Virus record (IMG/VR): IMGVR_UViG_2609459800_000001
Reading direction: 5' to 3' (one strand)
Origin: a virus
Lineage: Duplodnaviria; Heunggongvirae; Uroviricota; Caudoviricetes
Length of the DNA stretch: 64,000 nucleotides
Under the pieces are notes generated by a model. The model was given only the letters and a program-made list of their open reading frames with translations, made no database searches and was not told the origin of the DNA. Of this stretch, positions 1-64,000 are shown piece after piece (positions within the stretch are counted from its first letter, which is position 1; each line of letters starts with the position of its first letter). The position numbers were made by a program, and so were the translations under genes.

Positions 1-12721: not shown

Positions 12722-13237
12722 ATGGCGTTAACACACCGCGAACTCTGTCAGATTGCGTACAAGTTCCTTAAGCGCAACGGGTTCAAGGTTTGTTTTCATG
12801 ACCGCTTTATAGCTGTAACCAGTACCGGAGAACAGCCAGATGCTATGGGATTCAGAAATTCAGCATCATGCCTGATAGAGGCGAAGTGTTCTCGTGCTGA
12901 CTTGTTAGCAGATAGAAAAAAGCGTTTCCGTAAAAATCCGTCTCTTGGAATGGGCGACTGGCGATTCTTTATTAGTGAGCCGGGAATTATTTCAATTGAG
13001 GATTTACCACCTGGCTGGGGATTACTTCACGTTGTTAACGGAAGAGTACGGAAAGTACATGGATGGCCCAAGGGGAATTGCTGTTGGGGTAACCCTGAAG
13101 ATAAACCTTTTATTGGGAATAAGCAGGTTGAATGCGATTACATGTTATCTGCATTAAGGCGCATGGAGTTGAGAGGGCACCTTAATGAAATATATGACGG
13201 TGTAATTGTTAATAAGAAAGAAGGAAACGCGGCATGA
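12722..13237 (+). CDS. hypothetical protein, possible PD-(D/E)xK nuclease fold
   Basis: ATG overlapping upstream stop; D...EAK-like motif (DAMGF...IEAKCSRAD). Confidence 0.45.
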   Translation: MALTHRELCQIAYKFLKRNGFKVCFHDRFIAVTSTGEQPDAMGFRNSASCLIEAKCSRADLLADRKKRFRKNPSLGMGDWRFFISEPGIISIEDLPPGWGLLHVVNGRVRKVHGWPKGNCCWGNPEDKPFIGNKQVECDYMLSALRRMELRGHLNEIYDGVIVNKKEGNAA

Positions 13238-13620
13238 TCACTATTACCAAAGAGCGACTGCTGACAATCAAGCAGTGGCGCGAAACATACGGACCTGGTA
13301 GCAACGTTGTACTGCCAGCAGAAGAAGCGGAAGAACTGGCACGAATTGCTCTGGCATCACTGGAAGCAAAACCAATAGGTGCATTCCACATTGCAGAACA
13401 GCAAGTTGACGGCACAAGTGACCACCTCAAGGATGGAGAATGGCCTATTGATAATGGAATTATTGAGGTCTACGCCACTCCCCCCGTTCCAGTAGTACCG
13501 GAAGAAAAACCAATGCCTAATCCTCTTAGCATGTACGCGGTCGATGCTGTTGCCGCTATTGCAGAGGTGAGAGGCTGGAACGCCTGCCGTGCCGCTATGC
13601 TTCAGGGGAAAGGAGAGTGA
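13234..13620 (+). CDS. hypothetical protein, short paralog of the 13830 gene
   Basis: Shares LASLEA and GWNACRAAMLQ motifs with ORF 13830-15029. Confidence 0.5.
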   Translation: MITITKERLLTIKQWRETYGPGSNVVLPAEEAEELARIALASLEAKPIGAFHIAEQQVDGTSDHLKDGEWPIDNGIIEVYATPPVPVVPEEKPMPNPLSMYAVDAVAAIAEVRGWNACRAAMLQGKGE

Positions 13621-13621
13621 T

Positions 13622-13819
13622 ATGGACAAAAACACACCTGCTTACTGGAGTTTATCACTTGATACTGAATGCCCAAAATGCGGCCACAATTTCGATCTGC
13701 TTTGTGATGCTGATTTCTGGGAATTTTCTGGAGCAAAACAGGCATGTGAAGAAATAAAAGGTTACGAAACATGCTGCCCAGAATGTAACCATGAATTTAA
13801 AACAGATTTTGTGTATTGA
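13622..13819 (+). CDS. zinc-ribbon protein (65 aa)
   Basis: CPKCG...CCPEC paired Cys motifs. Confidence 0.5.
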   Translation: MDKNTPAYWSLSLDTECPKCGHNFDLLCDADFWEFSGAKQACEEIKGYETCCPECNHEFKTDFVY

Positions 13820-13829
13820 GGCATAACGA

Positions 13830-15029
13830 ATGACCACTTTTACTAAAGAACAATTAATAGAGATAATTAAGCGCAATATAACGGTTATGGATCGTTATCC
13901 TGATTTAGTAACTGCACAAATGGATCTGGAAGTATACAAAATCGCGCTGGCATCACTGGAAGCAGAACCAGTTGCTTATATTTTCAAACATCCGGCCGGG
14001 AAATTATTCTGGGCTTTAACGGATGAAAGCAATAAAGAGCAACCGGACGTTATTCCTGTTTATGCTGACTCACCTGCGCCGGTTGTGCCGGATGAAATAG
14101 ACGTAAACGATGTACCAAGGGCGGTGACATATTTCAAGACACACAGAGATTGTTACGCAGATGGCTGGAACGCCTGCCGCGCCGCCATGCTTCAGTCCGG
14201 AAACTTTCGGGAAAACAAGAATTCGTCAACCAATAATTTTCGGGAAATCGCGGAAACGTCAACCAACTATCCGGTAATTCCTAGTGAGGTGTTGTCCGCA
14301 ATCCTGAAGGTTGCCAAGATTCGTGCCGATTTCGATGATTTTGACGGTGACAGGCGAGGTATCGGTGATTGTCTGGATGAGGCTGAGCAAGAGCTTATCG
14401 TTACCATTAACAAATATGCCAGTCAGTTGGCAGCAGAACCGATAGCGACTAATGACGTTCGAGAGCAAACAGCCGTTCCGCCAGTTCCTGTAATACAGGC
14501 TGATGTCGCGCAGGCAATTGAAAAACTCAAACGGAAATTAGTGGAATGCAATCGCTATAACTACTGTGCAGATGCAGTTAAAGGCGTAGAGGATGCCTGC
14601 CGTGCTGTTAGCTATAGCCAAGCCGACAATCAGCCAGCATCTGGCAACCAGGCTGCCGAATCCAATCGCGATAATGAGTGGACTGGCAATCCTGATATTG
14701 ATAACGCCATCATCATGCTCGACCGCATAGATACGCTGGAAAATTGCGATGATGACCGTATTGAGGCTGTTAAGGCTGTTTTGCGTAGACTGGCTGGCAA
14801 CTATCCGGTAACTCCGGATGGTTGGATAAGCTGTAGTGAGCGAATGCCGGATACCAAAACAGCCGTTCTTGTTGCCGTGGAGTTTGACAGGAAAGGTGAC
14901 TGGCGAATGAAATGGGCGACTTACATCCCGGGGCATCCTGACGCTAATGATGGGTGGATAATTCCTGGTGCGTCGTGGAAACCGTCACACTGGATGCCGC
15001 TACCAGAACCGCCGCAGGAGGCAAAATGA
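13830..15029 (+). CDS. DUF551-like domain protein (399 aa)
   Basis: C-terminal W...HWMPLPEPP motif typical of DUF551; N-terminus paralogous to 13234 ORF. Confidence 0.6.
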   Translation: MTTFTKEQLIEIIKRNITVMDRYPDLVTAQMDLEVYKIALASLEAEPVAYIFKHPAGKLFWALTDESNKEQPDVIPVYADSPAPVVPDEIDVNDVPRAVTYFKTHRDCYADGWNACRAAMLQSGNFRENKNSSTNNFREIAETSTNYPVIPSEVLSAILKVAKIRADFDDFDGDRRGIGDCLDEAEQELIVTINKYASQLAAEPIATNDVREQTAVPPVPVIQADVAQAIEKLKRKLVECNRYNYCADAVKGVEDACRAVSYSQADNQPASGNQAAESNRDNEWTGNPDIDNAIIMLDRIDTLENCDDDRIEAVKAVLRRLAGNYPVTPDGWISCSERMPDTKTAVLVAVEFDRKGDWRMKWATYIPGHPDANDGWIIPGASWKPSHWMPLPEPPQEAK

Positions 15030-15286
15030 TGGATGTCAAAGAGAAGATTTTGCAGGTGATGCGTTCCCGTGCAGCCCTGCAAGAGAAAGTTCTCGGCGGG
15101 GAATATCCATTCAGGATGGCAACCTGGAGTCTGCGGTTGGCAATGGAGAAGGAATTTCCTGATGAAGAATGGCGTTCGGCAGATTTGCGCAAAATTCTTA
15201 TGGAGATGGCTAAAGACGGAACAGTATCCAAAGATACCTATGCCAGCCGGATTGGTCAGGCGGTATGGAGACTGGAGGTGAGGTAA
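15026..15286 (+). CDS. hypothetical protein (86 aa)
   Basis: ATG overlapping upstream stop. Confidence 0.45.
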   Translation: MMDVKEKILQVMRSRAALQEKVLGGEYPFRMATWSLRLAMEKEFPDEEWRSADLRKILMEMAKDGTVSKDTYASRIGQAVWRLEVR

Positions 15287-15369
15287 TGAGCTGGCCTGAA
15301 GCATTCACCACGGTAGGAATCGCAATGGCGGTAGCACTGGTTTTGTATTCAATTTGTCGCTGGGGATAA
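15286..15369 (+). CDS. possible 27-aa hydrophobic peptide
   Basis: TAATG coupling to upstream gene; single predicted TM stretch. Confidence 0.25.
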   Translation: MSWPEAFTTVGIAMAVALVLYSICRWG

Positions 15370-15371
15370 CG

Positions 15372-15605
15372 ATGGGAAAAATAACTTTTGTAGTCGAATT
15401 TGAGGATGGCAAAGAGCCACCTGTTAGCGCCAATCTTGATGTTGCTGGTGGCAGGCTTGTTTCGGTTCTATTTGGTGACTACCGAGATGATTTCTTCCAA
15501 CCAGAAGAAGTTGATGTGGTGCGAGAGGCATTAAACGAGTTAAGTGTTGATAACGATGATGCTCATGCGGAAATCATCCAAAAAATGGAACTGCTAACTC
15601 ACTAA
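15372..15605 (+). CDS. small acidic hypothetical protein (77 aa)
   Basis: ORF. Confidence 0.45.
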   Translation: MGKITFVVEFEDGKEPPVSANLDVAGGRLVSVLFGDYRDDFFQPEEVDVVREALNELSVDNDDAHAEIIQKMELLTH

Positions 15606-15653
15606 ATTATCAATTATGGTGCTATCACCTACGACACCGAGAGAAAATTTATA

Positions 15654-15776
15654 ATGTCAAAAGTAAATGTTTTGATTTTTTCAGCAATTGTTGGCTTTGG
15701 TTTTACTGCCGGAGTGCAGATTTATATTACGTGGGGAAAAATCATCAACTACGCATGGAGTTGTTTTATTAAGTGA
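15654..15776 (+). CDS. possible 40-aa small membrane protein
   Basis: ATG 15654; hydrophobic core LIFSAIVGFGFTAGV; AT-rich. Confidence 0.3.
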   Translation: MSKVNVLIFSAIVGFGFTAGVQIYITWGKIINYAWSCFIK

Positions 15777-15783
15777 GGTAAGT

Positions 15784-16077
15784 ATGTGGAGAGGTAATAA
15801 TCATGGCAAAAGCCAGATGATACTTACCGAATATAAGCTAGACCACAAAACCAATAAATCACGCTCAGTATATTTGCTCCGGCACAATAGCCGTGTAAGA
15901 AATACCGTGTTGGAACAAAATCTGACAGTTGAAATGGATAATTACGGGGGATTCAAGCCAACAATTTCGCTTGATGATTTTCCTCGTGGTTTAAGCGAAA
16001 GAGAAGCAATGCTGAAATTAGCAGAATGGCTACAAAGATTAAGCATTGCTATTGAAGATAACTGGTCTGAACCTTAA
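15784..16077 (+). CDS. hypothetical protein (97 aa), AT-rich
   Basis: ATG 5 nt after GAGG. Confidence 0.45.
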   Translation: MWRGNNHGKSQMILTEYKLDHKTNKSRSVYLLRHNSRVRNTVLEQNLTVEMDNYGGFKPTISLDDFPRGLSEREAMLKLAEWLQRLSIAIEDNWSEP

Positions 16078-16083
16078 ATTAAT

Positions 16084-16458
16084 ATGATGACACTAAAACA
16101 TTTTCTTGACCGCCCATTATGGGCGGCAGCCGCAGGCTATGACTTTAATTATATGGATTGCATGTCTTATGCTGCCAATGCATACGACCATTCGTTCAGC
16201 CTGCTGTTTAATTCTTTAAGAATATTGCCGGAAACGGAAGTTGGAGAGCTTCATTTATGGATATTGGGCTTTATCGCGGCTGTCGTTGGTATTGCTGTAT
16301 GGCCTTTTATTTTCTGGCTGGTGGCTGTTGTAGTGTGGTTTAAGTGCAAGACATACCGGAGAAAGTATTTCTTAGGTGATGGAATGACTGATATTGCCAA
16401 AATGAACATTGAAAAATGGACTAAGGAATGTGAAAAGAAATGGCGCAAAAAGAAATGA
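16084..16458 (+). CDS. membrane protein (124 aa) with basic C-terminus
   Basis: TM segment ILGFIAAVVGIAVWPFIFWLVAVVVWF; AT-rich. Confidence 0.5.
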   Translation: MMTLKHFLDRPLWAAAAGYDFNYMDCMSYAANAYDHSFSLLFNSLRILPETEVGELHLWILGFIAAVVGIAVWPFIFWLVAVVVWFKCKTYRRKYFLGDGMTDIAKMNIEKWTKECEKKWRKKK

Positions 16459-17120
16459 CTACTCTAACGACAGCATACTTACAGCAATTGGTATTTTTTG
16501 CAGGGGAGGCTACTTGTCATCCTGACGCAAACTATTTATTGGAATTTGAGAGGTTAGCGTCACCCGGTATCGTTCTGGAACTGGCCCAACAGGTGCTGAC
16601 ATTGAGACAAAAAGAGCAACTTGGAAGTGATGCTTACAAGTTAGATTTTGAGCAATGGCTTGAACAGCAACGCGGGAAAATAGATGTGGACTGTGGTTGT
16701 GTGTCCACTGAAACATTCATGCACTGGCTGCGGGTAGCTTACGAGGCTGGCAACTATCCGGATATTCCGGATAGTTCGGTGCCAGCGCCAGGAAAGGGAG
16801 TCACCGGTGAACGTATCCGCATTAAGCCGCATGTTTATCGCGAACTGGTTAACCGCCTCCACGATACAGCGATCAAGTGTGCTGGCACCCAGCAATTACG
16901 AGAAAGAATTAGCCGTGTTTTGGGCGACGTTATTACGCCAGATCATCATAAACAAGCCGAGAAAAGTGACCTGGAAAGGTGTCACCTTGAGGCGGCATTA
17001 AACATTAAGCCGGGGCATACGCTTGGCATTATCGATGCTCTGTTGGTTCATAAGATGGCCAGGGCTTTATTGCCGCTGGTGGCTGATAAGCATGAGGCGG
17101 GCCATGCCAACGAAAGCTGA
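16440..17120 (+). CDS. hypothetical protein (226 aa)
   Basis: ORF. Confidence 0.5.
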   Translation: MAQKEMTTLTTAYLQQLVFFAGEATCHPDANYLLEFERLASPGIVLELAQQVLTLRQKEQLGSDAYKLDFEQWLEQQRGKIDVDCGCVSTETFMHWLRVAYEAGNYPDIPDSSVPAPGKGVTGERIRIKPHVYRELVNRLHDTAIKCAGTQQLRERISRVLGDVITPDHHKQAEKSDLERCHLEAALNIKPGHTLGIIDALLVHKMARALLPLVADKHEAGHANES

Positions 17121-17385
17121 GTTACAGGCGCGCATAGAGATTCTTGAAAAAGAGAATGCGAGTCTAAAAGGAATGCTGGCGCGGGCGGAAAGGGAATTAT
17201 CAGGCAAATTATTGCCAGAAGAACTGCCACCAGCAGATATACCAGATCGAGTGTCCCGGTGGATGAAGTCTTTTGGTTTGCCGTGGGAGGCTTTTTGGTG
17301 CTACGAGCATCGCAGATGGTGTGATGAACTTGATAGCAGTTTTCCCTACTTTGCGGAAGGGAATACTTGCCCTGAGTTGTATTAG
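17104..17385 (+). CDS. small coiled-coil protein (93 aa)
   Basis: ATG overlapping upstream gene end. Confidence 0.45.
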   Translation: MPTKAELQARIEILEKENASLKGMLARAERELSGKLLPEELPPADIPDRVSRWMKSFGLPWEAFWCYEHRRWCDELDSSFPYFAEGNTCPELY

Positions 17386-17403
17386 CTCAGATTTAACCTG
17401 ACA
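17381..17403. repeat. left 23-bp inverted repeat bounding the AT-rich cassette
   Basis: ATTAGCTCAGATTTAACCTGACA; reverse complement of 19556-19578 at 20/23. Confidence 0.45.
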
Positions 17404-17990
17404 CAGCTACGGCACAGTTCTAAACCTAATCTGACAGGCCGCTTTGTGCCAAAAGCGGGCATTGGGCGTTGTGGTAAATGCCTGATAATTTCTTCTTTTA
17501 CTAGCACAAGCCGCTGGATAATTGCCATGTTTCCAGCTTAAGTAAATCAAGAACAACTCGCGTACTGGCTGTATAAAGTTTGCCGGACGCAAATTTATTG
17601 ATTTCAGAAAAACCTGTTGAAATAGAGGTATATCAGCGTTAGTTTGATGTGAGTAAAGATCAGGAAAGAAGGTAGAAAAATGTTCCACTTGCGGGCAAAA
17701 AATCCTTCTATTAAATTGTTAAGGCTTTATGAAGATCGTACATTACGAATCGAATTCACCATGGGTAGGGAACATGAAATGTCCAAACCCTAAGTGCAGG
17801 AGGAATGACTCCTGCTTGATTCGGGATAGGTTGTACTCGCATGAAGTATGTATTGGCTCTAAACCCAAATACTGGTGGCGTTTGGTCACAAATACCTTAA
17901 CAAGTTTAGGTATGGGACGCTCCTAACGTCGCGCCCCTGCTAAAAGCGTTAGCTGTTCTCTAGCCTTCAACCAGATAAGGAAATAATCGT

Positions 17991-19421
17991 ATGAGTTCAG
18001 AATTGATTGCAAAACCTGGAACAGGGGTACTTTCCACAGATACAACAAAATTTGAAGGATATTTATCCTATCTTGGTTTGCCGACCGAAAATATAATTGC
18101 CTCTCTCCCTGAGCGCCAAATTATTGAAAAAAACCTCCCCACATTCATAGATTCTTTACCTGTTGAGGTAAAAAGAGATGCTCGATATTTATCAAAGTTC
18201 GTTGCTGGTGCGGCTATAGGACTATTTGATGCATCGTTAAATTATGTTTGGAATGAAGTTGTACTGAATTTAAGGGAAAAAGTAGTAGTTTATGGCCTCG
18301 ATATGTTCTTTGATGCTGCAGTTGGAGGAGGACGTAGAGAGCTTTATTCTACCGAAGAAGATCTTTCTGGTTTAAAAGACAACACCCTTATTAATACTTG
18401 CCGAAAACTTGAATTAATATCTGACGTTGTTTACACCAAGCTCAATCATATATTGACTATGAGGAATGACATTGGTGCTTCGCACCCAAATTCATACTCC
18501 ATAAATGCTTTTGAACTTCTTGGCTGGCTCCAAACATGCGTTCAAGATATTTTGAACGACAAACCGTCCGCGTCTGCCATACAAATAAAATCATTCCTTG
18601 AGAATCTAAAAAGATCCACTGATGTTCTTGATGAAGCCACAATTCATAGCATGGAAAGACCTTTGAATGATCTGTCGCTTCAGAATACAGACAATCTACT
18701 CAATAGTATTTTCGGCATATATACAGCTGACTCAACAGGAAATGTTGTCAGAAAAAATATCGCTCTTTTTGCTCCGCATATCTGGAATAAAAGCAGTGAT
18801 AACGTAAAATACAAGCTCGGTGTGACGCTAGACGGATACAAGAACAATCTTCACAACGAGAAACATGCTTTAGGTATTGAGTTTTTTACGTTTTGTGATG
18901 GTAATCGTTATCAATCATTAGACTCTAGAATTATATCACTGGACGGCCATGCCGACGATCTCTTAGAGGCTAGGTATGCTTGGGATAACTTTTATAATGA
19001 ACCCCCTCATATGCGGAAGATTCTTTCGTATTTAAAGACTGAAAATGACATACCTTTAGAGAGGGTTCATAAGCTTATAAAAACAGTTTTGATTTGCCGT
19101 GTTGGTAAAGGAATACCATATAATACTGGTGTTTCTCCGGCGGGACGACCTTTGTATGATCAGTTTTTTGGCATGCTTGGCGATCAAAACATTATCAATA
19201 CAGTTATAGCAATGCACTCTAATGAAGTGCGAGTGAATTTAGACAACAAATACTGCCAGCAACATATGGTAAGCGTTTTGACTTTGTTAAGAGCCAATGC
19301 TCGTAGCGAAAGAATTCAAGAAATTATAGATTTTTTGATCGCCAACCAAACGATTCTCCATAAAGTACACAACGATAAGAGATATAGAGATCTAACTAAA
19401 AATCACATCAGTTTTGGCTAA
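17991..19421 (+). CDS. 476-aa protein with Rx6H (HEPN-like) motif; candidate abortive-infection/defence effector
   Basis: R158-NDIGAS-H165; AT-rich coding; RBS AGGAAA upstream; ~600-bp ORF-free leader. Confidence 0.55.
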   Translation: MSSELIAKPGTGVLSTDTTKFEGYLSYLGLPTENIIASLPERQIIEKNLPTFIDSLPVEVKRDARYLSKFVAGAAIGLFDASLNYVWNEVVLNLREKVVVYGLDMFFDAAVGGGRRELYSTEEDLSGLKDNTLINTCRKLELISDVVYTKLNHILTMRNDIGASHPNSYSINAFELLGWLQTCVQDILNDKPSASAIQIKSFLENLKRSTDVLDEATIHSMERPLNDLSLQNTDNLLNSIFGIYTADSTGNVVRKNIALFAPHIWNKSSDNVKYKLGVTLDGYKNNLHNEKHALGIEFFTFCDGNRYQSLDSRIISLDGHADDLLEARYAWDNFYNEPPHMRKILSYLKTENDIPLERVHKLIKTVLICRVGKGIPYNTGVSPAGRPLYDQFFGMLGDQNIINTVIAMHSNEVRVNLDNKYCQQHMVSVLTLLRANARSERIQEIIDFLIANQTILHKVHNDKRYRDLTKNHISFG

Positions 19422-19555
19422 CAAAGCGCTGCACACGGACTAAATTAAGCTTCGCTCACTGGGGCGGGCGACAGCCCGTCCCTTAACCAAACGTTAATGT
19501 CCGCTTCTCGCTCAAAGCAGACTGTCAGATTTGATTGTGTGCTGCCAGTGAAAAC

Positions 19556-19578
19556 TGTCAGATCAAGTCTGAGCTAAT
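19556..19578. repeat. right 23-bp inverted repeat bounding the AT-rich cassette
   Basis: TGTCAGATCAAGTCTGAGCTAAT. Confidence 0.45.
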
Positions 19579-19603
19579 ACACCTGAGTGTAGGAGGTAGC
19601 GCG

Positions 19604-19864
19604 ATGTTTCGTCCTCGTCCAATACCGCCGAAACTAACTAATGGCTATCAGCCGAATACTCCAGAAATACAAGGGAGCGAGGGGCTTAAACCACCACCAG
19701 CACCACGTATTCCGCCTGTAGCAAGGAACGTATCATTACGACGAGAGTTAATATTAGCCTTGTCGCCCATTCTGGCTGCCCGCCAGGATTGGGTAAGTAA
19801 TGATGAACTGGCAGAAAAAATCACATCGCTGGTGGATAAAATTATGGATAAAGCTGATATCTGA
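19604..19864 (+). CDS. Pro-rich small protein (86 aa)
   Basis: ATG 6 nt after GGAGGT. Confidence 0.45.
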   Translation: MFRPRPIPPKLTNGYQPNTPEIQGSEGLKPPPAPRIPPVARNVSLRRELILALSPILAARQDWVSNDELAEKITSLVDKIMDKADI

Positions 19865-19876
19865 TCACCATGCTAA

Positions 19877-19905
19877 AATCCCCTCAATTCACAGAGGGGA
19901 TTTTT
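19877..19905 (+). terminator. hairpin (possible terminator)
   Basis: AATCCCCTC-aattcaca-GAGGGGATT then TTTTGT. Confidence 0.4.
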
Positions 19906-19909
19906 GTAT

Positions 19910-20176
19910 ATGTTGCATAGAGTTTTATGGAAATGCGGTATTGTCGGCGCGATGCTGGCTATATCTGGGTGTGCGATGGTGCAATACAATGACGGCGAAA
20001 AGGTAAGCATCCAGTCAGATGGCTGGTATGGACTGGATAGTCTGCAAAAAACCGCAGATAAAGCCTGTCAGCAATATGGGAAGTCTAAAGCTGTATATCA
20101 GCATAGCGCGAACGCTAACCCTCATCTTGCGCCCGGTTCGGGTGTTCAGAATACCATCTGGAAATGTGAGCCTTAA
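19910..20176 (+). CDS. lipoprotein (88 aa)
   Basis: Signal peptide with lipobox LAISGC. Confidence 0.55.
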
Positions 20177-20178
20177 AC

Positions 20179-20430
20179 ATGAGCGACTGGAATATTGCAG
20201 CTAAAAGTCAGGAAGAACGGGATAAGGTTAACGTTGATCTGGCTGCCAGCGGTGTGGCGTACAAAGAGCGATTGAACATACCTGTCATAGCGGAACAGGT
20301 GGTCCGCGAGCAACCGGAGAACCTGCGCACCTATTTCATGGAACGGCTACGGCACTACCGACAGTTAAGCCTCCAGTTGCCAAAAGGGAGCGATCCGGTG
20401 TATCAGAAAGAGGATGCGTCAAAAAAATAA
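20179..20430 (+). CDS. hot: DNA polymerase III theta-subunit homolog
   Basis: [33 protein letters not shown] aligns with E. coli HolE. Confidence 0.85.
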
Positions 20431-20437
20431 CGGCAAG

Positions 20438-20806
20438 ATGGGTAAGGTTTTAAACATGCTTAACTATCATGACAATACGCGTTCTATGCAGGCAATCCGC
20501 ACCAATACAGCAGTGGTCGATAGCTTTCCTGTGCATACTCAAGGCCGTGAAGATACCGTGGAAGTGCGACGCATGTTGTGTCGCCGGTCACCAGGCCACC
20601 AGCACTTCATCGTAACGTTTAAAAGCGATGTAGAGCGCGCCGAGAAAATCTCTAACTCCACATCTTTGGTTAAGCCGTTGGCGGAGGTTATTGTGCGCAA
20701 CAATAAGGCGCGCTTTGTCCTTGAGGAGCATCATTCTGATTTTAATGAAAAAATTGAGTCAAGCATTTTGCAATATATGAATGGCAAGTTCACGCCACCA
20801 ATGTGA
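20438..20806 (+). CDS. hypothetical protein at the P1 lxr position
   Basis: ORF between hot and humD; start uncertain (20414/20438/20456). Confidence 0.5.
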   Translation: MGKVLNMLNYHDNTRSMQAIRTNTAVVDSFPVHTQGREDTVEVRRMLCRRSPGHQHFIVTFKSDVERAEKISNSTSLVKPLAEVIVRNNKARFVLEEHHSDFNEKIESSILQYMNGKFTPPM

Positions 20807-20867
20807 TTAGCCCCCAGCGTTGCGCGCCTACAAATCCCGCTTTCACAAACTATGCCTTTTCAATGTA

Positions 20868-20887
20868 TACTGTATGAATAAACAGTA
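20868..20887 (+). promoter_or_regulatory. LexA (SOS) box
   Basis: TACTGTATGAATAAACAGTA, 19 nt upstream of humD start. Confidence 0.7.
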
Positions 20888-20905
20888 TCATTGAGGTAAA
20901 ACGCT

Positions 20906-21295
20906 ATGGGCTTCCCTTCTCCTGCGGCGGATTATGTTGAAAGCCGAATTTCTCTTGATCAGCAACTAATCAGGCATCCATCAGCAACCTACTTCATGCG
21001 GGCAGCTGATAGCCATCACCGTGAGGGAATATTGCAGGGTGCTTTGCTGGTGGTTGATTCCTCGCTTACTCCGGTTGATGATTCTCTGCTTGTGTGCGCT
21101 ATGGAGGGTGAATATCGCATAAAGAGATACCGAAAGTATCCGCGCCAGCACTTGGAGGATTTAAGCACCGGGAAGAAAGAGGCGTTACCAGTAGATGACG
21201 ATGGTTACACGGGTAGTAATGCTGTTTTTGGTGTGATCACTCATGTCATCAATGATGCCAGAAGTGGGGAGTTTGATGATTGTCCGGTTATTTAA
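20906..21295 (+). CDS. humD: UmuD-prime homolog (translesion synthesis accessory)
   Basis: GFPSPAADYVE...HPSATYF matches UmuD core lacking the N-terminal cleavage segment. Confidence 0.85.
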   Translation: MGFPSPAADYVESRISLDQQLIRHPSATYFMRAADSHHREGILQGALLVVDSSLTPVDDSLLVCAMEGEYRIKRYRKYPRQHLEDLSTGKKEALPVDDDGYTGSNAVFGVITHVINDARSGEFDDCPVI

Positions 21296-21367
21296 GCTGC
21301 AAAGGGCTGGTGCTTTATGCCTGTGAAGTTTATAATTGTGTACACATAACGAGTACACGAGGTGTTT

Positions 21368-21589
21368 ATGCAATCCATTAACTTCCGTACCGCGCGTGGC
21401 AACCTTTCTGAAGTGCTCAACAATGTTGAAGCCGGGGAAGAGGTTGAAATCACCCGCAGAGGCCGTGAGCCAGCAGTAATTGTCAGCAAGGCTACTTTCG
21501 AAGCCTACAAAAAAGCGGCGCTGGATGCTGAATTTGCATCCCTGTTTGACACCCTGGACTCCACCAACAAGGAACTGGTTAACCGATAA
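21368..21589 (+). CDS. phd: Phd antitoxin
   Basis: [49 protein letters not shown] matches P1 Phd as recalled. Confidence 0.9.
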
Positions 21590-21969
21590 TGAGGCATATA
21601 TCACCGGAAGAACTTATTGCGCTTCATGATGCGAATATAAACCGCTACGGCGGCCTGCCGGGAATGTCAGATCCGGGTAGGGCAGAGGCCATTATCGGGA
21701 GAGTTCAGGCCAGAGTTGCCTACGAAGAGATCACCGACCTTTTCGAAGTCTCCGCAACCTACCTGGTGGCTACTGCGAGAGGGCATATATTCAATGATGC
21801 CAATAAGCGTACCGCGCTAAACAGTGCGCTGTTATTTCTACGCCGTAACGGGGTGCAGGTATTTGATTCACCTGAACTGGCAGACCTTACCGTAGGGGCT
21901 GCGACCGGAGAGATATCTGTATCTTCTGTCGCCGACACGTTACGTAGATTGTATGGTTCCGCGGAGTAG
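21589..21969 (+). CDS. doc: Doc toxin (Fic-fold kinase)
   Basis: 126 aa, overlapping phd stop; [11 protein letters not shown] Fic-type motif. Confidence 0.9.
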
Positions 21970-21973
21970 ATTA

Positions 21974-22153
21974 ATGGCACGTAAATACAACAAATTGTCC
22001 CGTGAAGCGTTAAAGATGCTTCTTGATGGCGTGAGTCGCCGCGAGGTAAAGCAATACCTGGTTGGTAAGCAAATTGGTGCCAGGACAGCTATTGCTGTGT
22101 TATGCCGTCAGGAAATGGTTGTGCTTAAACAGAGAATGCCGGGCAGCAGATAA
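21974..22153 (+). CDS. small HTH-like protein (59 aa)
   Basis: ATG just after doc stop. Confidence 0.4.
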   Translation: MARKYNKLSREALKMLLDGVSRREVKQYLVGKQIGARTAIAVLCRQEMVVLKQRMPGSR

Positions 22154-22180
22154 AGCCCAATCAGTGATTAAAGGTGTGAT

Positions 22181-23224
22181 GTGAAAGCCGTAATTACTCC
22201 CTTTGTACAGAAAGAGCTTGGCCTCGCCACGTTCAAAGTGGATCAGGAGGTCAGAAAGCTGGTGGAGGCTGGCCGTAAATTTATTATGGAGCCGGTGCCG
22301 CGTGAGTTAATCGAGCACATGGAAGACGGCCTCGTTGTTACCGAGCAAACCATGGCAACAAATGAGGCGTTGCAGCCGTTTTTTAACAGCGATGAACTGT
22401 TTCGCCGTATTGGTGGAATTGACGCGCTGGTGGCGTGGTTGCGTAGGAAAGAGGGTCAATGCCAGGCCGCAGATCGTAGTTGGTGTGACAACCATATTGT
22501 CCACGCTGAACGAGACAATAGCGCGGTGTTGTTGTGCTGGCATCACGATAACCATTACCGGATGCGTGGTTTTAATGAGCTGAAAGAAACGCTGCACAAT
22601 AATCGCGTTAACTGGATACTGGATGTCGCCCGTCAGGAAATGGGCCTTTCAAATAGCCATGATTTAAGTATTCAGGAGCTGTGCTGGTGGGCTTTCATGC
22701 GCAACATGATGCACCTGATGCCGGAAGAAGTCTGCCGCATATCAATAAATAAGATGAAGGCTACTCCGCAGGATAGCGGACCTCTGAAAGAGGCGGATAT
22801 TCGCCCGTATGACGATCGCGCTACAGCATATGTTCAGATGATGGAAGAACGCGCCGCGCCGATGCGTGCAAAAGTATGCCCTGTGGATGTTGACTCCGAC
22901 CCAGGTATGGCGCATTTCAAGATACCAAAACTTCAATCGCTAAAATTGCCCGAGTACATGGACTTTGTGGCTTCCCGTCCATGCTGTGGCTGTGGAGCTG
23001 CGGGAGCTGGCGCTCACATTACGCCTTATATCGTTCGTCATAGTCGATTATGCGCGCATGACATTTATGCTATTCCTCTGTGCCAGTCATGCCAGCGTGA
23101 TATTGAGCGTGACCGCGATAATTGGGAGAAGACGCACGGTAGGCTGGCGATGCATCAACGATTGTTCTTTGATTACGCGCTTGGAGTCGGCGCTATCACA
23201 AGTCATTCGTCGAGTGTTAGATAA
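22181..23224 (+). CDS. hypothetical Cys-rich protein at the P1 pdcB position
   Basis: 347-aa ORF downstream of doc; CCGCG and CQSCQ motifs. Confidence 0.55.
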
Positions 23225-23225
23225 A

Positions 23226-23242
23226 ATTGCTCTAATGTATTG
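23226..23242 (+). promoter_or_regulatory. C1 operator upstream of lpa
   Basis: ATTGCTCTAATGTATTG. Confidence 0.6.
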
Positions 23243-23312
23243 CTATTTCTTTAATCGAAGGTATTATATTCGACGTTGATTAGTTGACATGGGCTAATCA
23301 GTAGGTGACAGG

Positions 23313-23765
23313 ATGTTACTTAACTGGCAGGGACGCCACTTCATGGAAATAAATCACTCACGAATAACATCGTACGAGATTGCGGATTACATGATCCGCA
23401 CTAAATCTCTTCTATCAGCGAAAGAACTCGCAGCAATTCTTGAAAAGGAATACCCGCATCTGGATGTCGATAAGCGCGATGTTTATCTGCGCTTAAAGGC
23501 TATCGCTGTGTCTAAGTATTCGTCTGTTTTGATTGATGACAGTACACGCCCACGTAGATTTCAGATCCACTCTCTGAATCCTGAATTCTTTCGCCGCAGT
23601 CGCGCTCCGCGCCGGTTTGATGAAAAACTCCAGAACGAACTCTATATGACGCAGGACGAAAAGGAACGCCGGGAGCACCAGCCTTGGGTAATGGCGCGTC
23701 AACTTTTCAATAAGGTGGCCCGTCAGCACCGTCATTACGGTAATGCCACATCCGCACGTATCTGA
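23313..23765 (+). CDS. lpa: late promoter activator-like protein
   Basis: Position between pdcB and pacA with C1 operator upstream; start may be 23343. Confidence 0.55.
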   Translation: MLLNWQGRHFMEINHSRITSYEIADYMIRTKSLLSAKELAAILEKEYPHLDVDKRDVYLRLKAIAVSKYSSVLIDDSTRPRRFQIHSLNPEFFRRSRAPRRFDEKLQNELYMTQDEKERREHQPWVMARQLFNKVARQHRHYGNATSARI

Positions 23766-23850
23766 TTGATTGCTTGCCCGTTCCGGGCCTTTTGACATGT
23801 GACTTTCGTTACCCTCGCGTCAAAAAGAGTTTTTACGAAAGGAAGCATAA

Positions 23851-25044
23851 GTGACCTGGGACGATCACAAGAAGAATTTTGCTCGCCTGGCGCGAGATGG
23901 TGGTTACACCATCGCACAGTATGCCGCCGAGTTTAATCTTAACCCTAATACCGCACGTCGTTATCTCCGTGCCTTCAAAGAAGACACCAGGACAGCGGAC
24001 AGCCGCAAGCCAAATAAGCCTGTCAGGAAACCACTAAAAAGCATGATCATTGATCACGCTAATGATCAACGTGCAGGTGATCACATTGTGGCTGAAATGG
24101 CTGAAAAACAAAGAGTTAATGCTGTTGTCAGTGCCGCACTCGAGAACGCGAAGCGCCAAAATAAGCGCATAAATGATCGTTCTGATGATCATGACGTGAT
24201 CACCCGCGCCCACCGGACCTTACGTGATCGCCTGGAACGCGACACCCTGGATGATGATGGTGAACGCTTTGAATTCGAAGTTGGCGATTACCTGATAGAT
24301 AACGTTGAAGCGCGGAAGGCCGCGCGCGCTATGTTGCGTCGGTCCGGGGCCGATGTTCTGGAAACCACTCTTCTGGAAAAGTCTCTTTCTCATCTCATTA
24401 TGCTGGAGAACGCCAGGGATACGTGTATTCGCCTGGTGCAGGAAATGCGCGATCAGCAAAAAGACGATGATGAAGGTACTCCGCCTGAATACCGTATCGC
24501 GAGCATGCTAAACAGCTGTTCCGCGCAGATAAGCAGTCTGATCAACACCATTTACAGCATCCGGAATAACTATCGAAAAGAAAGCCGGGAGGCGGAAAAG
24601 CACGCTTTATCTATGGGGCAAGCTGGCATTGTTAAGCTGGCATACGAACGAAAGCGTGAAAATAACTGGTCAGTGCTGGAAGCGGCTGAATTCATCGAGG
24701 CGCATGGAGGAAAAGTGCCTCCCCTGATGCTGGAGCAAATCAAAGCCGATCTGCGTGCTCCTAAGACCAATACCGATGATGAGGAAAACCAAACAGCATC
24801 TGGCGCTCCATCACTTGAAGATCTGGATAAAATCGCGCGAGAACGGGCCGCCAGCCGCCGCGCTGATGCCGCATTGTGGATTGAGCATCGTAGAGAAGAA
24901 ATTGCCGATATCGTCGATACAGGTGGTTATGGTGATGTCGATGCGGAAGGCATATCAAACGAAGCATGGCTTGAACAGGATCTGGACGAAGACGAGGAGG
25001 AAGACGAAGAAGTTACCCGCAAACTGTACGGGGATGATGATTAA
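23851..25044 (+). CDS. pacA: terminase small subunit (pacase)
   Basis: 397 aa; contains hexamer pac site; acidic C-terminus; GTG start. Confidence 0.8.
24044..24202 (+). other. pac packaging site (two clusters of TGATCA/TGATCG hexamers: 4 + 3)
   Basis: Hexamers at 24044, 24051, 24063, 24078 and 24174, 24187, 24197, each containing a Dam GATC. Confidence 0.75.
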
Positions 25045-26528
25045 TGGCCAGAAGTTGCGTAACGGACCCACGTTGGCGCGAGCTGGTGGCGCTATATCGT
25101 TATGACTGGATTGCGGCCGCTGATGTGTTGTTTGGGAAGACACCAACCTGGCAGCAGGATGAGATCATTGAGTCCACGCAGCAGGACGGCAGTTGGACAA
25201 GTGTGACCTCCGGCCATGGTACTGGTAAATCGGATATGACGAGTATCATTGCAATACTCTTCATCATGTTTTTCCCCGGCGCTCGCGTCATTCTGGTCGC
25301 TAACAAAAGACAGCAAGTCCTTGATGGTATTTTCAAATACATAAAGAGCAATTGGGCTACTGCTGTTAGCAGATTCCCGTGGTTGTCGAAGTATTTCATT
25401 CTTACAGAAACGTCTTTTTTTGAGGTGACTGGCAAGGGTGTTTGGACAATATTGATAAAGTCCTGTCGCCCCGGGAATGAGGAGGCGTTGGCTGGTGAAC
25501 ACGCCGATCATCTCTTGTATATCATCGACGAAGCGTCGGGTGTGAGTGATAAAGCATTCAGTGTGATAACAGGTGCGCTGACCGGTAAGGATAACCGTAT
25601 TCTGCTTCTTTCCCAGCCTACGCGACCTTCAGGCTATTTCTACGATTCACACCACAGACTAGCTATTCGCCCGGGAAATCCTGATGGATTGTTTACTGCG
25701 ATAATACTGAATAGTGAAGAATCTCCGCTTGTAGATGCAAAATTTATACGAGCAAAACTTGCGGAGTATGGCGGTCGTGATAACCCCATGTACATGATCA
25801 AAGTACGTGGTGAATTTCCCAAATCTCAAGATGGCTTTCTTCTTGGTCGTGATGAGGTTGAGCGGGCGACGCGGCGAAAGGTCAAGATTGCCAAAGGATG
25901 GGGCTGGGTTGCATGTGTTGACGTTGCTGGTGGCACAGGACGAGATAAGTCCGTTATTAATATCATGATGGTGTCCGGCCAGCGAAATAAACGCCGTGTA
26001 ATCAACTATCGTATGCTGGAATACACAGACGTTACAGAAACGCAGTTAGCCGCCAAGATTTTCGCAGAATGTAACCCAGAACGGTTCCCGAACATAACCA
26101 TAGCTATTGATGGCGATGGCTTGGGGAAATCGACGGCTGATCTAATGTACGAACGCTATGGCATTACCGTCCAGCGTATCCGCTGGGGTAAAAAGATGCA
26201 CAGCCGTGAAGATAAAAGCCTTTATTTCGATATGCGCGCTTTCGCGAATATTCAGGCGGCAGAAGCTGTAAAATCAGGGCGTATGAGGCTTGATAAGGGG
26301 GCTGCGACTATAGAGGAAGCATCAAAGATACCGGTAGGGATAAATTCCGCAGGTCAATGGAAGGTGATGTCAAAGGAAGATATGAAGAAAAAACTCAACC
26401 TGCACTCACCGGACCATTGGGATACATATTGTTTCGCTATGTTGGCGAACTATGTTCCCCAGGATGAAGTGCTTAGCGTCGAAGACGAAGCGCAGGTTGA
26501 TGAAGCTCTGTCATGGCTTAATGAATGA
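25044..26528 (+). CDS. pacB: terminase large subunit
   Basis: 494 aa; Walker A-like [13 protein letters not shown] Walker B-like; overlaps pacA stop. Confidence 0.85.
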
Positions 26529-26680
26529 ACATTTGCTCTAATGAATTGTGTTTTTTAACTACCGATGTTACATTGAACCTGACCTCTTGCGCCTTGAGGC
26601 ATTTTCGGTTTATGCTTATCAGGCACCTCATTAAAACGGGTGCCGGGATTGAGACCCCGGATAATGCAAAAGGCGACACA

Positions 26681-26702
26681 GACGCCAAAAGCGTCTTTTT
26701 TT
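26681..26702 (+). terminator. intrinsic terminator after pacB
   Basis: GACGC-caaaa-GCGTC followed by TTTTTTT. Confidence 0.55.
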
Positions 26703-26729
26703 GTGTCATGCCATCGCACAGCCATACGT

Positions 26730-26845
26730 AGCGTTTAGCTCAGAGATCAATGGTAGTGCTGGCTGGGCTGCCGAAAGGCAGGCCGGTTCCCTTTTGCGCC
26801 GGTAGTCTCAACCCAGTCAGTGCTACCGCCATTGAGATTGAGACC
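26730..26845 (+). ncRNA. candidate structured RNA (c4-like antisense RNA?)
   Basis: Nested stems 26748-26762/26818-26834; GAAA-capped hairpin 26768-26781; TAGCTCAG box 26736-26743. Confidence 0.25.
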
Positions 26846-26887
26846 TCACGCGGTAGCTCCTTAAATTAGCAAAAGGAGGCTGCCATT

Positions 26888-27109
26888 GTGGCTACTATCC
26901 CTACCCCAACTCATCCTGAATTTATCTGGCGCTTTTACTCCTGCCAGAAACGTCACTATCACTTCGTTATTGCACCGACAGAAGATGAGGCTCGCTCTCA
27001 GCTTCCGGATGCACCCTGTATTTTCTCTGCCCGCTTTTCTACCGATTCGCGCAATTCTCTCAGTTACTGGAGCCTCCCTGTTAACGCTTCTGCTCAGGAG
27101 GGACTATGA
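26888..27109 (+). CDS. icd-like small ORF (73 aa)
   Basis: GTG start after AAAGGAGG; stop overlaps ant-like ATG (ATGA). Confidence 0.3.
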   Translation: MATIPTPTHPEFIWRFYSCQKRHYHFVIAPTEDEARSQLPDAPCIFSARFSTDSRNSLSYWSLPVNASAQEGL

Positions 27110-28218
27110 GAACGTCATTAGTCACCCGTGAAGAGATGATCGAGGCAATTGAACAGCACACTGCCTGTATCAGTACCAGGGATATACCGGGCGTTATTGC
27201 CAACTACTTCATGATCACCAAACAACTTTACCGGAGAAAGGACAAGAACTCGGTTCACCGCATTCTGCTAACCGATATCCGTGAATACCTGCTCGAACAG
27301 GGTCATCTGAATTACGCAACCGTCGCAGCCGAAGCACGCAAGGAGGCACACAGAATGAAAGCAACTAACGTTAAATCAGAAAAAATTTATGCACCTTCAG
27401 TTCAGGAATCGGAACTGGTGGTTGTTCAGAATCAGCCGGATGAAATTCCCGTTCTGGAATGGCAGGGAGTACGTGTCGTGACAACCGAAACTCTTGCTAG
27501 AGGGTATGGGGTCGATGAAGCCAATATTCGCAACAATTTGTCTCGCAACCTTGACCGCTTTGAAGAAGGTAAGCATTACTTTCTTCTAACTGGTTTAAAA
27601 TTAAGAGAATTTAAGAACAGAGTAACCGGAAGTTACTCTGTTGGTAAGAACGCCAGAAGCCTTACACTCTGGACAGAGCGCGGCGCTGCACGCATGTCTA
27701 AGATCGTGGACACAAATGAAGCATGGGCATTCTTTGAAAAACTGGAAGACAGCTACTTCCGGCAAAAAGAACAGCAACCGGTTGCAATCCCCCAAACATT
27801 ACCAGAAGCCCTACGCCTGGCTGCCGAACTGGCTGAACAAAAGCAGCTTCTGGAACAGAAAGCCCACCAGCTAAATCAGCAGCTGGTGGCCGCCGCTCCT
27901 AAGGTCGATTTTGCCGACCGGGTATCAGTAGCTAAAGGGATCCTGATTGGGAATTTTGCAAAGGTTGTTGGACTTAAGCAAAATGCGCTGTTTGCCTGGT
28001 TACGGGAGAACGGCATCCTGATAGCGTCCGGTGGACGTAAAAATGTGCCGTTCCAGCAGTACATTAACGCCGGGTATTTCACGGTGAAAGAAGTGGTGCT
28101 GGATGATGAAGATGGCTACCAGATACGGTTGACGCCTCAATTAACGGGTAAAGGCCAGCAGTGGTTGACGCGTAAACTGCTCGATGCTGGCTTGTTAAAA
28201 CCGGTGGCAGCTGAATAA
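27106..28218 (+). CDS. phage antirepressor-like protein (KilAC-type C-terminal domain)
   Basis: C-terminal FAKVVGLKQNALFAWLRENGIL...YINAGYFTVKEV resembles Ant/KilAC; internal Met 84 could give a shorter isoform. Confidence 0.65.
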   Translation: MRTSLVTREEMIEAIEQHTACISTRDIPGVIANYFMITKQLYRRKDKNSVHRILLTDIREYLLEQGHLNYATVAAEARKEAHRMKATNVKSEKIYAPSVQESELVVVQNQPDEIPVLEWQGVRVVTTETLARGYGVDEANIRNNLSRNLDRFEEGKHYFLLTGLKLREFKNRVTGSYSVGKNARSLTLWTERGAARMSKIVDTNEAWAFFEKLEDSYFRQKEQQPVAIPQTLPEALRLAAELAEQKQLLEQKAHQLNQQLVAAAPKVDFADRVSVAKGILIGNFAKVVGLKQNALFAWLRENGILIASGGRKNVPFQQYINAGYFTVKEVVLDDEDGYQIRLTPQLTGKGQQWLTRKLLDAGLLKPVAAE

Positions 28219-28225
28219 TGGAAGA

Positions 28226-28250
28226 ATGCCCGGTTGATGCCGGGCATAAT
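28226..28250. terminator. bidirectional hairpin between convergent ant-like gene and c1
   Basis: ATGCCCGG-ttgat-GCCGGGCAT. Confidence 0.4.
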
Positions 28251-29102
28251 TTATTGCGCGCTTTCGGGGTTGTCGTTTACTGGCTGCCCCTTCTTGGTTT
28301 TACGGCTGCGCGTAACTGATGCGGCTGACTTAACCTTTTTCTCTTCGCGAGTGATGGCAATTTGTTTTTTTACATTTTCAATATCTGCCAGGCGATATAT
28401 TTTTGCTTGCGGCCAGCGGTCGCAGATGATCGGTTCTATGGAGTCATAAAGGCTAAATTTTGCTTTTTCGAATTCACCGTTGATGATAATTCCATCACGG
28501 AGAGTTTCATCGCAGATAAACACGCCACACAGTGGCACATGGTAACTAACTGATTTACCATCATTGTAGTTAGGGCTACTGGAAATGTAGTGGACGCGCA
28601 GCATTGTTTCGCTAAAGCCGTGTACGCGCATACGGAATTTTTCATCCTCCGGGTACTGCCTCATTAGCTCTTTTGTTGCTTCCAGGTTCTCTATGTATTT
28701 CGCACTGTGCTCATTGATCCCCGCGCTTTTTTGGATGCGAATGTCCTTATCAATCAGATGAATAATGCGGCCAGCGGTCATGTTGACGCTGTTCACAGCT
28801 TCTGTCTGATAAGTTGTAACCTTGCGCACACCGCGAAGGATGTTAGGCACTGGATATAAAATAGTCTTTGGGATATTGAGGTCTGGGTACTGTTCCAGTT
28901 CCCGCGCCATTAAAGTCCATTTATCAATTTCAGCCTGAATGCTGTCAGTTTCTTTGAACGGTAGAACGACAACCGGGCGTACAGGACGACCGTCGCTGGC
29001 TGTATCAACGTGTTGGGCGCGTGCAACAGCTTTTTTTAGAAAGAGATCCCTGAAGCTGACGAACTCCTGGTACAGTTGTTCGCCGTAGACATAATTTATC
29101 AT
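28251..29102 (-). CDS. c1: C1 repressor of lysis
   Basis: 283 aa; sequence matches P1 C1 as recalled (MINYVYGEQLYQEF...NDNPESAQ). Confidence 0.9.
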   Translation of the reverse strand: MINYVYGEQLYQEFVSFRDLFLKKAVARAQHVDTASDGRPVRPVVVLPFKETDSIQAEIDKWTLMARELEQYPDLNIPKTILYPVPNILRGVRKVTTYQTEAVNSVNMTAGRIIHLIDKDIRIQKSAGINEHSAKYIENLEATKELMRQYPEDEKFRMRVHGFSETMLRVHYISSSPNYNDGKSVSYHVPLCGVFICDETLRDGIIINGEFEKAKFSLYDSIEPIICDRWPQAKIYRLADIENVKKQIAITREEKKVKSAASVTRSRKTKKGQPVNDNPESAQ

Positions 29103-29195
29103 TGATCCTCCTCCAGAATTGACATGGTCAATAACGCCCGGCTGAGAAAACCGGTCATTACTGACCTATATTATAGAGGGATCAAACAAAAATAA

Positions 29196-29212
29196 TAGAT
29201 TTATTAGTGCAT
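29196..29212 (-). promoter_or_regulatory. C1 operator-like site upstream of c1
   Basis: AATGCACTAATAAATCT, 3 mismatches. Confidence 0.4.
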
Positions 29213-29422
29213 TTATTGTGAGTCTAACTGGTTAGTTGCCATGAGATATTCGATTGTGTCAGTGAGGTCATCCAGGTCGTCTTGGGTGATGCGGTACTCC
29301 TGATTGGATATCTTTGAGTAGTGTTCAGCAATGGCGCGGGCAGCGTCGGTTTCGGCAGGGTCTACAGATAAAGCGTTAGAGCAATGTCTAACGTCGTCGA
29401 TGGTTGGTTGAATGAAAGCCAT
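29213..29422 (-). CDS. coi: C1 inactivator
   Basis: 69-aa acidic ORF immediately upstream of c1 on same strand. Confidence 0.8.
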   Translation of the reverse strand: MAFIQPTIDDVRHCSNALSVDPAETDAARAIAEHYSKISNQEYRITQDDLDDLTDTIEYLMATNQLDSQ

Positions 29423-29660
29423 AATTATGCCTCACTGTATTGACAACACAGAGCCTGAAGCTCTGACCTACTGTTTCACCCATGATCCATGCTGGGGTAA
29501 TCTAACAACATTGCGCTGTGTGTAAGATGAGCAATGCATAGCTGTAATGCCGTTGTATAAGGTTTCCCTGTTTGCCCATTTCCTTCTGAGCCGCTCTACA
29601 ACGCTGAAGACACATTAAATAGTGAATCCAAAGTCGTATTACGTAACGGCGGCAAAACTA

Positions 29661-29677
29661 TAATTTATTAGAGCAAT
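29661..29677 (-). promoter_or_regulatory. C1 operator (Op99 cluster)
   Basis: ATTGCTCTAATAAATTA, 16/17. Confidence 0.65.
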
Positions 29678-29743
29678 TGTCAAACAACTATGAAAAACAA
29701 TCCAGTTTTTGGCTGGTGGAGTGGGATTTTTCTCTCAAAATTT

Positions 29744-29760
29744 ATTGCTCTAATATTTCT
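29744..29760 (+). promoter_or_regulatory. C1 operator (Op99 cluster)
   Basis: ATTGCTCTAATATTTCT. Confidence 0.6.
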
Positions 29761-29803
29761 TGATTTTTATGCGCAGCTGGACGTAAACTCCTCTTCGGAC
29801 CTA

Positions 29804-29837
29804 ATAACTTCGTATAGCATACATTATACGAAGTTAT
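29804..29837 (+). other. loxP: loxP recombination site
   Basis: Exact 34-bp ATAACTTCGTATA-GCATACAT-TATACGAAGTTAT. Confidence 0.97.
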
Positions 29838-29909
29838 CTTAAGGGTTATTGAATATGATCAATTTACCTGTAAATCCATACAGTTCAATACCTTATCAGG
29901 TCAAATAGT

Positions 29910-29929
29910 GATCACTTGATCATTTGATC
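29910..29929 (+). promoter_or_regulatory. cluster of three Dam GATC sites (TGATCA x3) in the loxP-cre interval
   Basis: GATC at 29910, 29918, 29926 within 20 bp. Confidence 0.4.
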
Positions 29930-30255
29930 AAGGTTGCGCTACGTAAAATCTGCGAAATGTTGGCAGTGTTAGTGCTCCAGATTTCGCGTAGCGCACTTAG
30001 CACCACCAATCAATCAGAGGTGAAAAATGGGATATTCAGCTGCTAAAGTGTCCACTCATCTTGAGTTTGAGAAAAACCGTGGTTACTGGCGGGCAAAAGG
30101 GTTTGATCGTGATAGTTGCCAACTGTCATTATCGCGCGGTGAAGAGAAAATAGAACGCACGCGCGGTCGCTGGCGTTTCTATGACGAGAACCATAAACAG
30201 GTAAAGGCAGAGCCGATCCTGTACACTTTACTTAAAACCATTATCTGAGTGTTAA

Positions 30256-31287
30256 ATGTCTAATTTACTGACCGTACACCAAAATTTGCCTGCATTACCG
30301 GTCGATGCAACGAGTGATGAGGTTCGCAAGAACCTGATGGACATGTTCAGGGATCGCCAGGCGTTTTCTGAGCATACCTGGAAAATGCTTCTGTCCGTTT
30401 GCCGGTCGTGGGCGGCATGGTGCAAGTTGAATAACCGGAAGTGGTTTCCCGCAGAACCTGAAGATGTTCGCGATTATCTTCTATATCTTCAGGCGCGCGG
30501 TCTGGCAGTGAAAACTATCCAGCAACATTTGGGCCAGCTAAATATGCTTCATCGTCGGTCCGGGCTGCCACGACCAAGTGACAGCAATGCTGTTTCACTG
30601 GTCATGCGACGGATCCGAAAAGAAAACGTTGATGCCGGTGAGCGTGCAAAACAGGCGCTGGCGTTCGAACGCACTGATTTCGACCAGGTTCGTTCACTCA
30701 TGGAAAATAGCGATCGCTGCCAGGATATACGTAATCTGGCATTTCTGGGGATTGCTTATAACACCCTGTTACGTATAGCCGAAATTTCTAGGATCAGAGT
30801 TAAAGATATCTCACGTACTGACGGTGGGAGAATGTTAATCCATATTGGCAGAACGAAAACGCTGGTTAGCACCGCTGGTGTAGAGAAGGCACTTAGTCTG
30901 GGGGTAACTAAACTGGTTGAGCGATGGATTTCTGTCTCTGGTGTGGCTGATGATCCGAATAACTTCTTGTTTTGCCGTGTCAGAAAAAATGGTGTTGCCG
31001 CGCCATCTGCCACCAGCCAGCTATCAACTCGCGCCCTGGAAGGGATTTTTGAAGCAACTCACCGATTGATTTACGGGGCTAAGGATGACTCTGGCCAGAG
31101 GTACCTGGCCTGGTCTGGACACAGTGCCCGTGTCGGAGCCGCGCGAGATATGGCCCGTGCCGGAGTTTCAATACCGGAGATCATGCAAGCTGGTGGCTGG
31201 ACCAACGTAAATATTGTCATGAACTATATCCGTAACCTGGATAGTGAAACAGGGGCAATGGTGCGCCTGCTGGAAGATGGCGATTAG
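30256..31287 (+). CDS. cre: Cre tyrosine recombinase
   Basis: 343 aa, essentially identical to P1 Cre as recalled; loxP 419 bp upstream. Confidence 0.97.
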   Translation: MSNLLTVHQNLPALPVDATSDEVRKNLMDMFRDRQAFSEHTWKMLLSVCRSWAAWCKLNNRKWFPAEPEDVRDYLLYLQARGLAVKTIQQHLGQLNMLHRRSGLPRPSDSNAVSLVMRRIRKENVDAGERAKQALAFERTDFDQVRSLMENSDRCQDIRNLAFLGIAYNTLLRIAEISRIRVKDISRTDGGRMLIHIGRTKTLVSTAGVEKALSLGVTKLVERWISVSGVADDPNNFLFCRVRKNGVAAPSATSQLSTRALEGIFEATHRLIYGAKDDSGQRYLAWSGHSARVGAARDMARAGVSIPEIMQAGGWTNVNIVMNYIRNLDSETGAMVRLLEDGD

Positions 31288-31304
31288 CCATTAACGCGTA
31301 AATG

Positions 31305-31321
31305 ATTGCTCTAATTCTTTG
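31305..31321 (+). promoter_or_regulatory. C1 operator between cre and downstream gene
   Basis: ATTGCTCTAATTCTTTG. Confidence 0.55.
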
Positions 31322-31337
31322 ATATTTATGGTGACAT

Positions 31338-31649
31338 ATGAGAAAGGATTTCAACATCGACGGAAAATATGTAGTGCTGTCTGTGAGCACTAATATTCAG
31401 TCGCCAGCCGTCATTGTCACTGTAAAGCTGAGCGATAGAATGCCTGATATTGACTCAATATCCGTTGCGTTCCCTGTCAGAAGTATGCGTAGTGCTGAAC
31501 ATTTCGTGATGAATGCCACCGAGGAAGAAGCACGGCGCGGTTTTGCTAAAGTAGTGTCTGACTTTGGCGAACTCTTGGATAAGGTTAACAATGTCCTTTC
31601 AATCAGTTCAGCAAGGTCCAAAGCGTTAACAGCTTCCATGATGAAATAA
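31338..31649 (+). CDS. cre-associated small protein (103 aa)
   Basis: ORF immediately downstream of cre. Confidence 0.5.
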   Translation: MRKDFNIDGKYVVLSVSTNIQSPAVIVTVKLSDRMPDIDSISVAFPVRSMRSAEHFVMNATEEEARRGFAKVVSDFGELLDKVNNVLSISSARSKALTASMMK

Positions 31650-31653
31650 AAAA

Positions 31654-31673
31654 AGCCTGGCAAGGAGCCAGGC
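31654..31673. terminator. hairpin flanked by A-run/T-run (bidirectional terminator)
   Basis: GCCTGGC-aagga-GCCAGGC. Confidence 0.45.
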
Positions 31674-31776
31674 TGCACTAAAGACCGGGTTTGTGTTCCG
31701 CATCCAATCAATCAGAAAGGAGTATAGCACATAGATACTAAAGTGAAAAAATGTGACTGAAGATAAACAATATAAC

Positions 31777-31800
31777 ATTGCTCTAATTGATTGTTATAAT
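31777..31800 (+). promoter_or_regulatory. C1 operator fused to a -10 TATAAT (ref-type promoter)
   Basis: ATTGCTCTAATTGATTG then TATAAT at 31795-31800. Confidence 0.55.
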
Positions 31801-31997
31801 TGAGCCGTGGCGTTAGTCAACTACGAAGACGTGGCCATTACCTACTTAACCAGTTCCGCCAGGGCAGCAGAGTAGGTTTCATCTCGGATGTACCATGCCT
31901 GCATGTTTTCCAGAGAAGCCCGCGAGGTTCCCGGACAGGACTCTGCCATTGCGATAGATTAAATGCAATAACCTAAAAGCGATAACGTGGTGGAAAA

Positions 31998-32635
31998 ATG
32001 TTCATCAGAGCTTATTTAAGGGCATCAACGGAAGATCAGTTTGCCGATCGGGCAAAAGAGATGCTGGGGCAGTTTGTTCAGGAGCGGGGACATAAAATAG
32101 CCAGTTACTACCGGGAGAACATAAGCGGTACAAAACTCGACCGCCCGGAACTGGGACGCTTACTGATGGACAGCCACCGCAATGATATTTTACTGGTCGA
32201 GCAAATTGACCGCCTGACCCGTCTGAGTAACAGTGACTGGATTACGCTGAAAAAGCAGATAGAACAACACGAACTGCGGATTGTCGCCTGGATGTATCCA
32301 CCTCATGGCAGGCGCTGTCAGATAAAGACCCTTCGCAGGCTGACCCAATCACCCGCGCCGTGATAACCGCCATCAATAACATGCTTATCGACCTGATGGC
32401 CGCGATGTCGCATAAGGACTGGCTGAGCCGTCGCCAACGGCAACAACAGGGAATTGAACGGGCTCATACGCTGGGTAAATACCGGGGATAACAGGCCGAT
32501 CAGGAACGGCATCAGAAAGTCCTGTACTACCGGCAGGTCAAGAAACTAAGTATCCATGAAACGGTAGATGCGACAGGGTACAGTCCTTCACAGATATGCC
32601 GCATTCAAGAGAGCCTGAATCGGAATAAAAAGTAG
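31998..32635 (+). pseudogene. serine recombinase (resolvase/invertase family) pseudogene with two frameshifts
   Basis: Catalytic N-terminus, middle and HTH C-terminus lie in three different frames. Confidence 0.7.
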
Positions 32636-32734
32636 CCCTGGCGTTAATGGATTACCTTTCCAGGCTAAGCTCATTGCTCCTGTCAGATACGCAGCCCTGC
32701 CTGTAATAATACAGACTGGGCAATGTGTTGCCAC

Positions 32735-33136
32735 TCAGGCTGACAACTGTCGGAGGATATCCGCTGTATTATAATGAGCCCGTTTTTCTATATATTTCCC
32801 GTCCTTCAGAGTGATCATAAATATCAGAGAAAAGCGCACTTTCCTGCCGCTGGCAGGATGCCCAAGGAATTCACGGGTCTGCACGCCTTCAAAGATAAGA
32901 TAGCAGGCGACTTTATCGTCTCTGGCAAAGATTTCGTGGATACGCATTGTAAATCCCGGAAAAGCATCCATATGGCCTTTTTCCTGTACGATAAACTGCT
33001 CACTGTTCAGCGGTGTATCCACCTGAGAATAGAATTTAAAATCCGGATGGCAGAGGTTTTTCACCTCATCATATTTATTTTCTTCAATCAGACGATAAAA
33101 CTTTTTAACCGTTTTGATATTTTCTTCAACAGACAT
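32735..33136 (-). CDS. NTF2-like / SnoaL-type ester-cyclase-like protein
   Basis: 133-aa ORF; pattern resembles SnoaL-like polyketide cyclase family. Confidence 0.55.
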   Translation of the reverse strand: MSVEENIKTVKKFYRLIEENKYDEVKNLCHPDFKFYSQVDTPLNSEQFIVQEKGHMDAFPGFTMRIHEIFARDDKVACYLIFEGVQTREFLGHPASGRKVRFSLIFMITLKDGKYIEKRAHYNTADILRQLSA

Positions 33137-33144
33137 ATTGCACC

Positions 33145-34134
33145 TCATTTTTCAGTTTCTTTACCTGCCGGAATATTGCCTGCCGGCGTTCCGTTAAATG
33201 TTTTTCGCCATTCACTGGGACTGACTCCCATCCGCTGCCGGAATATCTGCCGGAAAGTAATGGTGGACTGAAAGCCTGCCAGTTCGGCAACCCGCTCCAC
33301 TGCAATATCTGTACTTTCCAGCAGTTCCTGACTCCGCCGGAGACGCTCTGTGGTGATCCACTCCCAGACCGTCATTCCTGTGGCCGAATGAAAATGGCGT
33401 GTAAGCGTTCTTCGGCTCATGGAGGCTAAATGGGCCAGAGTGTCAATATCATGTGGTAATCCCAGATTTGCGGACAGGTATTCCAGCAGCTGGTTTATGC
33501 GGTTATCGGACGTACTTTTGGGAATAAGCAGTTGCCGGTACTGTGCCTGTCCGCCTTCCCGGTAAGGAGGAGCAACCATCCGGCGGGCTATTTGATTAGC
33601 CGTATATCTGCCCAGGCGTTGCCGGATCACATGGAGACAACAGTCCAGTGCTGCGGCTGTACCGGCTGAGGTGATAATCCGCTCGTCCTCAACATAAAGC
33701 ACGTTCACGTCCAGATGAACCGCCGGGAAAAGCATCTGGAAATCCCGTTCAGCCTCCCAGTGCGTGGCCGCCCGTTTACCATCCAGCAGACCGGTGTAAG
33801 CCAGAACAAAACTCCCCAGGCACAGGCCCACCACCTGAGCTCCATTTTTCCAGGCTGCAACCAGGGCACTGAGCAGAGTTTCAGAAGGCCTTTCATGGAT
33901 GTGTTTCCAGAAAGGAATAATAACGATATCGGCCTCTGCCAGTGCATCAAGCCCGTATTCTGCCCTCATCGCCGTACCTTCAGCAGACCAGATAAGCCCG
34001 GGCTCTTCCGCACATACCCGGCGGCTGAAGAGAGCCTTCCCTTCCAGTATCTCCCCGAACAGGATTAGTGGAACGGAGACATGAAATGTACTGAACCCTT
34101 CGGTGATCACTATAGCGACAGTGATGGTGGACAT
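33145..34134 (-). CDS. GlxA-family transcriptional regulator (DJ-1/PfpI domain + AraC-type HTH)
   Basis: N-terminal DJ-1-like domain with Cys nucleophile motif (VVGLCLGSF); C-terminal AraC HTH. Confidence 0.8.
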   Translation of the reverse strand: MSTITVAIVITEGFSTFHVSVPLILFGEILEGKALFSRRVCAEEPGLIWSAEGTAMRAEYGLDALAEADIVIIPFWKHIHERPSETLLSALVAAWKNGAQVVGLCLGSFVLAYTGLLDGKRAATHWEAERDFQMLFPAVHLDVNVLYVEDERIITSAGTAAALDCCLHVIRQRLGRYTANQIARRMVAPPYREGGQAQYRQLLIPKSTSDNRINQLLEYLSANLGLPHDIDTLAHLASMSRRTLTRHFHSATGMTVWEWITTERLRRSQELLESTDIAVERVAELAGFQSTITFRQIFRQRMGVSPSEWRKTFNGTPAGNIPAGKETEK

Positions 34135-34149
34135 GCCATGGCCTCCGGG

Positions 34150-34926
34150 TTAAATCGTAACTGATTCACCATCAGCAGGAACGGCAACTGACGCCTGGAT
34201 CTGGTTATCGCGGGCATATTCCAGCAGTTCCTGACGGGTCAGCAGACAGTGGTTTACGGCCTCCATGTGCGTTGCCACAATCAGTGCCTCTGGTACGATA
34301 CGATGGGCTTTCAGGACATCTTCCCTGCCGAAAATAATGGGGCCGAATCCGAGAACATGCGCCCAGCCCGTATTCATAATAACGACGCCAGGATTGAACC
34401 GACGTAAATTATCCTCTACAGCCTTGATCCAGATGGTATCCCCGACCAGATAGAGCGTTTTTTCGGACGGATGCTGGAAGACCACCCCACAGGCATCCCC
34501 AAGGATTGCTGCGAGTTGCGGGTTAGCATAGGCTTCGTCCGAACCATGCTGACAAACGGTTTTAATAAGTGAAATTTCGCCAAATGTGCTTTTGTCAGAC
34601 AGAATAACAAGGTTGCTGAAGCCCTGGGAACGCAGGATCTTTTCATCATGTTCATTCTGAACATAAATCAGTTTATCTTTCGGGATGTGCGCAACAGCCG
34701 CTTCATCCCAGTGGTCAGGGTGTGTGTGGGTGACAATAATGGCATCCACATCCAGCAGTACATCAAGGTCAAAAGGCAGCTCAGTCATCGGGATGCGGAT
34801 ATCTGACCGGGCCGTTCCTTCGAATCCCGGATAGGCTTCTTTTTTCGCAAGCATCGGATCGACAAGAAATTTTTTACCAGCGTAAGAAATGAGTTGTGTG
34901 GCGTTACGTACCTGGATGATCTTCAT
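34150..34926 (-). CDS. MBL-fold metallo-hydrolase
   Basis: THTHPDHW metal-binding motif (HxHxDH). Confidence 0.8.
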   Translation of the reverse strand: MKIIQVRNATQLISYAGKKFLVDPMLAKKEAYPGFEGTARSDIRIPMTELPFDLDVLLDVDAIIVTHTHPDHWDEAAVAHIPKDKLIYVQNEHDEKILRSQGFSNLVILSDKSTFGEISLIKTVCQHGSDEAYANPQLAAILGDACGVVFQHPSEKTLYLVGDTIWIKAVEDNLRRFNPGVVIMNTGWAHVLGFGPIIFGREDVLKAHRIVPEALIVATHMEAVNHCLLTRQELLEYARDNQIQASVAVPADGESVTI

Positions 34927-35144
34927 TTTAGCAAGTCCTGTATTGGTTAATAACCATCAGAGCCATATCATGATGGCCTAATGTGATAATTATGATTAAA
35001 TCAGGCCTGCCTGCCACTGAAATAATGCCATATTTGGATGATATCAGGCCATTCTTCTGGCTCTCAGGTTTCAGGAATATGTCTGCTGAAAGCGGGTACA
35101 GATCTGACGCATTGAAGGGAAGTATCGTCCTTTAAGGCTTATTG

Positions 35145-35531
35145 ATGTCAGCCAGTACAAAAAATCATCTTAACGTACAATATCTTCCGTTTCCCAAACG
35201 GAGCCCACCAACGACGGAGGAACGGCGCGTCGCCAATGCTCTTGGCGCTCTCCCCTGCATTGCCTGCTATATGCATGGAGTAATATCTAATGAGGTGTCT
35301 CTGCACCATATCGCCGGTCGTACCGCGCCGGGTTGTCATAAAAAGCAATTGCCACTTTGTAGATGGCACCACCAGCATGCAGCTCCGGCGGAAGTAAGAG
35401 AAAAATACCCATGGCTGGTCCCTGTTCATGCCGATGGTGTGGTTGGAGGCAAGAAAGAATTCACCTTGCTGAACAAGTCAGAGATGGAGTTACTGGCTGA
35501 CGCCTATGAGATGGCAAATATCATGCACTAA
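35145..35531 (+). CDS. HNH endonuclease-like protein at the P1 ref position
   Basis: CIAC...HHI...CRWHHQ HNH/Zn motif; 128 aa from first ATG. Confidence 0.6.
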   Translation: MSASTKNHLNVQYLPFPKRSPPTTEERRVANALGALPCIACYMHGVISNEVSLHHIAGRTAPGCHKKQLPLCRWHHQHAAPAEVREKYPWLVPVHADGVVGGKKEFTLLNKSEMELLADAYEMANIMH

Positions 35532-35719
35532 TAAATATATTATTTTTAATGATAAATGATTGACAACTGACAAGTGACTTCAGTCAGAATCATCACACGC
35601 CCGGTACGGATGGATCCCTTTTCAAATATTCCATGGACGGCACAGTCTGAGTACCGGGCGCTACCTTCAGTTGTATTGCTAAGCCGCCGCTGGTGGCTTT
35701 TCTTTTTTGTAGGGGCGCT

Positions 35720-36361
35720 ATGGATAAGAAAATATGCGTTGTTTCAATGAGCGTCGGCAAACCGGCGTCAATGACTGCTGCATGGATCAACAATGAGCTG
35801 ATAATGGCTGAGCGGACCAGCTACCCTGAACGCCGCCGCGATATGGAACTCCAGCTGCTGCGCGAATTGCGAGAAAAAGAGGAAAAGGGTTTTATCGTGC
35901 TGGTGGAAGAGGAAAACAGCTTTATTACCGGTCAAGTTGGCCAGCGTGTAAGGTTGCGTGATCCCTTCATGAACGGCAGACCGGTACTGATTGAAGCAAT
36001 GCAGATTTACAAGGAATTGGAACGCCAGAAAGCGATCAAGTTACCGCGCAAGGAATCCGGCAAATACATCCTTCACCAAAGCATCTTCGATTCCGAACAC
36101 GATAAAAAAGGCGATGAATTTTTCAACATCAACTGGAGCGAAATAACGACAGAGCATGTTCTGACGTTACTATGTTGCTTTGCGACGGAATACAACAACG
36201 TTGCCAGCGCCGACTACATCAGGGCAATGGCTGGAGAAGTTGAAGCCCGCCAGGAACCATCGTTACTAAGTCCACTTATTAACATAATTCTGGGTACCCA
36301 GACACTGGAACAAAAAAAAGTGCCGAAAGGGGTATTAACAGGCAAGCATAATTATTTCTAA
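35720..36361 (+). CDS. hypothetical protein at the P1 mat position
   Basis: 213-aa ORF downstream of ref-like gene. Confidence 0.4.
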   Translation: MDKKICVVSMSVGKPASMTAAWINNELIMAERTSYPERRRDMELQLLRELREKEEKGFIVLVEEENSFITGQVGQRVRLRDPFMNGRPVLIEAMQIYKELERQKAIKLPRKESGKYILHQSIFDSEHDKKGDEFFNINWSEITTEHVLTLLCCFATEYNNVASADYIRAMAGEVEARQEPSLLSPLINIILGTQTLEQKKVPKGVLTGKHNYF

Positions 36362-36559
36362 TAATTTATAGTGGGGACTTTTGATGGTGTAAAACCCCAT
36401 GAATTATTATTTTTTAGTTTTTTGATTCTATTTTTTTTGCATTACCCGTCATAAAAATGAGCTTGCTTACATAATAGAAAATTATTTTATCAACACTATT
36501 ACAACAAACGATTATCACTGATAACATGAGTCCTTTGAAAACAAAGGACTCACCATACT

Positions 36560-37168
36560 ATGTCTAATACCTCGGCAAATGAAATTGTACCGCACTTACC
36601 GCTAATTTTCGAAAATGAAGCTAATGGGATTCTTCAGGATCTGGCCTATACTCCATCGCTTATGGGGTTGATGATGTTCCCGACAGAAGAGGAGCTGAAA
36701 GCAGCGAGAAGCTACATAATTAACGTTTTTGAAGAGTGTTACCGAGCCGGTCATTTGCGCATTATGGGCTTTACTAATGAAGAAAACTTGTTCGGATACG
36801 CCTTAATCTTCGGACATCCATCGGGAAATTTTCCGTTGTACTGTCATAAAATATATGTATATGAGCAATATCGTGGTAATGGACTTGGAAGTAATATACT
36901 GGCAGAAATACTTGCATTTCCAAATGAGGTCGCTTTGATTTGCCAGTCTGATTTGGTTCCTTTTTATGAATCAGCCGGAATGCACTTTAAAGGAAATTAC
37001 ACCACTCCATCAGTCGCCAATTTCAAAAAAACTCGCGGCATGTATGAGGGGCTTTGTTTGATGAGCACTGAAAAAAATGCAAACTCTAATGGTGTACCTA
37101 TATTCATGCTGAACGATAACGATATTGATAACATCATACAGGCTATCGCATCATCGGCACCACGATAA
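36560..37168 (+). CDS. GNAT-family N-acetyltransferase
   Basis: Acetyl-CoA motif QYRGNGLGS; AT-rich gene with AT-rich leader. Confidence 0.75.
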   Translation: MSNTSANEIVPHLPLIFENEANGILQDLAYTPSLMGLMMFPTEEELKAARSYIINVFEECYRAGHLRIMGFTNEENLFGYALIFGHPSGNFPLYCHKIYVYEQYRGNGLGSNILAEILAFPNEVALICQSDLVPFYESAGMHFKGNYTTPSVANFKKTRGMYEGLCLMSTEKNANSNGVPIFMLNDNDIDNIIQAIASSAPR

Positions 37169-37250
37169 TATTAATAATTCATCTCGCCGCAGGAACTACA
37201 AACCAGTTGATTGTTTGTGAAACGCCCGGTGCAAACCGGGCCAACAAAAC

Positions 37251-37499
37251 TCAATCAGCATTTAGTAGCAGAGCATTATCTATGATGATCTGCTCCCATT
37301 CTTCGAATGCCCGGTCGCGGACGCCCTGGGGAACGCTGTTTGTTTTGAAATCGACGACCGTCCGCCATTTTCCGTCAGGACGGTACATGCGCAGAGCTTT
37401 ACTTCCCCCTTCCCTGCGCACCTCAACGTTATGCTTGTCAGCAAACTCTTGTAATGCTCGTAGCGTCCCATGCTTTACTGTGTAGTATCGCTTTTTCAA
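37251..37499 (-). CDS. small protein at the P1 lxc (bof) position
   Basis: 82-aa ORF, size and position as recalled for Lxc/Bof. Confidence 0.5.
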   Translation of the reverse strand: MKKRYYTVKHGTLRALQEFADKHNVEVRREGGSKALRMYRPDGKWRTVVDFKTNSVPQGVRDRAFEEWEQIIIDNALLLNAD

Positions 37500-37936
37500 G
37501 TTTTATCTCCAGCCTGTGCTAAGGCTTCAACTTCCAAATCGTAAGACTCAAACTCATAGTCCTGGTCGTCAACTTCTTCAGGCACTGGCAGTAAATGCCA
37601 GGCTGAGTATATCTGACCATTATCAAAACGCTCCTGGCTGTAGAGCGTCGCGGCTATGAGTGTTAGCGCCGGGCGGTCATAACGGTAAATTTTGCGAACG
37701 TCACGGTCAACGAGACGACCGAAATTACCATAACCGCGCTCCAGTAATAATTTTTTAATTTCCGGCCAGTATGGACCATAGCTGCGGTACAGGCGGGGAT
37801 TTTTCAGTAATCGCCCGCGTAGCCCTGACAGGAAGAAATCAACGTATTCGTCTTCTGTTTTTCCTAACAACGCTGTACGGAGTACCGCCTCAAGATATGT
37901 TTTATTCGGTTTTATTGTATCAGATAGTGTGACCAT
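37496..37936 (-). CDS. hypothetical protein at the P1 ulx position
   Basis: 146-aa ORF overlapping downstream start. Confidence 0.5.
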   Translation of the reverse strand: MVTLSDTIKPNKTYLEAVLRTALLGKTEDEYVDFFLSGLRGRLLKNPRLYRSYGPYWPEIKKLLLERGYGNFGRLVDRDVRKIYRYDRPALTLIAATLYSQERFDNGQIYSAWHLLPVPEEVDDQDYEFESYDLEVEALAQAGDKT

Positions 37937-37969
37937 ATTATGCGACGCCCGGCGAACCGGGCGCTCCTG

Positions 37970-39337
37970 TTATGCGTATTGTTGGATGACGGCCAGAACG
38001 TCCGACACGTTGTGTTTTGTCTCGATAATCCACCAGTTGCCCGGGAAATCGCTGTTCTTCGCCTTCGCTGGCACCCAGCGAGCGCCGAATTTTTCCTTGA
38101 TTGCGTCTTTAGCACGGAAAAGAACGCCTTTCATGCCGGACGCCTCCTGAAGCCCAAATACCTCGCCAGCGGCGAATTTTGGTGCGTACATCATCTTCAG
38201 GTCGGCGGTGGATACGCGATAATTCAGACCAAGAGACTGAGCTATGCTGGTGGCATCACCCTGTATTGATGATAACTCTTCTTGTTTCTCGTTTCTGGCG
38301 GCAATTTCTTCCTCCGTGATGTTGCCAAGGGCCAGGTTTATCCGATCAGCGTCGGCCTGTTTCTCTTCATCGGTGCGCCCGGCAAGAACCGTGTTAATTC
38401 TCTGCAATATCTCCACATGATTCTTGCGCATGCTGAGCAATTCCGGCGTAACATCGTTAAGATCCACCAGCCCAAGGATGGCAAGGTCGGAAAACATTGA
38501 TACCAGGTTGTAGGTCATGCGATAGCTGAGTTGGCTATAGGCTGATGGCAACTGCACCGCATCCATTTGATAGGCATCCATAAATTTAGAGCCGTCGTTT
38601 ACGACATCCGCAATTGCCGGTGTGATTTTCCCTGTGGTGGCGGCCTCCCTGATTGCTGTTACCCACGATTGAGTCAGCGCGGCGACTGCATGATTCAGAT
38701 TGGCTTTCCGTTCTGCTGCAATGCGCGCGCTTGCTGCGTCCATTGCCTGCTTGATCTCGTCTTTATTGCTGTAAATGCCAATGGGACCAAACTGTGTTGT
38801 GGTGATCTCATAATCTGACGCCCGGAACTCATTGGTACCGAAAATGGCATTGGTGACCTCAAGTTCAGAATCCCCGTTACGAGTAGCCCCCTGACTTGTT
38901 TTCTCCGGCATTTTTGCGATCGCATCCGCTATTTTCTCCTGAATTGCTTCAGGGGATAGCGTATCTCCGTATGACGCGATTACATCGCTATAATTGGATC
39001 CAAACAGTTCAGTCAGGAATACTTCTGCCAAACGGACCTGGCGGTTATTCCCTTCCGACATCATACCAAGCACCCATTTAGCAATTGACGACTTCAGCGC
39101 GCCGTCACGGCGATCCGGGTAAACCGCATGCTTCAGTGGGTCCGTATAGGTACCAACAAAATCAATGCTATAGCCTGACTCTGTAGTCTGAACGCCGTAT
39201 GAGTCAGTGATTTTGATCATGCCGCGCTGCTGGAAACGGTAGAAATCGTCACAGGAAATGATGTCGTTAATCCCGGCGATGGAGACGCCACCACTGATTT
39301 TCTGCATAACAGCATCTTCATCGGGAGTTACATCCAC
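37970..39337 (-). CDS. hypothetical protein (455 aa); possible C-terminal remnant of a darB-like gene
   Basis: GTG start; lies where P1 darB 3-prime end is expected. Confidence 0.4.
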   Translation of the reverse strand: MDVTPDEDAVMQKISGGVSIAGINDIISCDDFYRFQQRGMIKITDSYGVQTTESGYSIDFVGTYTDPLKHAVYPDRRDGALKSSIAKWVLGMMSEGNNRQVRLAEVFLTELFGSNYSDVIASYGDTLSPEAIQEKIADAIAKMPEKTSQGATRNGDSELEVTNAIFGTNEFRASDYEITTTQFGPIGIYSNKDEIKQAMDAASARIAAERKANLNHAVAALTQSWVTAIREAATTGKITPAIADVVNDGSKFMDAYQMDAVQLPSAYSQLSYRMTYNLVSMFSDLAILGLVDLNDVTPELLSMRKNHVEILQRINTVLAGRTDEEKQADADRINLALGNITEEEIAARNEKQEELSSIQGDATSIAQSLGLNYRVSTADLKMMYAPKFAAGEVFGLQEASGMKGVLFRAKDAIKEKFGARWVPAKAKNSDFPGNWWIIETKHNVSDVLAVIQQYA

Positions 39338-40119
39338 CTGTTATCCAGCGTCTTCACATCCCAGTTACCCGATTTGGTGCCTTTGAAGGTAAAGATGATC
39401 TCCACGTCTGCGCGCTGGCTGTCGAAGTCCAGCGACTTAATGCGAACGATATCACCGGCACAATCGTAGTATTGGCCTACACGCCATGAGCGATCGCCGA
39501 TAACAAGGAACTCACTCGCATGGTTAACCAGGTCAGGATCAACATCCAGAATGCCTTTATTTATTGCATCCTCCACCAGTGGGCGCAGGCGTTTGATATC
39601 CGTCGCGGCCTTCTGAGTACGGTTCAATAATTTCTCATAGCGGGAGATGGCTTGAGAGATATTAGCCTTGCGCTGAATGGCGCTTTTCAACGACGCGCGA
39701 TACTGTGCTAACAACATACGGTCTGTGTGATGGACACTCCCCCAGCGGGCCTTCCAGTCTGCGTTATCAGCTGCTTTGGCCATTACCGCCTGTTTGAATT
39801 TAGCTACCTCGGCGGTGGTCTTTTCAAATTCCGCTTTGCTTCGCTCTAATTCAGCGGTAAGTACCTCCACATCCTCACCAGCTGCGTGCTGCGCCTTGAT
39901 GTAGTTCTGAAGGTCGATAGTAGCCTGTTCTTTCTGGCGAGCGCGTTGCGCGGCTTTCGCCTTATCCATTTGAACCTGCATCATTGCCAGACGTTCACCG
40001 TCATCCTTCGCGGTATACATCTGCATTTCGATCATATCATTGGCGTCGGCGTTCTCCATTTCTGACTTATCTGAACGGAGGATATCGGAGATCCTGGGCT
40101 TCGTTTGGGAAACGTACAA
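39328..40119 (-). CDS. coiled-coil protein (263 aa) whose 5-prime end abuts inverted repeat L
   Basis: TTG start inside the repeat; first ATG gives ~243 aa. Confidence 0.4.
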   Translation of the reverse strand: MYVSQTKPRISDILRSDKSEMENADANDMIEMQMYTAKDDGERLAMMQVQMDKAKAAQRARQKEQATIDLQNYIKAQHAAGEDVEVLTAELERSKAEFEKTTAEVAKFKQAVMAKAADNADWKARWGSVHHTDRMLLAQYRASLKSAIQRKANISQAISRYEKLLNRTQKAATDIKRLRPLVEDAINKGILDVDPDLVNHASEFLVIGDRSWRVGQYYDCAGDIVRIKSLDFDSQRADVEIIFTFKGTKSGNWDVKTLDNRWM

Positions 40120-40331
40120 TATTGTACGGTTGCGCTATTGCGGTAGGGTGTACTCCAACGCTATACGGTCTTTGGCAGACCTTTAGGGAAATGAGATAAG
40201 CTAAATGCGATAAGAGAAAAGCAATAACTTAAAGGCAATAGCTGATTACGATAAATCAATCAGTTACTTATCAGTATCGATTAAAAAATGCTCCTAACGT
40301 ACAATAATTTCCGTTTCCCAAACCGACCCCT
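40093..40331. repeat. 239-bp inverted repeat, left copy (MITE-like)
   Basis: Near-identical inverted copy at 43748-43986; contains palindrome CGTACAATATTGTACG (40113-40128); own ends form ~26-bp imperfect TIR. Confidence 0.85.
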
Positions 40332-40341
40332 AATAGCCGGA

Positions 40342-40539
40342 CTACGGACGCGCAATAATTCGCCCCTGACTTTCCAGCAGTTGGTAAGCATGTCCGACGG
40401 TCATGAAGCTCATGCCGCTGCTGGCGACCTGTTCGCGCAGTGACGGCAGACGATCGCCGGGTCGCCAGACGCCAGAGGCGATCTGTTCGCAAAGTTGTTC
40501 AGCCAGACGCTGGTATTTTTTATTCTGGTTTCTCGTCGG
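40342..40539 (-). pseudogene. GntR-family regulator fragment (HTH domain only)
   Basis: KKYQRLAEQL...GDRLPSLREQ...MTVGHAYQLL HTH; no start codon; ends 11 bp from repeat. Confidence 0.55.
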
Positions 40540-40691
40540 TCAATGCAGGTGAGCCTCGCAGTGTATAACAGTGAATAAAATTCACAACGATTTGCAAACT
40601 GTTATGGTTAAATATGTCTGTTCTGTTTCTGCCCCTCATTGCCTCACACGCTTAGAATTGCGCTGAATCAATTTTTAATGCGGAGTCAGGC

Positions 40692-42092
40692 ATGTTTGGT
40701 CTTGATGCGTATCACCTGGCAAGGATCCAGTTCGCCTTTACAGTTTCATTTCACATTATCTTTCCGGCGATCACCATTGGGCTTGCCAGTTATCTGGCGG
40801 TGCTGGAAGGCCTTTGGCTAAAAAGCAAAAATCCGGTCTGGCGCTCGTTGTACCACTTCTGGTCAAAAATATTCGCCGTAAATTTCGGCATGGGCGTGGT
40901 TTCCGGTCTGGTGATGGCCTATCAGTTCGGCACCAACTGGAGCGGTTTTTCGGAATTCGCAGGCAGTATTACCGGGCCGTTGCTTACCTATGAGGTGCTG
41001 ACCGCTTTCTTCCTTGAAGCCGGATTCCTCGGGGTGATGCTGTTTGGCTGGAATAAAGTCGGTCCGGGTTTGCATTTCTTCTCAACCTGCATGGTGGCGC
41101 TTGGCACCCTCATTTCCACCTTCTGGATCCTGGCGTCTAACAGTTGGATGCAAACGCCGCAGGGGTTTGAGATCGTCAACGGCCAGGTTGTGCCCGTGGA
41201 CTGGTTCGCCGTTATCTTCAATCCTTCGTTCCCTTATCGGCTGCTGCATATGTCCGTCGCCGCATTTCTCAGTAGCGCGCTGTTTGTCGGCGCTTCGGCA
41301 GCCTGGCATCTGCTGCGCGGCAACGCAACGCCAGCCATTCGCACGATGTTTTCCATGGCGTTGTGGATGACGCTTATTGTCGCGCCGGTGCAGGCGTTAA
41401 TCGGCGATATGCATGGGCTGAACACCCTGAAACATCAGCCAGCCAAAATCGCCGCGATTGAAGGTCACTGGGAAAACCCGCCGGGTGAGCCCACGCCGCT
41501 GCTGCTGTTTGGCTGGCCGGATATGGAACAGGAACGCACCCGCTATGGACTGGCGATCCCGGCGCTGGGAAGCCTGATCCTGACGCACAGTCTGGATAAA
41601 CAGGTTCCGGCGCTAAAAGAATTCGCCAAAGAGGATCGCCCTCACTCGACGATCGTGTTCTGGTCGTTTCGCATCATGGCCGGCCTGGGCATGTTAATGA
41701 TCCTGCTAGGGCTCTGTGCGCTCTGGCTGCGCTACAGGCAGCGCCTCTACACCTCGCGCCCGTTCCTGCGCTTTGCGCTATGGATGGGACCCTCGGGGCT
41801 CATCGCCATTCTCGCGGGCTGGGTGACCACTGAGGTCGGACGCCAGCCGTGGGTGGTGTACGGTTTACAGCGTACTGCCGACGCGGTGTCGGCCCACGGC
41901 GATTTACATATGAGCATTTCGTTGCTCGCTTTCTTTGTTGTCTACAGCTCAGTCTTTGGCGTCGGCTACAGCTATATGATTCGCCTGATCCGCAAAGGCC
42001 CGCTGGAAGATGATTCCGCGCCGCCGCCGGGCACACCCGCCAGGCCGCTTTCCGCCGCCGTCCTCGATTCTCAACATAAGGCACATCGCTAA
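40692..42092 (+). CDS. cytochrome bd-type quinol oxidase subunit I (CydA/AppC/CioA family, short Q-loop)
   Basis: 466 aa; alignable with E. coli CydA N-terminal region and GRQPW motif. Confidence 0.9.
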   Translation: MFGLDAYHLARIQFAFTVSFHIIFPAITIGLASYLAVLEGLWLKSKNPVWRSLYHFWSKIFAVNFGMGVVSGLVMAYQFGTNWSGFSEFAGSITGPLLTYEVLTAFFLEAGFLGVMLFGWNKVGPGLHFFSTCMVALGTLISTFWILASNSWMQTPQGFEIVNGQVVPVDWFAVIFNPSFPYRLLHMSVAAFLSSALFVGASAAWHLLRGNATPAIRTMFSMALWMTLIVAPVQALIGDMHGLNTLKHQPAKIAAIEGHWENPPGEPTPLLLFGWPDMEQERTRYGLAIPALGSLILTHSLDKQVPALKEFAKEDRPHSTIVFWSFRIMAGLGMLMILLGLCALWLRYRQRLYTSRPFLRFALWMGPSGLIAILAGWVTTEVGRQPWVVYGLQRTADAVSAHGDLHMSISLLAFFVVYSSVFGVGYSYMIRLIRKGPLEDDSAPPPGTPARPLSAAVLDSQHKAHR

Positions 42093-43102
42093 TGGGTATT
42101 GATTTATCGGTTATCTGGTTTGTGATCATCGTTTTCGCCACGCTAATGTATATCGTGATGGATGGATTCGATTTGGGTATTGGCATTCTGTTTCCTGTCA
42201 CACGAAACGCAGAGGATCGTGATGTGATGGTCAATAGCGTCGCGCCGGTGTGGGACGGTAATGAAACCTGGCTGGTGCTGGGCGGCGCGGGGCTGTTTGG
42301 GGCTTTCCCGATGGCCTATGCGGTTATTATCGATGCGCTGACCATTCCGTTGACGCTGATGCTGATCGGACTGATTTTTCGCGGCGTGGCCTTCGAGTTT
42401 CGCTTCAAGGCCACGCCAGCCCACCGCCCATTTTGGGACCATGCTTTTCTCGGCGGGTCGATTCTGGCTACCTTCGCCCAAGGGATCGTGGTTGGCGCAG
42501 TGATCAACGGTTTCCCGGTGACCGGTCGCAGCTACAGCGGCGGGCCGTTCGACTGGTTAACCCCCTTCACTCTGTTCTGTGGCGTCGGACTGGTCGTTGC
42601 CTATGCGCTCTTAGGCGCAACCTGGCTGGTGATGAAAAGCGAAAATCCGCTTCAGGATAAAATGCGCAGCGTCGCGAAAAAACTGCTGCTGGCCCTGCTG
42701 TTGTCAATTGCGATAATCAGCCTCTGGACACCGTTAGCGCATCCGGCGATCGCCGACCGTTGGTTTACGCTTCCCAACCTGGGCTATCTGCTGCCGGTTC
42801 CGGTGCTGGTGATCGCGTTCAGCGTCTGGTTATGGCGCACACTGGGTCGTCCGGAAAACCACACGTTTCCGTTTGTGCTGACGCTCGGGCTAATCTTCCT
42901 TGGTTTCAGCGGCCTGGGCATCAGTATCTGGCCGCACATTATTCCGCCTTCGGTTACCCTCTGGCAGGCAGCCGCCCCCGCCCAGAGTCAGGGGTTTATG
43001 CTGGTCGGTGCGCTGCTCATCATTCCGGTGATTTTGGTGTACACCTTCTGGAGTTACTATGTGTTTCGCGGCAAAGTGCAACATGGCGAGGGGTATCACT
43101 GA
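42092..43102 (+). CDS. cytochrome bd-type quinol oxidase subunit II
   Basis: 336-aa polytopic protein, start overlaps subunit I stop. Confidence 0.9.
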   Translation: MGIDLSVIWFVIIVFATLMYIVMDGFDLGIGILFPVTRNAEDRDVMVNSVAPVWDGNETWLVLGGAGLFGAFPMAYAVIIDALTIPLTLMLIGLIFRGVAFEFRFKATPAHRPFWDHAFLGGSILATFAQGIVVGAVINGFPVTGRSYSGGPFDWLTPFTLFCGVGLVVAYALLGATWLVMKSENPLQDKMRSVAKKLLLALLLSIAIISLWTPLAHPAIADRWFTLPNLGYLLPVPVLVIAFSVWLWRTLGRPENHTFPFVLTLGLIFLGFSGLGISIWPHIIPPSVTLWQAAAPAQSQGFMLVGALLIIPVILVYTFWSYYVFRGKVQHGEGYH

Positions 43103-43230
43103 TGCAACATTCTCTCTGGAAACGCCTGATGTGGCTGGTCATCCTTTGGGGCGGCAGCGTGTTGGCGCTGGCGGCGGTGGGCATGTTTTTTCGCCTGCTC
43201 ATGACTGCGGCGGGGTTTAAAGCGCATTAA
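43102..43230 (+). CDS. small membrane protein (42 aa), CydX-like position
   Basis: ATGA overlap with subunit II stop; single TM helix. Confidence 0.45.
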   Translation: MQHSLWKRLMWLVILWGGSVLALAAVGMFFRLLMTAAGFKAH

Positions 43231-43334
43231 GCGGACACCTCGCCGGATGTCGGCTTTGGGCCAGGCGTTAACCGGCGGAAATAAATACCAACACAAAGGC
43301 CCGGTAAACGCCACCGGGCTGATGTCGCAAAGGA

Positions 43335-43745
43335 TTAAGGTTTACGCTTCGGCAGCGTTTTCATCAGATCTTCCGGACTGACGGAACCCACCACGCTGCC
43401 CGGCAGCGGCATTTTAAGAATGTGATCTTCAATCTTGCCGATAACGTGCATTTCACACGGGCGACAGCCAAATTTCAGCGTCAGCACCTCATCACCGTTG
43501 ACCAGTTGCATTGGCGTCGCTTTCCAGCTTTTGATGTTACCTTTCGCCTGTTTCGGGCAAAGATTAAAGGCAAAACGCAGGCAATGCTTGGTGATCATCA
43601 CAGGCACATCGCCCTTTTCTTGATGCGCTTCATACGCCGCGTCGATCAACTGTACGCCATAACAATGGTAGAACTCACGCGCCTTCTGGTTATAGACGTT
43701 TGCCAGAAAACTCAGATGCGTCTGCGGGTAGACCGGCGCGGGATC
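43335..43745 (-). pseudogene. C-terminal fragment of an unidentified host-type gene (5-prime end replaced by repeat)
   Basis: Frame stays open upstream into inverted repeat R with no start codon. Confidence 0.4.
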
Positions 43746-43747
43746 GG

Positions 43748-43986
43748 AGGGGTCGGTTTGGGAAACGGAAATTATTGTACGTTAGGAGCATTTTTTAATC
43801 GATACTGATAAGTAACTGATTGATTTATCGTAATCAGCTATTGCCTTTAAGTTATTGCTTTTCTCTTATCGCATTTAGCTTATCTCATTTCCCTAAAGGT
43901 CTGCCAAAGACCGTATAGCGTTGGAGTACACCCTACCGCAATAGCGCAACCGTACAATATTGTACGTTTCCCAAACGCAGCCCAGG
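43748..43986. repeat. 239-bp inverted repeat, right copy
   Basis: Reverse complement of 40093-40331 with one visible mismatch. Confidence 0.85.
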
Positions 43987-44615
43987 TACGCGTTTTTAAT
44001 TGCCATATCCCGCGCCGATTGCGCCACCGCGCTGGTGGGCAGATAGGCCAGTTGTGACGCTTCGCGACCATTTTTATAGCTATTGCGGTAGTTGTGACCT
44101 TCGTCGGCGATCACACTATCGAAGCCCATATCCTCAAAGTACGGATACTTCTCTGCTTTTTCGGTGCCGGTATCTGAATACTCCGACAATACCCGGCGAC
44201 GCGCGGCCTCTTTGCGGTGGGAGTCGGAGTCCATTGCGCTGGCTACGCGCCCGGCAGCAACGAAGTCATAAAGCATATCCTGTGCATGCTCATCTACGGT
44301 GTCATCACGTAGCGGAATGCGGGCGTATTGTTCTTTGGTAAACACGACTGCACGGTAATTTGAGTGCGGGATTGCATTCATACGTGCCGTGATAGTGGCT
44401 TCATCTGCCAGTTTAAGGGCATCGCGCATAACTGGAGTGCCATCAGTACCAAGAACAGGTTTACCGTTCTCATCGAGCACCGGCACCTGGCGAATCTGAT
44501 CGCCATCCATCAGCACATCAAGACCGACAAACAGGTAGTTACTGAATGCCTCTTCACTCAGGAACTCTTTTGCTTCGTAATACCAGTTTTCCAGCACTGA
44601 TTTATATTGTCTCAT
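43893..44615 (-). pseudogene. darB-like N-terminal fragment 2; last ~30 codons read into inverted repeat R
   Basis: ORF diverges into repeat at 43986; contains DEGH motif. Confidence 0.35.
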
Positions 44616-44991
44616 TAAAAACGCCGGTGCCCGCCGATGGTTCCAGAGTGTTACCTACGTCCGCGCCATAGAGGTTCATGATCTCCCAGACGCCTTCAGC
44701 GATAGGCTTTGGTGTGTAATATTCGGAGACGGACCCGCCAATGCCGCCTTCGCCGGTGTACCCAGCCAGGATCTGGCGCTGTTCATCTGTCAGTGTCGCG
44801 CCATCCACCAGCGAATTAAGCAAATCTATCGCCTTCTGATTCGCCTCCCGGCGCAGCCGGTCATAGCTTTTGCCTTCCACCTTTTCCACGCCGTATCTAA
44901 TCGGCGCTCGATGAGATGTTATTGCCCTAATGTATTTCAATATTTCGCTGACACTTGAACAGCGAAACACCCCCATAGATAGCTTGTTCAT
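44602..44991 (-). CDS. darB-like N-terminal fragment 1 (methyltransferase motif I-like)
   Basis: LEPSAGTGVF resembles SAM-binding motif I; overlaps next ORF by 14 nt in another frame. Confidence 0.35.
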   Translation of the reverse strand: MNKLSMGVFRCSSVSEILKYIRAITSHRAPIRYGVEKVEGKSYDRLRREANQKAIDLLNSLVDGATLTDEQRQILAGYTGEGGIGGSVSEYYTPKPIAEGVWEIMNLYGADVGNTLEPSAGTGVFNETI

Positions 44992-45053
44992 TGGTAATCC
45001 TTAACAAGTGATTAGTGTTAAATTCCGTTCAAACACGATGCGAATTATTCTAA

Positions 45054-47787
<2,734 letters not shown>

Positions 47788-47798
47788 CCACGAAAAAT

Positions 47799-47819
47799 AA
47801 CCCCGGCGGATGCCGGGGT
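47799..47819 (+). terminator. intrinsic terminator hairpin after pro
   Basis: AACCCCGGC-ggat-GCCGGGGTT. Confidence 0.5.
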
Positions 47820-47831
47820 TCTCGTTAACTA

Positions 47832-48086
47832 TTATCGCCTTCGCCTGCGTGCCATATATTTGCGCACCGCGCGGCGTGGACAATCTGAAGCGGTTTCTTT
47901 CTGCTGCATCAATCTTGCAGCCATGCTCAAAAATGTCAGGCACAGCCGAAGCCCGGCATACAATAGCGGTTCCAGTGGCCACGTCTCATTGAGCACATAT
48001 ACCGCCATGAAAATCGAGTCGAAAACTATCGCCGCCAGCGATAACTTCATTGTCGAAAGTCGGCGGAGCTGCCGGAGTTTATTCAT
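47832..48086 (-). CDS. possible small membrane protein (84 aa)
   Basis: Two hydrophobic stretches; overlaps lyz 3-prime end by 8 nt. Confidence 0.3.
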   Translation of the reverse strand: MNKLRQLRRLSTMKLSLAAIVFDSIFMAVYVLNETWPLEPLLYAGLRLCLTFLSMAARLMQQKETASDCPRRAVRKYMARRRRR

Positions 48087-48636
48087 TGACCAGTCCCGTC
48101 AGGCAAAGCTGGCGTTCTTTTTCACGGCGAATCTTTAAACCTCGCAGGGGCACGCCGTTACTGTTCACGAAATCAGGGAGATGGTTACACATATTCACCC
48201 ATTCCCCTTTCTGCGCCCACTTGTGGATGGACGTTTCTACTCGCATGCCTCGCGCTTTGCTGTAGTAGGTCCGTAAGCTATTACATCCCATATTGAATGC
48301 CGCGCTTGTCATTGCACTGAAGGCATTATCGGGCATGTCTTTGCCCCGGAAGTGCTGATTAATACAGCGTTCAGCGATCAGGATATTCTTTTCCCAATCA
48401 GCGGCGATTTGCTGGTCGGTTTTTCGCACACCCGGCGTTACCCCGTGTGTATTACCGATCCCGTCAGTCCATACCCCCGCCGGGCACATGTATGGATCAC
48501 GTCGGCAACCTTCAGCGTTACCAATCAGCTCAAGCCCTGCCTGGTTGGTTCGCACATTGCCATTACCCATCACGATGGTAATCATCACCGCGATAGCGCA
48601 AATTGCACCGCCTCCTGCGGCTGTTTTTCCCTTCAT
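48079..48636 (-). CDS. lyz: SAR-type endolysin (T4 lysozyme family)
   Basis: N-terminal hydrophobic SAR segment then ELIGNAEGCRRDPY...GIGNTHG catalytic region; 185 aa from Met 48636. Confidence 0.9.
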   Translation of the reverse strand: MKGKTAAGGGAICAIAVMITIVMGNGNVRTNQAGLELIGNAEGCRRDPYMCPAGVWTDGIGNTHGVTPGVRKTDQQIAADWEKNILIAERCINQHFRGKDMPDNAFSAMTSAAFNMGCNSLRTYYSKARGMRVETSIHKWAQKGEWVNMCNHLPDFVNSNGVPLRGLKIRREKERQLCLTGLVNE

Positions 48637-48769
48637 AAAGACCTCATAAGCGAATTTTTTACGCTCCAGGACAAACACTCATTCACAGCCAATACCGACT
48701 GACTCGATCCCTTTAGAAGGCACAGGATAATGCAAATCACTTGTTAGCTACGTTTCAAAGATATACATT

Positions 48770-48786
48770 ATTGCTCTAATTAATTT
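48770..48786 (+). promoter_or_regulatory. C1 operator upstream of ssb
   Basis: ATTGCTCTAATTAATTT, 16/17. Confidence 0.6.
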
Positions 48787-48805
48787 ATTTTATTAGGTAA
48801 GATAA

Positions 48806-49294
48806 GTGGCACAACGCGGTGTAAACAAAGTCATCCTGATTGGTACCCTGGGGCAAGACCCGGAGATCAGGTATATACCAAATGGCGGCGCGGTCGGAAG
48901 ACTCAGCATCGCAACGAATGAATCATGGCGCGACAAGCAAACGGGCCAACAGAAAGAGCAAACAGAATGGCATAAAGTCGTTTTGTTCGGAAAACTTGCT
49001 GAAATTGCGAGTGAGTATTTACGAAAAGGTTCTCAGGTCTACATCGAAGGGAAACTTAAAACCCGTAAGTGGACAGATGACGCCGGTGTAGAACGTTACA
49101 CGACGGAAATTATCGTCAGCCAGGGCGGCACCATGCAAATGATCGGCGCTCGCCGTGACGATTCACAGTCCTCAAATGGCTGGGGGCAATCAAACCAACC
49201 TCAAAACCACCAGCAATACAGTGGTGGCGGTAAACCTCAGAGCAACGCCAATAACGAACCTCCAATGGACTTTGACGACGATATTCCGTTTTGA
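48806..49294 (+). CDS. ssb: single-stranded DNA-binding protein
   Basis: OB-fold N-terminus [16 protein letters not shown]; Gly/Gln-rich linker; C-terminal DFDDDIPF. Confidence 0.95.
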
Positions 49295-49491
49295 ATGTGT
49301 AAAAAACGACTGAAAGAAAAGCGGTGGTCCAGACGCCGACAAAAGCACGAACTCGCAAACAAACGCCAAAGTTGGCAATGGCACGCGCTTTTCACGAAAA
49401 GAACACCCCGAGATATTGCTTTCGCTGGTGGGAAAACATTCCTGACCCACCTGAAGGCGCAATACATCAGGTTTTAAGCAGAGGAAAGACT

Positions 49492-50169
49492 ATGAATAAC
49501 ATGACAACGAAAGAGCTTTTGACGGCACTTCCAAAATACAAAAGCCATAAAACAGTTCGCGCCTCAAAAATCAAAGATATCGAAATTATCGCCCTAATGG
49601 ATGTGGTCCTTTTTTGCAACATCGAAGTCGTTGAGCCAGAAGGGGTAAAAGTCCATGTTGATAAAATGTTTTTGCAAAAACACCGACCAGAAATTGGCGG
49701 ATATCTGGTCGCTTATGAGGACGGATCTCTGTCCTATTCACCAGAAAAAACATTTGAAGAAGGCTTTAGTCGGACTAACGACTTCTTCGAAAATGGGGTA
49801 TCGCTCAGTATTGAAGGTCACAATGGGGTGACATTCATTACAGCCAGGGACGTAACTATTGCTGCCAGTGGCATCATTACCACACAAGAAGAAATCGACC
49901 TTGAAGCAGCCGACTTTTCTGACGCGCTGATGTGGCTGAAGGATGGCAAGAAAGTTGCTCGACGCGGGTGGAACGGCGAAAACCAATTCTGCTGGCTGGT
50001 TCCTGAAGGACAGTACCCGGCACGAATGGAAGCCATTAAGGGATATTTCCCCGGCGACCTCGTTCCGTATGGTGCTTATTTCGCCTTAAAAAATGCACAA
50101 GGTGTAGTTGTTCCGTGGGTGCCTTCTGTATGCGACTTACTGGCATGTGACTGGTTTGTAGTGGAGTGA
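49492..50169 (+). CDS. protein with C-terminal DUF2829-like (Tad2-like) domain
   Basis: ALMWLKDGKKVARRGWNG...WFVVE; ATG 5 nt after GAGGAAAG. Confidence 0.55.
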   Translation: MNNMTTKELLTALPKYKSHKTVRASKIKDIEIIALMDVVLFCNIEVVEPEGVKVHVDKMFLQKHRPEIGGYLVAYEDGSLSYSPEKTFEEGFSRTNDFFENGVSLSIEGHNGVTFITARDVTIAASGIITTQEEIDLEAADFSDALMWLKDGKKVARRGWNGENQFCWLVPEGQYPARMEAIKGYFPGDLVPYGAYFALKNAQGVVVPWVPSVCDLLACDWFVVE

Positions 50170-50175
50170 TTTAAC

Positions 50176-50964
50176 GTGGAAAATACTAAAGCAATTCAAT
50201 ACCGCCTGCGTAATGGCCAGAGTGTCGAAGTGACCATCAATAATGATGGTGTACCTGGCGAAAAGGTTTCTATCTCTGATCTGGCTATCGAAAAAACCAT
50301 CATGTGCCACCTTGGCTTTACTGAAGAAGTGAGCAAAAAGCATGGTGTAGCTATCTGGCGCACAATGGATACTGGCATGCGCAGATTCATTACTGCTCGT
50401 ACCCCTGGTATGACCATGATGGACCTCATGCAGATTGCGCCGCTGTTTGAGTGTGAACCTTTGGATGTATTCAGCAATCCAGCCATCTGCCAGCAGTTAT
50501 ATGGTGAGATGAAACTCGCGGTTACCCCCATTGTGCTGCATGAAGGATCGCTTGCTGGCGTATGGAAAGTAGAGCGAATTTCAAGCTACATGCCTTTCCA
50601 CATCCATGTCAACGGCGTAATCACAGGTGAAAATCAACCTGTTTCAGTTACAAAGTCAGACCTCAAGCGCGCAATTCTTGAAGCAAGTTGTCGAGTTATC
50701 GGCCTGGGCAAACAGTCTTATGTTTCCTTCCCGGCTGGCCCTGAAGGCCCGGCAGAAATTCTGATTATGGATGCCGATCTGCTCTGGCAAATACAGTTTC
50801 TGATTGGCAAAAGCATCATCCGCGCTGAAGAACTCGATCAGTACATTACCTGCACGATGACGGATGAAGTCAAAAGTGTGGCTATAGCCAATGCCCGGAA
50901 CCTATGTCGTGCTGCATTAACAGAACTGCAAGAAAACACCACGGAAGAAGTGGAAAGCGATTAA
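50176..50964 (+). CDS. hypothetical protein (262 aa)
   Basis: GTG-start ORF. Confidence 0.5.
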   Translation: MENTKAIQYRLRNGQSVEVTINNDGVPGEKVSISDLAIEKTIMCHLGFTEEVSKKHGVAIWRTMDTGMRRFITARTPGMTMMDLMQIAPLFECEPLDVFSNPAICQQLYGEMKLAVTPIVLHEGSLAGVWKVERISSYMPFHIHVNGVITGENQPVSVTKSDLKRAILEASCRVIGLGKQSYVSFPAGPEGPAEILIMDADLLWQIQFLIGKSIIRAEELDQYITCTMTDEVKSVAIANARNLCRAALTELQENTTEEVESD

Positions 50965-50968
50965 AAAA

Positions 50969-50990
50969 AATCCCGCCGATTGGCGGGATT
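50969..50990. terminator. bidirectional intrinsic terminator
   Basis: AAAAAAAATCCCGCC-gatt-GGCGGGATTTCTT. Confidence 0.6.
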
Positions 50991-50993
50991 TCT

Positions 50994-51311
50994 TCAATAT
51001 ACGATCTGGTCTACATGATCCCCAAAATCATCGTCGTCATCGTCGTCGTCCTCATCGCCACCCTCTACTGCTGGCCAATCAACAAACCAGCCAGCGTAAA
51101 GATGCAGCGTTCGGAGAACATCACTTGCGGGAGCATCAAGGGTGTTAACGAATCCCATATAGCTATTGGGATTTGCCCCAGCTATGGCTTCAGCGATCAT
51201 GTCCTCGGTAATGTCACCGGAGATAATGCTTAAACGCCCGGAAACTTCTTCATTATCATCAAATTCGATAATGGCATCTCCGCCTAATGGCGCTGCGATT
51301 TTAATCTGCAT
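50994..51311 (-). CDS. small acidic protein with poly-Asp tract (P1 hxr position)
   Basis: 105 aa; GGDEDDDDDDDD near C-terminus. Confidence 0.45.
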   Translation of the reverse strand: MQIKIAAPLGGDAIIEFDDNEEVSGRLSIISGDITEDMIAEAIAGANPNSYMGFVNTLDAPASDVLRTLHLYAGWFVDWPAVEGGDEDDDDDDDDFGDHVDQIVY

Positions 51312-54288
51312 TATTTAGCTCCTTTGCCACACCTAATAACAGTTCCAGCAATCCGTCACCATTCATCAGTGATGCGGCAGCGGCCTCTTTGTCATGATAC
51401 AACTGAAGAGCCATAGAGAATACTTCCGTTGCTGACGTTTTGGAAATAGTCGGGGATTTCTGCCGAATTTTCCCAGTGTTACTTACTGAGGCTGGCGGGG
51501 ATACCTTCGCCATATAAATATTACTCAATCGAGATCTGAAGCACCATTCAGGCTTGCCACGCCCACCGATATTAACGAAAGATGGCTTATCCCCTTCAAC
51601 ATTGGCCTTCAGGAATGACCGGGCTTTCTCTAACAAACCAGGGTTACTGTACTCAAGATGATGACCCAGCTCGTGCCACAGTGCACTTGCATTTTCATCG
51701 TTCAAATTGACAGCAACAACACCATTAAGATTTGCATATGCCCTTCCCTTGTGGTGAACCACCTTTGATAAGGTCGAAATTTTACCGCCGGTCAGGCGAT
51801 AAATATCAGCAAGTTCCTTGCGCAGGTCTATCCCACCATTCTGTCCAGCGCGGGCTTCTTCCACTTCTTCCGTGATAAAAGAGTCGGCCCACTCAAGAGC
51901 TTTTTCTTCAGATACGGATGAGTTTGCGATCGCACTGTTCATGGCAGATAACACTTTCTCGTGGACCGAACCCATACTTCGCTGATTCATTTGCCAGCGT
52001 GTCTGCGGGTTATATGAGAATCGCTTAAGTAGTTGGTCAAGATGCTCAAGTTCTTCTTCACTGACATACTTTTTAGCCTCACCAATAATGCCAGGGAGAA
52101 TATTGCCGTTAGGATTAAACGCTCGCGAAAGGAAGAGTTTCAGCGCCCCCATGCCCTCCGATGCTTCAATATCACCAATAACCCGGTTAACAATGGCCGC
52201 ACTCTTCGGATTAGCATCCGCCAACGCTCTGGCTACAATTTGCAGGGACGATACGACCTCACGCTGCATATCCGTCCTGATCTCATCAATAAACTCTGGC
52301 GTTATGCCGTGCTCTTTAAGGATATCCCTGCCTTCCGCCGTTACCCCATCGATATCACCGACATGTTTATTAACCCGACTTTGCAATGCCTTAAATGCCT
52401 TCAGAATTCCACGGGCATCATCAGCTTTACTAACGGCCTTCCTGAATGCTGGCAAGAAGTCAGAGTTAACCTCATTTTGTTGATCGGCCCACTGAATGGA
52501 GGCTTCTTTCATCTCGTCCAGAGTCAGATCACCCAACGCGGTATGGTCTGTGAATATGAGCGACAACCTCTGAACCATTTCTGCCAATGGTGATGCCGAA
52601 TGCGCCGCGCTAAGGAATGCTTTCACCCTGGTTGGGCGAATGGAAAACCAGTCAATAGCTGGTGGCATATCTCCGTTTTTTATCGCCTGCGCTATCTCGT
52701 CAAAGCCATCGCGCCCAAGGGAGGATGCGTGATTTAACAAGCCGCGAAGTAACGAATTGCTGATACCGAATAATCGGCACCATTTTTTCACGTCGGCAAC
52801 AGGCATTCGAACAAAATGCGCAAGCACTTGTACAAGCTGTTCATCCTGGGGATCTGTGCGGGAAAGCAGCCTGATCAGATGAATAATGTCTTTGATGCCG
52901 GATGCCCGATGTAATAGCAAACTGGTATACGGAGCAACACCGTTGTAACTACCGCCGGAAACGGACTCGAAAAGACCGCCGGATATCCCTTGCATGCCTT
53001 CGTATTCCAGTTCCTGAGACACCTGGCGAAGGATATCCTGTAACGACACATCGCCGCCGCCAAACATATCCCCGAGCGCCTGGCCCTGGTGCTGTAACTC
53101 ATCATTGATACGTTGCGCCATCAACTTAAAGGCGGTGGCCATACGCTTCGCGCTACGGTTATTCGCGACGATGAACAACGCGAGTGCTTTCACTTCCGGG
53201 GCCGTTTCGCTGAACATATCCCCCTGAGCAATAACATCGGTAATATGCTGGCCTGACTCCTTCGATTGCCTTACCAGGTCTACCGCATCTTTCAATGCCG
53301 CCAGCGCCTTTTTATCGAGGCTATCCGCTGTCTCAATGCCATCAACAATAGTTGTCACAGCCTGCTTGTGCGCTTCTCCTGATAAAGCCTGCATCTGGAC
53401 AAAATCATTGGCTGCCGCATTAAGCGCCGTCAGAACATTACGCATATCCGGATCAGGTTCTTCTGCAACCATCCTTACCAGGCGCGCATCCTTATATGCC
53501 TTGGCAAAGATCGCGTTTTGTATACGGTCAACAAGTTGCCGTGTTGGTCGCCCATCTTCAGTTACAAGGCCAGCCGCCTGTGTGGCACCAACTTGCGTCA
53601 TGAATCCGCGAATAAACGCGTCATTACTGCGGCTAAGCAGATCTCCGCTTTCTGACGGGTTAAACAACGCCATCATCGCCGGTGTTATGCTGTCGGCATC
53701 AACAAAAGCCTTTTCACTGGCTGCCATTTCCTGGAGATCAGAAATATTTGAGTCCTTGGCAAACTGAACACGGTCAACCTTCGTTAACCGGCGGCGCACC
53801 AGTACCGGAGCCGTCATTGATTCAACCTTTTCAGGCCGTATGCCGAATTCGGTCGCATGTTCAATCAGGTACTCCCGATACCGATCCGCATTACCGTCCT
53901 GATAGGCTTTGATGATCCCCATGGTCCGTCCATTACCTGACTCAACGGCATTGTCCTCACCAATTATCGGCGCGCCATGGCTGGATAAACCGGAATCAGT
54001 AAGCTGAGCAGGCCGCAAATCTTTGGATATCTGGTTAACCTGAAGAAGGCTGGATGCGCGGGTCCGGTCGCGCGGCTGAAGTTCCTGGGGATAGTCAGGA
54101 TTAATTTTCCCATCCAGAGTATTGGATACCAAAAGAGCTGAGGCATCGACGATATCAAACGCTGTTTTTACCTCGTCTCCCTTCGCTGTCACCACATACG
54201 AAACCCGCCCATAATCGGGCAGGTTCTTTAGCAGCTCGATCAGCGTTTCTATGCTGGTGGCCATTACCACCTGATCGCTTAAGCTCAT
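51301..54288 (-). CDS. large internal virion protein of the darA operon (DdrB-like) with HExxH motif
   Basis: 995 aa; WHELGHHLE zincin-like motif near residue 850. Confidence 0.6.
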   Translation of the reverse strand: MSLSDQVVMATSIETLIELLKNLPDYGRVSYVVTAKGDEVKTAFDIVDASALLVSNTLDGKINPDYPQELQPRDRTRASSLLQVNQISKDLRPAQLTDSGLSSHGAPIIGEDNAVESGNGRTMGIIKAYQDGNADRYREYLIEHATEFGIRPEKVESMTAPVLVRRRLTKVDRVQFAKDSNISDLQEMAASEKAFVDADSITPAMMALFNPSESGDLLSRSNDAFIRGFMTQVGATQAAGLVTEDGRPTRQLVDRIQNAIFAKAYKDARLVRMVAEEPDPDMRNVLTALNAAANDFVQMQALSGEAHKQAVTTIVDGIETADSLDKKALAALKDAVDLVRQSKESGQHITDVIAQGDMFSETAPEVKALALFIVANNRSAKRMATAFKLMAQRINDELQHQGQALGDMFGGGDVSLQDILRQVSQELEYEGMQGISGGLFESVSGGSYNGVAPYTSLLLHRASGIKDIIHLIRLLSRTDPQDEQLVQVLAHFVRMPVADVKKWCRLFGISNSLLRGLLNHASSLGRDGFDEIAQAIKNGDMPPAIDWFSIRPTRVKAFLSAAHSASPLAEMVQRLSLIFTDHTALGDLTLDEMKEASIQWADQQNEVNSDFLPAFRKAVSKADDARGILKAFKALQSRVNKHVGDIDGVTAEGRDILKEHGITPEFIDEIRTDMQREVVSSLQIVARALADANPKSAAIVNRVIGDIEASEGMGALKLFLSRAFNPNGNILPGIIGEAKKYVSEEELEHLDQLLKRFSYNPQTRWQMNQRSMGSVHEKVLSAMNSAIANSSVSEEKALEWADSFITEEVEEARAGQNGGIDLRKELADIYRLTGGKISTLSKVVHHKGRAYANLNGVVAVNLNDENASALWHELGHHLEYSNPGLLEKARSFLKANVEGDKPSFVNIGGRGKPEWCFRSRLSNIYMAKVSPPASVSNTGKIRQKSPTISKTSATEVFSMALQLYHDKEAAAASLMNGDGLLELLLGVAKELNNAD

Positions 54289-54300
54289 CCCTGTTACGCC

Positions 54301-54666
54301 TTATGCTGCCTCTTTAATGTTGGCGGCTATCCATGCCGCCGTGTGCTGTTTAACCTGGTCCAGGTCGATGTATGTGCCAACATATTGACTCAAGTCTTGC
54401 AAGGTACCGATAAATGCATCTGTGCTCTGATCGACGAATTTATCAGCCAGGAAATCAGCAACCAGTTTTGGCACACCATCATGTTCCGAAGGTTGTTTTT
54501 CATCGCCACTACCACCGCCGGACGCGCCGTACCCCATCTGTTGCATGATCTGGTCAATTTCATCGCTGATATCCAGCAACTCCATGCCACTCGCGGTGGC
54601 CGCTTTGGACATCAGAGCATCCAACTTATCGCTGAGATCCATTAACTCAATAGCTGATAGTGTCAT
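54301..54666 (-). CDS. small acidic protein of the darA operon (DdrA-like)
   Basis: 121 aa between darA and ddrB-like. Confidence 0.5.
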   Translation of the reverse strand: MTLSAIELMDLSDKLDALMSKAATASGMELLDISDEIDQIMQQMGYGASGGGSGDEKQPSEHDGVPKLVADFLADKFVDQSTDAFIGTLQDLSQYVGTYIDLDQVKQHTAAWIAANIKEAA

Positions 54667-56582
54667 GCCGCTACCCCCGCTTTCTGGATTGCTACCAACA
54701 GATCAGCCAGGTGGCGAGCTGCGCCGTTAACCAGCTCTTCGTTTTCCTCAAAACGTCCGGCAGCCTGAAGGGCTGCAATCGCTTCCCGGACATTGCCCCG
54801 GGCGTTACGGATCTCCGCCATGTCAGTGCTTTGCATATCCATTACGTTATTGAGATATTCAATGGCTTTATTAGCCTCTGCATCTGCTTCGCTAACCGTT
54901 TCATCTGGCTGTGCCGGGGCCGGTTCTGGCTGAGTAATCTCACCGACTTCGGCCTGCAATGCATTGATCATGCTCTGCACCATTTTCTCGGTGCCAGCGC
55001 CCCCAGGAAACGCAATATTGGGGAAAGTTTTTTGAAACTGAGTTTTCAGCATTACGCGGAACTCGTCTGGTGAGCTGGTGGCCAGCTCCAGAGCTTTTTG
55101 TGCATATTTGCCAAACGGACCATTAGTAAGTGTCTTCGCCAGGAAGTCGAAAGAATCCTCGCGAGGCAATAACTTCAGGTCGTACTCACTCATTTGCTGA
55201 TCAGAAAGCGGGGTATCGTAAGTAGCAATGCCGTAGCGTGCATATTCATAATACGGGTCACCTTCATCAGGGCGCGGCAGAATCGCTTTGTTACCTTCAG
55301 GTATTGCGCCAGGGGCCGCCGGACGCATTTGCAGGGCATATCGATATGCACCTACAGAGACTTCTGGTTCAGGCGAAGAGCTACCGGTATCCTCCGCTGG
55401 TTCAGGTTCGACGTTTTCCGGTTTATGTTCTTCTGGTTGGACCAGATATTCCGATACATTACCCGCTTTATAGGCTTTAAACAGCTTGCCGATCGCATCT
55501 GCCATGTCCACACCCTGTATGGATTTAGCCTTGATCATGTATACGCTGCCATCCGGATCGGTTAACTGGATATACCCTTCGCCATCCCCAATGAATTGCT
55601 TCATTGATGCACCATTACTGAGCGTCGCTTCCCCGTCCATATGCATACGATTTTTGATACTGGCAAGGCGATCCGTCAGCGCGCGAGAGTGCCCACCAGT
55701 CATCCCCGCGGGAGCAATGGTATCGCGCCCACCAGTGCGATTGAGCTGATCAATCTCCGTCTGCAAACGCTCATTCTCTTCATAAAGAGAATCCGCTTCC
55801 GATGCAACAGCGTTAATTTTCTGCTCCAGATCTGCCTTCTGCCCTTCTACCGCTGCCACCTGATCCGCGAGGTCGCTCATGGCATCCTCTTTCTGGTCAC
55901 TGTCAGCCTGTAGTTGGGTTATTTCATCAACAAGGGCTTTTTTCTTCTTCTGCGCACGCTGGAATTTTGCCGAGTTTTTCTCTGCAAGGTTGGCAAGTTT
56001 CATGGTGACCTGCGCCAGCGTCATATCACGTCCACTCATCGGAGCAACGGTGTGAGTAACGTCTTTTTTATTCAGTAAGAACTGGAAAGCAACCAGCGTA
56101 TCGCTATTGGTGATCCGGTTTTCCGCTGTCGGGCTATGAAACAGAATGCTGATAGTCTGACCATCACTGAGCGGAATAATGGCTGGCAAGACCGGCAGCC
56201 CGTTAACGTTACGTGCCCGGCCAATTTCAGCGCCGCCGATCGCGCGCGCGCCGCTCTGGGCCACATCCCCCGTTTTATCACTCCCCGCAGAGATTCCGGT
56301 ACCATTCAGCTTCTGGTTCAATGCCCGGACAAATGCCTGCATGGTCCGGTGTAACTGCAAACGAGTAGAACTAATCGCCTCCAGTAAATCCGTAGCACAC
56401 CAGTGGATCGGCGTGTCATAGAAGAACGTAGCCTCGATTTCCTCCAGGGTGTTGGATTCCGTCATCAGATAGCGGTCCTCACCGGCCATTAATGCGCGAT
56501 ATTCATCATCAGTCACTGGCGGGGGAAGCACGTCAAGCCCAGGCTTGAGCGTCACCCCTTTATTGATATTGAACTGTTCCAT
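54663..56582 (-). CDS. darA: defence-against-restriction protein DarA (head internal protein)
   Basis: 639 aa as recalled for P1 DarA; central coiled-coil; operon position. Confidence 0.7.
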   Translation of the reverse strand: MEQFNINKGVTLKPGLDVLPPPVTDDEYRALMAGEDRYLMTESNTLEEIEATFFYDTPIHWCATDLLEAISSTRLQLHRTMQAFVRALNQKLNGTGISAGSDKTGDVAQSGARAIGGAEIGRARNVNGLPVLPAIIPLSDGQTISILFHSPTAENRITNSDTLVAFQFLLNKKDVTHTVAPMSGRDMTLAQVTMKLANLAEKNSAKFQRAQKKKKALVDEITQLQADSDQKEDAMSDLADQVAAVEGQKADLEQKINAVASEADSLYEENERLQTEIDQLNRTGGRDTIAPAGMTGGHSRALTDRLASIKNRMHMDGEATLSNGASMKQFIGDGEGYIQLTDPDGSVYMIKAKSIQGVDMADAIGKLFKAYKAGNVSEYLVQPEEHKPENVEPEPAEDTGSSSPEPEVSVGAYRYALQMRPAAPGAIPEGNKAILPRPDEGDPYYEYARYGIATYDTPLSDQQMSEYDLKLLPREDSFDFLAKTLTNGPFGKYAQKALELATSSPDEFRVMLKTQFQKTFPNIAFPGGAGTEKMVQSMINALQAEVGEITQPEPAPAQPDETVSEADAEANKAIEYLNNVMDMQSTDMAEIRNARGNVREAIAALQAAGRFEENEELVNGAARHLADLLVAIQKAGVAA

Positions 56583-56583
56583 G

Positions 56584-57186
56584 TTAATTTCCTGCTTTCA
56601 GTTGCTTAAGACGACGTTTGAGTTCGCCATTCCGTGCCTTTTCGTTATTGAGTCGGCCCGTCTCCTTATCCAGCTTCGCCCGCAAATCAGTGATCTGCTG
56701 TTGATTGAAAGACACCGAATTCTGCGCGGACTTATAAGCGGCAACCACCTGAGCATTCCGCTGTTTTGCTTCTTGCAGGCGCTGAAAGTTGGATTTAACT
56801 GCCGGTTTCTTGTCTACCGGATTGGCAACACGCTTCGCTTTGGCGATCAGTGATTTCTGGAATTTTGCGGAGTTTTTGCGGGCCGCCTGTCCCATGACGG
56901 TACCAAGCGTCTTGATATCCGGCGACTGAGCGTTAGGAATAGCTTTTCCATTCAGTTTCACAGACGATATATCGCCAGTATCGTTTACCTGTATGGCAAG
57001 AATTTGTCCGTCGTTAAGAACCAGCTTTGCGGTTTTAACTTTAACGCCATCTTTCGTTGTTGCGCGGTTGCTGGAGTCAACCTCAATTACCGTAACCCCG
57101 GTTTTATTGATCGCCGCGATAAGGGATTTCAGCCCCTTTTCATTAACCTGGTCAAAATCGACCGTTGCATTCTTATTTTTCGTCAT
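56584..57186 (-). CDS. Hdf-like protein (homolog of a DarA fragment)
   Basis: RKNSAKFQKSLIAKAK resembles DarA NSAKFQRAQKKKK. Confidence 0.55.
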   Translation of the reverse strand: MTKNKNATVDFDQVNEKGLKSLIAAINKTGVTVIEVDSSNRATTKDGVKVKTAKLVLNDGQILAIQVNDTGDISSVKLNGKAIPNAQSPDIKTLGTVMGQAARKNSAKFQKSLIAKAKRVANPVDKKPAVKSNFQRLQEAKQRNAQVVAAYKSAQNSVSFNQQQITDLRAKLDKETGRLNNEKARNGELKRRLKQLKAGN

Positions 57187-57616
57187 CTGACACATCCTGT
57201 GCGAGATTTATTACGTAACTTCTGCGGATTTGCTGAGTAACAGGGAAAATCCGATACAACGGGTTAATGAACGAGTCGCCATGCGTAACCATGACGTTGA
57301 AATGCCACAGTCGCTCTCCTTTACCCATATATTCAGTGGGTATGTACAACCATTCACTGTTTTCGCCCTGTTCAGCCGACGTCAGACAACGTTGTTCGCC
57401 TTCAATCACTGTCGTCGGCTTCTGAACATCGCGGATCCAATATCTGACCGTTGCGCCGCGCAAAAACGGGAATTTAGACCGGTATTTGAACGGCACCCGG
57501 ATGAAACCCGGTTTAATTTCCACATCACCAAGTTCTAAGTGCGTGATGTCCTTGCGTTTTAGCAAATAGCGATCGGCTAAGGCTAACGCAAGAACGCATA
57601 CACCCCAGCCAATCAT
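57173..57616 (-). CDS. lydB: LydB-like antiholin
   Basis: 147-aa ORF directly after holin gene. Confidence 0.5.
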   Translation of the reverse strand: MIGWGVCVLALALADRYLLKRKDITHLELGDVEIKPGFIRVPFKYRSKFPFLRGATVRYWIRDVQKPTTVIEGEQRCLTSAEQGENSEWLYIPTEYMGKGERLWHFNVMVTHGDSFINPLYRIFPVTQQIRRSYVINLAQDVSDDEK

Positions 57617-57942
57617 TTCCCGCCTCCCTTTTTCACCAAACTTGTAAGAACATTCAGAATGCTATCGATATTCACTCGTTTCATCCCTGAAATCACCTCA
57701 TGACCGTTATTGCTGGCTATCGTTACCATTAAGTACGTAATTGATAACTCCCAGCCCTCGTGTTGCCCCAATAGGTACGCCACCGCGCCAGCTGTCACTG
57801 CAACAAAGATCTCCGTAACCAATCCTAACAAATTGCCAGACTGGCGACCGTCTCGGACATCCATCAGGAACGTGCCTATCCCACCAATTACTGAAAGCAG
57901 GAGCGCAATAGCAACTGGAGCTAATTCCTGTGTGTCAAGCAC
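57613..57942 (-). CDS. lydA: LydA-like holin
   Basis: 109 aa; three hydrophobic helices; charged C-terminus. Confidence 0.6.
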   Translation of the reverse strand: MLDTQELAPVAIALLLSVIGGIGTFLMDVRDGRQSGNLLGLVTEIFVAVTAGAVAYLLGQHEGWELSITYLMVTIASNNGHEVISGMKRVNIDSILNVLTSLVKKGGGK

Positions 57943-58009
57943 AAGTTCCCTCCTACGTTGTCAGGAGGTAATGGTATGCAAAGTAACTTCTCAACCGGTC
58001 ATTTGTTGC

Positions 58010-58291
58010 TTAAGAGGCATTTCTATTGAGGTGCGAATCGATAATCCTTTGTAACTTTTCAAGAATGAGCCTGTTATTGATGCTGCAAATAATAGTCACG
58101 CAATTCTGAAGACTTTCATCCATACCCTTATATTCCGCGAAATACATGCCTATAAAGCCTGCAAGTACGGCAGCAATACACTCGGCCATCAATTGCCTGC
58201 ATGACGCTTCGTAACGTTTTTCACGAACCCCATTCAGAAACGAATGCACCCCGCCAAGGATGGAGAGGAGCATTATTGTGAAATCACACAT
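58010..58291 (-). CDS. small membrane protein (93 aa), holin-like
   Basis: TM segment IAAVLAGFIGMYF. Confidence 0.4.
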   Translation of the reverse strand: MCDFTIMLLSILGGVHSFLNGVREKRYEASCRQLMAECIAAVLAGFIGMYFAEYKGMDESLQNCVTIICSINNRLILEKLQRIIDSHLNRNAS

Positions 58292-58418
58292 AACTATTTC
58301 CTTAATAGTGAATTAAATATCATTGGGAAACGGTATGTACTTTGTGATTTCCACACATACTGGTTTTTGTTAATTAAAATCCGCAGCTTGCTATAAATAA
58401 CGATAGTGAGCAGAAAAT

Positions 58419-58979
58419 ATGCTAATAGGCTATGTACGCGTATCAACAAATGAACAAAACACTGCTTTACAACGAAATGCCCTTGAAAGCGCAGGATGTG
58501 AGCTAATTTTTGAGGATAAGGCGAGCGGCAAAAAGGCTGAACGCCCTGGGCTAAGAAAGGTTTTGCGTATGCTTTCCAGAGGTGACACCCTGGTCGTATG
58601 GAAGTTAGATCGTCTTGGGCGCAGCATGCGTCACTTGGTTGTGCTGGTGGAGGAGCTGCGTGACAGAGGAATTAACTTCCGGAGTCTCACTGACTCCATC
58701 GACACCAGTACACCAATGGGGCGCTTTTTCTTTCACGTAATGGGGGCGCTGGCAGAAATGGAACGTGAGCTTATCGTTGAACGTACACGCGCTGGACTTG
58801 ATGCAGCTCGCGCAGAAGGTCGAATAGGAGGCCGTCGGCCTAAATACCAAGAAGAAACATGGCAGCAAATGCGTCGATTGCTGGAGAATGGCATCCCCCG
58901 TAAGCAGGTTGCAATCATCTATGATGTTGCTGTTTCCACGCTTTATAAAAAGTTTCCTGCGTCATCATTTCAATCCTAA
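58419..58979 (+). CDS. cin: Cin/Gin/Hin-family serine DNA invertase
   Basis: MLIGYVRVSTNEQ catalytic Ser; VWKLDRLGRS; C-terminal HTH; next to invertible tail-fibre segment. Confidence 0.9.
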   Translation: MLIGYVRVSTNEQNTALQRNALESAGCELIFEDKASGKKAERPGLRKVLRMLSRGDTLVVWKLDRLGRSMRHLVVLVEELRDRGINFRSLTDSIDTSTPMGRFFFHVMGALAEMERELIVERTRAGLDAARAEGRIGGRRPKYQEETWQQMRRLLENGIPRKQVAIIYDVAVSTLYKKFPASSFQS

Positions 58980-58996
58980 ACCTTGGTTTAAGAGAA
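58971..58996. other. cix-like inversion crossover site (left)
   Basis: CAATCCTAAACC-TT-GGTTTAAGAGAA, hix/gix-like half-sites; overlaps cin stop. Confidence 0.6.
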
Positions 58997-59170
58997 CTCG
59001 GTACCAGCGGTGAAAAGATCCCCCTGTTGAGCACGGCTAACACATGGAGTGCGCGCCAGACTTTCAACGGCGGGATCACCGGGGCGCTGACAGGGAACGC
59101 CGACACCGCGACGAAATTAAAAACAGCCATAAACATTAATGGCGTCAGGTTCGATGGTTCGGCTGACATT
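58984..59170. repeat. inverted repeat (left) of invertible segment
   Basis: Matches reverse complement of 63347-63532 with few mismatches. Confidence 0.8.
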
Positions 59171-60880
59171 ACGTTGACTCCTAAAGATCTGGACGTTTAC
59201 AGCAAAAGCGAAATAGACAATAAAAAAGGGATGCGAAAATACACTTTTTCAGCGCCTGCAAATGCAGTAAGCGGTAAGTGGTATCCTATAGTCTTTCGCC
59301 GATCTGGAGGCAGTACCGATGAATTAGCCTCACGAGTTGTGATAACTACTTATTCCTCAGCTGGCGGATACGCCATGAATAATTGTGAATTTAATGGGTT
59401 TGTTATGCCTGGCGGTTGGTCTGATCGCGGTTCATATGCGGCTGGTTTTTTCTCAATATATTCTACTGCTGAGCGAGCTATACACTCGATTATTTCAAGT
59501 GTGAAAGATGACGATTTGTGTAGTGTATTTTACGTTGAAGCCAGAGCATTTCCTATCAAGATATTTGCTGAGGAGGGCTTGAACGTAATTGTTCCAACTA
59601 CTGACTATACCGTTGGTCAAGCCACCTATAAGTGGGGGGCCACAGATCCAGTAGCAGAAAGTACAAATACTCAAACCATTCTGGATTTTAAAAATGGACG
59701 TGGTTATTACTGCTCACATCAGTTTGTTTCAAGCCTTTCAGGAAATGCAGCAACAGCAACGAAATTAGCAAGTTCAATAAACATAGGTGGTGTATCCTTT
59801 GATGGTTCAGCCGATATAGATTTGCCTGGTGTGAATACAAAAGGTAATCAAGACACTACCGGTAATGCAGCGACAGCGACCAAGTTGCAGACAGCATGTA
59901 CTATCAACGGCGTCTCGTTTGATGGTTCTAAAGATATTGAACTTAACCCACGGTCTATAGGCACGATCAACTCCACAACAATGTCTTTTAGTGGTGGTGC
60001 TGGATGGTTCAAGCTGGCAACTGTAACAATGCCACAAGCCAGTTCCGTGGTTTACATAAACCTGATTGGTGGCGCAGGGTATAACGTTGGCTCCCCGCAG
60101 CAAGCAGGCATCTCTGAGCTGGTTCTGCGTGCAGGAAATGGAAATCCAAAAGGTATTACTGGTGCATTATGGCGACGGACCTCGGTTGGATTTACTAATT
60201 TTGCATGGGTGAATACATCCGGTGATACCTATGACATTTATGTAGAAATAGGTAATTACGCCACAGGTGTTAATATCCAGTGGGATTATACAAAGGATGC
60301 AACTGTACAAATTCATACATCACCAACTTATACAGCGAATAAACCAACAGGCCTGACAGATGGAACTGTATATGTAATTTACAGTTCGCACATTAAACCG
60401 ACTGCTGCTGAGGTTGGGGCATTGTCATTATCTGGCGGTCAATTGAATGGTGCATTGGGTATCGGAACATCCAGTGCTCTTGGCGGTAACTCGATTGTTT
60501 TGGGTGATAATGACACGGGCTTTAAACAAAATGGCGACGGTAATCTGGACGTTTATGCTAATAACGTTCATGTTATGCGCTTTGTCTCCGGCAGCATTCA
60601 AAGTAATAAAACCATAAATATTACAGGGCGTGTTAACCCCTCGGATTACGGTAACTTTGATTCTCGTTATGTAAGAGACATGCGACTTGGTGGAGCATCT
60701 ACATATAAACCAGCAAATAACACCTCGACATGGACGCATCAGGCACCATCAGGCTGCGTTTATACTGGCATTATAGTCCAGGATACCGGCTCGAATTCTG
60801 CCGATAATATTGGAGGTGTATATTACAGGCCGGTTCAGAAACAGATTAATGGAACATGGTATAACGTGGCACAGGTTTAA
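59027..60880 (+). CDS. alternative tail-fibre variable part (Sv-prime), silent in this orientation
   Basis: 617-aa ORF; GNAATATKL...INGVSFDGS fibre repeats; 5-prime end inside inverted repeat. Confidence 0.75.
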
Positions 60881-60884
60881 ATTT

Positions 60885-61412
60885 ATGCAGCATTTGATCA
60901 ATATAACAGCGGGTAATCCAAAAACAGTTGAGCAATACCAGCTGACGAAACATTTTGATGTCATCTGGTTTTTTACAGAAGACGGTAAAAACTGGTATGA
61001 GGAACAAAAGAACTTCCAGGATGACACGATAAAATTAGCGTATGACAAAGATAACATCATCCGCTATGTGGAAAAGGATGTAACAGCTATCAGACCGGAT
61101 GGATTAAGTGTTGTTGAAGTGCCGGATATTACTGCTAACCGACGTGCCGACATTTCTGGTAACTGGATGTTTAAGGATGGCGCAGTTATTAAACGTATTT
61201 ATACGGCAGAGGAATTACAGCAGCAGGTAGAAAATCAGAAAGCCAGACTTCTTGCTGATGCTGAATCAGTCATTCAACTACTAGAGCGTGCAGTAAGGCT
61301 GAATATGGCAACGGATGAGGACCACAGCCGACTGGAAGCATGGGAACGCTACAGCGTTCTTGTAAGCCGCGTGGATACGGCAAAGCCAGAATGGCCACAA
61401 AAACCTGAGTAA
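60885..61412 (+). CDS. tail-fibre assembly protein (U-prime)
   Basis: 175 aa; paralog of minus-strand gene 61440-61973. Confidence 0.8.
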
Positions 61413-61416
61413 AAAT

Positions 61417-61438
61417 AAGGCCCGATAACGGGCCTTTT
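61417..61438. terminator. bidirectional terminator between convergent fibre-assembly genes
   Basis: AAGGCCCG-ataa-CGGGCCTTTT. Confidence 0.6.
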
Positions 61439-61439
61439 C

Positions 61440-61973
61440 TCATTCTGGTTGTTCGGGAAACGTTACTGGCAGGATGGAGGTATCTGTAGATTCTACTTTC
61501 TGCGCATATAGCATCCACGCGGTTAATTTCTGTTTATTCTCATCGGAAATGATGCCCAGCCGTAGCTGTGAGTCCCACAGTTGGGTTTTATCCCTGACAA
61601 GTTGCAATAGGCTTTGCTTTTCATTTTCAGCTTGTTGCCTCTGTTCTTCCTCGGTATAAGTTCGCTTTATCACTACGCCATCTTTGAACATCCATTTACC
61701 AGAAATGTCAGCACGGCGATTTGCAGTAATGTCAGCAACCTCAACCACACTTAAACCTTCTGGATTTATTGTAGATACGTCTTTATTTATAGCCACAATA
61801 ACTCCATCTGATGTGTAAGCAATTTTTATAGTGTCATCCTGGAAGTTCTTTTGTTCCTCATACCAGTTTTTACCGTCTTCAGAATACAACCAGACAACAC
61901 CAAATTGTCGCGTCAATTCATATTGTTCAACAGTTTTTGGATTACCTGATCTGATGTTTTTTAAATGCTGCAT
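61440..61973 (-). CDS. tail-fibre assembly protein (U), expressed orientation
   Basis: 177 aa directly after S stop. Confidence 0.85.
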
Positions 61974-61975
61974 AA

Positions 61976-64000
61976 TTAAATACTTCCCGCGTTATACCAT
62001 GTACCATTGATACAATACTGCACCGGCCTTGCCTGAGTTGTATCAATAAGTTCGTCCTTATTTGAGTTAATTGAGGCAGTAACAACATAACCAGATTTAT
62101 CGTTCCATCCAGGACCATTCCATGTTTGCACAGACGATTTTGTACCTAATCGAATACCTGTAATAAATCGTGAATTACATTCTGCTTTGGTATATGCCCC
62201 AACATCTCCCGCAGATGGTTTACGTGTTGTAGTATAAAATTCCGACCAGTCGGCTTCAAAACCATAACCGTCACGCGCAGAACGATAATAAATACCGCCG
62301 TTCTTATAATTCACGCGGAACTGAACAGCCGGACAACTACCAGCTCCCATATAAAAATGGAGAATCAACGTAGATGCTCCACCAATATTAGCGTTATAAA
62401 CCCCGCTAATCGAGTTCCATCCAACAGCTTTGTCATTTCCAACTGTGCTTCCTGTCTGCCCTAAAGCAAATGCAGGTTGCTGGTTTTTTGTGCTGTAGTC
62501 GCGCCGCCAGCCTGGGGCGTAATCTGCACCATGGTTTATATAAGTAAATTGCGCATTAGTGGTGCCACCTCCGGTGGAAGTGCTTGGTGTTGTTACACGG
62601 ATGGTCATGGCACCTTTATTACCCATAACCTCAATAACGCAACCTGCAAGATGAATAGTTCCACAGCCAGTATCGGTTATAATTTTATTATTGCCGTACG
62701 ACCATGAACATTTGCACATCCAGTATGGGTGATTGAATGCCCCTTGAGAATCCAGCCATTCAATCAATTGTGCCGTTGTCCAGTTCCCTGCACCTGTACT
62801 AATAGAACTGTGAAAAGCGCGACATGCACCAATATTTTTAGTGAAGGTATCTTTTCCAGGAATATCCGCGCCATTCTGGTTTTTCTGCAATGATCCAGCG
62901 GCTAGTTCTACGGTTTGCTCAAGATTTAAATTTTCAGCCGTTAGCTCAATATTTTTAGAACCATCAAACGAAACACCGTTAATAGTGCGCGCCGTCTGCA
63001 ATCTGGTCGCCGTAGCAGCATTGCCGGAGGTATCCTGATCCCCTTTGGCATTGACGCCGGGAATTGAATCTTTTGACGTATAGACCTGCGCCCATTCAGA
63101 CCAGTTGGCAGAATCAGTATCCCGCCGCGAACGGATATGTACGGGCGCATGGGCACCGCTCGTGCCACTCCAGCCAATGAATAACTCACCTTCGCCAGCA
63201 GCGGTGGCACCTTTAAGGTGAAGCACATTGCCATAGGGGGAAGGGTAGCCATTGTTGTATGCCTCATACAGCTGAATCCCAGATGTTCCCTGTGCATTCG
63301 CCTCCAAGGCCGTTACGCGACCGCGCGATACCAGAGTATTGATATTAATGTCACCAGAACCATCGAACCTGACGCCATTAATGTTTATGGCTGTTTTCAA
63401 TTTCGTCGCGGTGTCGGCGTTCCCTGTCAGTGCCCCGGTGATCCCGCCGTTGAAAGTCTGGCGCGCACTCCATGTGTTAGCCGTGCTCAACAGGGGGATC
63501 TTTTCACCGCTGGTACCGAGTTCTCTTAAACCAAGGTATTGGATAACGGCCAGTGTGCTTGTTTTAGCCAGAATATCGCGACCGACTGACGTTAAATCAG
63601 TCTGAGCTACCGTATCCTTACCAGTGAAATAAGGCAGTTTGTTTGCACCAGTCGCAAGGGCAGCGAGAGCGGTTAAAGTTGCATCCAGAGGCTGTTTGCC
63701 TGCCAGCGCATTTGTCATTGTTGTCGCAAAGTTCGGGTCATTGCCAAGTGCTGCGGCAAGCTCATTCAGGGTATCAAGAGCTTCTGGTGATGAACCAACC
63801 AATGCGGATATGGCAGCTCTTACATAAGCGGTCGTAGCAATCTGCGTGTTATTCGTACCCTGTGCAGCGGTAGGCGCAGTAGGGACACCCGTTAATGCAG
63901 GGCTTGCCAAAGGCGCTTTGAGAGCCAAGGCATTGTTGATAGTTGTGCTGTAATTCGGGTCGTTATTGATCGCAGCAGCTATTTCTTTAAGCGTATCCAG
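61976..64000 (-). CDS. tail-fibre protein S (constant + variable parts), 5-prime partial; continues past window end
   Basis: Open frame to window edge; tandem LDTL.E.AAA.NNDPN and GNAATATKL repeats; crosses cix site. Confidence 0.85.
63347..63532. repeat. inverted repeat (right) of invertible segment
   Basis: Reverse complement of 58984-59170. Confidence 0.8.
63521..63546. other. cix-like inversion crossover site (right)
   Basis: TTCTCTTAAACC-AA-GGTATTGGATAA. Confidence 0.6.

What the first reader, a model, noticed from the sequence alone, without database searches (positions are those of the whole stretch)
15654..16458. AT-rich cluster of three small genes, two encoding membrane peptides
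A visibly AT-rich stretch encodes a 40-aa hydrophobic peptide (15654-15776), a 97-aa soluble protein with a good RBS (15784-16077) and a 124-aa membrane protein with a Lys/Arg-rich tail (16084-16458). A 27-aa hydrophobic micro-ORF (15286-15369) lies just upstream. Small membrane proteins in AT-rich phage morons are typical of superinfection-exclusion, holin-like or toxin functions. None is in the ORF track as a standalone gene below 60 aa.
Basis: seen in the sequence. Interest (0 to 1): 0.45.

Follow-up and report, generated by a model that had tools for sequence, protein, structure and literature searches.

The report
Small accessory genes, P1-like phage-plasmid
Three real but uncharacterised small genes, two of them encoding membrane proteins, sit in a well-known swap-prone cargo region of a P1-like phage-plasmid; they are common, already catalogued as hypothetical proteins, and nothing ties them to a known function.

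Summary
ORFs of 40, 97 and 124 codons lie at the stated coordinates, and their stretch has GC 0.385 against a window mean of 0.481 (lowest 1.3% of equal-sized windows). All three are genuine genes. p97 and p124 show purifying selection (dN/dS-like 0.23 and 0.28). p40 has 40-codon relatives at ~50% identity in lambdoid phages. The 27-codon ORF remains unproven.

The window is a P1-like phage-plasmid. The cluster lies in a ~10-kb replacement of P1's pmgT–upfO segment, a documented hypervariable, low-GC, nonessential region. It sits downstream of an intact C1-repressor operator and promoter and has no promoter or terminator of its own. It is therefore not a classical moron and is probably expressed on derepression, though this was not measured.

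The three genes are independent cassettes, not a system. p97 occurs alone in plasmids and in N15, phiKO2 and lambdoid nin regions; p124 homologs occur without p97; other small ORFs can sit between them.

There is no Pfam, PADLOC, NCBIfam, PDB or fold match. Toxin–antitoxin, holin and type I toxin readings failed their tests. Function is unknown; early-lytic, envelope-directed accessory roles are the best guess. The finding is ordinary and of low interest.

The parts
15654..15776 (+). p40: 40-aa small membrane protein gene (one predicted TM at about residues 5-26, amphipathic C-terminus); an independent cassette
   Evidence: ORF. Full-length match to phrog_5525, E = 4e-23. Intact in 10/10 alleles, dN/dS-like 0.59 on 13 changes. 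40-codon homologs at 47-50% identity with a shared GFG..AG...YI.W...IN.AWS motif in phages EC.W1-9 and phiv142-3. Annotated in SJ46 and in E. albertii p06-3542.
15784..16077 (+). p97: 97-aa soluble protein (four-stranded antiparallel sheet plus a C-terminal helix; basic N-terminal half, acidic C-terminal half); a widely distributed independent cassette
16084..16458 (+). p124: 124-aa membrane protein with a conserved ~55-aa N-domain (KHF..P..A..AGYDFN motif), a ~31-residue hydrophobic segment with a central conserved Pro, and a basic C-terminal helix. It has no SD and starts 6 nt after the p97 stop.
   Evidence: phrog_2638, E = 8e-63. dN/dS-like 0.28. AlphaFold2 pLDDT 68 with one long helix at 55-97. 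Only 39 clusters among 1.84 billion representatives, mostly 100-131 aa, none fused to another domain. The N-terminal conservation is at the protein level.
15286..15369 (+). p27: candidate 27-aa hydrophobic micro-ORF, start overlapping the eaa stop (TAATG) behind a strong SD (GGAGGTGAGG); it travels with the downstream 77-aa gene
   Evidence: Intact in 6/6 alleles but dN/dS-like ~1.07 on 9 changes. Co-occurs with p77 in 56 of 59 loci that have p77. Translation is unproven.
15372..15605 (+). p77: 77-aa acidic soluble protein gene, the neighbouring cassette where the GC decline begins
   Evidence: phrog_3876, E = 5e-53. dN/dS-like 0.11. GC 0.42.
15606..15653 (.). 48-nt spacer before p40, with no promoter, terminator or unusual RNA structure
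   Evidence: folding z-scores 0.30 and 0.06.
9887..9931 (+). C1 repressor operator (OpmgT/Op88 equivalent, 9887-9903) overlapping the sigma-70 promoters P2pmgT/P1pmgT at the head of the operon
   Evidence: The operator 17-mer is identical to P1's, and the region is 99% identical to P1 84266-84506. Function is inferred from the P1 annotation.
10174..20183 (+). ~10-kb hypervariable accessory segment replacing P1 pmgT-upfO. It holds the same-strand array 10082-17385 (PAPS-reductase-like, Ead/Ea22, DUF551, eaa, p27, p77, p40, p97, p124, a pmgT-like 226-aa gene and a 93-aa gene), followed after a ~600-bp gap by an AT-rich 476-aa ORF and two smaller ORFs.
   Evidence: BLAST map to P1. Pfam and PHROG scans. 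Described as 'variable region 8' / RD hotspot in PMC9603915 and PMC6906374.

Best explanation
The three ORFs are genuine, separately mobile single-gene cassettes. They lie in the hypervariable, nonessential pmgT-to-hot cargo region of a P1-like phage-plasmid.

They have no transcription signals of their own. They sit in a ~7-kb same-strand, tightly packed gene array whose only recognisable promoter is the C1-repressible PpmgT. They are therefore most likely silent in the plasmid prophage and made early after induction or infection, possibly also by read-through from upstream C1-controlled and late promoters. p124 probably depends on translational coupling to p97.

p40 and p124 insert into the inner membrane. 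For p124 the acidic N-flank and basic C-flank fit an N-out/C-in single-pass topology or a Pro-kinked hairpin. p97 is a cytoplasmic alpha/beta protein.

Shown here: the genes are real, they are membrane or soluble as described, they assort independently, and they sit in a repressor-headed accessory array.

Inferred, not shown: the timing of expression, and the function. My best guess is that these are nonessential early-lytic functions directed at the host or at competing phages. The two membrane proteins would act at the cell envelope (blocking superinfecting phage or DNA entry, or perturbing an envelope or division factor; about 30% likely). p97 would act as a small protein-binding inhibitor of a host or defence factor (about 25% likely).
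For: - Real genes: PHROG full-length matches; purifying selection and intact alleles; p40 homologs of identical length at ~50% identity; family alignments with conserved motifs; protein-level conservation of the p124 N-terminus.
- Location: window 1-10173 is 98% identical to P1 up to the first ~90 nt of pmgT. Then ~10 kb replaces P1's ~2 kb, and hot follows.
- Operator and promoter are 99% identical to P1.
- No internal promoter or terminator above chance (15 promoter-like sites against 18.3 expected; 10 terminator-like against 9.6). No convincing late-promoter motif near the cluster.
- Region known as hypervariable and low-GC (PMC9603915, PMC6906374). Its P1 counterparts score as nonessential (PMC10695390).
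- Independent assortment: in plasmids, all three genes in about three quarters of records, p97+p124 in ~10%, p97 alone in ~17%, with breakpoints at gene boundaries. Among 80 viral loci, 59 have all three, 18 lack p40, and 3 have a 55-58% p124 homolog without p97. A 52-aa ORF is inserted between p97 and p124 in L081 (the same extra spacing is seen in L083 and L084).
- Homologs elsewhere sit in early, nin or ea regions of N15, phiKO2, mEp235, phiKp_30, a Yersinia phage and Proteus phages.
- Membrane prediction and charge bias.
Against: - Expression timing rests only on homology to P1's annotated operator and promoter and on consensus scans. A weak internal promoter or read-through in lysogens cannot be excluded.
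- No homology, fold match or experiment supports any specific function.
- The p124 model is of low confidence (pLDDT 68), so its topology is uncertain.
- Within P1-like plasmids p124 is almost always next to p97 (77 of 80 loci) and lacks its own SD, which leaves some room for functional linkage.
Confidence: 0.6

Rival explanations
1. p97 and p124 (with or without p40) form a dedicated two- or three-gene system, for example a membrane toxin (p124) with a soluble antitoxin (p97), in the manner of CptA/CptB (YgfX/SdhE), serving addiction or abortive infection.
For: The genes are adjacent, with a 6-nt gap and no SD before p124, which suggests coupling. p124 is next to p97 in 77 of 80 loci. There is a weak Pfam Cpta_toxin hit at E = 0.072. 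In P1-like plasmids p97 is always followed by some small envelope protein.
Against: p97 occurs without p124 in about 17% of plasmids, and in N15, phiKO2 and mEp235 it is followed by soluble proteins. p124 homologs occur without p97 (L088-L090, Yersinia P840, phiKp_30). Another ORF sits between them in L081, and L083 and L084 show the same extra spacing. The Cpta_toxin hit appears in 0 of 32 family members. The p97 fold is a sheet plus helix, not the SdhE helical bundle (the SdhE fold is from my own knowledge). There is no PADLOC hit.
Confidence: 0.1
2. One reading: a lysogeny-expressed moron whose membrane proteins give the lysogen superinfection exclusion.
For: Low GC and presence/absence polymorphism. 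Small membrane proteins. Several known exclusion proteins are small membrane proteins (from my own knowledge).
Against: There is no promoter or terminator of its own. The cluster is embedded in an array headed by a C1 operator, so it should be repressed in lysogens. No similarity to any annotated exclusion family in Pfam, PHROGs or PADLOC. Homologs in other phages lie in early lytic operons. Exclusion exerted during lytic growth, as with T4 Imm, is not excluded and is part of my best explanation.
Confidence: 0.12
3. p124 (and/or p40) is a holin, antiholin or lysis-timing protein.
For: A TM segment followed by a highly basic C-terminus. A PHROG holin family (phrog_20) hit at E = 0.05.
Against: The hit is not significant and covers only the TM and tail. 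The most conserved part of the family is a soluble N-domain, while the basic tail is variable or missing in distant members. No endolysin or spanin gene lies nearby. The location is in an early, repressor-controlled array and in nin or replication regions elsewhere.
Confidence: 0.05
4. p40 (or p27) is a type I toxin regulated by an antisense RNA.
For: A short, very hydrophobic, basic peptide.
Against: No Rfam family at E <= 1 across 9000-21000. No unusual RNA structure on either strand (z = 0.30 and 0.06). No antisense promoter above chance. The lambdoid homologs are translationally coupled to the preceding gene through an overlapping stop/start, inside an operon.
Confidence: 0.04
5. The sub-60-codon ORFs (p40, p27) are not translated and are chance ORFs in spacer DNA.
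For: At close range the dN/dS-like ratios are high (0.59 and 1.07) and rest on few substitutions. The SD of p40 is weak.
Against: For p40: a homolog of the same length with a conserved motif at ~50% identity in unrelated phages, its own PHROG family, and an intact ORF in every allele. For p27: a strong SD and a TAATG overlap with eaa. This junction type is also used by the ASCH cassette in RCS47. There is no independent distant homolog for p27.
Confidence: 0.09

Closest known systems
[quoted passage not shown]
   Same: Same genomic slot between pap and hot, with the same C1 operator and promoter at its head. It holds small genes of unknown function that are nonessential in P1. The region is documented as hypervariable.
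   Different: The gene content is almost entirely different. Only 95-nt and 347-nt islands are shared inside the replaced segment, and p40, p97 and p124 have no counterpart in reference P1.
N15 gp44 / phiKO2 Gp43 / mEp235 gp51 (phrog_1258)
   Same: Homologs of p97 at 43-67% identity, of the same length, in early or nin-type accessory operons.
   Different: They are followed by soluble Ea22-like or HNH proteins rather than by a membrane protein. They are equally uncharacterised.
Lambdoid ea / nin region accessory genes (eaa, Ead/Ea22, DUF551 and others)
   Same: The array around the cluster is built from these same families. p40 homologs follow ea22 or eaa genes in lambdoid phages. Gene-boundary mosaicism is the same.
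   Different: Here they are carried on a P1-type plasmid prophage under a C1 operator rather than under pL or pR.
T4 Imm-type early-expressed small membrane exclusion proteins (functional analogy only, from my own knowledge)
   Same: A small inner-membrane protein made early in lytic growth.
   Different: No sequence or family similarity was detected, and no phenotype is known. This is an analogy, not membership.
CptA (YgfX) membrane toxin, Pfam PF07254
   Same: Similar size, a hydrophobic segment followed by a basic region, and a small soluble gene upstream.
   Different: The match scores 13.7 bits against a gathering cut-off of 27.3 and is not seen in any of 32 family members. The upstream partner has a different fold, and the two genes assort independently.

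Membership tests
PHROG families 5525 / 1258 / 2638 (unknown function) | Full-length significant match to the family profile | tested here: met
   E = 4.1e-23 (1-40/40), 8.4e-50 (1-97/97) and 8.4e-63 (1-120/120).
Phage accessory region / P1-like variable region 8 | Flanked by conserved core genes, with variable gene content among close relatives | tested here: met
   The flanks are 94-99% identical to P1 (pap side and hot/humD side) while the interior is replaced. There are several alternative configurations among plasmids. See also PMC9603915.
Phage accessory region / P1-like variable region 8 | Nonessential for lytic growth | not testable with these tools
   Only indirect evidence: the P1 genes in this slot score as nonessential (PMC10695390), and many P1-like elements lack one or more of the three genes.
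Moron (independent transcription unit inserted in a phage operon; definition from my own knowledge of Hendrix and colleagues) | Own promoter upstream | tested here: not met
   No sigma-70-like site upstream of 15654 or 15784 on the + strand. Site counts are at or below the shuffle expectation.
Moron | Own terminator downstream | tested here: not met
   No terminator-like site between 15600 and 17400 on the + strand, and p124 overlaps the next gene by 19 nt.
Moron | Base composition different from the neighbouring genes; present or absent among relatives | tested here: met
   GC 0.385 against 0.481. Presence/absence polymorphism.
CptA/CptB-type (or any type II) toxin-antitoxin pair | Toxin matches the family model above its threshold | tested here: not met
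   PF07254 scores 13.7 bits against a cut-off of 27.3. 0 of 32 family members match. No PADLOC hit.
CptA/CptB-type (or any type II) toxin-antitoxin pair | Obligate co-occurrence of the two genes | tested here: not met
   p97 occurs alone in plasmids and phages, p124 homologs occur without p97, and an ORF is inserted between them in some loci.
CptA/CptB-type (or any type II) toxin-antitoxin pair | Toxicity of one product neutralised by the other | not testable with these tools
   Needs expression experiments.
Holin | Significant match to a holin family, or a position next to endolysin/spanin genes under late control | tested here: not met
   phrog_20 at E = 0.05 only. No lysis genes are adjacent. 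No late-promoter motif.
Holin | At least one TM segment plus a charged C-terminus | tested here: met
   Hydrophobic segment at 57-87 and a tail of net charge +8. This feature is generic and not sufficient.
Type I toxin-antitoxin | Antisense or overlapping regulatory RNA and a structured toxin mRNA | tested here: not met
   No Rfam match. Folding z-scores of 0.30 and 0.06. No antisense promoter above chance.
Known superinfection-exclusion families (Sim, SieA/B, Imm, Sp, Cor and others) | Sequence or profile similarity to a characterised exclusion protein | tested here: not met
   No such hit in Pfam, PHROGs, NCBIfam or PADLOC.
Known superinfection-exclusion families | Exclusion phenotype | not testable with these tools
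   Needs plating assays.

The most novel reading that the evidence does not exclude
In P1-like plasmids p97 acts as a conserved cytoplasmic partner for an interchangeable downstream envelope effector: p124, a 52/58-aa double-TM protein, or a 69-aa secreted protein. Together they would form a modular, previously undescribed early-lytic system that acts on the cell envelope, for example a new kind of superinfection exclusion or counter-defence. On this reading p124 would represent a new small family (39 clusters) of membrane effectors defined by the KHF..P..A..AGYDFN N-domain and a Pro-kinked hydrophobic segment.
Probability: 0.1. Interest if true: 0.55.

Novelty: already known. Interest (0 to 1): 0.2.

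Why it matters
It matters little as it stands. The genes are catalogued hypothetical proteins, carried by about 6% of complete E. coli genomes on P1-like plasmids, in a cargo hotspot that the literature already describes.

The residual value is as a pointer. The pmgT-hot slot of P1-like phage-plasmids repeatedly collects small envelope-targeted proteins and a widespread soluble protein (p97) that has no Pfam family and no structural relative. Such early accessory genes are where anti-defence, host-takeover and exclusion functions are typically found. A cheap expression and plating screen of these cassettes could therefore assign functions to several PHROG families at once.

Tried and rejected
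1. Family assignment. Pfam, PHROGs, PADLOC and NCBIfam gave only unknown-function PHROGs. Scanning every member of both families against Pfam gave no recurrent hit.
3. PDB sequence-profile searches found nothing.
4. Cys3His metal site in p124 (H6, C26, C88, C116). These are invariant among the enterobacterial members but lost in the Proteus and Morganella homologs and in the wider family. Rejected as a family feature.
5. CptA-like toxin. Rejected.
6. Type I toxin or hidden RNA element. No Rfam hit and no excess RNA structure.
7. Internal sigma-70 promoter, terminator or P1 late promoter. None convincing.
8. Literature. Searches for the RefSeq accessions found nothing. The Silas et al. accessory-gene screen does not mention P1-like, lambdoid or N15 phages.
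9. DNA-level (boundary-sequence) explanation for the conserved p124 N-terminus. Rejected, because 9-13 of the 30 codons differ synonymously.

Full report
**Observation.** The stretch 15606-16458 has GC 0.385 against 0.481 for the window. Only 1.3% of equal-sized windows are lower. Hydropathy maxima (19-residue Kyte-Doolittle) are 1.83 for p40, 2.60 for p124, 2.09 for p27 and 0.21 for p97. The p124 C-terminal 37 residues carry a net charge of +8. p97 has a good SD (GTGAGGT). p124 has none and starts 6 nt after the p97 stop. p27 starts at a TAATG overlap with eaa, behind GGAGGTGAGG.

**Are they genes?** All three match PHROG families of unknown function over their full length: phrog_5525, 1258 and 2638, with E = 4e-23, 8e-50 and 8e-63. 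I compared 80 related loci from IMG/VR, less the three most divergent (L088-L090), together with three reference records. p97 and p124 show third-position-biased variation, dN/dS-like ratios of 0.23 and 0.28, and intact ORFs in 29/29 and 28/29 alleles. p40 is intact in 10/10 alleles, but its ratio (0.59) rests on only 13 changes. The stronger evidence is that lambdoid phages EC.W1-9 and phiv142-3 carry an ORF of exactly 40 codons at 47-50% identity with a shared motif, annotated there as a gene and coupled to the preceding ea22/eaa gene. p27 is intact in 6/6 alleles, but its ratio is ~1.07 on 9 changes. It remains a candidate only.

**What the replicon is and where the cluster sits.** The window is a P1-like (IncY-type) phage-plasmid, closest to pSBF45b, SJ46 and RCS47. 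Window 1-10173 is 98% identical to P1 74407-84579, which runs through pap and the first ~90 nt of pmgT. Window 10174-20183 replaces P1's ~2 kb pmgT-upfO segment with ~10 kb, sharing only 95-nt and 347-nt islands. After that, hot, humD, phd/doc and the pac genes resume. The C1 operator OpmgT (9887-9903) is identical to P1's, and the promoter region is 99% identical.

From 10082 to 17385 all genes are on the + strand and tightly packed. They include a PAPS-reductase-like gene, Ead/Ea22, DUF551 and eaa, a lambdoid 'ea-region' repertoire. Promoter-like and terminator-like sites are at or below the shuffle expectation, and none flanks the cluster. No P1 late-promoter motif is convincing, and no Rfam family matches. 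[quoted passage not shown] The P1 genes that occupy it score as nonessential (PMC10695390).

**Are the three genes a unit?** No.
- Among PLSDB plasmids, 309 records match. An evenly spaced sample of 60 shows about three quarters with all three genes, ~10% with p97+p124 only, ~17% with p97 alone, and one with p40+p97. The breakpoints fall at gene boundaries.
- 309 of 5426 complete E. coli genomes carry the region, with 314 of 318 copies on plasmids.
- Among 80 viral loci selected for p124, 59 have all three genes, 18 lack p40, and the three 55-58% homologs lack p97.
- Three loci (L081, L083, L084) have ~230 extra bases between p97 and p124; in L081 this holds a 52-aa double-TM ORF.
- In other plasmids p97 is followed by a 58-aa double-TM protein or a 69-aa signal-peptide protein.
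- Outside P1-like elements, p97 homologs (43-67% identity) are N15 gp44, phiKO2 Gp43 and mEp235 gp51 in the nin region, followed by soluble proteins.
- p124 homologs (30-42% identity) lie in early, nin or replication regions of a Yersinia phage, Klebsiella phiKp_30, Proteus Gorganvirus phages and Morganella Henu15.

Each gene is therefore an independently shuffled cassette.

**What the proteins look like.** p97 folds confidently (pLDDT 86) into a four-stranded antiparallel sheet packed by a 24-residue C-terminal helix. It has a basic N-terminal half (+5) and an acidic, highly conserved C-terminal half (L-x2-FP-x2-LS-x-RE-x-MLKL-x2-WL). No solved structure resembles it. BFVD returns one uncharacterised homolog, and PDB and Pfam profile searches are empty.

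p124 is modelled with low confidence (pLDDT 68) as a helical N-domain, one long helix at 55-97 and a C-terminal helix. An exhaustive profile search found only 39 clusters among 1.84 billion representatives, mostly 100-131 aa and none fused to another domain. The family-wide conserved features are F7, P11, A14, G18-Y19 and D25, a D-x2-V-R-E-L-P stretch before the hydrophobic segment, and a central Pro in that segment. The basic tail is variable. The acidic N-flank and basic C-flank fit an N-out/C-in topology under the positive-inside rule (established knowledge), but a Pro-kinked hairpin cannot be excluded. A tempting Cys3His site is not conserved across the family.

**Mechanism.** Nothing tested here assigns a function. 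The anatomy does support a setting: accessory cassettes in a repressor-headed early operon, paralleled by homologs in the early, ea and nin regions of other temperate phages. These are zones that in well-studied phages hold nonessential host-takeover, anti-defence and exclusion genes. That last point is my own knowledge, and the accessory-region concept is described in the Silas et al. preprint.

I therefore commit to the following. The genes are silent in the prophage and expressed on derepression. p40 and p124 act at the inner membrane, either excluding competitors or perturbing an envelope or division factor (about 30%). p97 acts as a small inhibitor of a host or defence protein (about 25%). 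The steps shown are gene reality, predicted localisation, independence and genomic setting. The steps inferred are timing and function.

**Rivals.**
- Toxin-antitoxin pair, p124 with p97. Contradicted by independent assortment, the non-reproducible sub-threshold CptA hit, and the p97 fold.
- Lysogeny-expressed moron. Lacks a promoter and terminator and sits behind a C1 operator.
- Holin. Rests only on a generic TM-plus-basic-tail shape and an E = 0.05 hit.
- Type I toxin for p40. No RNA partner or structure, and the homologs are translationally coupled inside operons.
- Non-translation. Unlikely for p40, open for p27.

**Verdict.** This is a correct observation of an ordinary feature: catalogued, uncharacterised accessory genes in a known cargo hotspot of P1-like phage-plasmids. 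The interest is low. The only mildly notable points are the repeated presence of small envelope-targeted cassettes in this slot and the absence of any structural relative for the widespread p97.

Noticed in passing
window 17991-19421 (+): A second AT-rich block (GC ~0.38) encodes a 476-aa protein that matches only phrog_27609 (unknown function), with no Pfam or PADLOC hit. It is separated from the upstream operon by ~600 bp, so it may be its own transcription unit and a candidate cargo or defence gene.
   Followed up: partly
window 9986-10072 (+): A 28-codon hydrophobic ORF (MNTAFKIIMAAIYFWLFSITFGGIVAHG) with a strong SD (AGGAG) lies between the C1-controlled promoter and the first gene of the operon. 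It is 100% identical in reference P1, where no gene is annotated.
   Followed up: partly
window 9931-9963: A perfect-looking 15-bp GC-rich hairpin sits between PpmgT/OpmgT and the first gene. The scan scores it as a terminator on the minus strand. Its role (5'-UTR structure or antisense terminator) is unknown.
   Followed up: no
window 10664-11542 (+): A PAPS-reductase-like protein (Pfam PF01507; PADLOC SspD E = 1e-13, weak DndC/BrxP; phrog_424) lies in the accessory array. It could be a DNA-modification-related cargo gene.
   Followed up: partly
L081 2760-2918; L095 2272-2448; L094 2125-2334; L081 2002-2454: In other P1-like elements the slot after p97 holds alternative small envelope proteins: a 52/58-aa double-TM protein or a 69-aa Cys-rich protein with a signal peptide. 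In L081 a 150-aa Ala/Thr-rich secreted-looking protein sits upstream of p97. The hotspot seems enriched in envelope-targeted products.
   Followed up: partly
window 13589-13819 (+): A 76-aa protein with two CxxC pairs (zinc-ribbon-like; a weak Rad50 zinc-hook hit at E = 8e-4) within the array.
   Followed up: no
Proteus phages VB_PmiS-Isfahan, PM-CJR, 2207-N35, RS10pmA (hits H84-H90, H101-H105): These related Proteus phages each carry both a p97-like and a p124-like gene (30-40% identity), but ~6 kb apart and on opposite strands. This is co-occurrence without adjacency in one phage lineage.
   Followed up: partly
window 16400-16458 / junction with 16440-17120: The last ~15 codons of p124 overlap the next gene and differ between elements, and tblastn coverage stops at residue 109 in the annotated phage-record hits (SJ46, RCS47, vB_EcoM-813R1 and the P1-named isolates). 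This suggests that recombination breakpoints fall inside the p124 3' end.
   Followed up: no

Follow-up and report, generated by a model that had tools for sequence, protein, structure and literature searches.

A 2,204-bp insertion with transposon-like ends in a P1-like phage-plasmid carries a gene for a putative HEPN protein

An AT-rich block in the backbone of a P1-like phage-plasmid raises two questions: how such a segment got there, and what its one long gene does. Recent work documents the traffic of defense genes among plasmids, phage-plasmids, P2-like phages, and cryptic islands, and finds its mechanism puzzling, given that no homology that could serve recombination is shared between these elements (bioRxiv 10.64898/2026.02.27.708500). 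The stretch of DNA that we analyzed (64 kb in all; hereafter, the window) appears to hold one such transfer with its footprints still in place: the ends resemble those of transposons, 7 bp of the target are duplicated, and an empty site exists.

The block is a discrete 2,204-bp insertion (17378-19581) in the P1-like backbone, with a pmgV-like gene on one side and the genes leading to hot on the other. At the corresponding locus reference P1 has upfM/N/O, in agreement with the small upf genes that an earlier, sequence-only reading of this DNA had named for P1. That reading took the segment to be AT-rich and acquired, and both descriptions hold: GC content is 0.396 over the insertion and 0.375 over its ORF, compared with 0.459 and 0.485 in the 3-kb flanks, and the cassette is missing from P1, RCS47, and all phage records searched, with an exact empty site in P1-like plasmids. 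Synteny with RCS47 and P1 stops at 17373 and restarts at 20191. The phd/doc genes are present nearby in the same window. The features of the insertion and its edges are as follows.

17371 to 17377, no strand: left copy of the 7-bp target-site duplication, CCTGAGT; single copy in empty sites
17378 to 17466, + strand: A-end arm, with terminus TGTATTAGCTCAG (17378-90), CTGACA boxes (17398-403 and 17431-36), and an inner A-type site; profile E=1.8e-25
17437 to 17460, + strand: A-type site of ~24 bp, GGCCGCTT-TGTGCCA-AAAGCGGGC, two inverted half-sites around a spacer
17467 to 17717, + strand: cargo leader, without a family match
17718 to 17954, + strand: relic of a class 1 integron gene cassette with a ~275-bp in-frame internal deletion, including a 65-aa ORF (17729-17926)
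17991 to 19421, + strand: cargo gene, 476 aa, ATG start, ribosome-binding site AAGGAAA at 17977-83
18462 to 18485, + strand: codons of the Rx6H motif, R158-N-D-I-G-A-S-H165
19461 to 19482, + strand: GC-rich stem-loop, GGGGCGGGC-GACA-GCCCGTCCC, 40 nt past the stop codon, no T-run
19493 to 19581, - strand: B-end arm, with terminus CTGAGCTAATACA (19569-81) and TGTCAG boxes (19523-28 and 19556-61); profile E=5.1e-25
19499 to 19522, inside the B-end arm: B-type inner site, GTCCGCTT-CTCGCTC-AAAGCAGAC, B-type consensus
19582 to 19588, no strand: right copy of CCTGAGT; homology to empty-site plasmids restarts exactly at 19582

Comparison with P1-like replicons had been proposed as a check on acquisition, and it gave a site that is filled here and uninterrupted in two P1-like plasmids, pF1273-3 and p28Eco12 (L018 and L019). 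Both read ...GCCCTGAGT|GTAGGAGG..., and in the alignment CCTGAGT occurs once in each of them and twice here. The segment 17378-19581 is an insertion with a 7-bp target-site duplication (TSD), ~89-bp arms, and TG...CA termini; its ends form 13-bp perfect terminal inverted repeats (TIRs). Terminal inverted repeats and a TSD with a documented empty site are features that it shares with non-autonomous TIR elements. Four further elements with such arms (L025, L048, L040, and L041) are flanked by TSDs that match at 7 of 7 positions, and four other sibling elements by TSDs that match at 6 of 7; the duplicated sequence varies from site to site. No transposase or recombinase gene is encoded within 17378-19581. 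Nor was a transposase found in any sibling cargo, including those of the longer elements L034, L030, L045, and L024, which were searched for an internal one, and a cognate enzyme for this TIR/TSD insertion was not found anywhere.

Mobile insertion cassettes (MICs), such as MIC231 of Bacillus cereus, are non-autonomous IS derivatives with passenger genes. Like them, the element here has TIRs, a TSD, and a passenger gene and encodes no transposase; mobilization would have to be in trans. It differs from MICs in having no known cognate IS or transposase; in its arms, which are long (~89 bp), asymmetric, and multi-box, nearer to Tn7, Mu, Tn552, or IS21-type ends; and in the inner recombinase-type site held by the arms, which is also found as a cassette boundary outside arms.

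The sequence-only reading had placed the ends at 17381 and 19578, at a 23-bp inverted repeat. That repeat exists and the segment is indeed repeat bounded, but the 23 bp are just the tip of the ~89-bp arms, and the true ends of the element lie at 17378 and 19581. Inverted similarity between the two sides extends over 32 nt at 84% identity (17372-17403 versus 19556-19587) and over 41 nt at 80% (17423-17463 versus 19496-19536). The recurring motif CTGTCAGAT had been seen correctly, as TGTCAG at 19523 and 19556 and as CTGACA at 17431; an additional copy at 17398 had been missed. The arms are asymmetric, one A-end and one B-end, and the 38 unique arms sort into these two types, with one of each in every element. 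Within the 64-kb window, the arm profile had no match beyond the two arms. The arms are not known to match ERIC/REP sequences or the ends of any named IS.

Members of the same arm family are found in 95 phage records and in 1,988 of 5,426 E. coli genomes, and flank variable cargos in P2-like phages, other prophages, and chromosomal islands. They are homologous to the "left/right inverted repeats" that a 2004 annotation places on the two sides of the P2 Z-region, with the A-end arm corresponding to the left repeat; the earlier reading missed this annotation, as it did the transposon-like repeat ends with their TSD. In the Z-region (Z/fun locus) inserts (GenBank AJ512676, AJ512680, AJ512681, and others), homology to the arms covers ~90-100 bp on both sides and the layout is the same (arm, AT-rich cargo, arm), but here the arms sit in a P1-like rather than a P2-like backbone and enclose the gene for an unrelated protein. 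Annotation of the P2 records, which reportedly stem from a 2004 study by Nilsson, Karlsson, and Haggard-Ljungquist in Mol Biol Evol 21:1, is limited to the repeats. Neither annotation nor literature came to light for the TG...CA termini, the A/B asymmetry, the duplicated 7 bp, or an associated recombinase, and literature searches by accession and sequence string returned nothing relevant.

Over 34 nt, the B-end arm is 100% identical to the right repeat of P2-EC30, whose cargo is the known defense gene PD-T7-3. P2-EC30 ORF1 was considered as a homolog of the 476-aa protein, but BLASTP gave no similarity, and the two have the flanks alone in common. Sibling cargos include PD-T7-3 (E=3.5e-168), PD-T4-3-like and PD-T7-1-like genes, a CBASS cyclase with a 4TM protein, SIR2 plus HerA, reverse transcriptases (RTs), and SLATT plus RT; a TauE exporter, a histidine phosphatase, and an MFS-like protein are seemingly nondefensive. 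At one site, the same flanks hold three different cargos (L025, L027, and L048). Judged from these matches, the arm family carries mostly anti-phage cargos, an imperfect guilt by association that suits the earlier proposal of a putative defense-type gene at this locus.

The ORF at 17991-19421 is as first predicted, and its 476-aa product has 1,197 homologs, nearly all of ~476 aa (579 representatives at 50% clustering; >1,100 clusters at 90% identity), distributed from Enterobacteriaceae to Vibrio, Pseudomonas, and Bdellovibrio, with many in Vibrio, Shewanella, Aeromonas, and Pseudomonas. Relatives occupy accessory-gene positions in prophages, integrase islands, and one P2-like remnant; besides phages, the gene is also found in chromosomal islands and conjugative plasmids. 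The R158-NDIGAS-H165 motif, to which the sequence-only reading had drawn attention, stands out in the family: M157, R158, N159, and H165 are invariant in an alignment of 74 sequences (down to ~35% domain identity), and across 52 representatives, whose identities range over 21-51%, conservation of R158, N159, and H165 is 90% or higher. Searches of Pfam, NCBIfam, and PDB sequences with the 476-aa protein gave no match, a profile search of the family against PDB sequences returned nothing, and its sole PHROG match is of unknown function. None of the families in PADLOC-DB v2.0.0 (catalogs to 2023) matched it at E≤1; sibling cargos do match. A weak match to DUF4145 (E=0.007) appeared in 1 of 52 distant members, with no curated HEPN profile otherwise. 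The gene had been called undescribed, and by sequence its family is large, well conserved, and wholly unannotated.

Predicted models place a HEPN-fold domain at the N terminus (residues ~60 to 190; 18168-18560) and an alpha-solenoid at the C terminus (residues ~200 to 476). In the full-length model, the N-terminal half is poorly confident (pLDDT 55-70), and the whole-protein fold search was swamped by generic HEAT/ARM solenoids; because that search was uninformative for the N-domain, we remodeled the domain alone (pLDDT 86.6, pTM 0.81). A structural search had been suggested as a check on the HEPN assignment, and the isolated domain does find HEPN folds: the top Foldseek match was 2hsb, at a probability of 0.97 and with E values that are not significant (best, 0.27). 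Its structural matches include the HEPN-MNT toxins 5yep, 7bxo, and 7ae2, and non-nuclease HEPN folds (sacsin, MtlR-type regulators, and Rsd) are among its top neighbors. The all-alpha, up-down helical bundle and the Rx4-6H motif, both present here, are characters of the HEPN superfamily as reportedly set out by Anantharaman et al. in 2013, and R158 and H165 are putative HEPN catalytic residues. For the C-terminal ~300 aa, which had been said to match nothing recognizable, there is indeed no family match, but the region is a confident alpha-solenoid.

The ~600 bp ahead of the gene had been described as free of ORFs, which is incorrect given the 65-aa ORF at 17729-17926. The relic that includes this ORF is 83-91% identical to L010, and its homology limits coincide exactly with two core sites, GTTAAGG (17718) and GTTAGCT (17948). 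The source cassette sits between dfrA1 and qacEdelta1 and is presumably orfC/gcuC. The leader and the 476-aa ORF are found together in 50 E. coli genomes, and the leader accompanies the gene in Enterobacteriaceae only. The idea that gene and leader are intrinsically partnered was rejected because homology to Aeromonas begins at 17975, 16 nt ahead of the ATG; the leader is not conserved there. The copies in Aeromonas, Vibrio, and Shewanella stand alone, without the relic. There was no strong sigma-70 match on the + strand of the leader, and Rfam gave no match at E≤1 in the leader or arms.

We think it reasonably likely that the insertion is a non-autonomous mobile cassette that carries a single-protein HEPN abortive-infection defense, with the whole element inserted by an enzyme supplied in trans, and with a small tyrosine recombinase acting at the inner A and B sites to exchange the cargo that lies between them. 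For the protein itself we infer a single-component abortive-infection defense. The solenoid domain would sense a phage product or an infection cue and thereby activate the HEPN RNase, probably via a change in oligomeric state that completes a composite R/H active site, a step modeled on other HEPN nucleases. Cleavage of tRNA, rRNA, or mRNA would then arrest translation before the invading phage finishes its cycle, protecting the lysogen population and the P1-like element that bears the gene. The closest parallel that we consider is HepS, a single HEPN protein encoded on a prophage, which responds to a tail-tip protein of the phage by cleaving tRNAs in their anticodon loops (PMC13043305). HepS, from Salmonella prophage Gifsy-1, is ~218 aa and essentially a HEPN domain alone (PMC13043305), whereas the protein here has an extra ~280-aa alpha-solenoid; there is no detectable sequence similarity between the two. 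With a HEPN nuclease signature and positions where phages keep defense genes, the family offers a concrete candidate, one that can be cloned, for a new abortive-infection system made of a single protein.

The same gene could instead serve the element that carries it. Many HEPN proteins are HEPN-MNT toxins, such toxins are among the structural matches, and phd/doc is already near in the window, all of which would suit a selfish addiction module in which a constitutively dangerous HEPN RNase kills any cell that has lost a partner antitoxin and in this way stabilizes the cassette or plasmid. We regard this as unlikely: the element has no MNT or other antitoxin gene, its other ORF belongs to the integron-cassette relic, which the solitary Aeromonas, Vibrio, and Shewanella copies lack, and a large C-terminal solenoid is typical of sensors rather than of minimal toxin-antitoxin toxins. 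The HEPN fold might also be noncatalytic and act in anti-defense (which the sequence-only reading had allowed for), envelope superinfection exclusion, or regulation for the phage-plasmid, as the sacsin, MtlR-type, and Rsd neighbors and the lack of a match to nuclease family profiles would permit. This too seems improbable, since the R-N-x5-H signature stays strictly invariant across >70% sequence divergence, as expected of catalytic residues; moreover, sibling carriers hold defense systems, not anti-defense genes, and the gene is not confined to phages.

As to how the gene arrived, the relic has G|TT core sites, the ORF starts 36 nt past the second of these, and many homologs are in Vibrio, Shewanella, Aeromonas, and Pseudomonas, genera rich in chromosomal integrons; on this view the ORF would be nothing but an integron gene cassette, flanked by repeats that are attC-type sites. 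We give this little credence. The G|TT boundaries are found for the upstream relic (17718-17954) only; the bottom strand of the region behind the ORF (19408-19505) folds no better than shuffles (z=-1.2), unlike an attC site; the putative attC core GTTAATG is, in the arm alignment, the inner edge of the B arm; no cassette array surrounds the Vibrio, Aeromonas, and Shewanella copies examined; and TG...CA termini with a TSD are not products of attC recombination. Hardest of all to credit is that the inverted repeats are conserved hotspot flanks for homologous recombination, with no transposition. The 34-nt identity to P2-EC30 and the exchange of three cargos between the same flanks would fit, but the arms came together with the cargo and made a perfect 7-bp duplication, and TSDs differ between sites. 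Nor would recombination have had any homology to act on, since arm sequence is lacking altogether in P1, RCS47, and the empty-site plasmids.

The cargo swap in the preferred reading, that of a cassette inserted in trans, concerns the inner sites. The left breakpoint of a 99%-identical cargo block falls within the A-type site at 17437-17460, a candidate recombination core site. No covariation was seen between the half-sites of the inner sites, and we therefore rejected these as maintained hairpins. Elsewhere, A/B sites bound gene modules in L002, L003, L056, L057, and L058, and sites of this family bracket, as hybrid sites, the gene for a 200-aa tyrosine recombinase, WP_001752951: on both sides of that gene, and in ~20 contexts, the gene-proximal half-site is fixed and the distal half varies with the neighboring cassette. 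The recombinase has a generic PF00589 match only and no PDB relative by sequence. Arrays of inner-type sites occur, and sites far outnumber recombinase genes. The window has no homolog of the recombinase (best tblastn E=0.85), and among 80 site-bearing loci its gene lies near just 1, so that action in trans would be required; this rarity also weakens a one-to-one link between sites and recombinase. The sites that bracket the recombinase suggest integron-like cassette exchange.

We tentatively propose, and hold it possible rather than probable, that arms, inner A/B sites, and the 200-aa recombinase make up a new two-layer gene-shuttling system of Enterobacterales and beyond. One layer would be an integron-like platform in which the small recombinase swaps modules between A-type and B-type core sites; since the A and B spacers differ, swapping would have a set direction, as in recombinase-mediated cassette exchange. 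In the other layer, these sites would be mounted in a TIR/TSD transposon-like carrier able to enter new replicons. Integrons (IntI, attI, and attC) and the pdif modules of Acinetobacter (Xer sites) likewise have short conserved sites that delimit exchangeable modules; the fixed and varying half-sites beside the recombinase gene resemble attI beside intI, and the surplus of sites resembles attC clusters without an integrase. The recombinase here, however, is only 200 aa and neither IntI nor Xer, and the sites are ~24-bp duplex-type palindromes without covariation, not folded attC hairpins. Unlike integrons or pdif modules, the system has two site types with different spacers, one per side of the recombinase gene, and its platform can ride within a TIR/TSD element.

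The repeat ends suggest how such genes pass between phages, plasmids, and chromosomes, and their link to the short sites on either side of a small tyrosine recombinase gene yields testable predictions about the enzymes that move defense cassettes and the sequences at which they act. If the two-layer system is real, it would supply a missing route for anti-phage genes among P2-like phages, P1-like phage-plasmids, conjugative plasmids, and chromosomal islands, which have no homology in common, and the 476-aa HEPN protein would be one new defense system among its cargo.

Downstream of the gene, the stem-loop at 19461-19482 was not called by a terminator scan; it is paired in the top-strand fold (z=-2.6) and is possibly a terminator or stabilizer.

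The cassette in the window (17378-19581) is an insertion with sharply defined ends, flanked by a duplication of its target site. A search with its right flank retrieved P1-like plasmids whose match starts exactly at 19582, and alignment of pF1273-3 and p28Eco12 showed an uninterrupted site, ...CTTGCCCTGAGT joined directly to GTAGGAGGTAGCGCGATG..., with one CCTGAGT. In the window this heptamer occurs twice, and the 2,204 bp between the copies start with TGTATTAGCTCAG and end with CTGAGCTAATACA. Such TG...CA termini, together with long inverted repeats at both ends and 7 bp of duplicated target DNA, make up a transposition-type footprint, as left by DDE transposons. No transposase is encoded within the element by ORF calls or family search; the whole carrier would have been inserted by an enzyme acting in trans. 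That the cassette was acquired, as the sequence-only reading proposed, is borne out by its absence from RCS47 (synteny ends at 17373 and restarts at 20191), from P1, and from all phage records, as well as by the uninterrupted site.

Features of the cassette (window coordinates)
17371-77 and 19582-88: CCTGAGT, target-site duplication
17378-17466, plus strand: A-end arm
17718-17954: integron-cassette relic in the leader
17729-17926: 65-aa ORF remaining in the relic
17991-19421: cargo gene, 476 aa, with a good RBS
19461-82: GC-rich stem-loop after the ORF stop codon
19581-19493, minus strand: B-end arm

The segment is indeed AT-rich (GC is 0.396 across the element and 0.375 within the ORF, compared with 0.459 and 0.485 in the flanks). 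The 23-bp inverted repeats taken earlier as its boundaries exist, but they cover only the outermost part of arms that are much longer: a repeat search found complementarity between the ends over 32 nt at 84% and over 41 nt at 80%, and an arm profile run on the 64 kb matched both arms (E about 1e-25) and no third place. The CTGTCAGAT/CTGACAG boxes lie where that reading placed them, with one further box, at 17398, absent from its list. A promoter scan gave no convincing candidate for the 476-aa gene; its transcripts may start in the leader or read through from the pmgV-like operon.

The window comes from a P1-like phage-plasmid and keeps the P1 gene order (pmgV-like gene, hot, humD, phd/doc). 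From the pmgV-like gene to hot (17373-20191), it is variable throughout among P1-like elements: RCS47 has a 116-aa ORF on the reverse strand, the window and pF1273-3 have an 86-aa ORF (19604-19864) and a 90-aa lipoprotein-like ORF (19904-20176), and reference P1 has upfM/N/O, in line with the sequence-only reading. Because this interval differs among P1-like elements, the cassette landed in an already variable region.

We found 1,197 relatives of the 476-aa protein at E ≤ 1e-3, almost all of ∼476 aa and every one annotated as hypothetical. They range from Klebsiella and E. coli (100% identity; 407 member sequences) through Aeromonas and Pseudomonas (89%) to Vibrio, Shewanella, Halomonas, Methylovulum, and Bdellovibrio (65%); clustering at 50% leaves 579 representatives. 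No match came from searches of Pfam, NCBIfam, PADLOC, or PDB sequences, and the sole PHROG match is phrog_27609, of unknown function. A 45%-identical relative (P0328) carries the precomputed Pfam tag PF27235.1, which our Pfam search reproduced neither for it nor for the window protein.

The proposed Rx6H signature (R158-NDIGAS-H165, codons at 18462-18485) holds across the family: R158, N159, and H165 are invariant and at least 90% conserved even at 21 to 51% identity, and M157, D80, N84, and W87 are likewise invariant. Fold searches with a model of the N domain gave TTHA0636, sacsin HEPN, the SO_3166 toxin, HI0074, and TT1696 as neighbors, with other HEPN toxins, AbiA, HepS, Csm6, RnlA, and LsoA ranking lower. 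Foldseek again returned 2hsb as the best match (probability 0.97), although its E-values were not significant and its support is statistically weak. The modeled domain shows an HEPN fold, and the motif is invariant. HepS, a single-component HEPN Abi protein, is triggered by a tail-tip protein and cuts tRNAs within the anticodon loop (PMC13043305); by analogy, the 476-aa protein would be a single-component abortive-infection RNase with its solenoid as sensor. In our assessment the protein is new, but within the known HEPN Abi-type defenses; the defense catalogues searched date from 2023.

The 476-aa gene is older than its carrier. All relatives examined are solitary accessory genes in mobile contexts, and no A/B sites flank the non-enterobacterial copies examined. 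The Aeromonas copy stands alone after the trp operon, a Shewanella-type prophage has the gene between regulatory and lysis genes, and Vibrio copies are either lone insertions or directly downstream of a P4-type integrase. In E. coli, a 53%-identical relative (65 member sequences; contigs L008, 6001-7437, and L009) lies in a defective P2-like prophage, in L008 between ogr and a truncated gpD with a partial arm just upstream (5911-5957). The V. fluvialis and V. parahaemolyticus contigs with the gene 3′ of the P4-type integrase are short (∼4.5 kb; L012, L013, L052-L055) and also carry 348-aa and 120-aa unknowns; they may represent a small integrative element or satellite bearing the gene at its edge.

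The arms belong to a widespread family with defense-rich cargo. Thirty-four contiguous nucleotides of the right arm recur in P2-like phages at 100% identity. Such repeats were already annotated in 2004 records, and the title of the paper proposes site-specific recombination: GenBank AJ512676 (the P2-EC30 "Z-region") gives homologous repeats on the two sides of an ORF the labels "left inverted repeat" and "repeat_region," and AJ512680 and AJ512681 are annotated likewise. The four arms of the window and P2-EC30 can be aligned over ∼100 bp. Arms occur in 95 phage records, which comprise Stx phages and the P2-like phages of E. coli, Yersinia, and Klebsiella (where they lie at the 3′ end of gene G). 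Of 5,426 complete E. coli genomes, 1,988 carry arms, with 1 to 4 copies per genome. Exact-terminus matches in IMG/VR gave 32 loci, in which paired arms bound elements of 0.8 to 5.7 kb; flanking 7-bp repeats are perfect in L025 and L048 (CATAAAT), L040 (CCTGAGG), and L041 (ATTAAAT), and match at 6/7 positions in L027, L022, L034, and L029. The 38 unique arms sort into an A type and a B type, and every element has one of each. Shared over ∼88 bp are the 14-bp terminus, a pair of CTGACA boxes spaced by ∼33 bp, and, innermost, a palindromic site; conservation ends abruptly where cargo begins.

Cargos of arm-bounded elements
PD-T7-3: P2-EC30 ORF1 (E = 3.5e-168)
GIY-YIG protein: PD-T4-3-like
PD-T7-1-like protein
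CBASS: cyclase and 4TM effector
SIR2 and HerA
Reverse transcriptase (RT): 553 aa
SLATT and RT
HNH protein
Others: several unknowns; a few of nondefensive appearance

The PD systems were reportedly validated experimentally by Vassallo et al. in 2022. Three IMG/VR contigs (L025, L027, and L048) share one insertion site, its flanks, and the CATAAAT duplication but carry three different cargos: a 362-aa unknown, the CBASS cyclase-4TM pair, and a 756-aa unknown. Cargo is therefore exchanged while the carrier stays put, and these contigs are direct evidence of in-place replacement.

Exchange would be carried out by a small recombinase acting at the inner A and B sites. A 99%-identical cargo copy spanning window ∼17441-19512/22 is carried by 49 plasmids, of IncF and other types, from Klebsiella, Shigella, E. 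coli, and Enterobacter, and by 48 E. coli genomes; its breakpoints fall within the inner arm palindromes, and the outer arms there are missing or different. Directly downstream of the cargo, E. coli PE15 and plasmid p720632_72 encode a 200-aa tyrosine recombinase (family match to Pfam PF00589 only); its gene is present in 773 of 5,426 E. coli genomes, and an 87%-identical copy lies within another arm-bounded element (L024). Hybrid sites bracket it identically in all ∼20 distinct enterobacterial IMG/VR contexts: upstream, a variable left half-site is followed by TCGCTC and constant ATAAGGGAC plus 5′UTR, and downstream, constant GCAGCC-CTGTGCCA precedes a variable right half-site and variable genes. 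More distant loci (60 to 64% identity) retain the ...GGCCAGAAGCGGA... element downstream. We infer that the A/B sites are duplex core sites for this enzyme and that the hybrids record past exchanges. The recombinase is nearby in just 1 of 80 site-bearing loci, and the window has no homologue.

The same ∼24-bp sites (A type, GTCCGCT-YTGTGCCARR-AGCGGAC; B-type spacer, TGAGCGA/TCGCTCA) separate gene modules in plasmids and islands, with 11 in ∼125 kb of module loci versus 3 per 4 Mb of shuffled sequence. The exact A-type pattern occurs in at least 120 stretches among species-representative genomes; the matches listed extend across Enterobacterales, several per genome, with arrays in Pantoea, and into Alpha- and Betaproteobacteria. 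Conservation is limited to the site itself, its flanks varying. We saw no covariation between the halves of a site and therefore reject a maintained hairpin.

The ∼550 bp between the A site and the ORF travels with the gene in Enterobacteriaceae only. Its relic matches, at 83 to 91%, the gene cassette that lies between dfrA1 and qacEdelta1 in class 1 integrons (zinc-ribbon protein), which we take to be orfC/gcuC, and is bounded exactly by G|TT core sites (GTTAAGG and GTTAGCT). An in-frame deletion of ∼275 bp sits between two CCAAACCCAAAGTG-like repeats. Insertion of an integron cassette into the leader, at a secondary GTT site, is the simplest explanation; less simply, the cargo may earlier have passed through an integron.

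The latest survey of P2/P4 hotspots, in which defense genes are reported to shuttle to plasmids, phage-plasmids, and cryptic islands, describes the mechanism as puzzling and makes no mention of these repeats, the duplication, or the recombinase (bioRxiv 10.64898/2026.02.27.708500). Literature searches with the Z-region accessions and site sequences found nothing, and parts may already be described elsewhere. We regard the carrier as a new combination of two known kinds, a mobile insertion cassette and an integron-like site system.

Several further observations concern the sites and their neighbors. Among species-representative genomes (L061-L140), those across Enterobacterales retain the 24-nt A-type site GTCCGCTYTGTGCCARRAGCGGAC exactly; it is also found in Hyphomicrobiales, Rhizobium, Bradyrhizobium, Nitrosospira, and Oceanospirillales, and the flanks of its copies are unrelated. 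A Pantoea ananatis locus (L128) has A-type sites at 3566, 4804, and 7699, and Pantoea and Erwinia often have an A-type site ∼20 nt after a B-type site, an arrangement resembling a recombinase slot left empty. The recombinase 5′UTR (L002, 8100-8148; L056-L058; L182-L195) contains a conserved 11-bp inverted repeat, CTCAAATCTCC...GGAGATTTGAG, overlapping the RBS, which could be a regulatory hairpin or operator. Dynamin-family and RdcB-like (plus patatin) genes adjoin arm/site sequences in L056 (9961-13205) and E. coli Nissle 1917 (L017, 1931-5217), and the dynamin-family/RdcB-like set adjoins the small recombinase in strain RS571; this set may be another cargo type. In K. pneumoniae IncF plasmid pC280_1 (L003), A/B-type sites delimit both a DUF4145-DNA helicase pair and an hxsABCD (His-Xaa-Ser) operon beside the HEPN cargo, in an array interrupted by IS5, IS30, and IS3.

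Follow-up and report, generated by a model that had tools for sequence, protein, structure and literature searches.

What is a structured RNA, followed by a small reading frame and an antirepressor-like gene, doing directly beside c1 in a P1-like phage-plasmid? Textbook P1 immunity has one immI locus that comes in two specificities (P1 and P7). Reference P1 has just 24 bp between pacB and c1, and the window analysed here (the whole stretch of 64,000 nucleotides) has a block of 1,722 bp at the same place (26529-28250). The initial annotation had correctly supposed that P1 lacks these genes at this position, and had wavered between a relocated immI and a second, possibly heteroimmune, circuit. 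We consider the block to be a complete and intact second operon of the immunity-I type, with a probability of about 0.85. Its parts, in order, are a C1-operator-like box, promoters, an isrK-type leader, a C4 RNA, and icd-like and ant1-like genes:

26532..26548, + strand: C1-operator-like box TTTGCTCTAATGAATTG, aligning with P1 operator Oc4 and overlapping the -35 of the upstream promoter
26546..26574, + strand: candidate C1-controlled promoter, analogue of P1 P2c4 (former P51a), from alignment to the annotated P1 P2c4
26587..26616, + strand: putative leader promoter, analogue of P1 P1c4/P51b, aligning with P1 P1c4, its boxes conserved across contexts
26623..26701, + strand: IsrK-type leader RNA (Rfam RF01394, model positions 1-77; 59 bits, gathering score 50)
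26746..26833, + strand: C4 antisense RNA gene (Rfam RF01695, full length, 75 bits, E = 8e-13)
26838..26844, + strand: target site a2 of the icd-ant mRNA, TTGAGAC, a perfect complement of a' that covaries with a' across alleles
26869..26879, + strand: target site b2, GCAAAAGG (26869-26876), a perfect complement of b', with the icd Shine-Dalgarno
26888..27109, + strand: icd-like gene of 73 aa with a GTG start, from the ORF list, 80% identical to P1 Icd and of the same length
27106..28218, + strand: ant1-like antirepressor gene of 370 aa (Pfam ORF6N and ANT, P1 Ant1 homology)
27355..28218, + strand: predicted nested in-frame ant2-like start, 287 aa (ATG at codon 84, AGGAGG 8 nt upstream)
28226..28247, + strand: hairpin terminator 3' of ant (terminator scan, 9-bp stem, 6 GC pairs)

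The nested-stem RNA that had been noticed downstream of pacB is a C4 RNA, with a score well above the 45 bits required by the Rfam model. The region folds with a minimum free energy of -46.4 kcal/mol (z = -5.6), which none of 200 shuffled sequences equalled. The outer stem proposed at 26748-26762/26818-26834 is real but lies a few bases off, pairing 26751-26767 with 26812-26828, and the GAAA-capped hairpin is present as described (26768-26781). From homology to the 77-nt C4 of P1, the mature RNA is predicted to span approximately 26752-26830 (~79 nt). Its two recognition sequences are b' (CCTTTTGC, 26790-26797), within a 12-nt loop, and a' (GTCTCAA, 26805-26811), in a single-stranded joint. 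All stem cells (100%) in the alignment of related loci are paired and nine pairs have changed on both sides, a pattern not matched in any of 500 shuffles; this count refers to the gap-free isrK-type set only, since a MAFFT alignment of all C4 types shifted the 3' strand of the P1 type by one column. An 'ash family protein' called by PGAP over the C4 was rejected as a real gene: it has no Shine-Dalgarno, the stems underneath covary, and the frame varies across scaffolds, with 39, 14 or 31 aa or a fusion to icd. A small coupled ORF overlapping the C4-like RNA, a trait of the Gifsy-1 isrK locus, is absent here, where the coupled ORF is icd. The box TAGCTCAG (26737-26744), once taken as tRNA-like, did not survive scrutiny either; ARAGORN found no tRNA genes and Rfam gave no tRNA match in the window, and the box belongs to a spacer of 21 nt that neither 673R5 nor the Stx-phage cassettes have.

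The hairpin and T-run at 26680-26702 had been read as the terminator of pacB. They are the 3' end of the isrK-type leader, which is part of the module and lies downstream of its putative promoter. The terminator scan places the stem of this intrinsic terminator at 26680-26696; the leader combines a score above the family threshold with the 3' terminator typical of IsrK RNAs. As at known IsrK loci, a complementary RNA (C4) and a coupled antirepressor gene (icd-ant) follow downstream. Site a1 (TTGAGAC, 26649-26655) occupies the loop of a hairpin and b1 (GCAAAAGG, 26666-26673) is single-stranded; their order and spacing class are those of a1 and b1 in the P1 annotation. The c4-a1b1 model gives a sub-threshold match of 22 bits (26610-26663), and conversely the leader of P1 itself reaches 35 bits with the isrK model.

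The initial annotation had thought it worth looking for a match between the RNA loops and the region around the icd ribosome-binding site. Such complementarity exists, and it is perfect: a' (7 nt) and b' (8 nt) pair with a1 and b1 in the leader and again with a2 and b2. Site b2 overlaps the icd Shine-Dalgarno (AAGGAGG, 26873-26879). The a and b motifs are nearly unique within the 64 kb, TTGAGAC occurring three times, two of them inside the module. When b' changes, b2 changes with it, as seen in RCS47 (GTCAAAGG / CCTTTGAC) and in 673R5. Among approximately 160 related loci we found 16 a'/b' combinations, made up of at least nine b and at least five a alleles that are freely reassorted and each matched at three sites. 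In the first set of 87 instances there were 13 combinations, and in one representative of each all four targets matched the loops of their own RNA. Pairing with the loop of the same RNA covered 7 bp or more in 87/87 instances for upstream b, downstream b and upstream a, and in 59/87 for a2, which frequently pairs with G-U wobbles. The b' duplex is much more stable with its own target than with a cross target (-12.4 against -6.1 kcal/mol), a gap as large as that between P1 and P7. The energies of the a' duplexes, obtained by a crude method, tell own and foreign targets apart only weakly.

The protein-coding part is equally recognizable. The icd-like product matches the NCBIfam family phage_ICD_like (49.8 bits), and its stop codon overlaps the ant start in an ATGA, as had been noticed and as is the case in P1, so that translational coupling is predicted. 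The predicted ant2-like start falls at the same codon position as the annotated ant2 of P1; an icd homologue, the ATGA overlap and a nested start are thus all present at the sequence level. The KilAC-like C-terminal half recognized in the 370-aa protein corresponds to the Pfam ANT/KilAC domain (PF03374), which spans residues 258-359 and scores 109 bits (cut-off 25.3, E = 1.5e-31), and an ORF6N domain precedes it (residues 116-200). Overall the protein is 57% identical to P1 Ant1, with marked differences along its length: ~65% in the Ant1-specific N-terminal part and ~93% over the last ~145 aa. The centre is unrelated to that of P1 Ant, and residues 122-225 are 54% identical to AnrP of Gifsy-1. 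Judging from these alignments, Ant is a three-part mosaic, with a P1 Ant1-like N terminus, an AnrP-like ORF6N centre and a P1 Ant-like KilAC C terminus.

Upstream, the operator-like box agrees with the consensus ATTGCTCTAATAAATTT at 14 of 17 positions (three mismatches), C1 binding being here a prediction only. The window contains 13 such sites against 0.29 expected. RCS47 and 673R5 have the box, which the D6 and Stx contexts lack. The P2c4-like candidate promoter, proposed from alignment with P1, would have its -35 (TTGTGT) at 26546-51 and, after a spacer of 17 nt, a TGn-extended -10 (TACATT) at 26569-74. The leader promoter would have its -35 (TTGCGC) at 26587-92, an 18-nt spacer and its -10 (TATGCT) at 26611-16, with a predicted start near 26623, where the isrK match begins at model position 1. 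A simple sigma-70 consensus scan called neither of them. The leader promoter, a weak one judged by consensus, was missed by the scan and so placed by alignment with the annotated P1 promoters and by the conservation of its box positions in three contexts (P1-like, D6 and Stx-phage).

In P1-type immI, C4 is processed by RNase P, Rho terminates transcription in untranslated icd, and Ant binds to C1. The P1 annotation marks a1, b1, c4, a2, b2, icd and ant, and c4 RNA is known to repress Ant synthesis (PMC8546580). By homology with this locus and with the isrK locus of Gifsy-1, we propose that a constitutive promoter and an upstream one under the C1-operator-like box would both produce the IsrK-type leader, bearing the decoy sites a1 and b1 and ending at the intrinsic terminator. 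Transcripts that read through would hold C4, which would be excised as a stable antisense RNA of ~79 nt and would pair via a' and b' with a2 and b2 of the same mRNA species. As b2 overlaps the ribosome-binding site of icd, translation of icd would be prevented, and since ant1 would be coupled to it (with Rho terminating the untranslated icd mRNA in P1), the lysogen would make no antirepressor. Upon entry into a cell without this C4, Ant1 and Ant2 would be made and would antagonise the C1 repressor.

Does the block represent an additional circuit or the only immI of this genome, displaced from its site between sim and kilA? The window ends ~11 kb short of the canonical site, so that whether this genome carries both modules has to be deduced from its relatives, in which the canonical immI lies ~45 kb from the pacB-c1 module (kilA was mapped with an N-terminal probe, because the full-length one cross-matched the C terminus of Ant). 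Displacement would fit the few plasmid records that have one matching place only, and some P1-like elements, such as pJIE250-3, have indeed lost the canonical immI (PMC6906374). Nevertheless, JL22, which is collinear with the window and has a module 99% identical, carries both, and 27 of the best 30 plasmid records have at least two matching places. In all 21 sampled contigs that have the pacB-c1 module together with another one, a canonical a1b1-type copy is present, and both a' and b' differ between the two modules (21/21). The RNA part here belongs moreover to the D6/lambdoid (isrK) lineage and is no moved P1 copy. Relocation therefore appears very unlikely, and of the two options of the initial annotation, the second heteroimmune circuit is the one that these comparisons favour. 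The code of this module (a = TTGAGAC, b = GCAAAAGG) is unlike every canonical-site code among the sampled relatives, and the module should consequently act independently of the canonical immI. The P1-type immI lies between sim and kilA-repL and this module between pacB and c1, but map position is no part of the immI mechanism. Intact copies were found in 317 PLSDB plasmids and in 315 of 5,426 complete E. coli genomes, and ORF6N-centre and P1-centre Ants swap freely between the canonical and the pacB-c1 sites.

A second operon of immI type could still work in a different manner. It is a serious possibility, short of even odds, that the same parts follow another logic, with the terminated IsrK-like leader as the key regulator that, in trans, turns Ant on by sequestering C4 or by remodelling the read-through mRNA. 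That the module is chiefly an inducible activator switch and less a constitutive immunity lock, which forms part of this explanation, is to be taken as similarly tentative. The strong terminator and above-threshold score of the leader, and the exposure of a1 and b1 in a loop and a linker, agree with it, as does the isrK-like score of the P1 leader. In Gifsy-1, with the same isrK-C4 arrangement, IsrK supplied in trans switches on the coupled antirepressor and raises anrP translation more than 100-fold (PMC4825925). Besides this trans-activation, Hfq binding counts among the experimental traits of IsrK. However, C4 is a repressor by P1 genetics, Gifsy-1 has no icd, and a leader role in P1-like elements would be an analogy that refines the operon model proposed above and does not exclude it. 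A different question is the target of Ant, which could be other than C1, as the central third of the protein is an ORF6N domain like that of AnrP, the inducer of Gifsy-1 (PMC4825925), and no P1 domain. Ant would then act on the repressors of other prophages, or on yet another target, as a form of cross-talk. We find this unlikely given the P1-like terminal parts of the protein, the C1-operator-like box upstream and c1 next door, and the exchange of both kinds of Ant between sites, which suggests that they are equivalent. As for the block being a non-functional leftover of recombination, P1 manages without it, and the icd of the block starts with GTG, against ATG in RCS47 and D6. But every ORF is intact, hundreds of replicons keep the block at 87-99% identity, and compensatory changes are preserved in the stems and in all three recognition sites of several alleles. 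Such a pattern requires ongoing selection and contradicts decay, which is extremely improbable.

Thus, the locus is best understood as a second immI-type operon with relatives in several kinds of elements. With P1/P7 immI it shares, in the same order, two putative promoters, the a1/b1 leader, a C4 with a' and b', a2/b2 over the icd ribosome-binding site, the 73-aa Icd, the ATGA overlap with Ant1, the nested ant2-like start at codon 84 and the KilAC C terminus, and the operator-like box upstream may correspond to the C1 operator of that locus. It differs in map position, in a leader that scores as Rfam isrK (c4-a1b1 in the P1 type), in the C4 scaffold stems, in the ORF6N centre of Ant and in an unrelated code (TTGAGAC/GCAAAAGG here, TTGACAG/GTTAGTG in P1). 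The immI of phage D6 is closer at the RNA level: identity is 90-96% in the leader, in C4 and in the 5' part of icd, and the a'/b' code and the four targets are identical, whereas the D6 antirepressor is an unrelated Rha-family protein and the D6 module, the sole copy that we found in that phage, adjoins ref. The Salmonella Gifsy-1 locus (isrK, orf45/STnc1160 and anrP) has an IsrK-family leader with terminator, a C4 match of 69 bits and a coupled antirepressor in this order. In contrast to our module, the small ORF that is coupled there overlaps the C4-like RNA, AnrP has neither the KilAC nor the Ant1 N-terminal parts, and the locus, part of a lambdoid prophage, follows the antiterminator gene antQ, where the module has pacB upstream. 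Stx-converting and other lambdoid phages and APSE have isrK and C4 in the same order (~69% identical; for APSE see PMC7313666) with a regulator gene downstream that is Rha-like or BRO-like, and neither icd nor a P1-type Ant. The seqA - CI RNA - seqC arrangement of P4, likened here by description, also has a processed antisense RNA between upstream and downstream complementary sites. The Gifsy-1 authors consider it the structural homologue of IsrK, and CI makes transcription of replication genes terminate prematurely, with no control of an antirepressor (PMC4825925).

The module is real, common in natural relatives of P1 and modestly new. Its proteins are already annotated by PGAP and the insertion had been noted by Venturini 2019. 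In the literature that we examined, a scope that leaves the phage D6 paper (PMC5800970) outside, we found no description of the RNA logic or of its orthogonality. The result extends a known mechanism and overturns nothing, and it joins two literatures that have mostly been kept apart, in that the IsrK sRNA of Salmonella is an element of the same kind as the a1/b1 leader of P1. It suggests that the a1/b1 sites, long called 'putative', may serve as a decoy for C4 and, going by the covariance match, Gifsy-1 orf45/STnc1160 is a C4-family RNA. About half of the sequenced P1-like plasmids, many of them with ESBL or mcr genes, possess beside c1 a further antirepressor switch with a code of its own. 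Such a switch should alter which relatives superinfect, co-reside or induce each other, and hence affect the spread of resistance-carrying phage-plasmids. Taken together, the data could be read as a combinatorial RNA 'immunity code' in which each genome holds two and at times three orthogonal C4-icd-ant circuits, although in this full form the proposal is speculative and somewhat unlikely. If true, an element with two modules would have immunity against a larger number of superinfecting relatives and, as an invader, could break the C1 immunity of any lysogen in which one or the other of its C4 types is missing. In trans, the IsrK-type leader would serve as an anti-antisense sponge that sets the threshold, and the AnrP-like core of Ant might also tie P1-like plasmids to the induction of lambdoid prophages.

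The block may have been lost by P1 or gained by the others, either direction being compatible with the junctions, which share only short strings with P1 (CATT and ATGCCGG). At its downstream end, the terminator after ant directly precedes the stop codon of the convergent c1 at 28251, and the ATGCCGG in the pacB-c1 spacer of P1 is a remnant of this terminator.

The region around the finding is the immC/packaging end of a P1-like phage-plasmid, and Escherichia phage JL22, a P1-like relative, is collinear with the window (from JL22 74.7 kb, through the origin, to 32.3 kb). The stops of pacB and c1 are separated by 24 bp in the reference P1 and by 1,722 bp here (26529-28250), so that P1 has no equivalent of the block here, as the initial annotation had supposed in placing an immI-like module between these genes. 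This block is a genuine C4-icd-ant (immI) module of the D6/IsrK-leader lineage that occupies a second site, has a recognition code orthogonal to that of the canonical P1 c4-icd-ant operon (between sim and kilA-repL), and occurs widely among natural P1-like plasmids. Both the observation of the module and its interpretation were correct, and we consider the finding a solid comparative extension of the family and not a new type of system. Its features are as follows (a' and b' are the recognition segments of C4, a1/b1 the upstream leader sites and a2/b2 the downstream sites).

Features of the block and its flanks
25044-26528, +: pacB, preceded by pacA (ORF map)
26532-26548: C1-operator-like box TTTGCTCTAATGAATTG, directly after the pacB stop, 14/17 against the C1 operator consensus; a candidate P2c4 (P51a)-like promoter, placed by P1 alignment, lies over it
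26587-26592 and 26611-26616: -35 and -10 of a candidate P1c4 (P51b)-like promoter, placed by P1 alignment
26623-26701, +: isrK (RF01394) leader, 59 bits (gathering score 50)
26649-26655: a1, perfect complement of a'
26666-26673: b1, perfect complement of b'
26680-26696: stem of the leader intrinsic terminator, with T-run (terminator scan)
26746-26833, +: C4 antisense RNA (RF01695), 75 bits (gathering score 45), E = 8e-13, model positions 1-87 of 87
26751-26767 with 26812-26828: C4 outer stem, 17 bp (predicted fold)
26768-26781: GAAA-capped C4 hairpin (predicted fold)
26782-26803: second C4 hairpin, 12-nt loop (predicted fold)
26790-26797: b', CCTTTTGC, in the C4 loop
26805-26811: a', GTCTCAA, in the C4 joint
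26838-26844: a2, TTGAGAC, perfect complement of a'
26869-26876: b2, GCAAAAGG, perfect complement of b', overlapping the icd Shine-Dalgarno
26873-26879: icd Shine-Dalgarno AAGGAGG, with the GTG start 8 nt beyond
26888-27109: icd-like ORF, 73 aa, 80% identical to P1 Icd and equal in length, NCBIfam phage_ICD_like match
27106-28218: ant ORF, 370 aa, ORF6N and ANT/KilAC domains, 57% identical to P1 Ant1
27355: ATG of a predicted nested ant2-like start (codon 84 of ant, with AGGAGG), matching the P1 ant2 start
28226-28247: hairpin terminator between ant and the convergent c1 (terminator scan)
28251-29102, -: c1 (ORF map)
30256-31287, +: coi and cre (ORF map)

A scan of all 64 kb with Rfam models at curated thresholds gave two matches, both within the block, one of them the full-length C4 RNA. 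This stretch folds at -46.4 kcal/mol (z = -5.6), a value equalled by none of 200 shuffles, and an 8-nt single-stranded joint completes the predicted fold. The nested stems and the GAAA-capped hairpin seen initially correspond to this fold, the stem coordinates being a few bases off. Two other readings did not survive: a tRNA search found none, and the tRNA-like TAGCTCAG box falls within a 21-nt spacer missing from other versions of the cassette, while the supposed pacB terminator is instead the 3' end of the isrK-type leader. The protein-coding half was as described, with the icd stop overlapping the start of the KilAC-like antirepressor at an ATGA. Ant itself is a mosaic, with an N-terminus resembling P1 Ant1, a central part (residues 122-225) sharing 54% identity with AnrP of Gifsy-1, and a C-terminus ~93% identical to P1 Ant.

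Two annotated frames in this region are doubtful as genes. RefSeq/PGAP places a 39-aa "ash family protein" (26750-26869, +) exactly over C4, with an above-threshold match to Pfam PF10554 Phage_ASH (29.1 bits, threshold 26), but its frame is unconserved (39, 14 or 31 aa among versions, or fused to icd) whereas the RNA stems covary. The Phage_ASH family seems, in part at least, to represent the translation of an RNA gene; "orf45" of Gifsy-1 occupies the same position. The other, a 68-aa ORF (26525-26731, +; hypothetical gp120 of JL22), has no family match, spans operator, promoters and leader, and is probably not a gene.

Every annotated element of the P1 immI, recorded in the order Oc4, P2c4, P1c4, a1, b1, c4, a2, b2, icd, ant1 and nested ant2, has a counterpart in the block. 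The operator-like box aligns with Oc4, and the P51b-like promoter, whose predicted start is the first position of the isrK match, keeps its position in D6 and in one Stx phage despite otherwise unrelated upstream sequence. C1-operator-like sites with up to three mismatches number 13 in the window (e.g., at 9887, 29661 and 48770), where chance alone would give 0.29, as is normal for P1-type genomes, whose operators are dispersed.

The target 7-mer and 8-mer each occur three times in the whole window, two of them inside the module, and the complementarity of the C4 loops to the icd ribosome binding region is perfect at both downstream sites. To these single-sequence data we added 160 related loci, gathered from viral contigs with two Icd types as queries, together with P1, P7, D6, JL22, RCS47 and 673R5. 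Among the C4 genes there are three scaffolds, each nearly invariant, and variation is almost wholly confined to a' and b', whose 9 b and 5 a alleles reassort freely into 16 combinations. In a first set of 13 combinations, a representative of each had a1/b1 and a2/b2 matching its own loops, a few through G-U wobbles. All 87 instances of this set pair with their own sites over 7 bp or more at both b sites and at the upstream a site, and 59 of the 87 do so at a2, where G-U wobbles are frequent. RCS47, for instance, combines b' CCTTTGAC with GTCAAAGG at b1 and b2 alike, whereas the window, JL22 and D6 share CCTTTTGC with GCAAAAGG. The C4 stems of the module family also covary, being paired in 100% of cells, with 9 pairs changed on both sides (reached by 0/500 shuffles). 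The co-variation at three sites is the strongest evidence that the circuit would work by base pairing, a mechanism that we infer from close homology.

The block could be a relocated immI or a second, possibly heteroimmune, circuit. The window ends ~11 kb short of the canonical site as placed in JL22, but JL22, with a 99% identical module, carries both sets: a canonical c4-icd-ant1-kilA-repL at 43.4 kb (C4 68 bits, leader scoring as Rfam c4-a1b1) and the pacB-c1 module (C4 75 bits, leader scoring as isrK). In all 21 same-contig pairs, neither a' nor b' is shared between the pacB-c1 C4 and its partner, and the b' duplex is predicted at -12.4 kcal/mol with its own target against -6.1 with the canonical one. 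This gap is as large as that predicted between P1 and P7, a pair made heteroimmune by small differences in immI (PMC6906374). Taken together, these data favor a second, orthogonal circuit over relocation. In the contig sample, the pacB-c1 position holds isrK-leader modules in 59 loci and the canonical site mostly a1b1 leaders, but eight modules there have an isrK-type leader, so the type of leader does not strictly follow map position.

These eight kilA-adjacent loci (L038, L044, L079, L081, L084-L087) carry the code CCTTTTGC / GTTCCAA. Ant centres (ORF6N or P1-type) are also swapped between the two sites. The sole identical same-contig C4 pair comes from two tandem copies of this module (L014 2863-2943 and 4429-4509), which may reflect either a true duplication or an artefact of assembly. 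One P1-like contig (IMG/VR 2703718869_000013, 97 kb; L012, L123, L149) has three C4-icd-ant modules, at pacB-c1, at sim-kilA and beside lysozyme/SSB/Tad2-like genes, all with different a'/b' codes.

The leader links the module to other phages. It scores above threshold as isrK and weakly as c4-a1b1 (22 bits), while the leader of P1 (L004 1731-1812) gives 51 bits for c4-a1b1 and 35 for isrK. In Gifsy-1 (L172 34131-34329, -), the prophage in which IsrK was characterised, an isrK match of 79 bits is overlapped by one to c4-a1b1 of 48 bits and followed by a C4 match of 69 bits exactly at "orf45/STnc1160", then by an antirepressor-like gene and isrJ. This order makes the IsrK locus a C4-type circuit, with IsrK corresponding to the a1/b1 leader. 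A single element, split between two Rfam families that share no clan, seems to underlie IsrK, the c4-a1b1 motif and the P1 leader. Work on Gifsy-1 found that the terminated short leader, in trans, raises translation of the coupled antirepressor >100-fold; by analogy, the a1/b1 leader here, with a1 in a hairpin loop and b1 in a single-stranded linker of the predicted fold, both inside the isrK match, may serve as a C4 decoy. The RNA part is shared with D6, down to exactly the same code, but the Ant of D6 is an unrelated Rha-type protein. An isrK+C4 pair ~69% identical lies upstream of Rha-like regulators in >100 Stx-converting and other lambdoid phages, and APSE also has such a pair.

Parts of the block had been noticed before. 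PGAP labels "Icd-like protein" and "phage antirepressor Ant" here, the RCS47 record labels "ant", Venturini et al. remarked on the pacB-c1 insertion, naming RCS47 (PMC6906374), and a second c4-icd region is mentioned in a paper on D6-like plasmids (PMC6799933). Our literature search, which did not cover the phage D6 paper, found no account of the RNA parts, recognition code or orthogonality of the pacB-c1 block. Of the 703 PLSDB records with a match to the P1 pacB/c1 junction, 314 have it uninterrupted; at least 80% of the module is present in 317 records. It is carried by 315 of 5,426 complete E. coli genomes, nearly always on plasmids (27 of 1,134 matching places are chromosomal); NZ_CP135649.1 has a full-length, 99% identical copy on the chromosome (4066745-4068466). 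The 24-bp spacer of P1 (L005 3708-3731) keeps the ATGCCGG of the terminal hairpin of the module (window 28226-28250) and a CATT matching its left edge, short matches that hint at a possible loss of the block by P1 rather than a gain by the others.

Follow-up and report, generated by a model that had tools for sequence, protein, structure and literature searches.

Remnant of a Tn3-family transposon within ref of a P1-like phage-plasmid, with a predicted SaxA-type passenger operon and a truncated ref

The window considered here (a 64,000-nucleotide stretch of the Caudoviricetes record IMGVR_UViG_2609459800_000001) contains foreign-looking DNA between the C1-controlled promoter of ref and a shortened ref-like gene, which raises the questions of what this DNA is, whether the prophage repressor governs its genes, and what has become of ref. 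All features listed in an original prediction, made from the letters alone, were found where it had placed them, and Pfam assigned the gene content as a Resolvase N-terminal domain, SnoaL, DJ-1_PfpI with HTH_18/AraC, Lactamase_B_2, and, in the ref-like open reading frame (ORF), RecA_dep_nuc. We consider it probable that a Tn3-type transposon inserted into ref and decayed there, leaving a self-regulated SaxA-type passenger operon and a crippled ref.

In an alignment with P1, homology ends at 31841 and restarts at 35207, with a left junction at 31841/31842 and a right junction at 35206/35207, the latter meeting P1 position 2313. The island thus delimited (31842-35206, 3365 bp) stands in place of P1 2027-2312, a segment absent here that comprises the P1ref promoter and ref codons 1-79. 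Its acquired nature agrees with the earlier description of DNA missing from reference P1, and none of the 23 matching phage records, including P1 and P7, covers it. Immediately upstream lies the following element:

31772-31800, plus strand: P2ref promoter (ATAACA-17-TATAAT) with the embedded C1 operator Oref, in the P1 backbone outside the island.

The asymmetric operator Oref (ATTGCTCTAATTGATTG, 31777-31793) is identical to the annotated P1 Oref at 17 of 17 positions, with C1 binding predicted, and is followed by the P2ref -10 hexamer TATAAT (31795-31800), which is the same as in P1; the promoter scan gave a 10/12 match with TG. The C1 operator and -10 element that had been proposed upstream of the cargo at 31777-31800 are therefore present.

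Several components at the two ends of the island derive from a transposon:

31842-31949, minus strand: internal fragment of tnpA, the Tn3-family transposase gene (amino acids 627-660 of the 994-aa TnpA).
31950-31997, no strand assigned: residual res, the tnpR-proximal 48 bp, collinear with LT985265 1953-1906.
31998-32634, plus strand: tnpR (serine resolvase) pseudogene, recognised by Pfam Resolvase and alignment with intact relatives.
35113-35168, plus strand: stretch resembling the 3′ end of tnpA (approximately the last 18 codons), just inside the terminal repeat.
35169-35206, no strand assigned: 38-bp Tn3-family terminal inverted repeat (IR), reading GGGCTCCGTTTGGGAAACGGAAGATATTGTACGTTAAG from outer to inner and abutting ref.

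The tnpA fragments, tnpR, and the IR all match one transposon type (LT985265), and the island is an immobilised remnant of a Tn3-family transposon inserted in ref of a P1-like phage-plasmid. The internal tnpA fragment shows 90% nucleotide identity to LT985265 tnpA at 3949-4053 (94% over 34 aa by tblastn) and is annotated by PGAP as a partial pseudogene or as "Tn3 family transposase", whereas the 3′-end-like stretch is 89% identical to LT985265 5001-5054, corresponds to aa 978-993 by tblastn, and has a translation ending in GKYRPLRLIDVSQYKKSS before a stop codon. Detectable TnpA is limited to these two segments, on the minus and plus strands, respectively, of a transposase of about 1000 aa; tnpA codons 1-626 are deleted. 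The IR is identical at 37 of 38 positions to the transposon-end IRs of p1493-3 and LT985265, and a search of 31700-35300 allowing up to nine mismatches found no second copy. Similarly, no 5-bp target-site duplication (ACCAA) was seen at the island, the left end having been deleted together with P1 2027-2312. The original prediction had overlooked the minus-strand tnpA fragment at 31842-31949, the tnpA-like stretch and terminal repeat at 35113-35206, the transposon origin of the first 21 codons of the ref-like ORF, and the identity of the island as a Tn3-family remnant.

The recombinase gene, described earlier as broken by two frameshifts, is a true pseudogene with three lesions. Relative to the intact 213-aa genes of LT985265 and pEF01 (87-88% nucleotide identity), it carries a 1-bp deletion near 32286, an AAR-to-TAA nonsense codon at 32489-32491, and a 10-bp deletion at 32609/32610 that occurs in none of the relatives compared. 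Sequencing error was ruled out as their source, since the 1-bp deletion and the nonsense codon are shared with the island copy of pJIE250_3, PGAP labels tnpR in NCCP 15734 as "frameshifted; internal stop", and island copies in 70 complete genomes are 99+% identical. The anticipated res-site repeats near the island ends were not recovered: of the 166-bp tnpR-tnpA intergenic region of LT985265, 48 bp are kept and approximately 118 bp deleted, and nothing res-like was found at 34930-35140. Functional res sites are therefore not supported.

The closest known system is an unnamed Tn3-family type found on the E. coli plasmid RCS57TR364_p (LT985265), with a tnpA-deleted relative on the IncHI2 plasmid pEF01 (CP040806). 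Like the island, this type has a 38-bp terminal repeat ending in ACGTTAAG, tnpA and tnpR genes diverging around res, and passenger genes situated between tnpR and the far IR, with 88-97% nucleotide identity to the island across tnpA, tnpR, and IR. The pEF01 element consists of an IR, an internally deleted leftward tnpA, res, a rightward tnpR, passengers, and a second IR, and is flanked on both sides by the 5-bp target duplication TATTT; its passengers (a GlxA-type regulator, a SaxA-like metallo-β-lactamase (MBL) protein, an MFS protein, and an MBL protein) include a regulator and SaxA-like pair related to that of the island. In contrast to this type, the island has a single IR, 35 plus 18 codons of tnpA, 48 bp of res, a broken tnpR, and no visible target duplication, and adjoins a deletion in the flanking P1 sequence. 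The p1493-3 sequence carries the cargo trio at 87.6% identity, followed by the same IR, and the insert of pJIE250-3 is the same island (99.6% identity). Phage P7 likewise has a Tn3-family element (Tn2) in the c8-ref-mat interval of a P1-family genome, but that transposon is intact and carries resistance, whereas the island is decayed and lacks a resistance gene. IR-bounded mini-elements of a related type are present elsewhere in the window.

The sequence of events that we infer would begin with the insertion of a canonical Tn3-family transposon, arranged as IR, leftward tnpA, res, rightward tnpR, passenger genes, and IR, into ref of an ancestral P1-like phage-plasmid. The left IR would then have been lost in one deletion, along with the 3′ third of tnpA and about 290 bp of neighbouring P1 sequence containing the P1ref -10 element and ref codons 1-79, and another would have removed tnpA codons 1-626 with most of res; tnpR would have decayed after both, leaving an immobile island passed on vertically with the phage-plasmid. 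This order is not unique, because the 54 bp inside the right IR that look like a tnpA 3′ end, while fitting an extended terminal repeat, could also represent a second transposon copy or an inversion. Continued mobility, through a related transposase acting in trans or resolvase-mediated exchange, appears extremely improbable: one perfect-looking IR persists, the mini-elements mentioned above are of a related type, and the tnpA-deleted pEF01 relative has a target duplication, but only a single IR lies within 31700-35300, the res core and tnpR are destroyed, and all full-query copies in complete E. coli genomes have the same two junctions.

Between the transposon remnants lies the cargo, a leftward unit of three genes on the minus strand:

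34150-34926, minus strand: SaxA-family MBL-fold hydrolase, a predicted isothiocyanate hydrolase of 258 aa matching PDB 6BRM; first gene of the operon.
33145-34134, minus strand: GlxA-family regulator of 329 aa (DJ-1/PfpI plus AraC-type HTH; Pfam DJ-1_PfpI, HTH_18, and HTH_AraC).
32735-33148, minus strand: SnoaL/NTF2-like protein ("ester cyclase") of 133-137 aa (Pfam SnoaL, 8.8e-24); third gene.

The hydrolase matches crystallised SaxA (6BRM) over its full length (E 1.2e-92, residues 1-256 against 1-257, 53% identity) and contains the metal-binding motifs of the family (HxHxDH followed by a downstream His, Asp, and His); H67, H69, D71, H72, H127, D163, and H220 are the same in all 14 members aligned, 6BRM and 3RPC among them. 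The regulator has the domain architecture of GlxA (N-terminal PF01965 at residues 6-171, C-terminal double HTH PF12833/PF00165 at 233-311), is named GlxA family regulator by PGAP, and has an elbow cysteine, in the motif G-L/F-C-L-G, that is invariant. Although a relative of FtrA, it is not FtrA itself, scoring 311.7 bits against the cut-off of 425 for the NCBIfam equivalog NF006902. The SnoaL gene start overlaps the stop codon of the regulator gene, and in Enterobacter ludwigii, Vibrio zhugei, and a metagenome contig, SnoaL homologues with 57-61% identity have genes for a SaxA-like MBL protein and a GlxA-type regulator as neighbours. Enterobacter and the metagenome contig share the gene order seen here (SaxA-like, GlxA-type regulator, SnoaL-like), whereas Vibrio retains the trio in a different order; in Photorhabdus, Pectobacterium, and Yersinia, the regulator gene is always directly downstream of the MBL gene. 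The expected conserved neighbourhoods were thus found, and the proposal of a detoxification-type unit can be narrowed to a SaxA-type hydrolase with a cognate GlxA-family regulator and a SnoaL-like partner.

Judged from homology, isothiocyanates are the most likely substrates of the hydrolase (R-N=C=S + H2O → R-NH2 + COS), and the three-gene unit most likely degrades these plant mustard-oil toxins, with the regulator probably sensing an electrophile, possibly via the invariant DJ-1 cysteine. The cargo protein resembles SaxA of the sax genes of Pseudomonas syringae and Pectobacterium in size, full-length MBL fold, and metal motifs, and its gene adjoins a transcriptional regulator and, like many saxA genes according to published reports, is located on a mobile element. 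It differs in residing in an E. coli P1-like phage-plasmid rather than a plant pathogen or insect-gut plasmid, and in having a SnoaL-like gene as partner instead of saxB; in Pectobacterium, an isochorismatase gene is located upstream. A less probable but appreciable alternative is that the trio detoxifies or catabolises some other substrate, such as a different electrophile, a lactone, or an ester, and that the hydrolase resembles SaxA through family membership only. Homologues are common in animal-associated, insect-pathogenic, and marine bacteria (Photorhabdus, Yersinia, and Vibrio), JGI calls them "UlaG-like", the known SaxA reaction leaves no role for the tightly linked SnoaL-like gene, and the Pectobacterium authors noted that family members of non-plant bacteria may act on other substrates (PMC7036374). 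However, the 53% identity to crystallised SaxA exceeds the 44.9% shared by two SaxAs of proven in planta function, and SaxA activity has been reported for all five enterobacterial clusters of the family (PMC7036374), which favours isothiocyanate hydrolysis.

Two further elements bear on the control of this unit:

34989-35050, minus strand: cargo promoter/operator region with TGRCCYGAT-like direct repeats and a candidate -10 element (CATAAT) at 34994-34989.
32624-32667, minus strand: hairpin with U-run downstream of the SnoaL gene, a candidate terminator of the cargo operon from the minus-strand fold.

A repeat search placed the TGRCCYGAT-like repeats at 35050-35043, 35031-35025, and 35007-35000, near a promoter-like match. 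The core of the distal repeat (TG-CC-GAT ... TG-C) is invariant in six aligned upstream regions. The promoter-proximal repeat lies equally far from the ATG in Photorhabdus, p1493-3, and the window, and Pectobacterium and Yersinia have copies that look much alike. The regulator probably acts at these repeats, which overlap the operon promoter. In the candidate terminator (z = -2.0), a stem of AGCCUGG...CCAGGGCU is followed by ACUUUUUAUU, and it may terminate the cargo operon. The cargo is probably a complete operon with its own regulation on the minus strand, and C1 would still control P2ref, which now fires into junk DNA antisense to the cargo, first into the tnpA fragment (itself antisense) and then into the tnpR pseudogene. 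The original prediction had instead placed the cargo under prophage repressor control, in which case its genes would be off in the lysogen and come on when the prophage is induced. Although Oref/P2ref is intact and points into the island, across which no strong plus-strand terminator is predicted, such capture is very unlikely, because all three genes lie on the strand opposite to P2ref, rendering its transcripts antisense, and have a terminator-like hairpin and an upstream region of their own, which includes a promoter-like site and repeats that are conserved between genera. In addition, the first 0.8 kb past P2ref would yield untranslatable pseudogene RNA, likely terminated by Rho.

Beyond the terminal repeat, what remains of ref is an in-frame fusion:

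35145-35531, plus strand: ref′ fusion ORF of 128 aa, comprising 21 transposon-encoded residues and Ref residues 80-186.

This ORF is truncated, given that P1 Ref has 186 aa, and the suspicion that the 5′ end of ref was lost on insertion proved correct, codons 1-79 and the P1ref promoter being gone. The complete HNH/RecA_dep_nuc domain is retained (PF16786, E 1.3e-50, residues 22-124 against profile positions 1-102 of 103), with two substitutions relative to P1 Ref 80-186, but the native basic, disordered N-terminal segment of about 76 aa is replaced by 21 unrelated residues, of which three are basic (K6, K18, and R19) as opposed to 25 of 76 in the native segment. The N-terminal 76 aa of Ref are needed for DNA binding, and the ΔN74 and ΔN76 variants are nearly inactive (PMC4330346), with no detectable DNA binding and 4% product in targeted cleavage (PMC4330346, PMC4713147); Ref-ΔN76 gives no SOS induction (PMC4713147). 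Sharing the core of Ref-ΔN76 and φW39 ΔN74, ref′ is a natural counterpart of these laboratory truncations, distinguished by its transposon leader and the lost P1ref promoter; P2ref/Oref, moreover, is now 3.4 kb away. Based on these features, ref′ is likely inactive or strongly hypomorphic, because it is without the basic DNA-binding segment and both native promoters. An unlikely alternative is a functional short Ref that keeps the C-terminal nuclease and division-inhibiting activity with altered targeting, driven by a promoter within the transposon end or the cargo intergenic region, or expressed by read-through from P2ref, which is possible as no strong plus-strand terminator is predicted. 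The ORF has an AAGG 8 nt upstream of its ATG and is open in the window and the three other island copies examined (4/4), its differences from pJIE250_3 being mostly synonymous, which would fit either some remaining function or exchange by recombination with intact ref genes. [quoted passage not shown] Against such function, beyond the biochemical defects and the paucity of basic residues, the promoter scan found no consensus plus-strand promoter upstream of ref′, PGAP annotates it as a pseudogene ("Ref family protein, missing N-terminus"), and a His-to-Pro change occurs in the core in three of the four island copies examined.

Among 5426 complete E. coli genomes, 70 carry the island with both junctions and 689 have P1-like cre-c8, so about 10% of P1-like elements contain the island. 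It probably has a single origin and is a real but fairly ordinary feature of E. coli P1-like elements, structurally a case of routine Tn3-family decay within a phage genome. The island-bearing sublineage often comes from poultry and other animal isolates. PGAP/RefSeq already annotates the pseudogenes, and Venturini et al. (2019) mentioned just five extra ORFs in the pJIE250-3 insert, among them those of a putative resolvase and a putative regulator; the advance is therefore one of interpretation and not of concept, the SaxA assignment being new.

More tentatively, and with considerable doubt, one transposition may have fixed a plant-toxin defence operon together with a disarmed Ref in this sublineage of about a tenth of E. 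coli P1-like phage-plasmids, improving both host fitness and prophage persistence. If so, the operon, with its electrophile-sensing GlxA regulator and dedicated SnoaL-like partner enzyme beside the SaxA-type hydrolase, would be a lysogenic-conversion trait shielding gut E. coli from dietary glucosinolate breakdown products, and the disarmed Ref would remove the ciprofloxacin hypersensitivity and 40-fold lysogenisation penalty imposed by ref. The natural N-terminal truncation offers a ready test of whether Ref loss benefits lysogens under fluoroquinolone. Should the operon prove active, P1-like phage-plasmids, which are usually discussed for their resistance genes, would also carry a diet-related trait, tolerance to the mustard-oil isothiocyanates of brassica feed and food, and SaxA biology would widen from plant pathogens and insect-gut bacteria to E. 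coli of the vertebrate gut.

The finding is surrounded by a P1-like phage-plasmid that matches phage P1 (NC_005856) at ~96%. A BLAST comparison with P1 aligned window 30200-31841 with P1 380-2026, and inspection of the right side showed that P1 homology resumes at window 35207, equivalent to P1 2313. Because the homology stops at 31841 and restarts at 35207, the breakpoints are located at 31841/31842 and 35206/35207, and 3365 bp (31842-35206, hereafter the island) are seen to replace 286 bp of P1 (2027-2312). That P1 segment contains the start codon (2077) and codons 1-79 of ref as well as the P1ref -10. The original observation is confirmed: the island is foreign DNA without a counterpart in reference P1, being covered by none of the 23 matching phage records of the collection, and the gene content named for it agrees with Pfam matches for resolvase, SnoaL, DJ-1_PfpI plus AraC HTH, Lactamase_B_2 and RecA_dep_nuc. 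The proposed C1 operator with a TATAAT -10 at 31777-31800 is also present, the operator being identical to the annotated P1 Oref. No Rfam family matched anywhere in 31500-35700 (E <= 0.1).

Features of the window around the island, in order
30256-31287, cre
31338-31649, c8
31777-31793, ref control region, C1 operator Oref (ATTGCTCTAATTGATTG)
31795-31800, ref control region, TATAAT -10 of the ref promoter P2ref
31842-31949, minus strand, internal tnpA piece (aa 627-660 of a 994-aa Tn3-family transposase), 90% DNA identity to the copy in plasmid RCS57TR364_p
31998-32363, resolvase N-terminal domain of the tnpR pseudogene (Pfam)
32735-33148, minus strand, SnoaL-like protein (Pfam)
33145-34134, minus strand, GlxA-family regulator, DJ-1_PfpI plus AraC HTH (Pfam)
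34150-34926, minus strand, metallo-beta-lactamase-fold (MBL) hydrolase, Lactamase_B_2 (Pfam)
35113-35168, right edge of the island, match to the last ~18 codons of the RCS57TR364_p type of tnpA
35145-35531, ref-like open reading frame (ref'), followed by mat
35169-35206, 38-bp terminal inverted repeat (IR), 37/38 identical to the repeats that end the RCS57TR364_p transposon and that follow the cargo in p1493-3

A feature missed by the earlier reader is that the island is the remnant of a Tn3-family transposon. The internal tnpA piece directly abuts the 48-bp stretch lying before tnpR in the RCS57TR364_p transposon, and therefore a 2.0-kb internal deletion has taken tnpA codons 1-626 together with ~118 bp of the 166-bp res interval. 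Res-like repeats, suggested for 31800-32000 and 34930-35140, were not borne out, as the left interval holds only the 48-bp res stub and the right one the cargo promoter and the transposon end. The serine recombinase is a pseudogene with 87-88% identity to its intact 213-aa counterparts (tnpR) in RCS57TR364_p and the IncHI2 plasmid pEF01 (CP040806), and alignment with intact homologues revealed three lesions. One base is missing near 32286, a Lys codon at 32489-32491 has become TAA, and 10 bp are missing at 32609/32610, a loss seen in none of the relatives compared. Sequencing error as the source of these lesions is ruled out by the pJIE250_3 copy of the island, which shares the 1-bp deletion and the TAA, by the PGAP broken-gene flag in Escherichia coli NCCP 15734, and by 99+% identical copies in 70 complete genomes.

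Neither a left-end IR nor any terminal repeat pair was found for the island. The simplest history would be that a Tn3-family transposon inserted into ref, that a deletion then ran from within tnpA across the left IR into P1 DNA, and that a second, internal deletion and the decay of tnpR followed, since pEF01 shows the intact layout of the same transposon type: IR, an internally deleted leftward tnpA, res, a rightward tnpR, GlxA-type regulator, SaxA-like MBL, MFS transporter, a second MBL, and IR. The island carries two oppositely oriented tnpA pieces, which may instead reflect an inversion or a second transposon copy; a canonical layout was preferred to this explanation in view of the arrangement of pEF01, in which the element ends stay similar, by eye, for ~20 bp past the 38 bp. 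The 54 tnpA-like bp inside the right IR fit an extended repeat, although they might also stem from a second copy or an inversion.

The pEF01 element itself (2723-10000) is a 7.3-kb Tn3-family transposon with 38-bp IRs and a 5-bp TATTT target duplication; its tnpA joins aa 1-88 to 756-992, its tnpR is intact, and its SaxA-like MBL gene shares ~67% nucleotide identity with that of the window. It is a mobile sax-like module on IncHI2 plasmids.

The cargo is probably a sax-type isothiocyanate-detoxification operon within this decayed transposon. Across its whole length the MBL protein matches PDB 6BRM ("metal-dependent isothiocyanate hydrolase SaxA") with 53% identity and an E-value of 1.2e-92, and its metal-ligand positions are invariant among 14 family members in the alignment. 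SaxA converts R-N=C=S to an amine and COS; the family forms five clusters in Enterobacterales, all catalytically active, a functionally validated pair shares only 44.9% identity, and many saxA genes are carried by mobile elements (PMC7036374). The GlxA-family regulator is a relative of FtrA that scores below the FtrA cut-off, and all the regulators compared share the DJ-1 "elbow" cysteine, making covalent electrophile sensing plausible. Conserved neighbourhoods were recovered for the cargo: a DJ-1/AraC regulator lies 25-28 bp after the MBL gene in the chromosomes of Photorhabdus, Pectobacterium brasiliense and Yersinia frederiksenii, and the MBL-regulator-SnoaL-like trio is complete in Enterobacter ludwigii and a large metagenomic contig and occurs in Vibrio zhugei in the order MBL, SnoaL, regulator. 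Given this recurrence of the trio, the SnoaL-like protein is predicted to be a dedicated partner. The SaxA match and the conserved gene order bear out the idea of a detoxification-type unit.

A related locus in P. brasiliense (CP128509, 4069-7832) encodes an isochorismatase, a SaxA-like MBL, a GlxA-type regulator and a second GlxA-type regulator, and its neighbourhood also has a stand-alone DJ-1/PfpI gene and another DJ-1/AraC regulator. This locus may be the enterobacterial counterpart of saxB-saxA-saxC. In the papers available, Pseudomonas SaxB is described as an uncharacterised protein and SaxC only as a transcriptional regulator, so that the GlxA-type regulator is at most a putative equivalent of SaxC.

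The MBL start codon is preceded, at about 124, 103 and 81 nt, by direct repeats resembling TGRCCYGAT. All six upstream regions in the alignment share an invariant core of the distal repeat. The promoter-proximal repeat, which is adjoined by a -10-like CATAAT, keeps the same spacing from the start codon in the window, p1493-3 and Photorhabdus, and Pectobacterium and Yersinia have copies that look similar. In the window the regulator start lies 15 nt from the MBL stop, the SnoaL start overlaps the regulator stop, and a minus-strand hairpin with a U-run is found 3' of the SnoaL gene. Taken together, these signals and the tight gene spacing predict a complete, autonomous transcription unit. The view that the cargo had come under prophage repressor control is unsupported, because the cargo lies on the strand opposite P2ref and has its own control region. 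P2ref/Oref is intact and converges on the cargo operon, first traversing the tnpA fragment in antisense, then the res stub and the tnpR pseudogene, and no convincing plus-strand intrinsic terminator insulating it from the cargo and ref' was found; the most that induction could yield for the cargo is antisense transcription.

The ref' frame starts at an ATG (35145) in the tnpA 3'-end stretch, runs out through the terminal repeat, and enters ref in frame at residue 80. Its 128 aa, compared with 186 aa in P1 Ref, show that the suspected truncation is real, with ref codons 1-79 lost on insertion. The RecA_dep_nuc domain is whole according to Pfam, and the basic disordered N-terminal segment is missing. 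This segment is needed for DNA binding, as deltaN74 and deltaN76 proteins bound no DNA and gave ~4% product in targeted cleavage (PMC4330346), and Ref-deltaN76 did not induce the SOS response (PMC4713147). Since the segment is gone and the published deltaN proteins fail, Ref' is probably non-functional or weak. However, the frame has stayed open in all four island copies examined, that of the window included, and most differences are synonymous, which counts against a dead Ref'. On the plus strand, a promoter scan gave ref' no consensus promoter; visual inspection alone picked out a TGnGATAAT-like extended -10 near 34983-34992, for which no claim is made. Compared with pJIE250_3, the ref' segment diverges by ~2.8% and the island by ~0.1%, and at window 35275 (codon 44, nuclease core) the His of the window and P1 Ref is Pro in pJIE250_3, NCCP 15734 and another island-bearing element (CYMHG to CYMPG). 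This divergence and the His/Pro change point to recombination in the backbone right of the IR or to a relaxation of constraint.

Two further regions of the window differ from other P1-like elements. At 40093-43986, a second Tn3-derived structure contains two 100%-identical, TIME-like mini-elements of ~235 bp in inverted orientation, each bounded by IRs related to the island IR (5-8 mismatches), and the 3416 bp between them encode cytochrome bd oxidase subunits I and II (40692-42092 and 42092-43102). A 5-bp target duplication is absent from this structure, which occurs in 31 PLSDB plasmids. In other P1-like plasmids the same flanks lie ~1.58 kb apart inside an "N-6 DNA methylase / helicase-related" gene, indicating replacement of ~1.4 kb. 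Downstream of mat, a 202-aa GNAT-family acetyltransferase frame (36560-37168) is followed, to ~39300, by several frames without a Pfam match; P1 has the minus-strand EcoPI res gene at this position, and pJIE250_3 a different set with an EAL-domain protein and an HTH protein. The region is variable in P1-like elements.

The island with both junctions was found at 99+% identity in at least 60 PLSDB plasmids, one of them from Cronobacter; the carriers checked (pJIE250_3 and pTET-GZEC065) are IncY P1-like plasmids. Of 5426 complete E. coli genomes, 70 have the island and 689 have P1-like cre-c8 DNA, which puts the island in ~10% of P1-like elements. As full-query copies share both junctions, a single ancestral event for all of them is implied by the alignments. 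The best match to cre-c8 (100%) and the island (99.6%), in E. coli NCCP 15734 (NZ_CP097001.1, 423177-431757), is annotated within a 5.17-Mb chromosome record, one copy of P1-like DNA that could be an integrated element or an assembly join; cre-c8 is found at 14 chromosomal places. The pseudogenes and truncated Ref are already in public annotation: on an identical island, the RefSeq pipeline calls the recombinase "frameshifted; internal stop" and Ref "missing N-terminus", and marks a partial frame at the left edge. Venturini et al. noted a putative regulator and a putative resolvase, with Tn3, ref and SaxA unmentioned, and the literature search yielded nothing relevant linking phage-plasmids to isothiocyanates. 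Loss of Ref could be advantageous, because ref sensitises lysogens to ciprofloxacin and lowers lysogenisation 40-fold (PMC4713147). The interest of the island lies in a putative link between phage-plasmids, dietary isothiocyanates and the natural loss of Ref.

Follow-up and report, generated by a model that had tools for sequence, protein, structure and literature searches.

What does a solitary acetyltransferase gene do at the site of a P1-like plasmid-prophage where P1 itself carries restriction-modification genes? The question is raised by IMG/VR virus record IMGVR_UViG_2609459800_000001, a stretch of 64,000 nucleotides that was analysed as a whole and is referred to here as the window. The window comes from a P1-like plasmid-prophage, and its blastn matches to P1, at 95-98% identity, comprise cre-c8, ref-mat, lxc-ulx-darB and prt. 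A first-pass annotation made from the letters of the sequence had placed a lone 202-residue GNAT ORF between mat and lxc and had taken P1 to have res and mod there. Both statements hold. The ORF, its acetyl-CoA binding motif and its two neighbours were confirmed, the same interval of P1 and P7 contains res and mod, a type III restriction-modification pair, and according to the P1 annotation the GNAT gene is absent from canonical P1.

The gene for the GNAT-family N-acetyltransferase extends from 36560 to 37168 on the + strand, starts with ATG and encodes 202 amino acids, among them YEQYRGNGLGSNIL; the longer stretch reads YEQYRGNGLGS. The left conserved flank is mat (maturation control; 35693-36361, + strand; PHROG 1837, E 2.7e-112), which according to blastn is 95% identical to P1 up to its stop codon. 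RefSeq relatives of mat start at window position 35720. The right conserved flank is lxc (C1 repressor modulator; 37251-37499, - strand; PHROG 2160, E 7.8e-57, and P1 annotation), and from 37253 onward this side is 97.7% identical to P1. Blastn against P1, combined with comparison of the junctions with those of RCS47, SJ46, P7 and MH422554, delimits an exchangeable cassette of 891 bp in place of res and mod (36362-37252, + strand). Its left breakpoint, between 36361 and 36362, lies right after the mat stop, and its right breakpoint, between 37252 and 37253, lies right after the lxc stop. The cassette exactly replaces a 6,283 bp res-mod segment of P1, and the limits originally proposed, 36362-37250, were essentially exact. 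The leader and the gene had both been described as markedly AT-rich. This is true of the 198-bp leader (36362-36559, + strand), which by composition and ORF lists is AT-rich and has no conserved ORF, whereas the gene is only moderately so: the G+C content is 28.5-29% in the leader, 37-43% in the gene and 43-52% in the flanks.

That the ORF is a genuine gene and did not arise by chance is shown by purifying selection (dN/dS 0.10-0.15 against four alleles with 71-84% protein identity) and by the expression and crystallization of an identical protein. Chain A of PDB entry 9s30 is 100% identical to the product across all 202 residues. A PDB copy that runs to 2026-04-08 does not yet contain the entry, which makes the structure a recent one and shows that others are studying the protein; a literature search found no paper on the GNAT protein or on 9s30. 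The ORF is intact and the protein 99.5-100% identical in 14 of the plasmids listed, and the cassette DNA is present in 19 of 5,426 complete E. coli genomes, on plasmids only.

The mat-lxc interval is a true defence-exchange hotspot, and the GNAT gene is its cargo. The exchange slot proposed at the outset is borne out by its occupants, which include type III restriction-modification, CapRel, SIR2, PIN and DUF2971 genes. To sample the content of the slot, 60 records at even spacing were taken from a set of 707 P1-like plasmids. SIR2 genes are present in nine of the 60, DUF2971 genes in seven, RelA/SpoT genes in five, GNAT genes in two, PIN genes in one or two and other small genes in two; four slots are empty, and in ~27 records the flanks are too distant to be joined, a pattern of larger inserts that P1 itself also gives. 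The flanks match 707 PLSDB plasmids altogether, and 21 of these (3%) carry a GNAT gene. The occupants match PADLOC families: RelA/SpoT matches PDC-S33, SIR2 matches PDC-S25/ThsA, PIN matches PDC-S34 and DUF2971 matches PDC-S31. The interval of RCS47 is empty, with 39 bp and one hairpin, and that of SJ46 holds a RelA/SpoT gene in the orientation of the GNAT gene. CapRelSJ46, encoded by Salmonella phage SJ46, is an experimentally validated defence system, a fused toxin-antitoxin of the toxSAS type (PMC9712102), and res-mod has been called 'variable region 1' of P1-like elements (PMC9603915). A second lineage of GNAT alleles, with 84-85% protein identity, occupies the same P1 slot in plasmids of E. 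coli and E. albertii. The two slot alleles thus differ by 15% in protein sequence, yet their flanks are ~97% identical.

The product has the GNAT α/β fold. It passes the Pfam curated cut-offs of Acetyltransf_10 (27.3 against 23.6 bits) and Acetyltransf_1 (25.6 against 20.7 bits), falls slightly short of that of Acetyltransf_7 (25.3 against 27), and matches PHROG 10454, annotated as 'unknown function', over its full length (E 6.1e-145, residues 1-202 of 202). AlphaFold gives a single-domain model with a pLDDT of 92.8 from the 54-sequence family alignment and of 36 from the single sequence, and the model adds a long N-terminal helix and a C-terminal helix to the canonical GNAT core. Motif A, the acetyl-CoA binding element (Q/R)-x-x-G-x-(G/A) after strand β4, is intact as R105-G-N-G108-L-G110, with R105, G108 and G110 kept in at least 90% of the 54 family members. 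H96 and Y136 are candidate catalytic residues and are invariant among the closer family members; the other conserved positions are Y94-x-H96-K97 on strand β4 and F135-Y136. Beyond the GNAT core, about 60 residues are peculiar to the family and strongly conserved in it. An N-terminal helix (residues 6-28, with E20, A21 and D27) carries the family-specific motif LPxIFExEAxGILxDL, and the C-terminal PIFxLNDxD (180-188), likewise family-specific, is accompanied by a helix.

The nearest enzymes of known function, by sequence or fold, are AANAT, SSAT, SpeG and PaiA. Apart from 9s30, the best sequence relatives in the PDB are serotonin and polyamine acetyltransferases (E ~3e-3 with the single sequence, 3e-8 with a profile), and Foldseek finds PaiA, AANAT, ElaA and SpeG at TM 0.4-0.5. 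Only a core of ~75-145 residues aligns with AANAT and the polyamine enzymes, at 13-20% identity and TM 0.4-0.5, and in this comparison the GNAT family alone has the N-terminal helix and the C-terminal PIFxLNDxD helix. A fold search of viral proteins returned generic GNATs only. The family matches none of the known GNAT kinds and is no closer to the GNAT toxins than to other GNATs. His122 and Tyr168 are catalytic residues of AANAT. Because H96 and Y136 align with them, the alignment is taken as evidence that the chemistry would be ordinary amine N-acetylation. The protein is acidic, with a pI of 4.95 and a net charge of -9, the pI is below 6 in 42 of the 54 family members (median 5.15), and the conserved family-specific residues are largely acidic as well (E20, D186, D188). 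For this reason the acceptor is expected to be cationic and not tRNA or DNA, the sole grounds being charge and weak similarity (E ~1e-3 to 1e-8, TM 0.4-0.5).

The family is rare. It forms 23 clusters among 5.8 billion proteins and 61 cluster representatives among 1.84 billion proteins, a scan with a 23-sequence alignment found nine loci in 185,579 species genomes, and 68 plasmids carry a member. Everywhere the gene is annotated merely as 'GNAT family N-acetyltransferase'. Family members are ~190-210 amino acids long and co-linear over residues 12-196, a profile search found no domain fusions, and no neighbour gene is conserved in about 18 contexts. As there is neither a conserved neighbour nor a fusion and the length is constant at ~200 amino acids, the unit is one gene.

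Several homologues reside in defence-gene islands, which are chromosomal or plasmid-borne. Dsr1 lies directly downstream of the GNAT gene in one context (L019), Gabija at 3.2 kb in another (L020), and a C5 methylase, or probable restriction-modification system, adjoins it in a third (L018). Other contexts contain PDC-S49 (L025), an operon of E1/ThiF, DUF6527 and multiubiquitin genes (L021), NACHT proteins (L013) or a cluster of GIY-YIG, helicase and methyltransferase genes (L027). Further copies are located in IS-flanked plasmid sites (L007, L008 and L026, the last with an AbiEii toxin), in a chromosomal islet (L033) and in small-gene arrays beside an orphan methyltransferase (L015, L028). Lambdoid prophage, phage-plasmid and siphovirus-like contigs make up the remaining contexts (L011, L030, L035, L036), and there the GNAT gene is often on the strand opposite to the phage genes. 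In a Raoultella lambdoid prophage, for instance, the homologue lies on the opposite strand between the replication and nin regions, and in Serratia a homologue belongs to another phage-plasmid family, where it adjoins lpa, ParM and the C1 repressor. As a rough estimate, only a few percent of randomly chosen genes would have a recognised defence system within 6 kb. Because defence neighbours occur in roughly half of the independent non-P1 contexts, the association is strong, as measured against this rough estimate and not against a formal control.

The leader gives some indication of how the gene may be expressed. It contains neither a C1 operator of P1 nor a late-promoter -22 box; mat still has both upstream, a P1-type C1 operator, Omat, at 35522 and the -22 box at 35572. 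The leader cannot be aligned with those of the homologues except near one element, a putative extended -10 promoter element TGATAACAT (36519-36527, + strand), which was recognized in an alignment of homologue leaders (A1) and has the forms TGCTAATAT and TGCTAACAT in homologues. It is the sole leader element that the homologues keep. The form common to their leaders, TG-n-TAAYAT, is positioned ~33-40 nucleotides 5' of the start codon and probably represents an extended -10 promoter; the element at 36519-36527 is not among the results of a consensus promoter scan. Folding of the + strand reveals an 11-bp hairpin, TGAGTCCTTTG-AAAA-CAAAGGACTCA (36527-36552), over the Shine-Dalgarno sequence AAGGA (36544-36548). 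The hairpin has an energy of -16.1 kcal/mol (z = -5.56), and none of 200 shuffled sequences folds equally well. It is particular to the source allele and is not conserved in homologues. As the ribosome binding site is masked by this hairpin, expression of the GNAT gene from the source allele may be low or conditional. A transcript that starts just past the proposed -10 element would lack the 5' arm of the hairpin, so it might be that only read-through transcripts from mat are silenced. A G+C-rich hairpin, GCCCGG-TGCAAA-CCGGGC (37224-37241), lies between the convergent GNAT and lxc genes. Its energies on the two strands are -16.6 and -16.2 kcal/mol (z -2.4 and -2.8), it resembles the hairpin of the empty RCS47 slot, GCCCGGCGACAGACCGGGC, and it probably acts as a terminator. 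A hairpin following mat (36374-36399), also considered as a terminator, folds no better than shuffled sequences (z -0.77).

By combining this information, it is possible to outline a function for the gene. The protein is a self-contained member of a rare orphan GNAT family, catalytically competent as judged from its motifs, and is carried as exchangeable cargo of the mat-lxc hotspot in P1-like plasmid-prophages. In the lysogen, its own promoter would drive transcription. The enzyme would then move an acetyl group from acetyl-CoA to a primary amine. The amine would belong to a cationic target other than nucleic acid, for example a basic protein of the phage or a metabolite resembling polyamines, and the element and its host would be protected against other phages by immunity or superinfection exclusion. 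A single-gene immune or exclusion enzyme of this kind, made in the lysogen, is put forward tentatively, at somewhat less than an even chance. It is doubtful, though conceivable, that the partner-less prophage enzyme blocks superinfection by N-acetylating something cationic that the incoming phages need, either a small molecule, such as the polyamines of DNA condensation, or a basic phage protein, such as an internal or DNA-binding one.

An immune function is favored by the other occupants of the slot, the defence-island contexts, the solitary gene, the intact motifs, the acidic charge, the leader with neither C1 operator nor late-promoter box, and the presence of two alleles in one slot. Counted against it are the adjacency of ulx and darB, the hairpin at the ribosome binding site, the indirectness of an argument from neighbouring genes, and two null results. 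No defence or candidate family of PADLOC-DB 2.0 matches the GNAT protein at E up to 1, and a 2025 survey of defence in P1-like elements lists type III restriction-modification, dGTPase, PrrC and CapRel and does not list a GNAT (bioRxiv 10.1101/2025.09.12.675607). Nor do the candidate papers whose text was searched mention a lone GNAT. Among validated E. coli anti-phage systems, DS-33 ('GNAT') of the DefensePredictor study needs a GNAT-type domain and consists of two genes, encoding a HEPN-like protein of 320 amino acids and a GNAT-bearing protein of 333 amino acids, as given in the supplement of PMC13092281. The likeness to DS-33 is one of name: the BLASTP E value is 0.53, the hhalign probability is 5%, the similarity is limited to the cofactor loop, and the partner gene is missing. 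The GNAT accession does not occur in the accessible parts of the supplements of the DefensePredictor study.

A detoxifying or metabolic role is unlikely, and it fits the similarity data. The enzyme might inactivate an antibiotic, a microcin or a toxic amine, or tune the polyamine pools for the host. The enzymes that come closest to it acetylate small-molecule amines (AANAT, SSAT/SpeG/PaiA, ElaA, and those for tabtoxin, streptothricin and aminoglycosides), an acidic protein suits cationic drugs, and homologues are located between IS110, IS5 and IS4321 elements on Klebsiella and Citrobacter plasmids of the multi-resistance type. However, none of the resistance or housekeeping equivalogs of NCBIfam is matched. 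The best models, PRK10314 and ArsN1a, give 13.4 and 12.4 bits against cut-offs of 171 and 170, TIGR01575 rimI gives 12.5 bits against 86.4, and no Rim equivalog matches. Beyond 9s30, the best relatives in the PDB have E values of ~1e-3. High identity to a characterised aminoglycoside or housekeeping enzyme, which would have gone against the original proposal, was therefore not found. Likewise, no curated resistance family of the AAC, streptothricin, phosphinothricin or arsinothricin types scores above its cut-off, and the resistance predictors of PLSDB leave the gene unflagged in the records viewed. The rarity of the family and its defence-island and prophage contexts would also be unusual for a resistance gene selected by drugs.

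A counter-defence enzyme is improbable to a further degree. It would acetylate and disable an immune protein or signal of the host and thereby help P1-like or other mobile elements to establish themselves. AcrVA5, a GNAT anti-CRISPR, acetylates and disables Cas12a in this way. The slot is adjoined by the anti-restriction genes ulx (Ulx-like; 37496-37936, - strand; PHROG 1629, E 4.5e-66, and P1 annotation) and darB, and the GNAT gene is co-oriented with mat, which makes late read-through possible. In P. aeruginosa elements, a homologue is part of a co-oriented small-gene array beside a DUF4942 / SAM methyltransferase gene and a NUDIX gene, which looks like the entry region of a plasmid or ICE, and in a siphovirus-like contig the lysis and tail genes are separated by a homologue that runs in the opposite direction. 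The contexts L007, L008, L026, L033, L015 and L028 fit counter-defence or plain cargo equally well. Against a counter-defence role, there is no homologue in 50,697 sequenced phage genomes, several copies are chromosomal and within defence-gene islands, prophage copies are usually on the strand opposite to the lytic genes, the other slot occupants are defence and not anti-defence genes, and the gene has neither a C1 operator nor a late-promoter box of its own. Phage Mu uses Mom, a temperate-phage enzyme with an acyltransferase fold, in the arms race with restriction. Genes of the Mom type are present in some P1-like elements (bioRxiv 10.1101/2025.09.12.675607). DNA modification like that of Mom was considered for the GNAT and rejected, as the hhalign probability against Mu Mom is 0.15%.

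Still less probable is a translation toxin of the AtaT/TacT kind, serving as an abortive-infection effector. A phage cue would free an intramolecular brake, and aminoacyl-tRNA would be acetylated. Type II GNAT toxins have an upstream DUF1778/RHH antitoxin and acetylate aminoacyl-tRNA. AtaT, TacT, ItaT and KacT resemble the family in their GNAT fold, dependence on acetyl-CoA, small size and location on mobile elements; the family differs from them in having no partner gene, an acidic charge and no special structural likeness. The GNAT toxins 6ajm (AtaT) and 7byy are among the fold matches, where they rank 44 and 48 with TM 0.36-0.37. The absence of an antitoxin partner had been noted from the start and is upheld: the + strand of the leader has no ORF of at least 30 amino acids, no small ORF is conserved across eight alleles, antisense ORFs are not conserved, and the cassette has no Rfam match. 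A 50-residue antisense ORF (36602-36754) was considered as an antitoxin and rejected, since it is truncated or lost in the more distant alleles. It recurs in four alleles, but its codons are exactly in register with those of the sense strand, and no more than three sense codons could therefore interrupt it.

In a toxin of this kind, the ~60 family-specific, strongly conserved residues beyond the GNAT core could supply the brake, the N- and C-terminal elements acting like the fused antitoxin-like domain of CapRel. CapRelSJ46 is similar to the GNAT in that it occupies the same mat-lxc slot, on the same strand, as one self-contained gene of a P1-like element, and the hairpin over the ribosome binding site would suit a dangerous protein. 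CapRelSJ46 has, however, an unrelated fold and chemistry, with a RelA/SpoT domain and a match to PADLOC PDC-S33, whereas the GNAT lacks both a PADLOC match and any domain that could be recognised as a separate sensor or antitoxin. The acidic pI of 4.95 indirectly argues against tRNA binding. The suggestion of an AtaT/TacT-like toxin, or of an enzyme acetylating tRNA or other nucleic acids, is accordingly disfavored by the ~18 contexts with no antitoxin, the acidity of the family and the low ranks of the toxins in the fold search.

Passive or decaying cargo, currently functionless in the source element, is very improbable, because despite degradation elsewhere in that element and a Shine-Dalgarno sequence buried in a hairpin, the ORF is intact with near-identical protein among the plasmids, selection between alleles is strongly purifying and every catalytic motif is preserved. 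The degradation in question is that darB is broken and ref truncated.

The mat-lxc interval behaves as a one-gene defence socket of P1-like plasmid-prophages, and all its common occupants other than the GNAT are already known or candidate immune genes. One of them, CapRel, became a model of phage sensing by bacteria. Acetyltransferases are already known in toxin-antitoxin systems and defence; no description was found of an acidic orphan family that sits in a defence socket without a partner. With the structure of the identical protein in PDB 9s30, an account of its function may be about to appear or may even exist beyond the literature searched. The position in the hotspot can flag defence candidates that profile-based tools, here PADLOC, miss, and the GNAT is a good, though unproven, candidate for a single-gene phage-defence enzyme. 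As an acidic orphan with no antitoxin it is a compact lead that could reveal new immune or counter-immune chemistry. If the partner-less enzyme does stop superinfecting phages by N-acetylation, acetylation of a target that is not a nucleic acid would join nucleotide depletion, NAD depletion and attack on tRNA as a strategy of immunity.

The product of the solitary GNAT gene (window 36560-37168, + strand) has a solved structure, PDB 9s30, whose chain consists of a 30-residue N-terminal extension (a tag) followed by a sequence identical to that of the protein encoded in the window. Its entry bears the name 'GNAT family N-acetyltransferase', with nothing more specific, and, judging by the PDB copies compared, is later than April 2026. 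The Shine-Dalgarno sequence of the gene is covered by a highly stable hairpin (window 36527-36552, z -5.6), which is confined to the GNAT allele of the window. This hairpin may permit transcripts from the gene's own promoter to be told apart from read-through ones.

In two loci from genomes of the Pseudomonas syringae group (L021, 7888-9596, and L022), genes for a DUF6791-ThiF (E1-like) protein and a DUF6527 protein are directly followed by the GNAT homologue, and a gene for a conserved 270-aa protein lies 40 nt 3' of it. The 270-aa protein, which is without any family match, occurs in a further locus (L024) as well, and may be a lineage-specific operon partner. Serratia and related contigs (L030-L032, L035) represent a separate phage-plasmid lineage, which encodes a P7-type C1 repressor as well as Lpa and ParM/StbA; the assembly collection shows this lineage in 180 blocks. 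In it, the GNAT homologue occupies a different site, close to the immunity and partition genes.

Elsewhere in the window, a 3.36 kb insert separates c8 from ref (31842-35199) and contains part of a resolvase gene, an ORF resembling ester cyclases, and genes for a DJ-1/PfpI-AraC regulator and an MBL-fold hydrolase. The 5' end of ref is missing, so that 129 aa are left. Plasmid pB27_2 (NZ_AP027426) has the same arrangement. The anti-restriction gene darB is destroyed (37970-44991): its 3' part ends at 40094, where a foreign insert of 3.9 kb begins (40095-43982), and beyond this insert darB is reduced to two fragments. Compared with P1 darB, two internal stretches are absent from the window. The insert carries subunits I and II of a cytochrome bd oxidase (40692-42092 and 42092-43102), and a respiratory oxidase is an unusual cargo for a phage-plasmid.

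Elsewhere, the same P1 slot is occupied by a single gene encoding a SIR2 protein of 435 aa (L038, 1119-2426), a PIN protein of 316 aa (L039, 1105-2055) or a DUF2971 protein of 346 aa (L005, 2138-3178), each of which matches a PADLOC candidate family. A 132-aa protein of E. albertii, also alone in the slot (L040, 1198-1596), has no match whatever; it is another 'dark' slot occupant and deserves testing.

Follow-up and report, generated by a model that had tools for sequence, protein, structure and literature searches.

Two inverted miniature elements related to MITESen1 bracket a Citrobacter-type cydABZ segment within the remains of darB on a P1-like phage-plasmid

How does a respiratory oxidase operon come to lie inside darB, the gene that serves phage P1 in defence against restriction? 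The question is raised by a 64,000-nt caudoviricete sequence (IMG/VR record IMGVR_UViG_2609459800_000001; the whole stretch is hereafter the window), in which cytochrome bd oxidase genes are enclosed by a long inverted repeat. A preliminary description read this repeat as two MITE-like elements that had mobilized host DNA as a composite unit and inserted it into darB. The composite reading stands: two miniature elements bracket foreign DNA in the manner of a TIME-COMP, a segment bounded by two Tn3-derived miniature elements (TIMEs). The identity of the elements, the source of the cargo, and the way in which darB was altered all need revision. Features are listed in Table 1.

A repeat search of the window places the inverted arms at 40093-40331 and 43748-43986 (239 nt each), and their identity breaks off sharply at both sides. 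Base-by-base comparison finds 238 of 239 positions identical, with a sole mismatch at 40101 (T vs. G); the repeat is inverted as described, if not perfect, and a chance origin at 99.6% identity over this length can be ruled out. The ends of other family members set the limits of the element proper at 235 bp, so that 3 nt on the outer side (CCT/AGG) and 1 nt on the inner side of each arm belong to the flank. The two 235-bp copies agree at 234 positions and are separated by 3,418 bp. Each copy carries an imperfect terminal inverted repeat (IR), as had been recognized, with a length of 38 bp in place of the ~26 bp first given. Its L end starts GGGC and its R end GGGG, and the two match at 29 of 38 positions and differ at nine; the perfect palindrome seen earlier (CGTACAATATTGTACG) sits in the L end. 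In both copies the R end points to the cargo and the L end outward. No ORF of at least 40 aa lies wholly inside the element, whose size is within the TIME range of about 50-500 bp. ORF and domain inspection found no transposase-domain ORF between the copies, in keeping with the earlier picture of transposase-less elements with terminal inverted repeats of their own.

Table 1. Coordinates (window positions) and supporting evidence for the features discussed in the text.
Feature	Position	Strand	Evidence or remark
Tn3-family transposon remnant, same IR lineage, inserted in ref	31842..35206		tnpA fragments, res-like region, tnpR, passengers, terminal IR
darB 3' remnant, P1 DarB codons about 1548-2256	37970..40094	-	97.7% nt identity to P1 NC_005856 locus L001 2354-5196
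Lone T at darB/element junction, without explanation	40095		P1 and closest intact-darB backbone both read GATCC|AGCC
TIME copy 1, L end to R end	40096..40330	+	IR-L 40096-40133, res-like interior, IR-R 40293-40330; 75% identity to MITESen1
mocR', N-terminal GntR-type HTH fragment of MocR-family regulator, cut by element R end	40332..40527	-	Translation
Native mocR-cydA intergenic region	40528..40691	+	Collinear with C. sedlakii
cydA, short-Q-loop cytochrome bd subunit I, 466 aa	40692..42092	+	PF01654 at 2.9e-169
cydB, subunit II, 336 aa	42092..43102	+	PF02322 at 1.5e-101; TIGR00203
cydZ (DUF2474, 42 aa), small subunit	43102..43230	+	PF10617 at 3.3e-15
U32-family peptidase C-terminal fragment, 137 aa plus stop, cut by copy 2 R end	43335..43748	-	Translation
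TIME copy 2, inverted	43749..43983	-	R end at 43749, L end at 43983; repeat search and base comparison
darB middle fragment, P1 DarB codons about 885-1092	43984..44604	-	97.1% identity to L001 6563-7184
TA filler at second darB deletion joint (2,269 bp)	44605..44606		Backbone comparison
darB 5' fragment, codons 1-129, then darB/prt promoter region	44607..44991	-	98.5% identity to L001 9454 onward

The MITE-like label can be made more exact, as both copies are best identified as TIMEs, diverged and previously unnamed relatives of MITESen1. Their IRs are of the ~38-bp, Tn3-family-related kind. Compared with the tnpA-proximal IR of an autonomous transposon that encodes a 995-aa TnpA (NF033527), the R end (GGGGTCGGTTTGGGAAACGGAAATTATTGTACGTTAGG) is identical at 34 of 38 positions and the L end at 31, and this IR shares the GGGC start of the L end; matches to the IRs of Tn3 and Tn21 amount to 15-18 and 20-25 of 38. 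The interior is collinear with the tnpA-tnpR intergenic (res) regions of three parental transposons (~75% identity over ~115 nt; local alignment scores of 33-37 against a shuffle mean of 17-20, sd 2.4), and because this collinear alignment reaches a z of about 7, we regard it as res-derived, like that of IS101. In layout, a 38-bp IR at each end encloses a res-like remnant that reaches the tnpR start codon, which is an IS101-like architecture. This suggests that part of the parental res site survives in the MITESen1 lineage, which would account for copies at inversion and recombination breakpoints. As the cognate parent we rejected a very common Tn3-family transposon (TnpA WP_000124023.1, matched on 3,786 plasmids): its IRs fit MITESen1 better, while those of the Arsenophonus paPb2/window-remnant type fit the window element better (31-34 of 38 positions, vs. 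25-32 for the MITESen1-type parent). This MITESen1 relative occurs in about 6.6% of complete E. coli genomes. The further genomic copies that the preliminary description proposed to look for do exist, with 19 E. coli records at or above 99% identity; those inspected are two- or one-copy cyd forms. None of the records inspected annotates the element copies. Miniature Tn3-derived elements escape standard annotation.

The DNA between the copies has a GC content of 0.53-0.60, vs. 0.48 for the window. This 3.4-kb cargo (mocR', cydA, cydB, cydZ, and U32-peptidase') is 98.6% identical at the nucleotide level to the Citrobacter sedlakii chromosome, and IncFII plasmids carry a longer, 6.1-kb version that lacks the elements. 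The cargo stops exactly at both R ends, each of which cuts a gene that is whole in the IncFII plasmids and in C. sedlakii. One encodes a 469-aa MocR (PF00392+PF00155) in both versions, and the GntR-family HTH fragment reported earlier is its N-terminal piece; the other is a 662-aa ORF in C. sedlakii, and relatives of its fragment are annotated as collagenase-like protease, U32, or DUF3656. Foreign chromosomal DNA is thus bracketed as had been proposed, but its source is a C. sedlakii-type chromosome and not the E. coli host, and it probably arrived via an IncFII plasmid.

The intact cydA/cydB-like pair with its 42-aa subunit was also recognized at the outset; we classify it as a short-Q-loop cydABZ operon, predicted by class to be of the cyanide-insensitive type, and not as ordinary cydAB/cydX. 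All three products match their families (PF01654, PF02322, and PF10617). CydA covers positions 1-418 of the 418 in PF01654, is shorter than its E. coli bd-II and bd-I counterparts (466 vs. 514-522 aa), and is matched by PDB and NCBIfam in two stretches, far under the bd-I/bd-II equivalog cut-offs. The DUF2474 protein has been named CydZ and tied to CIO-type operons (PMC4325964). A promoter-like site, by consensus match only, lies at 40581-40608 in the mocR-cydA intergenic region.

Nucleotide identity of the flanks to P1 darB is 97-98%, and they lie in the syntenic position between ulx and prt, which bears out both the identification of darB and its disruption. A simple insertion is rejected by comparison with P1 and the closest intact-darB backbone: the unit replaces 1,366 bp of darB (P1 locus L001 5197-6562), and a second, independent deletion removes 2,269 bp at 44604/44607. 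Of the intact 2,255-codon frame of P1, only the codon ranges given in Table 1 are left. These form three separate fragments, and the window darB therefore cannot encode DarB.

The window is not an isolated case, as the two-copy structure or its one-copy derivative is present on 29 PLSDB plasmids and three IMG/VR contigs. Two copies are also present in the complete circular plasmid pEcoUTI1e and in assembly L021, and, by full-length cargo match only, in NZ_JBRNIL010000002.1. The commoner form is a flipped derivative with one copy deleted, found on at least 28 P1-like plasmids of E. coli, Shigella, and Salmonella. It has junctions J1 and J3 in common with the two-copy form, is missing 122 bp of mocR' and 207 bp of darB still present there, and has a novel joint at a 9-bp overlap (ACCCGGCGA). 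Because sequence retained in the two-copy form is missing and the joint is that of a microhomology deletion, the one-copy form is the descendant, and we rejected the single-copy plasmids as ancestors. The dedicated papers searched on such phage-plasmids mention neither cytochrome or other oxidase genes, nor darB, nor MITEs, and among all papers searched none joins phage-plasmids with cyd genes.

The footprint of transposition is a separate matter. A check for target-site duplications, which for TIMEs measure 5 bp or sometimes 6 bp, had been proposed, and none was found: no 5-bp direct repeat surrounds the whole unit (ATCCT on the left vs. AGGTA on the right), duplications are absent at both window copies and at the solo family copies L003, L008, and L114, and shifting the ends by 1-3 nt yields none under either a composite or an intramolecular-inversion model. 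Because the direct repeat is absent and 1,366 bp of darB is missing, arrival by a single clean transposition is not demonstrated. A related family composite on the IncFII plasmid p6409 has the same inverted geometry, L ends out, and is flanked by TTTAA/TTTAA; this clean 5-bp duplication indicates that such ends can transpose, the competence of the L end being read from one inferred event, the TTTAA-flanked p6409 unit. About 300 E. coli records hold two copies of a variant of ~88.7% identity, of which p6409 is the only one examined. Transposons of the L023, L024, and L010 types are candidate trans-acting Tn3-family transposase partners. The window itself contains no intact Tn3-family transposase or resolvase, only tnpA fragments. 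Its transposon remnant comprises a res-like region (about 31930-31997), a frameshifted tnpR (31998-32623), SnoaL / AraC-DJ-1 / MBL-fold passenger genes, and a terminal IR at 35169-35206 (GGGCTCCGTTTGGGAAACGG...TAAG). Searches of PLSDB, complete E. coli genomes, and IMG/VR returned no whole-unit copy elsewhere with intact duplications; the whole unit turned up only within darB, and no donor was found with both elements in mocR and the U32 gene and both flanks intact. The occurrence of the cargo in both orientations and of solo copies at recombination breakpoints gives only hints of resolvase action on the res-like site. A flip-dependent expression switch was considered and dropped, as the same outward promoter-like site faces the cargo from both copies, so that inversion leaves this arrangement as it was.

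Taken together, we think it probable that the segment is a TIME-COMP-like composite that was inserted by L-end transposition and followed by loss of darB sequence. Some 6 kb of C. sedlakii-type chromosome (mocR-cydABZ-U32 peptidase) would first have reached IncFII plasmids, where two element copies would have inserted into mocR and the U32 gene, marking off the 3.4-kb cargo. A Tn3-family transposase supplied in trans may then have used both outer L ends to transfer the unit to a P1-like phage-plasmid, into darB; the target duplication and 1,366 bp of neighboring darB would have been lost at or after this insertion. In a descendant lineage, homologous or resolvase-mediated recombination between the inverted copies would have flipped the cargo, before a 565-bp deletion at the 9-bp microhomology removed one copy and froze the cargo.

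Inverted repeats of ~240 bp can mislead short-read assemblers, and the preliminary description named an assembly artefact or chimeric contig as a possible refutation. We give this practically no credence: the structure recurs in pEcoUTI1e and L021, NZ_JBRNIL010000002.1 has the full-length cargo, and the diagnostic junctions are common to the derived plasmids and the three IMG/VR contigs, so that the contig is taken as genuine. The copies could also have arisen in situ, by an intramolecular transposition that duplicated the element in opposite orientation and inverted the intervening DNA. Tn3-family elements transpose replicatively, which in this setting gives exactly two inverted copies around an inverted segment, and single-copy relatives with the opposite cargo orientation exist. 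However, this model predicts reciprocal flank pairs, the 5' flank of copy 1 recurring as the 3' flank of copy 2 and vice versa, and neither ATCCT vs. TCCGA nor TAATA vs. TACCT matches; the single-copy form, moreover, is by its missing sequence and microhomology joint a descendant, which makes an origin in situ very unlikely.

A more serious competitor, if still an improbable one, is that the cargo entered darB by recombination instead of composite transposition. One element or end might have formed a replicative cointegrate between donor plasmid and phage-plasmid, or copies resident in darB might have recombined with donor copies flanking cyd, homologously or at the res-like site; by either route, resolution at non-equivalent copies would leave 1,366 bp of darB replaced by the cyd block. 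This would explain the missing target duplication as well as the replaced sequence, and it is consistent with the res-like interior and with solo family copies at breakpoints that share a left flank, differ on the right (L008 vs. L114), and lack duplications, as a portable crossover site might. Similar circle or recombination routes have been proposed for MITESen1 structures (PMC13367494). Against it, none of the matches inspected is a P1-like plasmid whose darB is intact but for a solo element, more steps are needed than for insertion followed by adjacent deletion, and resolvase activity on the site is putative. We therefore prefer composite transposition with later darB loss.

What is new here is the unusual respiratory cargo and a previously unnamed MITESen1 relative; the composite belongs to a known kind and introduces no new principle. 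More tentatively, and with considerable doubt, we suggest that the family may act as res-bearing portable recombination and transposition modules that move chromosomal metabolic genes, and not resistance genes alone, onto phage-plasmids, and that cydABZ may be expressed in lysogens. If so, transcription would start from the operon's own promoter or from the former tnpR promoter, which faces out of the element, and P1-like lysogeny would give E. coli, Shigella, and Salmonella a third terminal oxidase tolerating cyanide, sulfide, or nitric oxide, a lysogenic conversion of respiration. On this reading the loss of darB would suggest that the lineage now spreads mostly as a plasmid. The traceable path, from C. 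sedlakii chromosome to IncFII plasmid to P1-like phage-plasmid to E. coli, Shigella, and Salmonella, offers a concrete, testable route for metabolic genes into phage-plasmids. The case also documents that P1-like plasmids in circulation can dispense with darB, which here served as a landing site.

Several known systems help to place this locus. The oxidase genes resemble the cioAB/cydABZ operons of Pseudomonas, Zymomonas, and Klebsiella, which likewise pair a short-Q-loop CydA with a CydB of ~336 aa and have a DUF2474/CydZ gene downstream; the window operon differs in being a C. sedlakii-type allele on a phage-plasmid with a truncated MocR-type neighbor. MITESen1, a 256-bp TIME (ISfinder) first found on a Salmonella IncX1 plasmid, is collinear with the window element along its whole length and in the same orientation, and shares with it the IR core GTTTGG...ATTGTACG, the internal blocks TAGGGTGTACTCC..CGCTATACGG, CTAAATGCGATA, and AACTTAAA.GC.ATAGC, and a location mostly on plasmids. 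The window element is only 75% identical to it (176/235 positions), is 21 bp shorter, and, unlike MITESen1, has an L end that starts GGGC and carries a 16-bp palindrome, which makes it a relative and not an isoform. It is likewise distinct from IS101, IMU, and TIME244, with which it has no meaningful similarity (all comparison sequences, including MITESen1, from Table S2 of PMC13367494). IS101, a 209-bp IR-res-IR element mobilized and resolved by gamma-delta (Tn1000), nonetheless has the same gene-less design, in which two Tn3-family IRs enclose what is left of the parental res; its res is experimentally functional (PMC13367494), while the window counterpart is res-like by sequence.

TIME-COMPs were described as a kind in 2014 (Szuplewska et al., PMC4133298) and surveyed for resistance genes in 2026 (Gomi and Yano, PMC13367494), the latter including inverted TIME-COMPs with an invertible interior, one on putative phage-plasmids. 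Units such as the TIME244-bounded tet(A) unit share with the present one two inverted Tn3-derived miniature elements around a few kb of cargo, an interior found in both orientations in different replicons, and a location on plasmids that include putative phage-plasmids. The window unit differs in being bounded by an unnamed MITESen1 relative, in lacking a flanking 5-bp duplication (published IMU-bounded units are also without direct repeats), and in replacing host sequence. Systematic TIME surveys have so far covered antibiotic-resistance cargo only (PMC13367494); here, in place of a resistance gene, the same TIME-type machinery carries a chromosomal respiratory operon together with gene fragments.

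This P1-like phage-plasmid carries, within darB, a 3.9-kb unit of two inverted copies of a short transposase-less element around a cytochrome bd operon. The three blocks in which the window aligns with P1 (NC_005856, locus L001; darB at 3071-9838, minus strand) place the unit in the position of 1,366 bp of darB. The preliminary description had proposed a plain insertion into darB; the flanks and the disruption of the gene are borne out by the P1 alignment, but sequence has been replaced, and no 5-bp direct repeat surrounds the unit (ATCCT on the left vs. AGGTA on the right). A single T at 40095, between darB and the outer end of the element, has no counterpart in P1 or in L113, the nearest backbone with an intact darB; these two match at both junctions and read GATCC joined directly to AGCC. 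A second, separate darB deletion has a 2-nt TA filler, and the surviving DarB codons (1-129, 885-1092, and 1548-2256) lie in separate frames.

Coordinates and properties of features in the window, with P1 counterparts (locus L001).
Feature	Window	P1 (L001)	Size, match or sequence
P1 alignment block	37253-40094	2354-5196	
P1 alignment block	43983-44604	6563-7184	
P1 alignment block	44607-48000	9454-12848	
Second darB deletion	44604/44607	7185-9453	2,269 bp
Inverted arms	40093-40331; 43748-43986		239 bp
Perfect palindrome, both copies	40113-40128; 43951-43966		16 bp; CGTACAATATTGTACG
Promoter-like site, copy 1	40281-40308 (+)		
Promoter-like site, copy 2	43798-43771 (-)		
cydA			466 aa; PF01654 matched end to end
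cydB			336 aa; PF02322
DUF2474 protein			42 aa
Decayed Tn3-family transposon, same lineage, in P1 ref gene	31842-35206		
Frameshifted tnpR of the remnant	31998-32623		
Terminal IR of the remnant	35169-35206		GGGCTCCGTTTGGGAAACGGAAGATATTGTACGTTAAG; GGGC start

The arms found by repeat search are inverted and 239 bp long, as first described; the perfect identity claimed for them does not hold, since base-by-base comparison gives 238/239 with the sole mismatch at 40101. Identity drops away immediately beyond them. Because family members elsewhere begin at the equivalent of 40096 and end at that of 40330, the element proper is 235 bp, with CCT/AGG and T/A belonging to the flanks. Each copy does have its own imperfect terminal inverted repeats (IRs), which are 38 bp rather than about 26 bp; the L end, GGGCT[T/G]CGTTTGGGAAACGTACAATATTGTACGGTTGC, and the R end, GGGGTCGGTTTGGGAAACGGAAATTATTGTACGTTAGG, agree at 29/38 positions. 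Both R ends face the cargo and both L ends face outward, and GC content between the copies is 0.53-0.60 vs. 0.48 for the window. The palindrome lies inside the L-end IR only; it is found in neither the R end, the known element MITESen1, nor the parental IRs.

The element ends look like Tn3-family IRs. An autonomous Tn3-family transposon of the same lineage (TnpA WP_000124023.1, 995 aa, NF033527) has matches on 3,786 plasmids, and its IRs, GGGGTCAGTTTGGATATCGAAAATTATTGTACGTTAAG, are near those of MITESen1. A second TnpA, 77% identical to the first, occurs on the Arsenophonus plasmid paPb2 (L023) and a Leclercia plasmid (L024), which has tnpR at 2265-2906. The tnpA-proximal IR of this type, GGGCTCCGTTTGGGAAACGGAAAATATTGTACGTTAAG, matches the R end at 34/38 and the L end at 31/38 positions and has the unusual GGGC terminus of the element; matches to the IRs of Tn3 (15-18/38) and Tn21 (20-25/38) are lower. 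A stretch of paPb2 (2233-6094) looks like a complete Tn3-family transposon of 3.9 kb whose IRs are of unlike types, GGGGTCAG...GGATATCG at one end and GGGCTCCG...GGGAAACGG at the opposite end, with no target duplication seen; these mixed IRs hint that one transposase can serve both IR sublineages. Neither a transposase nor a resolvase of this lineage is intact in the window. Its remnant in ref comprises two tnpA fragments, a res-like region, the frameshifted tnpR, and passenger genes for a SnoaL-like cyclase, an AraC/DJ-1 regulator, and an MBL-fold hydrolase, and about 60 plasmids have the same block. IRs of this lineage are broken by IS110-family elements on the IncFII plasmid p6409 (L007) and in L024 (IS4321-family in the L024 annotation). 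IS4321 and IS5075 target the 38-bp IRs of Tn21-type transposons, a habit that these insertions fit.

In a multiple alignment, the tnpA-tnpR intergenic regions of the autonomous transposons and of the window remnant line up collinearly, over their whole length, with the element interior, and likewise with the interior of MITESen1 and of other members of the family. This extends to the tnpR start, AAAAAATG, which adjoins the R-end IR. Pairwise identity is about 75% across about 115 nt, and local alignment scores of 33-37 compare with a shuffle mean of 17-20 (sd about 2.4). Because the interior aligns with this parental region, the architecture reads as IR, res-like region, IR, and we regard the interior as a candidate res site. 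The MITESen1 interior was reported to resemble no well-characterised res site; comparison with its own parental lineage was not made in that study (PMC13367494). Each R end also holds a promoter-like site (TTAAAA, 16-nt spacer, AATAAT; consensus match only) that occupies the position of the parental tnpR promoter and reads outward into the cargo, that of copy 1 being directed at cydA.

CydA aligns with E. coli bd-II and bd-I in two stretches only and scores far under the bd-I/bd-II equivalog cut-offs (291 vs. 1025), which together mark it as a short-Q-loop enzyme. The DUF2474 protein is CydZ, the small protein encoded in operons for short-Q-loop enzymes; many such operons belong to the cyanide-insensitive type (PMC4325964). 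One cargo end lies inside a MocR-type regulator gene, of which about 60 N-terminal codons remain, and the other inside a U32 peptidase gene, of which 137 C-terminal codons remain; the mocR-cydA intergenic region is kept, with a promoter-like site (consensus match only).

All 27 records that match the cargo are plasmids, and none is an E. coli chromosome. Among species-representative genomes the top CydA match is Citrobacter sedlakii (98% aa, vs. 94-95% for other Citrobacter), whose chromosome is collinear with the 3,414-bp cargo at 98.6% nucleotide identity (about 81% for other Citrobacter species) and has the same gene order, mocR, cydA, cydB, cydZ, U32. IncFII plasmids carry a 6.1-kb version beside repA, 98.2% identical to C. 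sedlakii, with the full mocR, a longer U32 fragment, and no elements, and so supply uninterrupted sites for both element insertions. IncFII-type mocR-cydABZ and repA also occur on a 466-kb contig (GCA_013359025.1), beside the cobalamin genes cobT/cobS/cobU; this contig may represent a plasmid that has integrated, or else a hybrid replicon of very large size.

The relatives fall into three classes: the IncFII plasmids that have the long version but lack the element (class A; 2-3 in PLSDB), P1-like records with two inverted copies (class B; the window, pEcoUTI1e, and L021; 1 in PLSDB), and P1-like plasmids that have one copy only and carry the cargo the other way round (class C; 28 in PLSDB, from E. 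coli, Shigella, and Salmonella, plus three IMG/VR contigs). NZ_JBRNIL010000002.1 was put in class B on a full-length cargo match alone. Finding relatives in both databases rules out an assembly artefact, and the structure first described is real. Classes B and C have the same darB-3'/L-end and R-end/U32' junctions. Class C has a new joint, mocR' (window 40454) to darB (window 44191) with a 9-bp overlap, ACCCGGCGA. It is without three stretches that class B keeps, namely one element, 122 bp of mocR', and 207 bp of darB; an inversion between the two copies in a class-B-like ancestor, and then a 565-bp deletion, thus gave rise to class C. Single-copy relatives depart from the window after 44459, at a different point from the second darB deletion. 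Past its equivalent, three class C plasmids (L005, L006, L012) have a darB remnant and then more cargo (a Phd/RelE toxin-antitoxin pair, an alkaline-phosphatase fragment, and an autotransporter of about 1,170 aa), from which darB looks like a site of cargo accretion.

The element family is present in 359 of 5,426 complete E. coli genomes, and 671 of its 676 places are on plasmids. About 300 E. coli complete-genome records hold two copies of a ~88.7%-identical variant; the one we looked at, p6409 (NZ_CP010372.1, L007 9001-11420), has two family elements, inverted with L ends out, around about 590 bp. This composite carries a 117-aa hypothetical gene, adjoins the IncFII copB/repA region, has one R-end IR split by the IS110-family element, and is flanked on both sides by TTTAA, a pair that we take from sequence to be the footprint of transposition through two L-type ends. 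No duplications were found at the solo copies L003/L106, L008, and L114. Those on two enterohaemolysin plasmids (L008 9001-9234; L114 8001-8235) have the same truncated IS66 transposase gene on their left and different right flanks, which suggests that solo copies may act as recombination breakpoints.

The best-supported reading is that two TIME insertions would have delimited a stretch of a captured Citrobacter segment, and that a Tn3-family transposase, supplied in trans and working on the two outer L ends, would have carried the unit into darB; we infer that neighbouring parts of darB disappeared as the unit arrived or later. Intramolecular Tn3-family events are known to remove adjacent DNA. 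A recombination or cointegrate route, in which the elements would serve as portable stretches of homology or as res sites, would account equally well for the absent duplication. Inversion-duplication in situ is disfavoured: the flank test speaks against it, and so does the derivation of class C from class B.

In the literature searched, of which coverage was incomplete, we found apparently no report of the 235-bp element and its res-like interior, of respiratory, non-resistance cargo in such a composite, of a Citrobacter to IncFII to P1-like route, or of recurrent darB loss. The composite itself, proposed from the outset as two MITE-like elements around host DNA, is of a known kind, resembling TIME-COMP structures. 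Among the four known enterobacterial TIMEs (sequences from Table S2 of PMC13367494), MITESen1 (256 bp) is collinear with the element and 75% identical, whereas IS101, IMU, and TIME244 have essentially no relation to it; IS101 nevertheless has the same order of IR, res, and IR.
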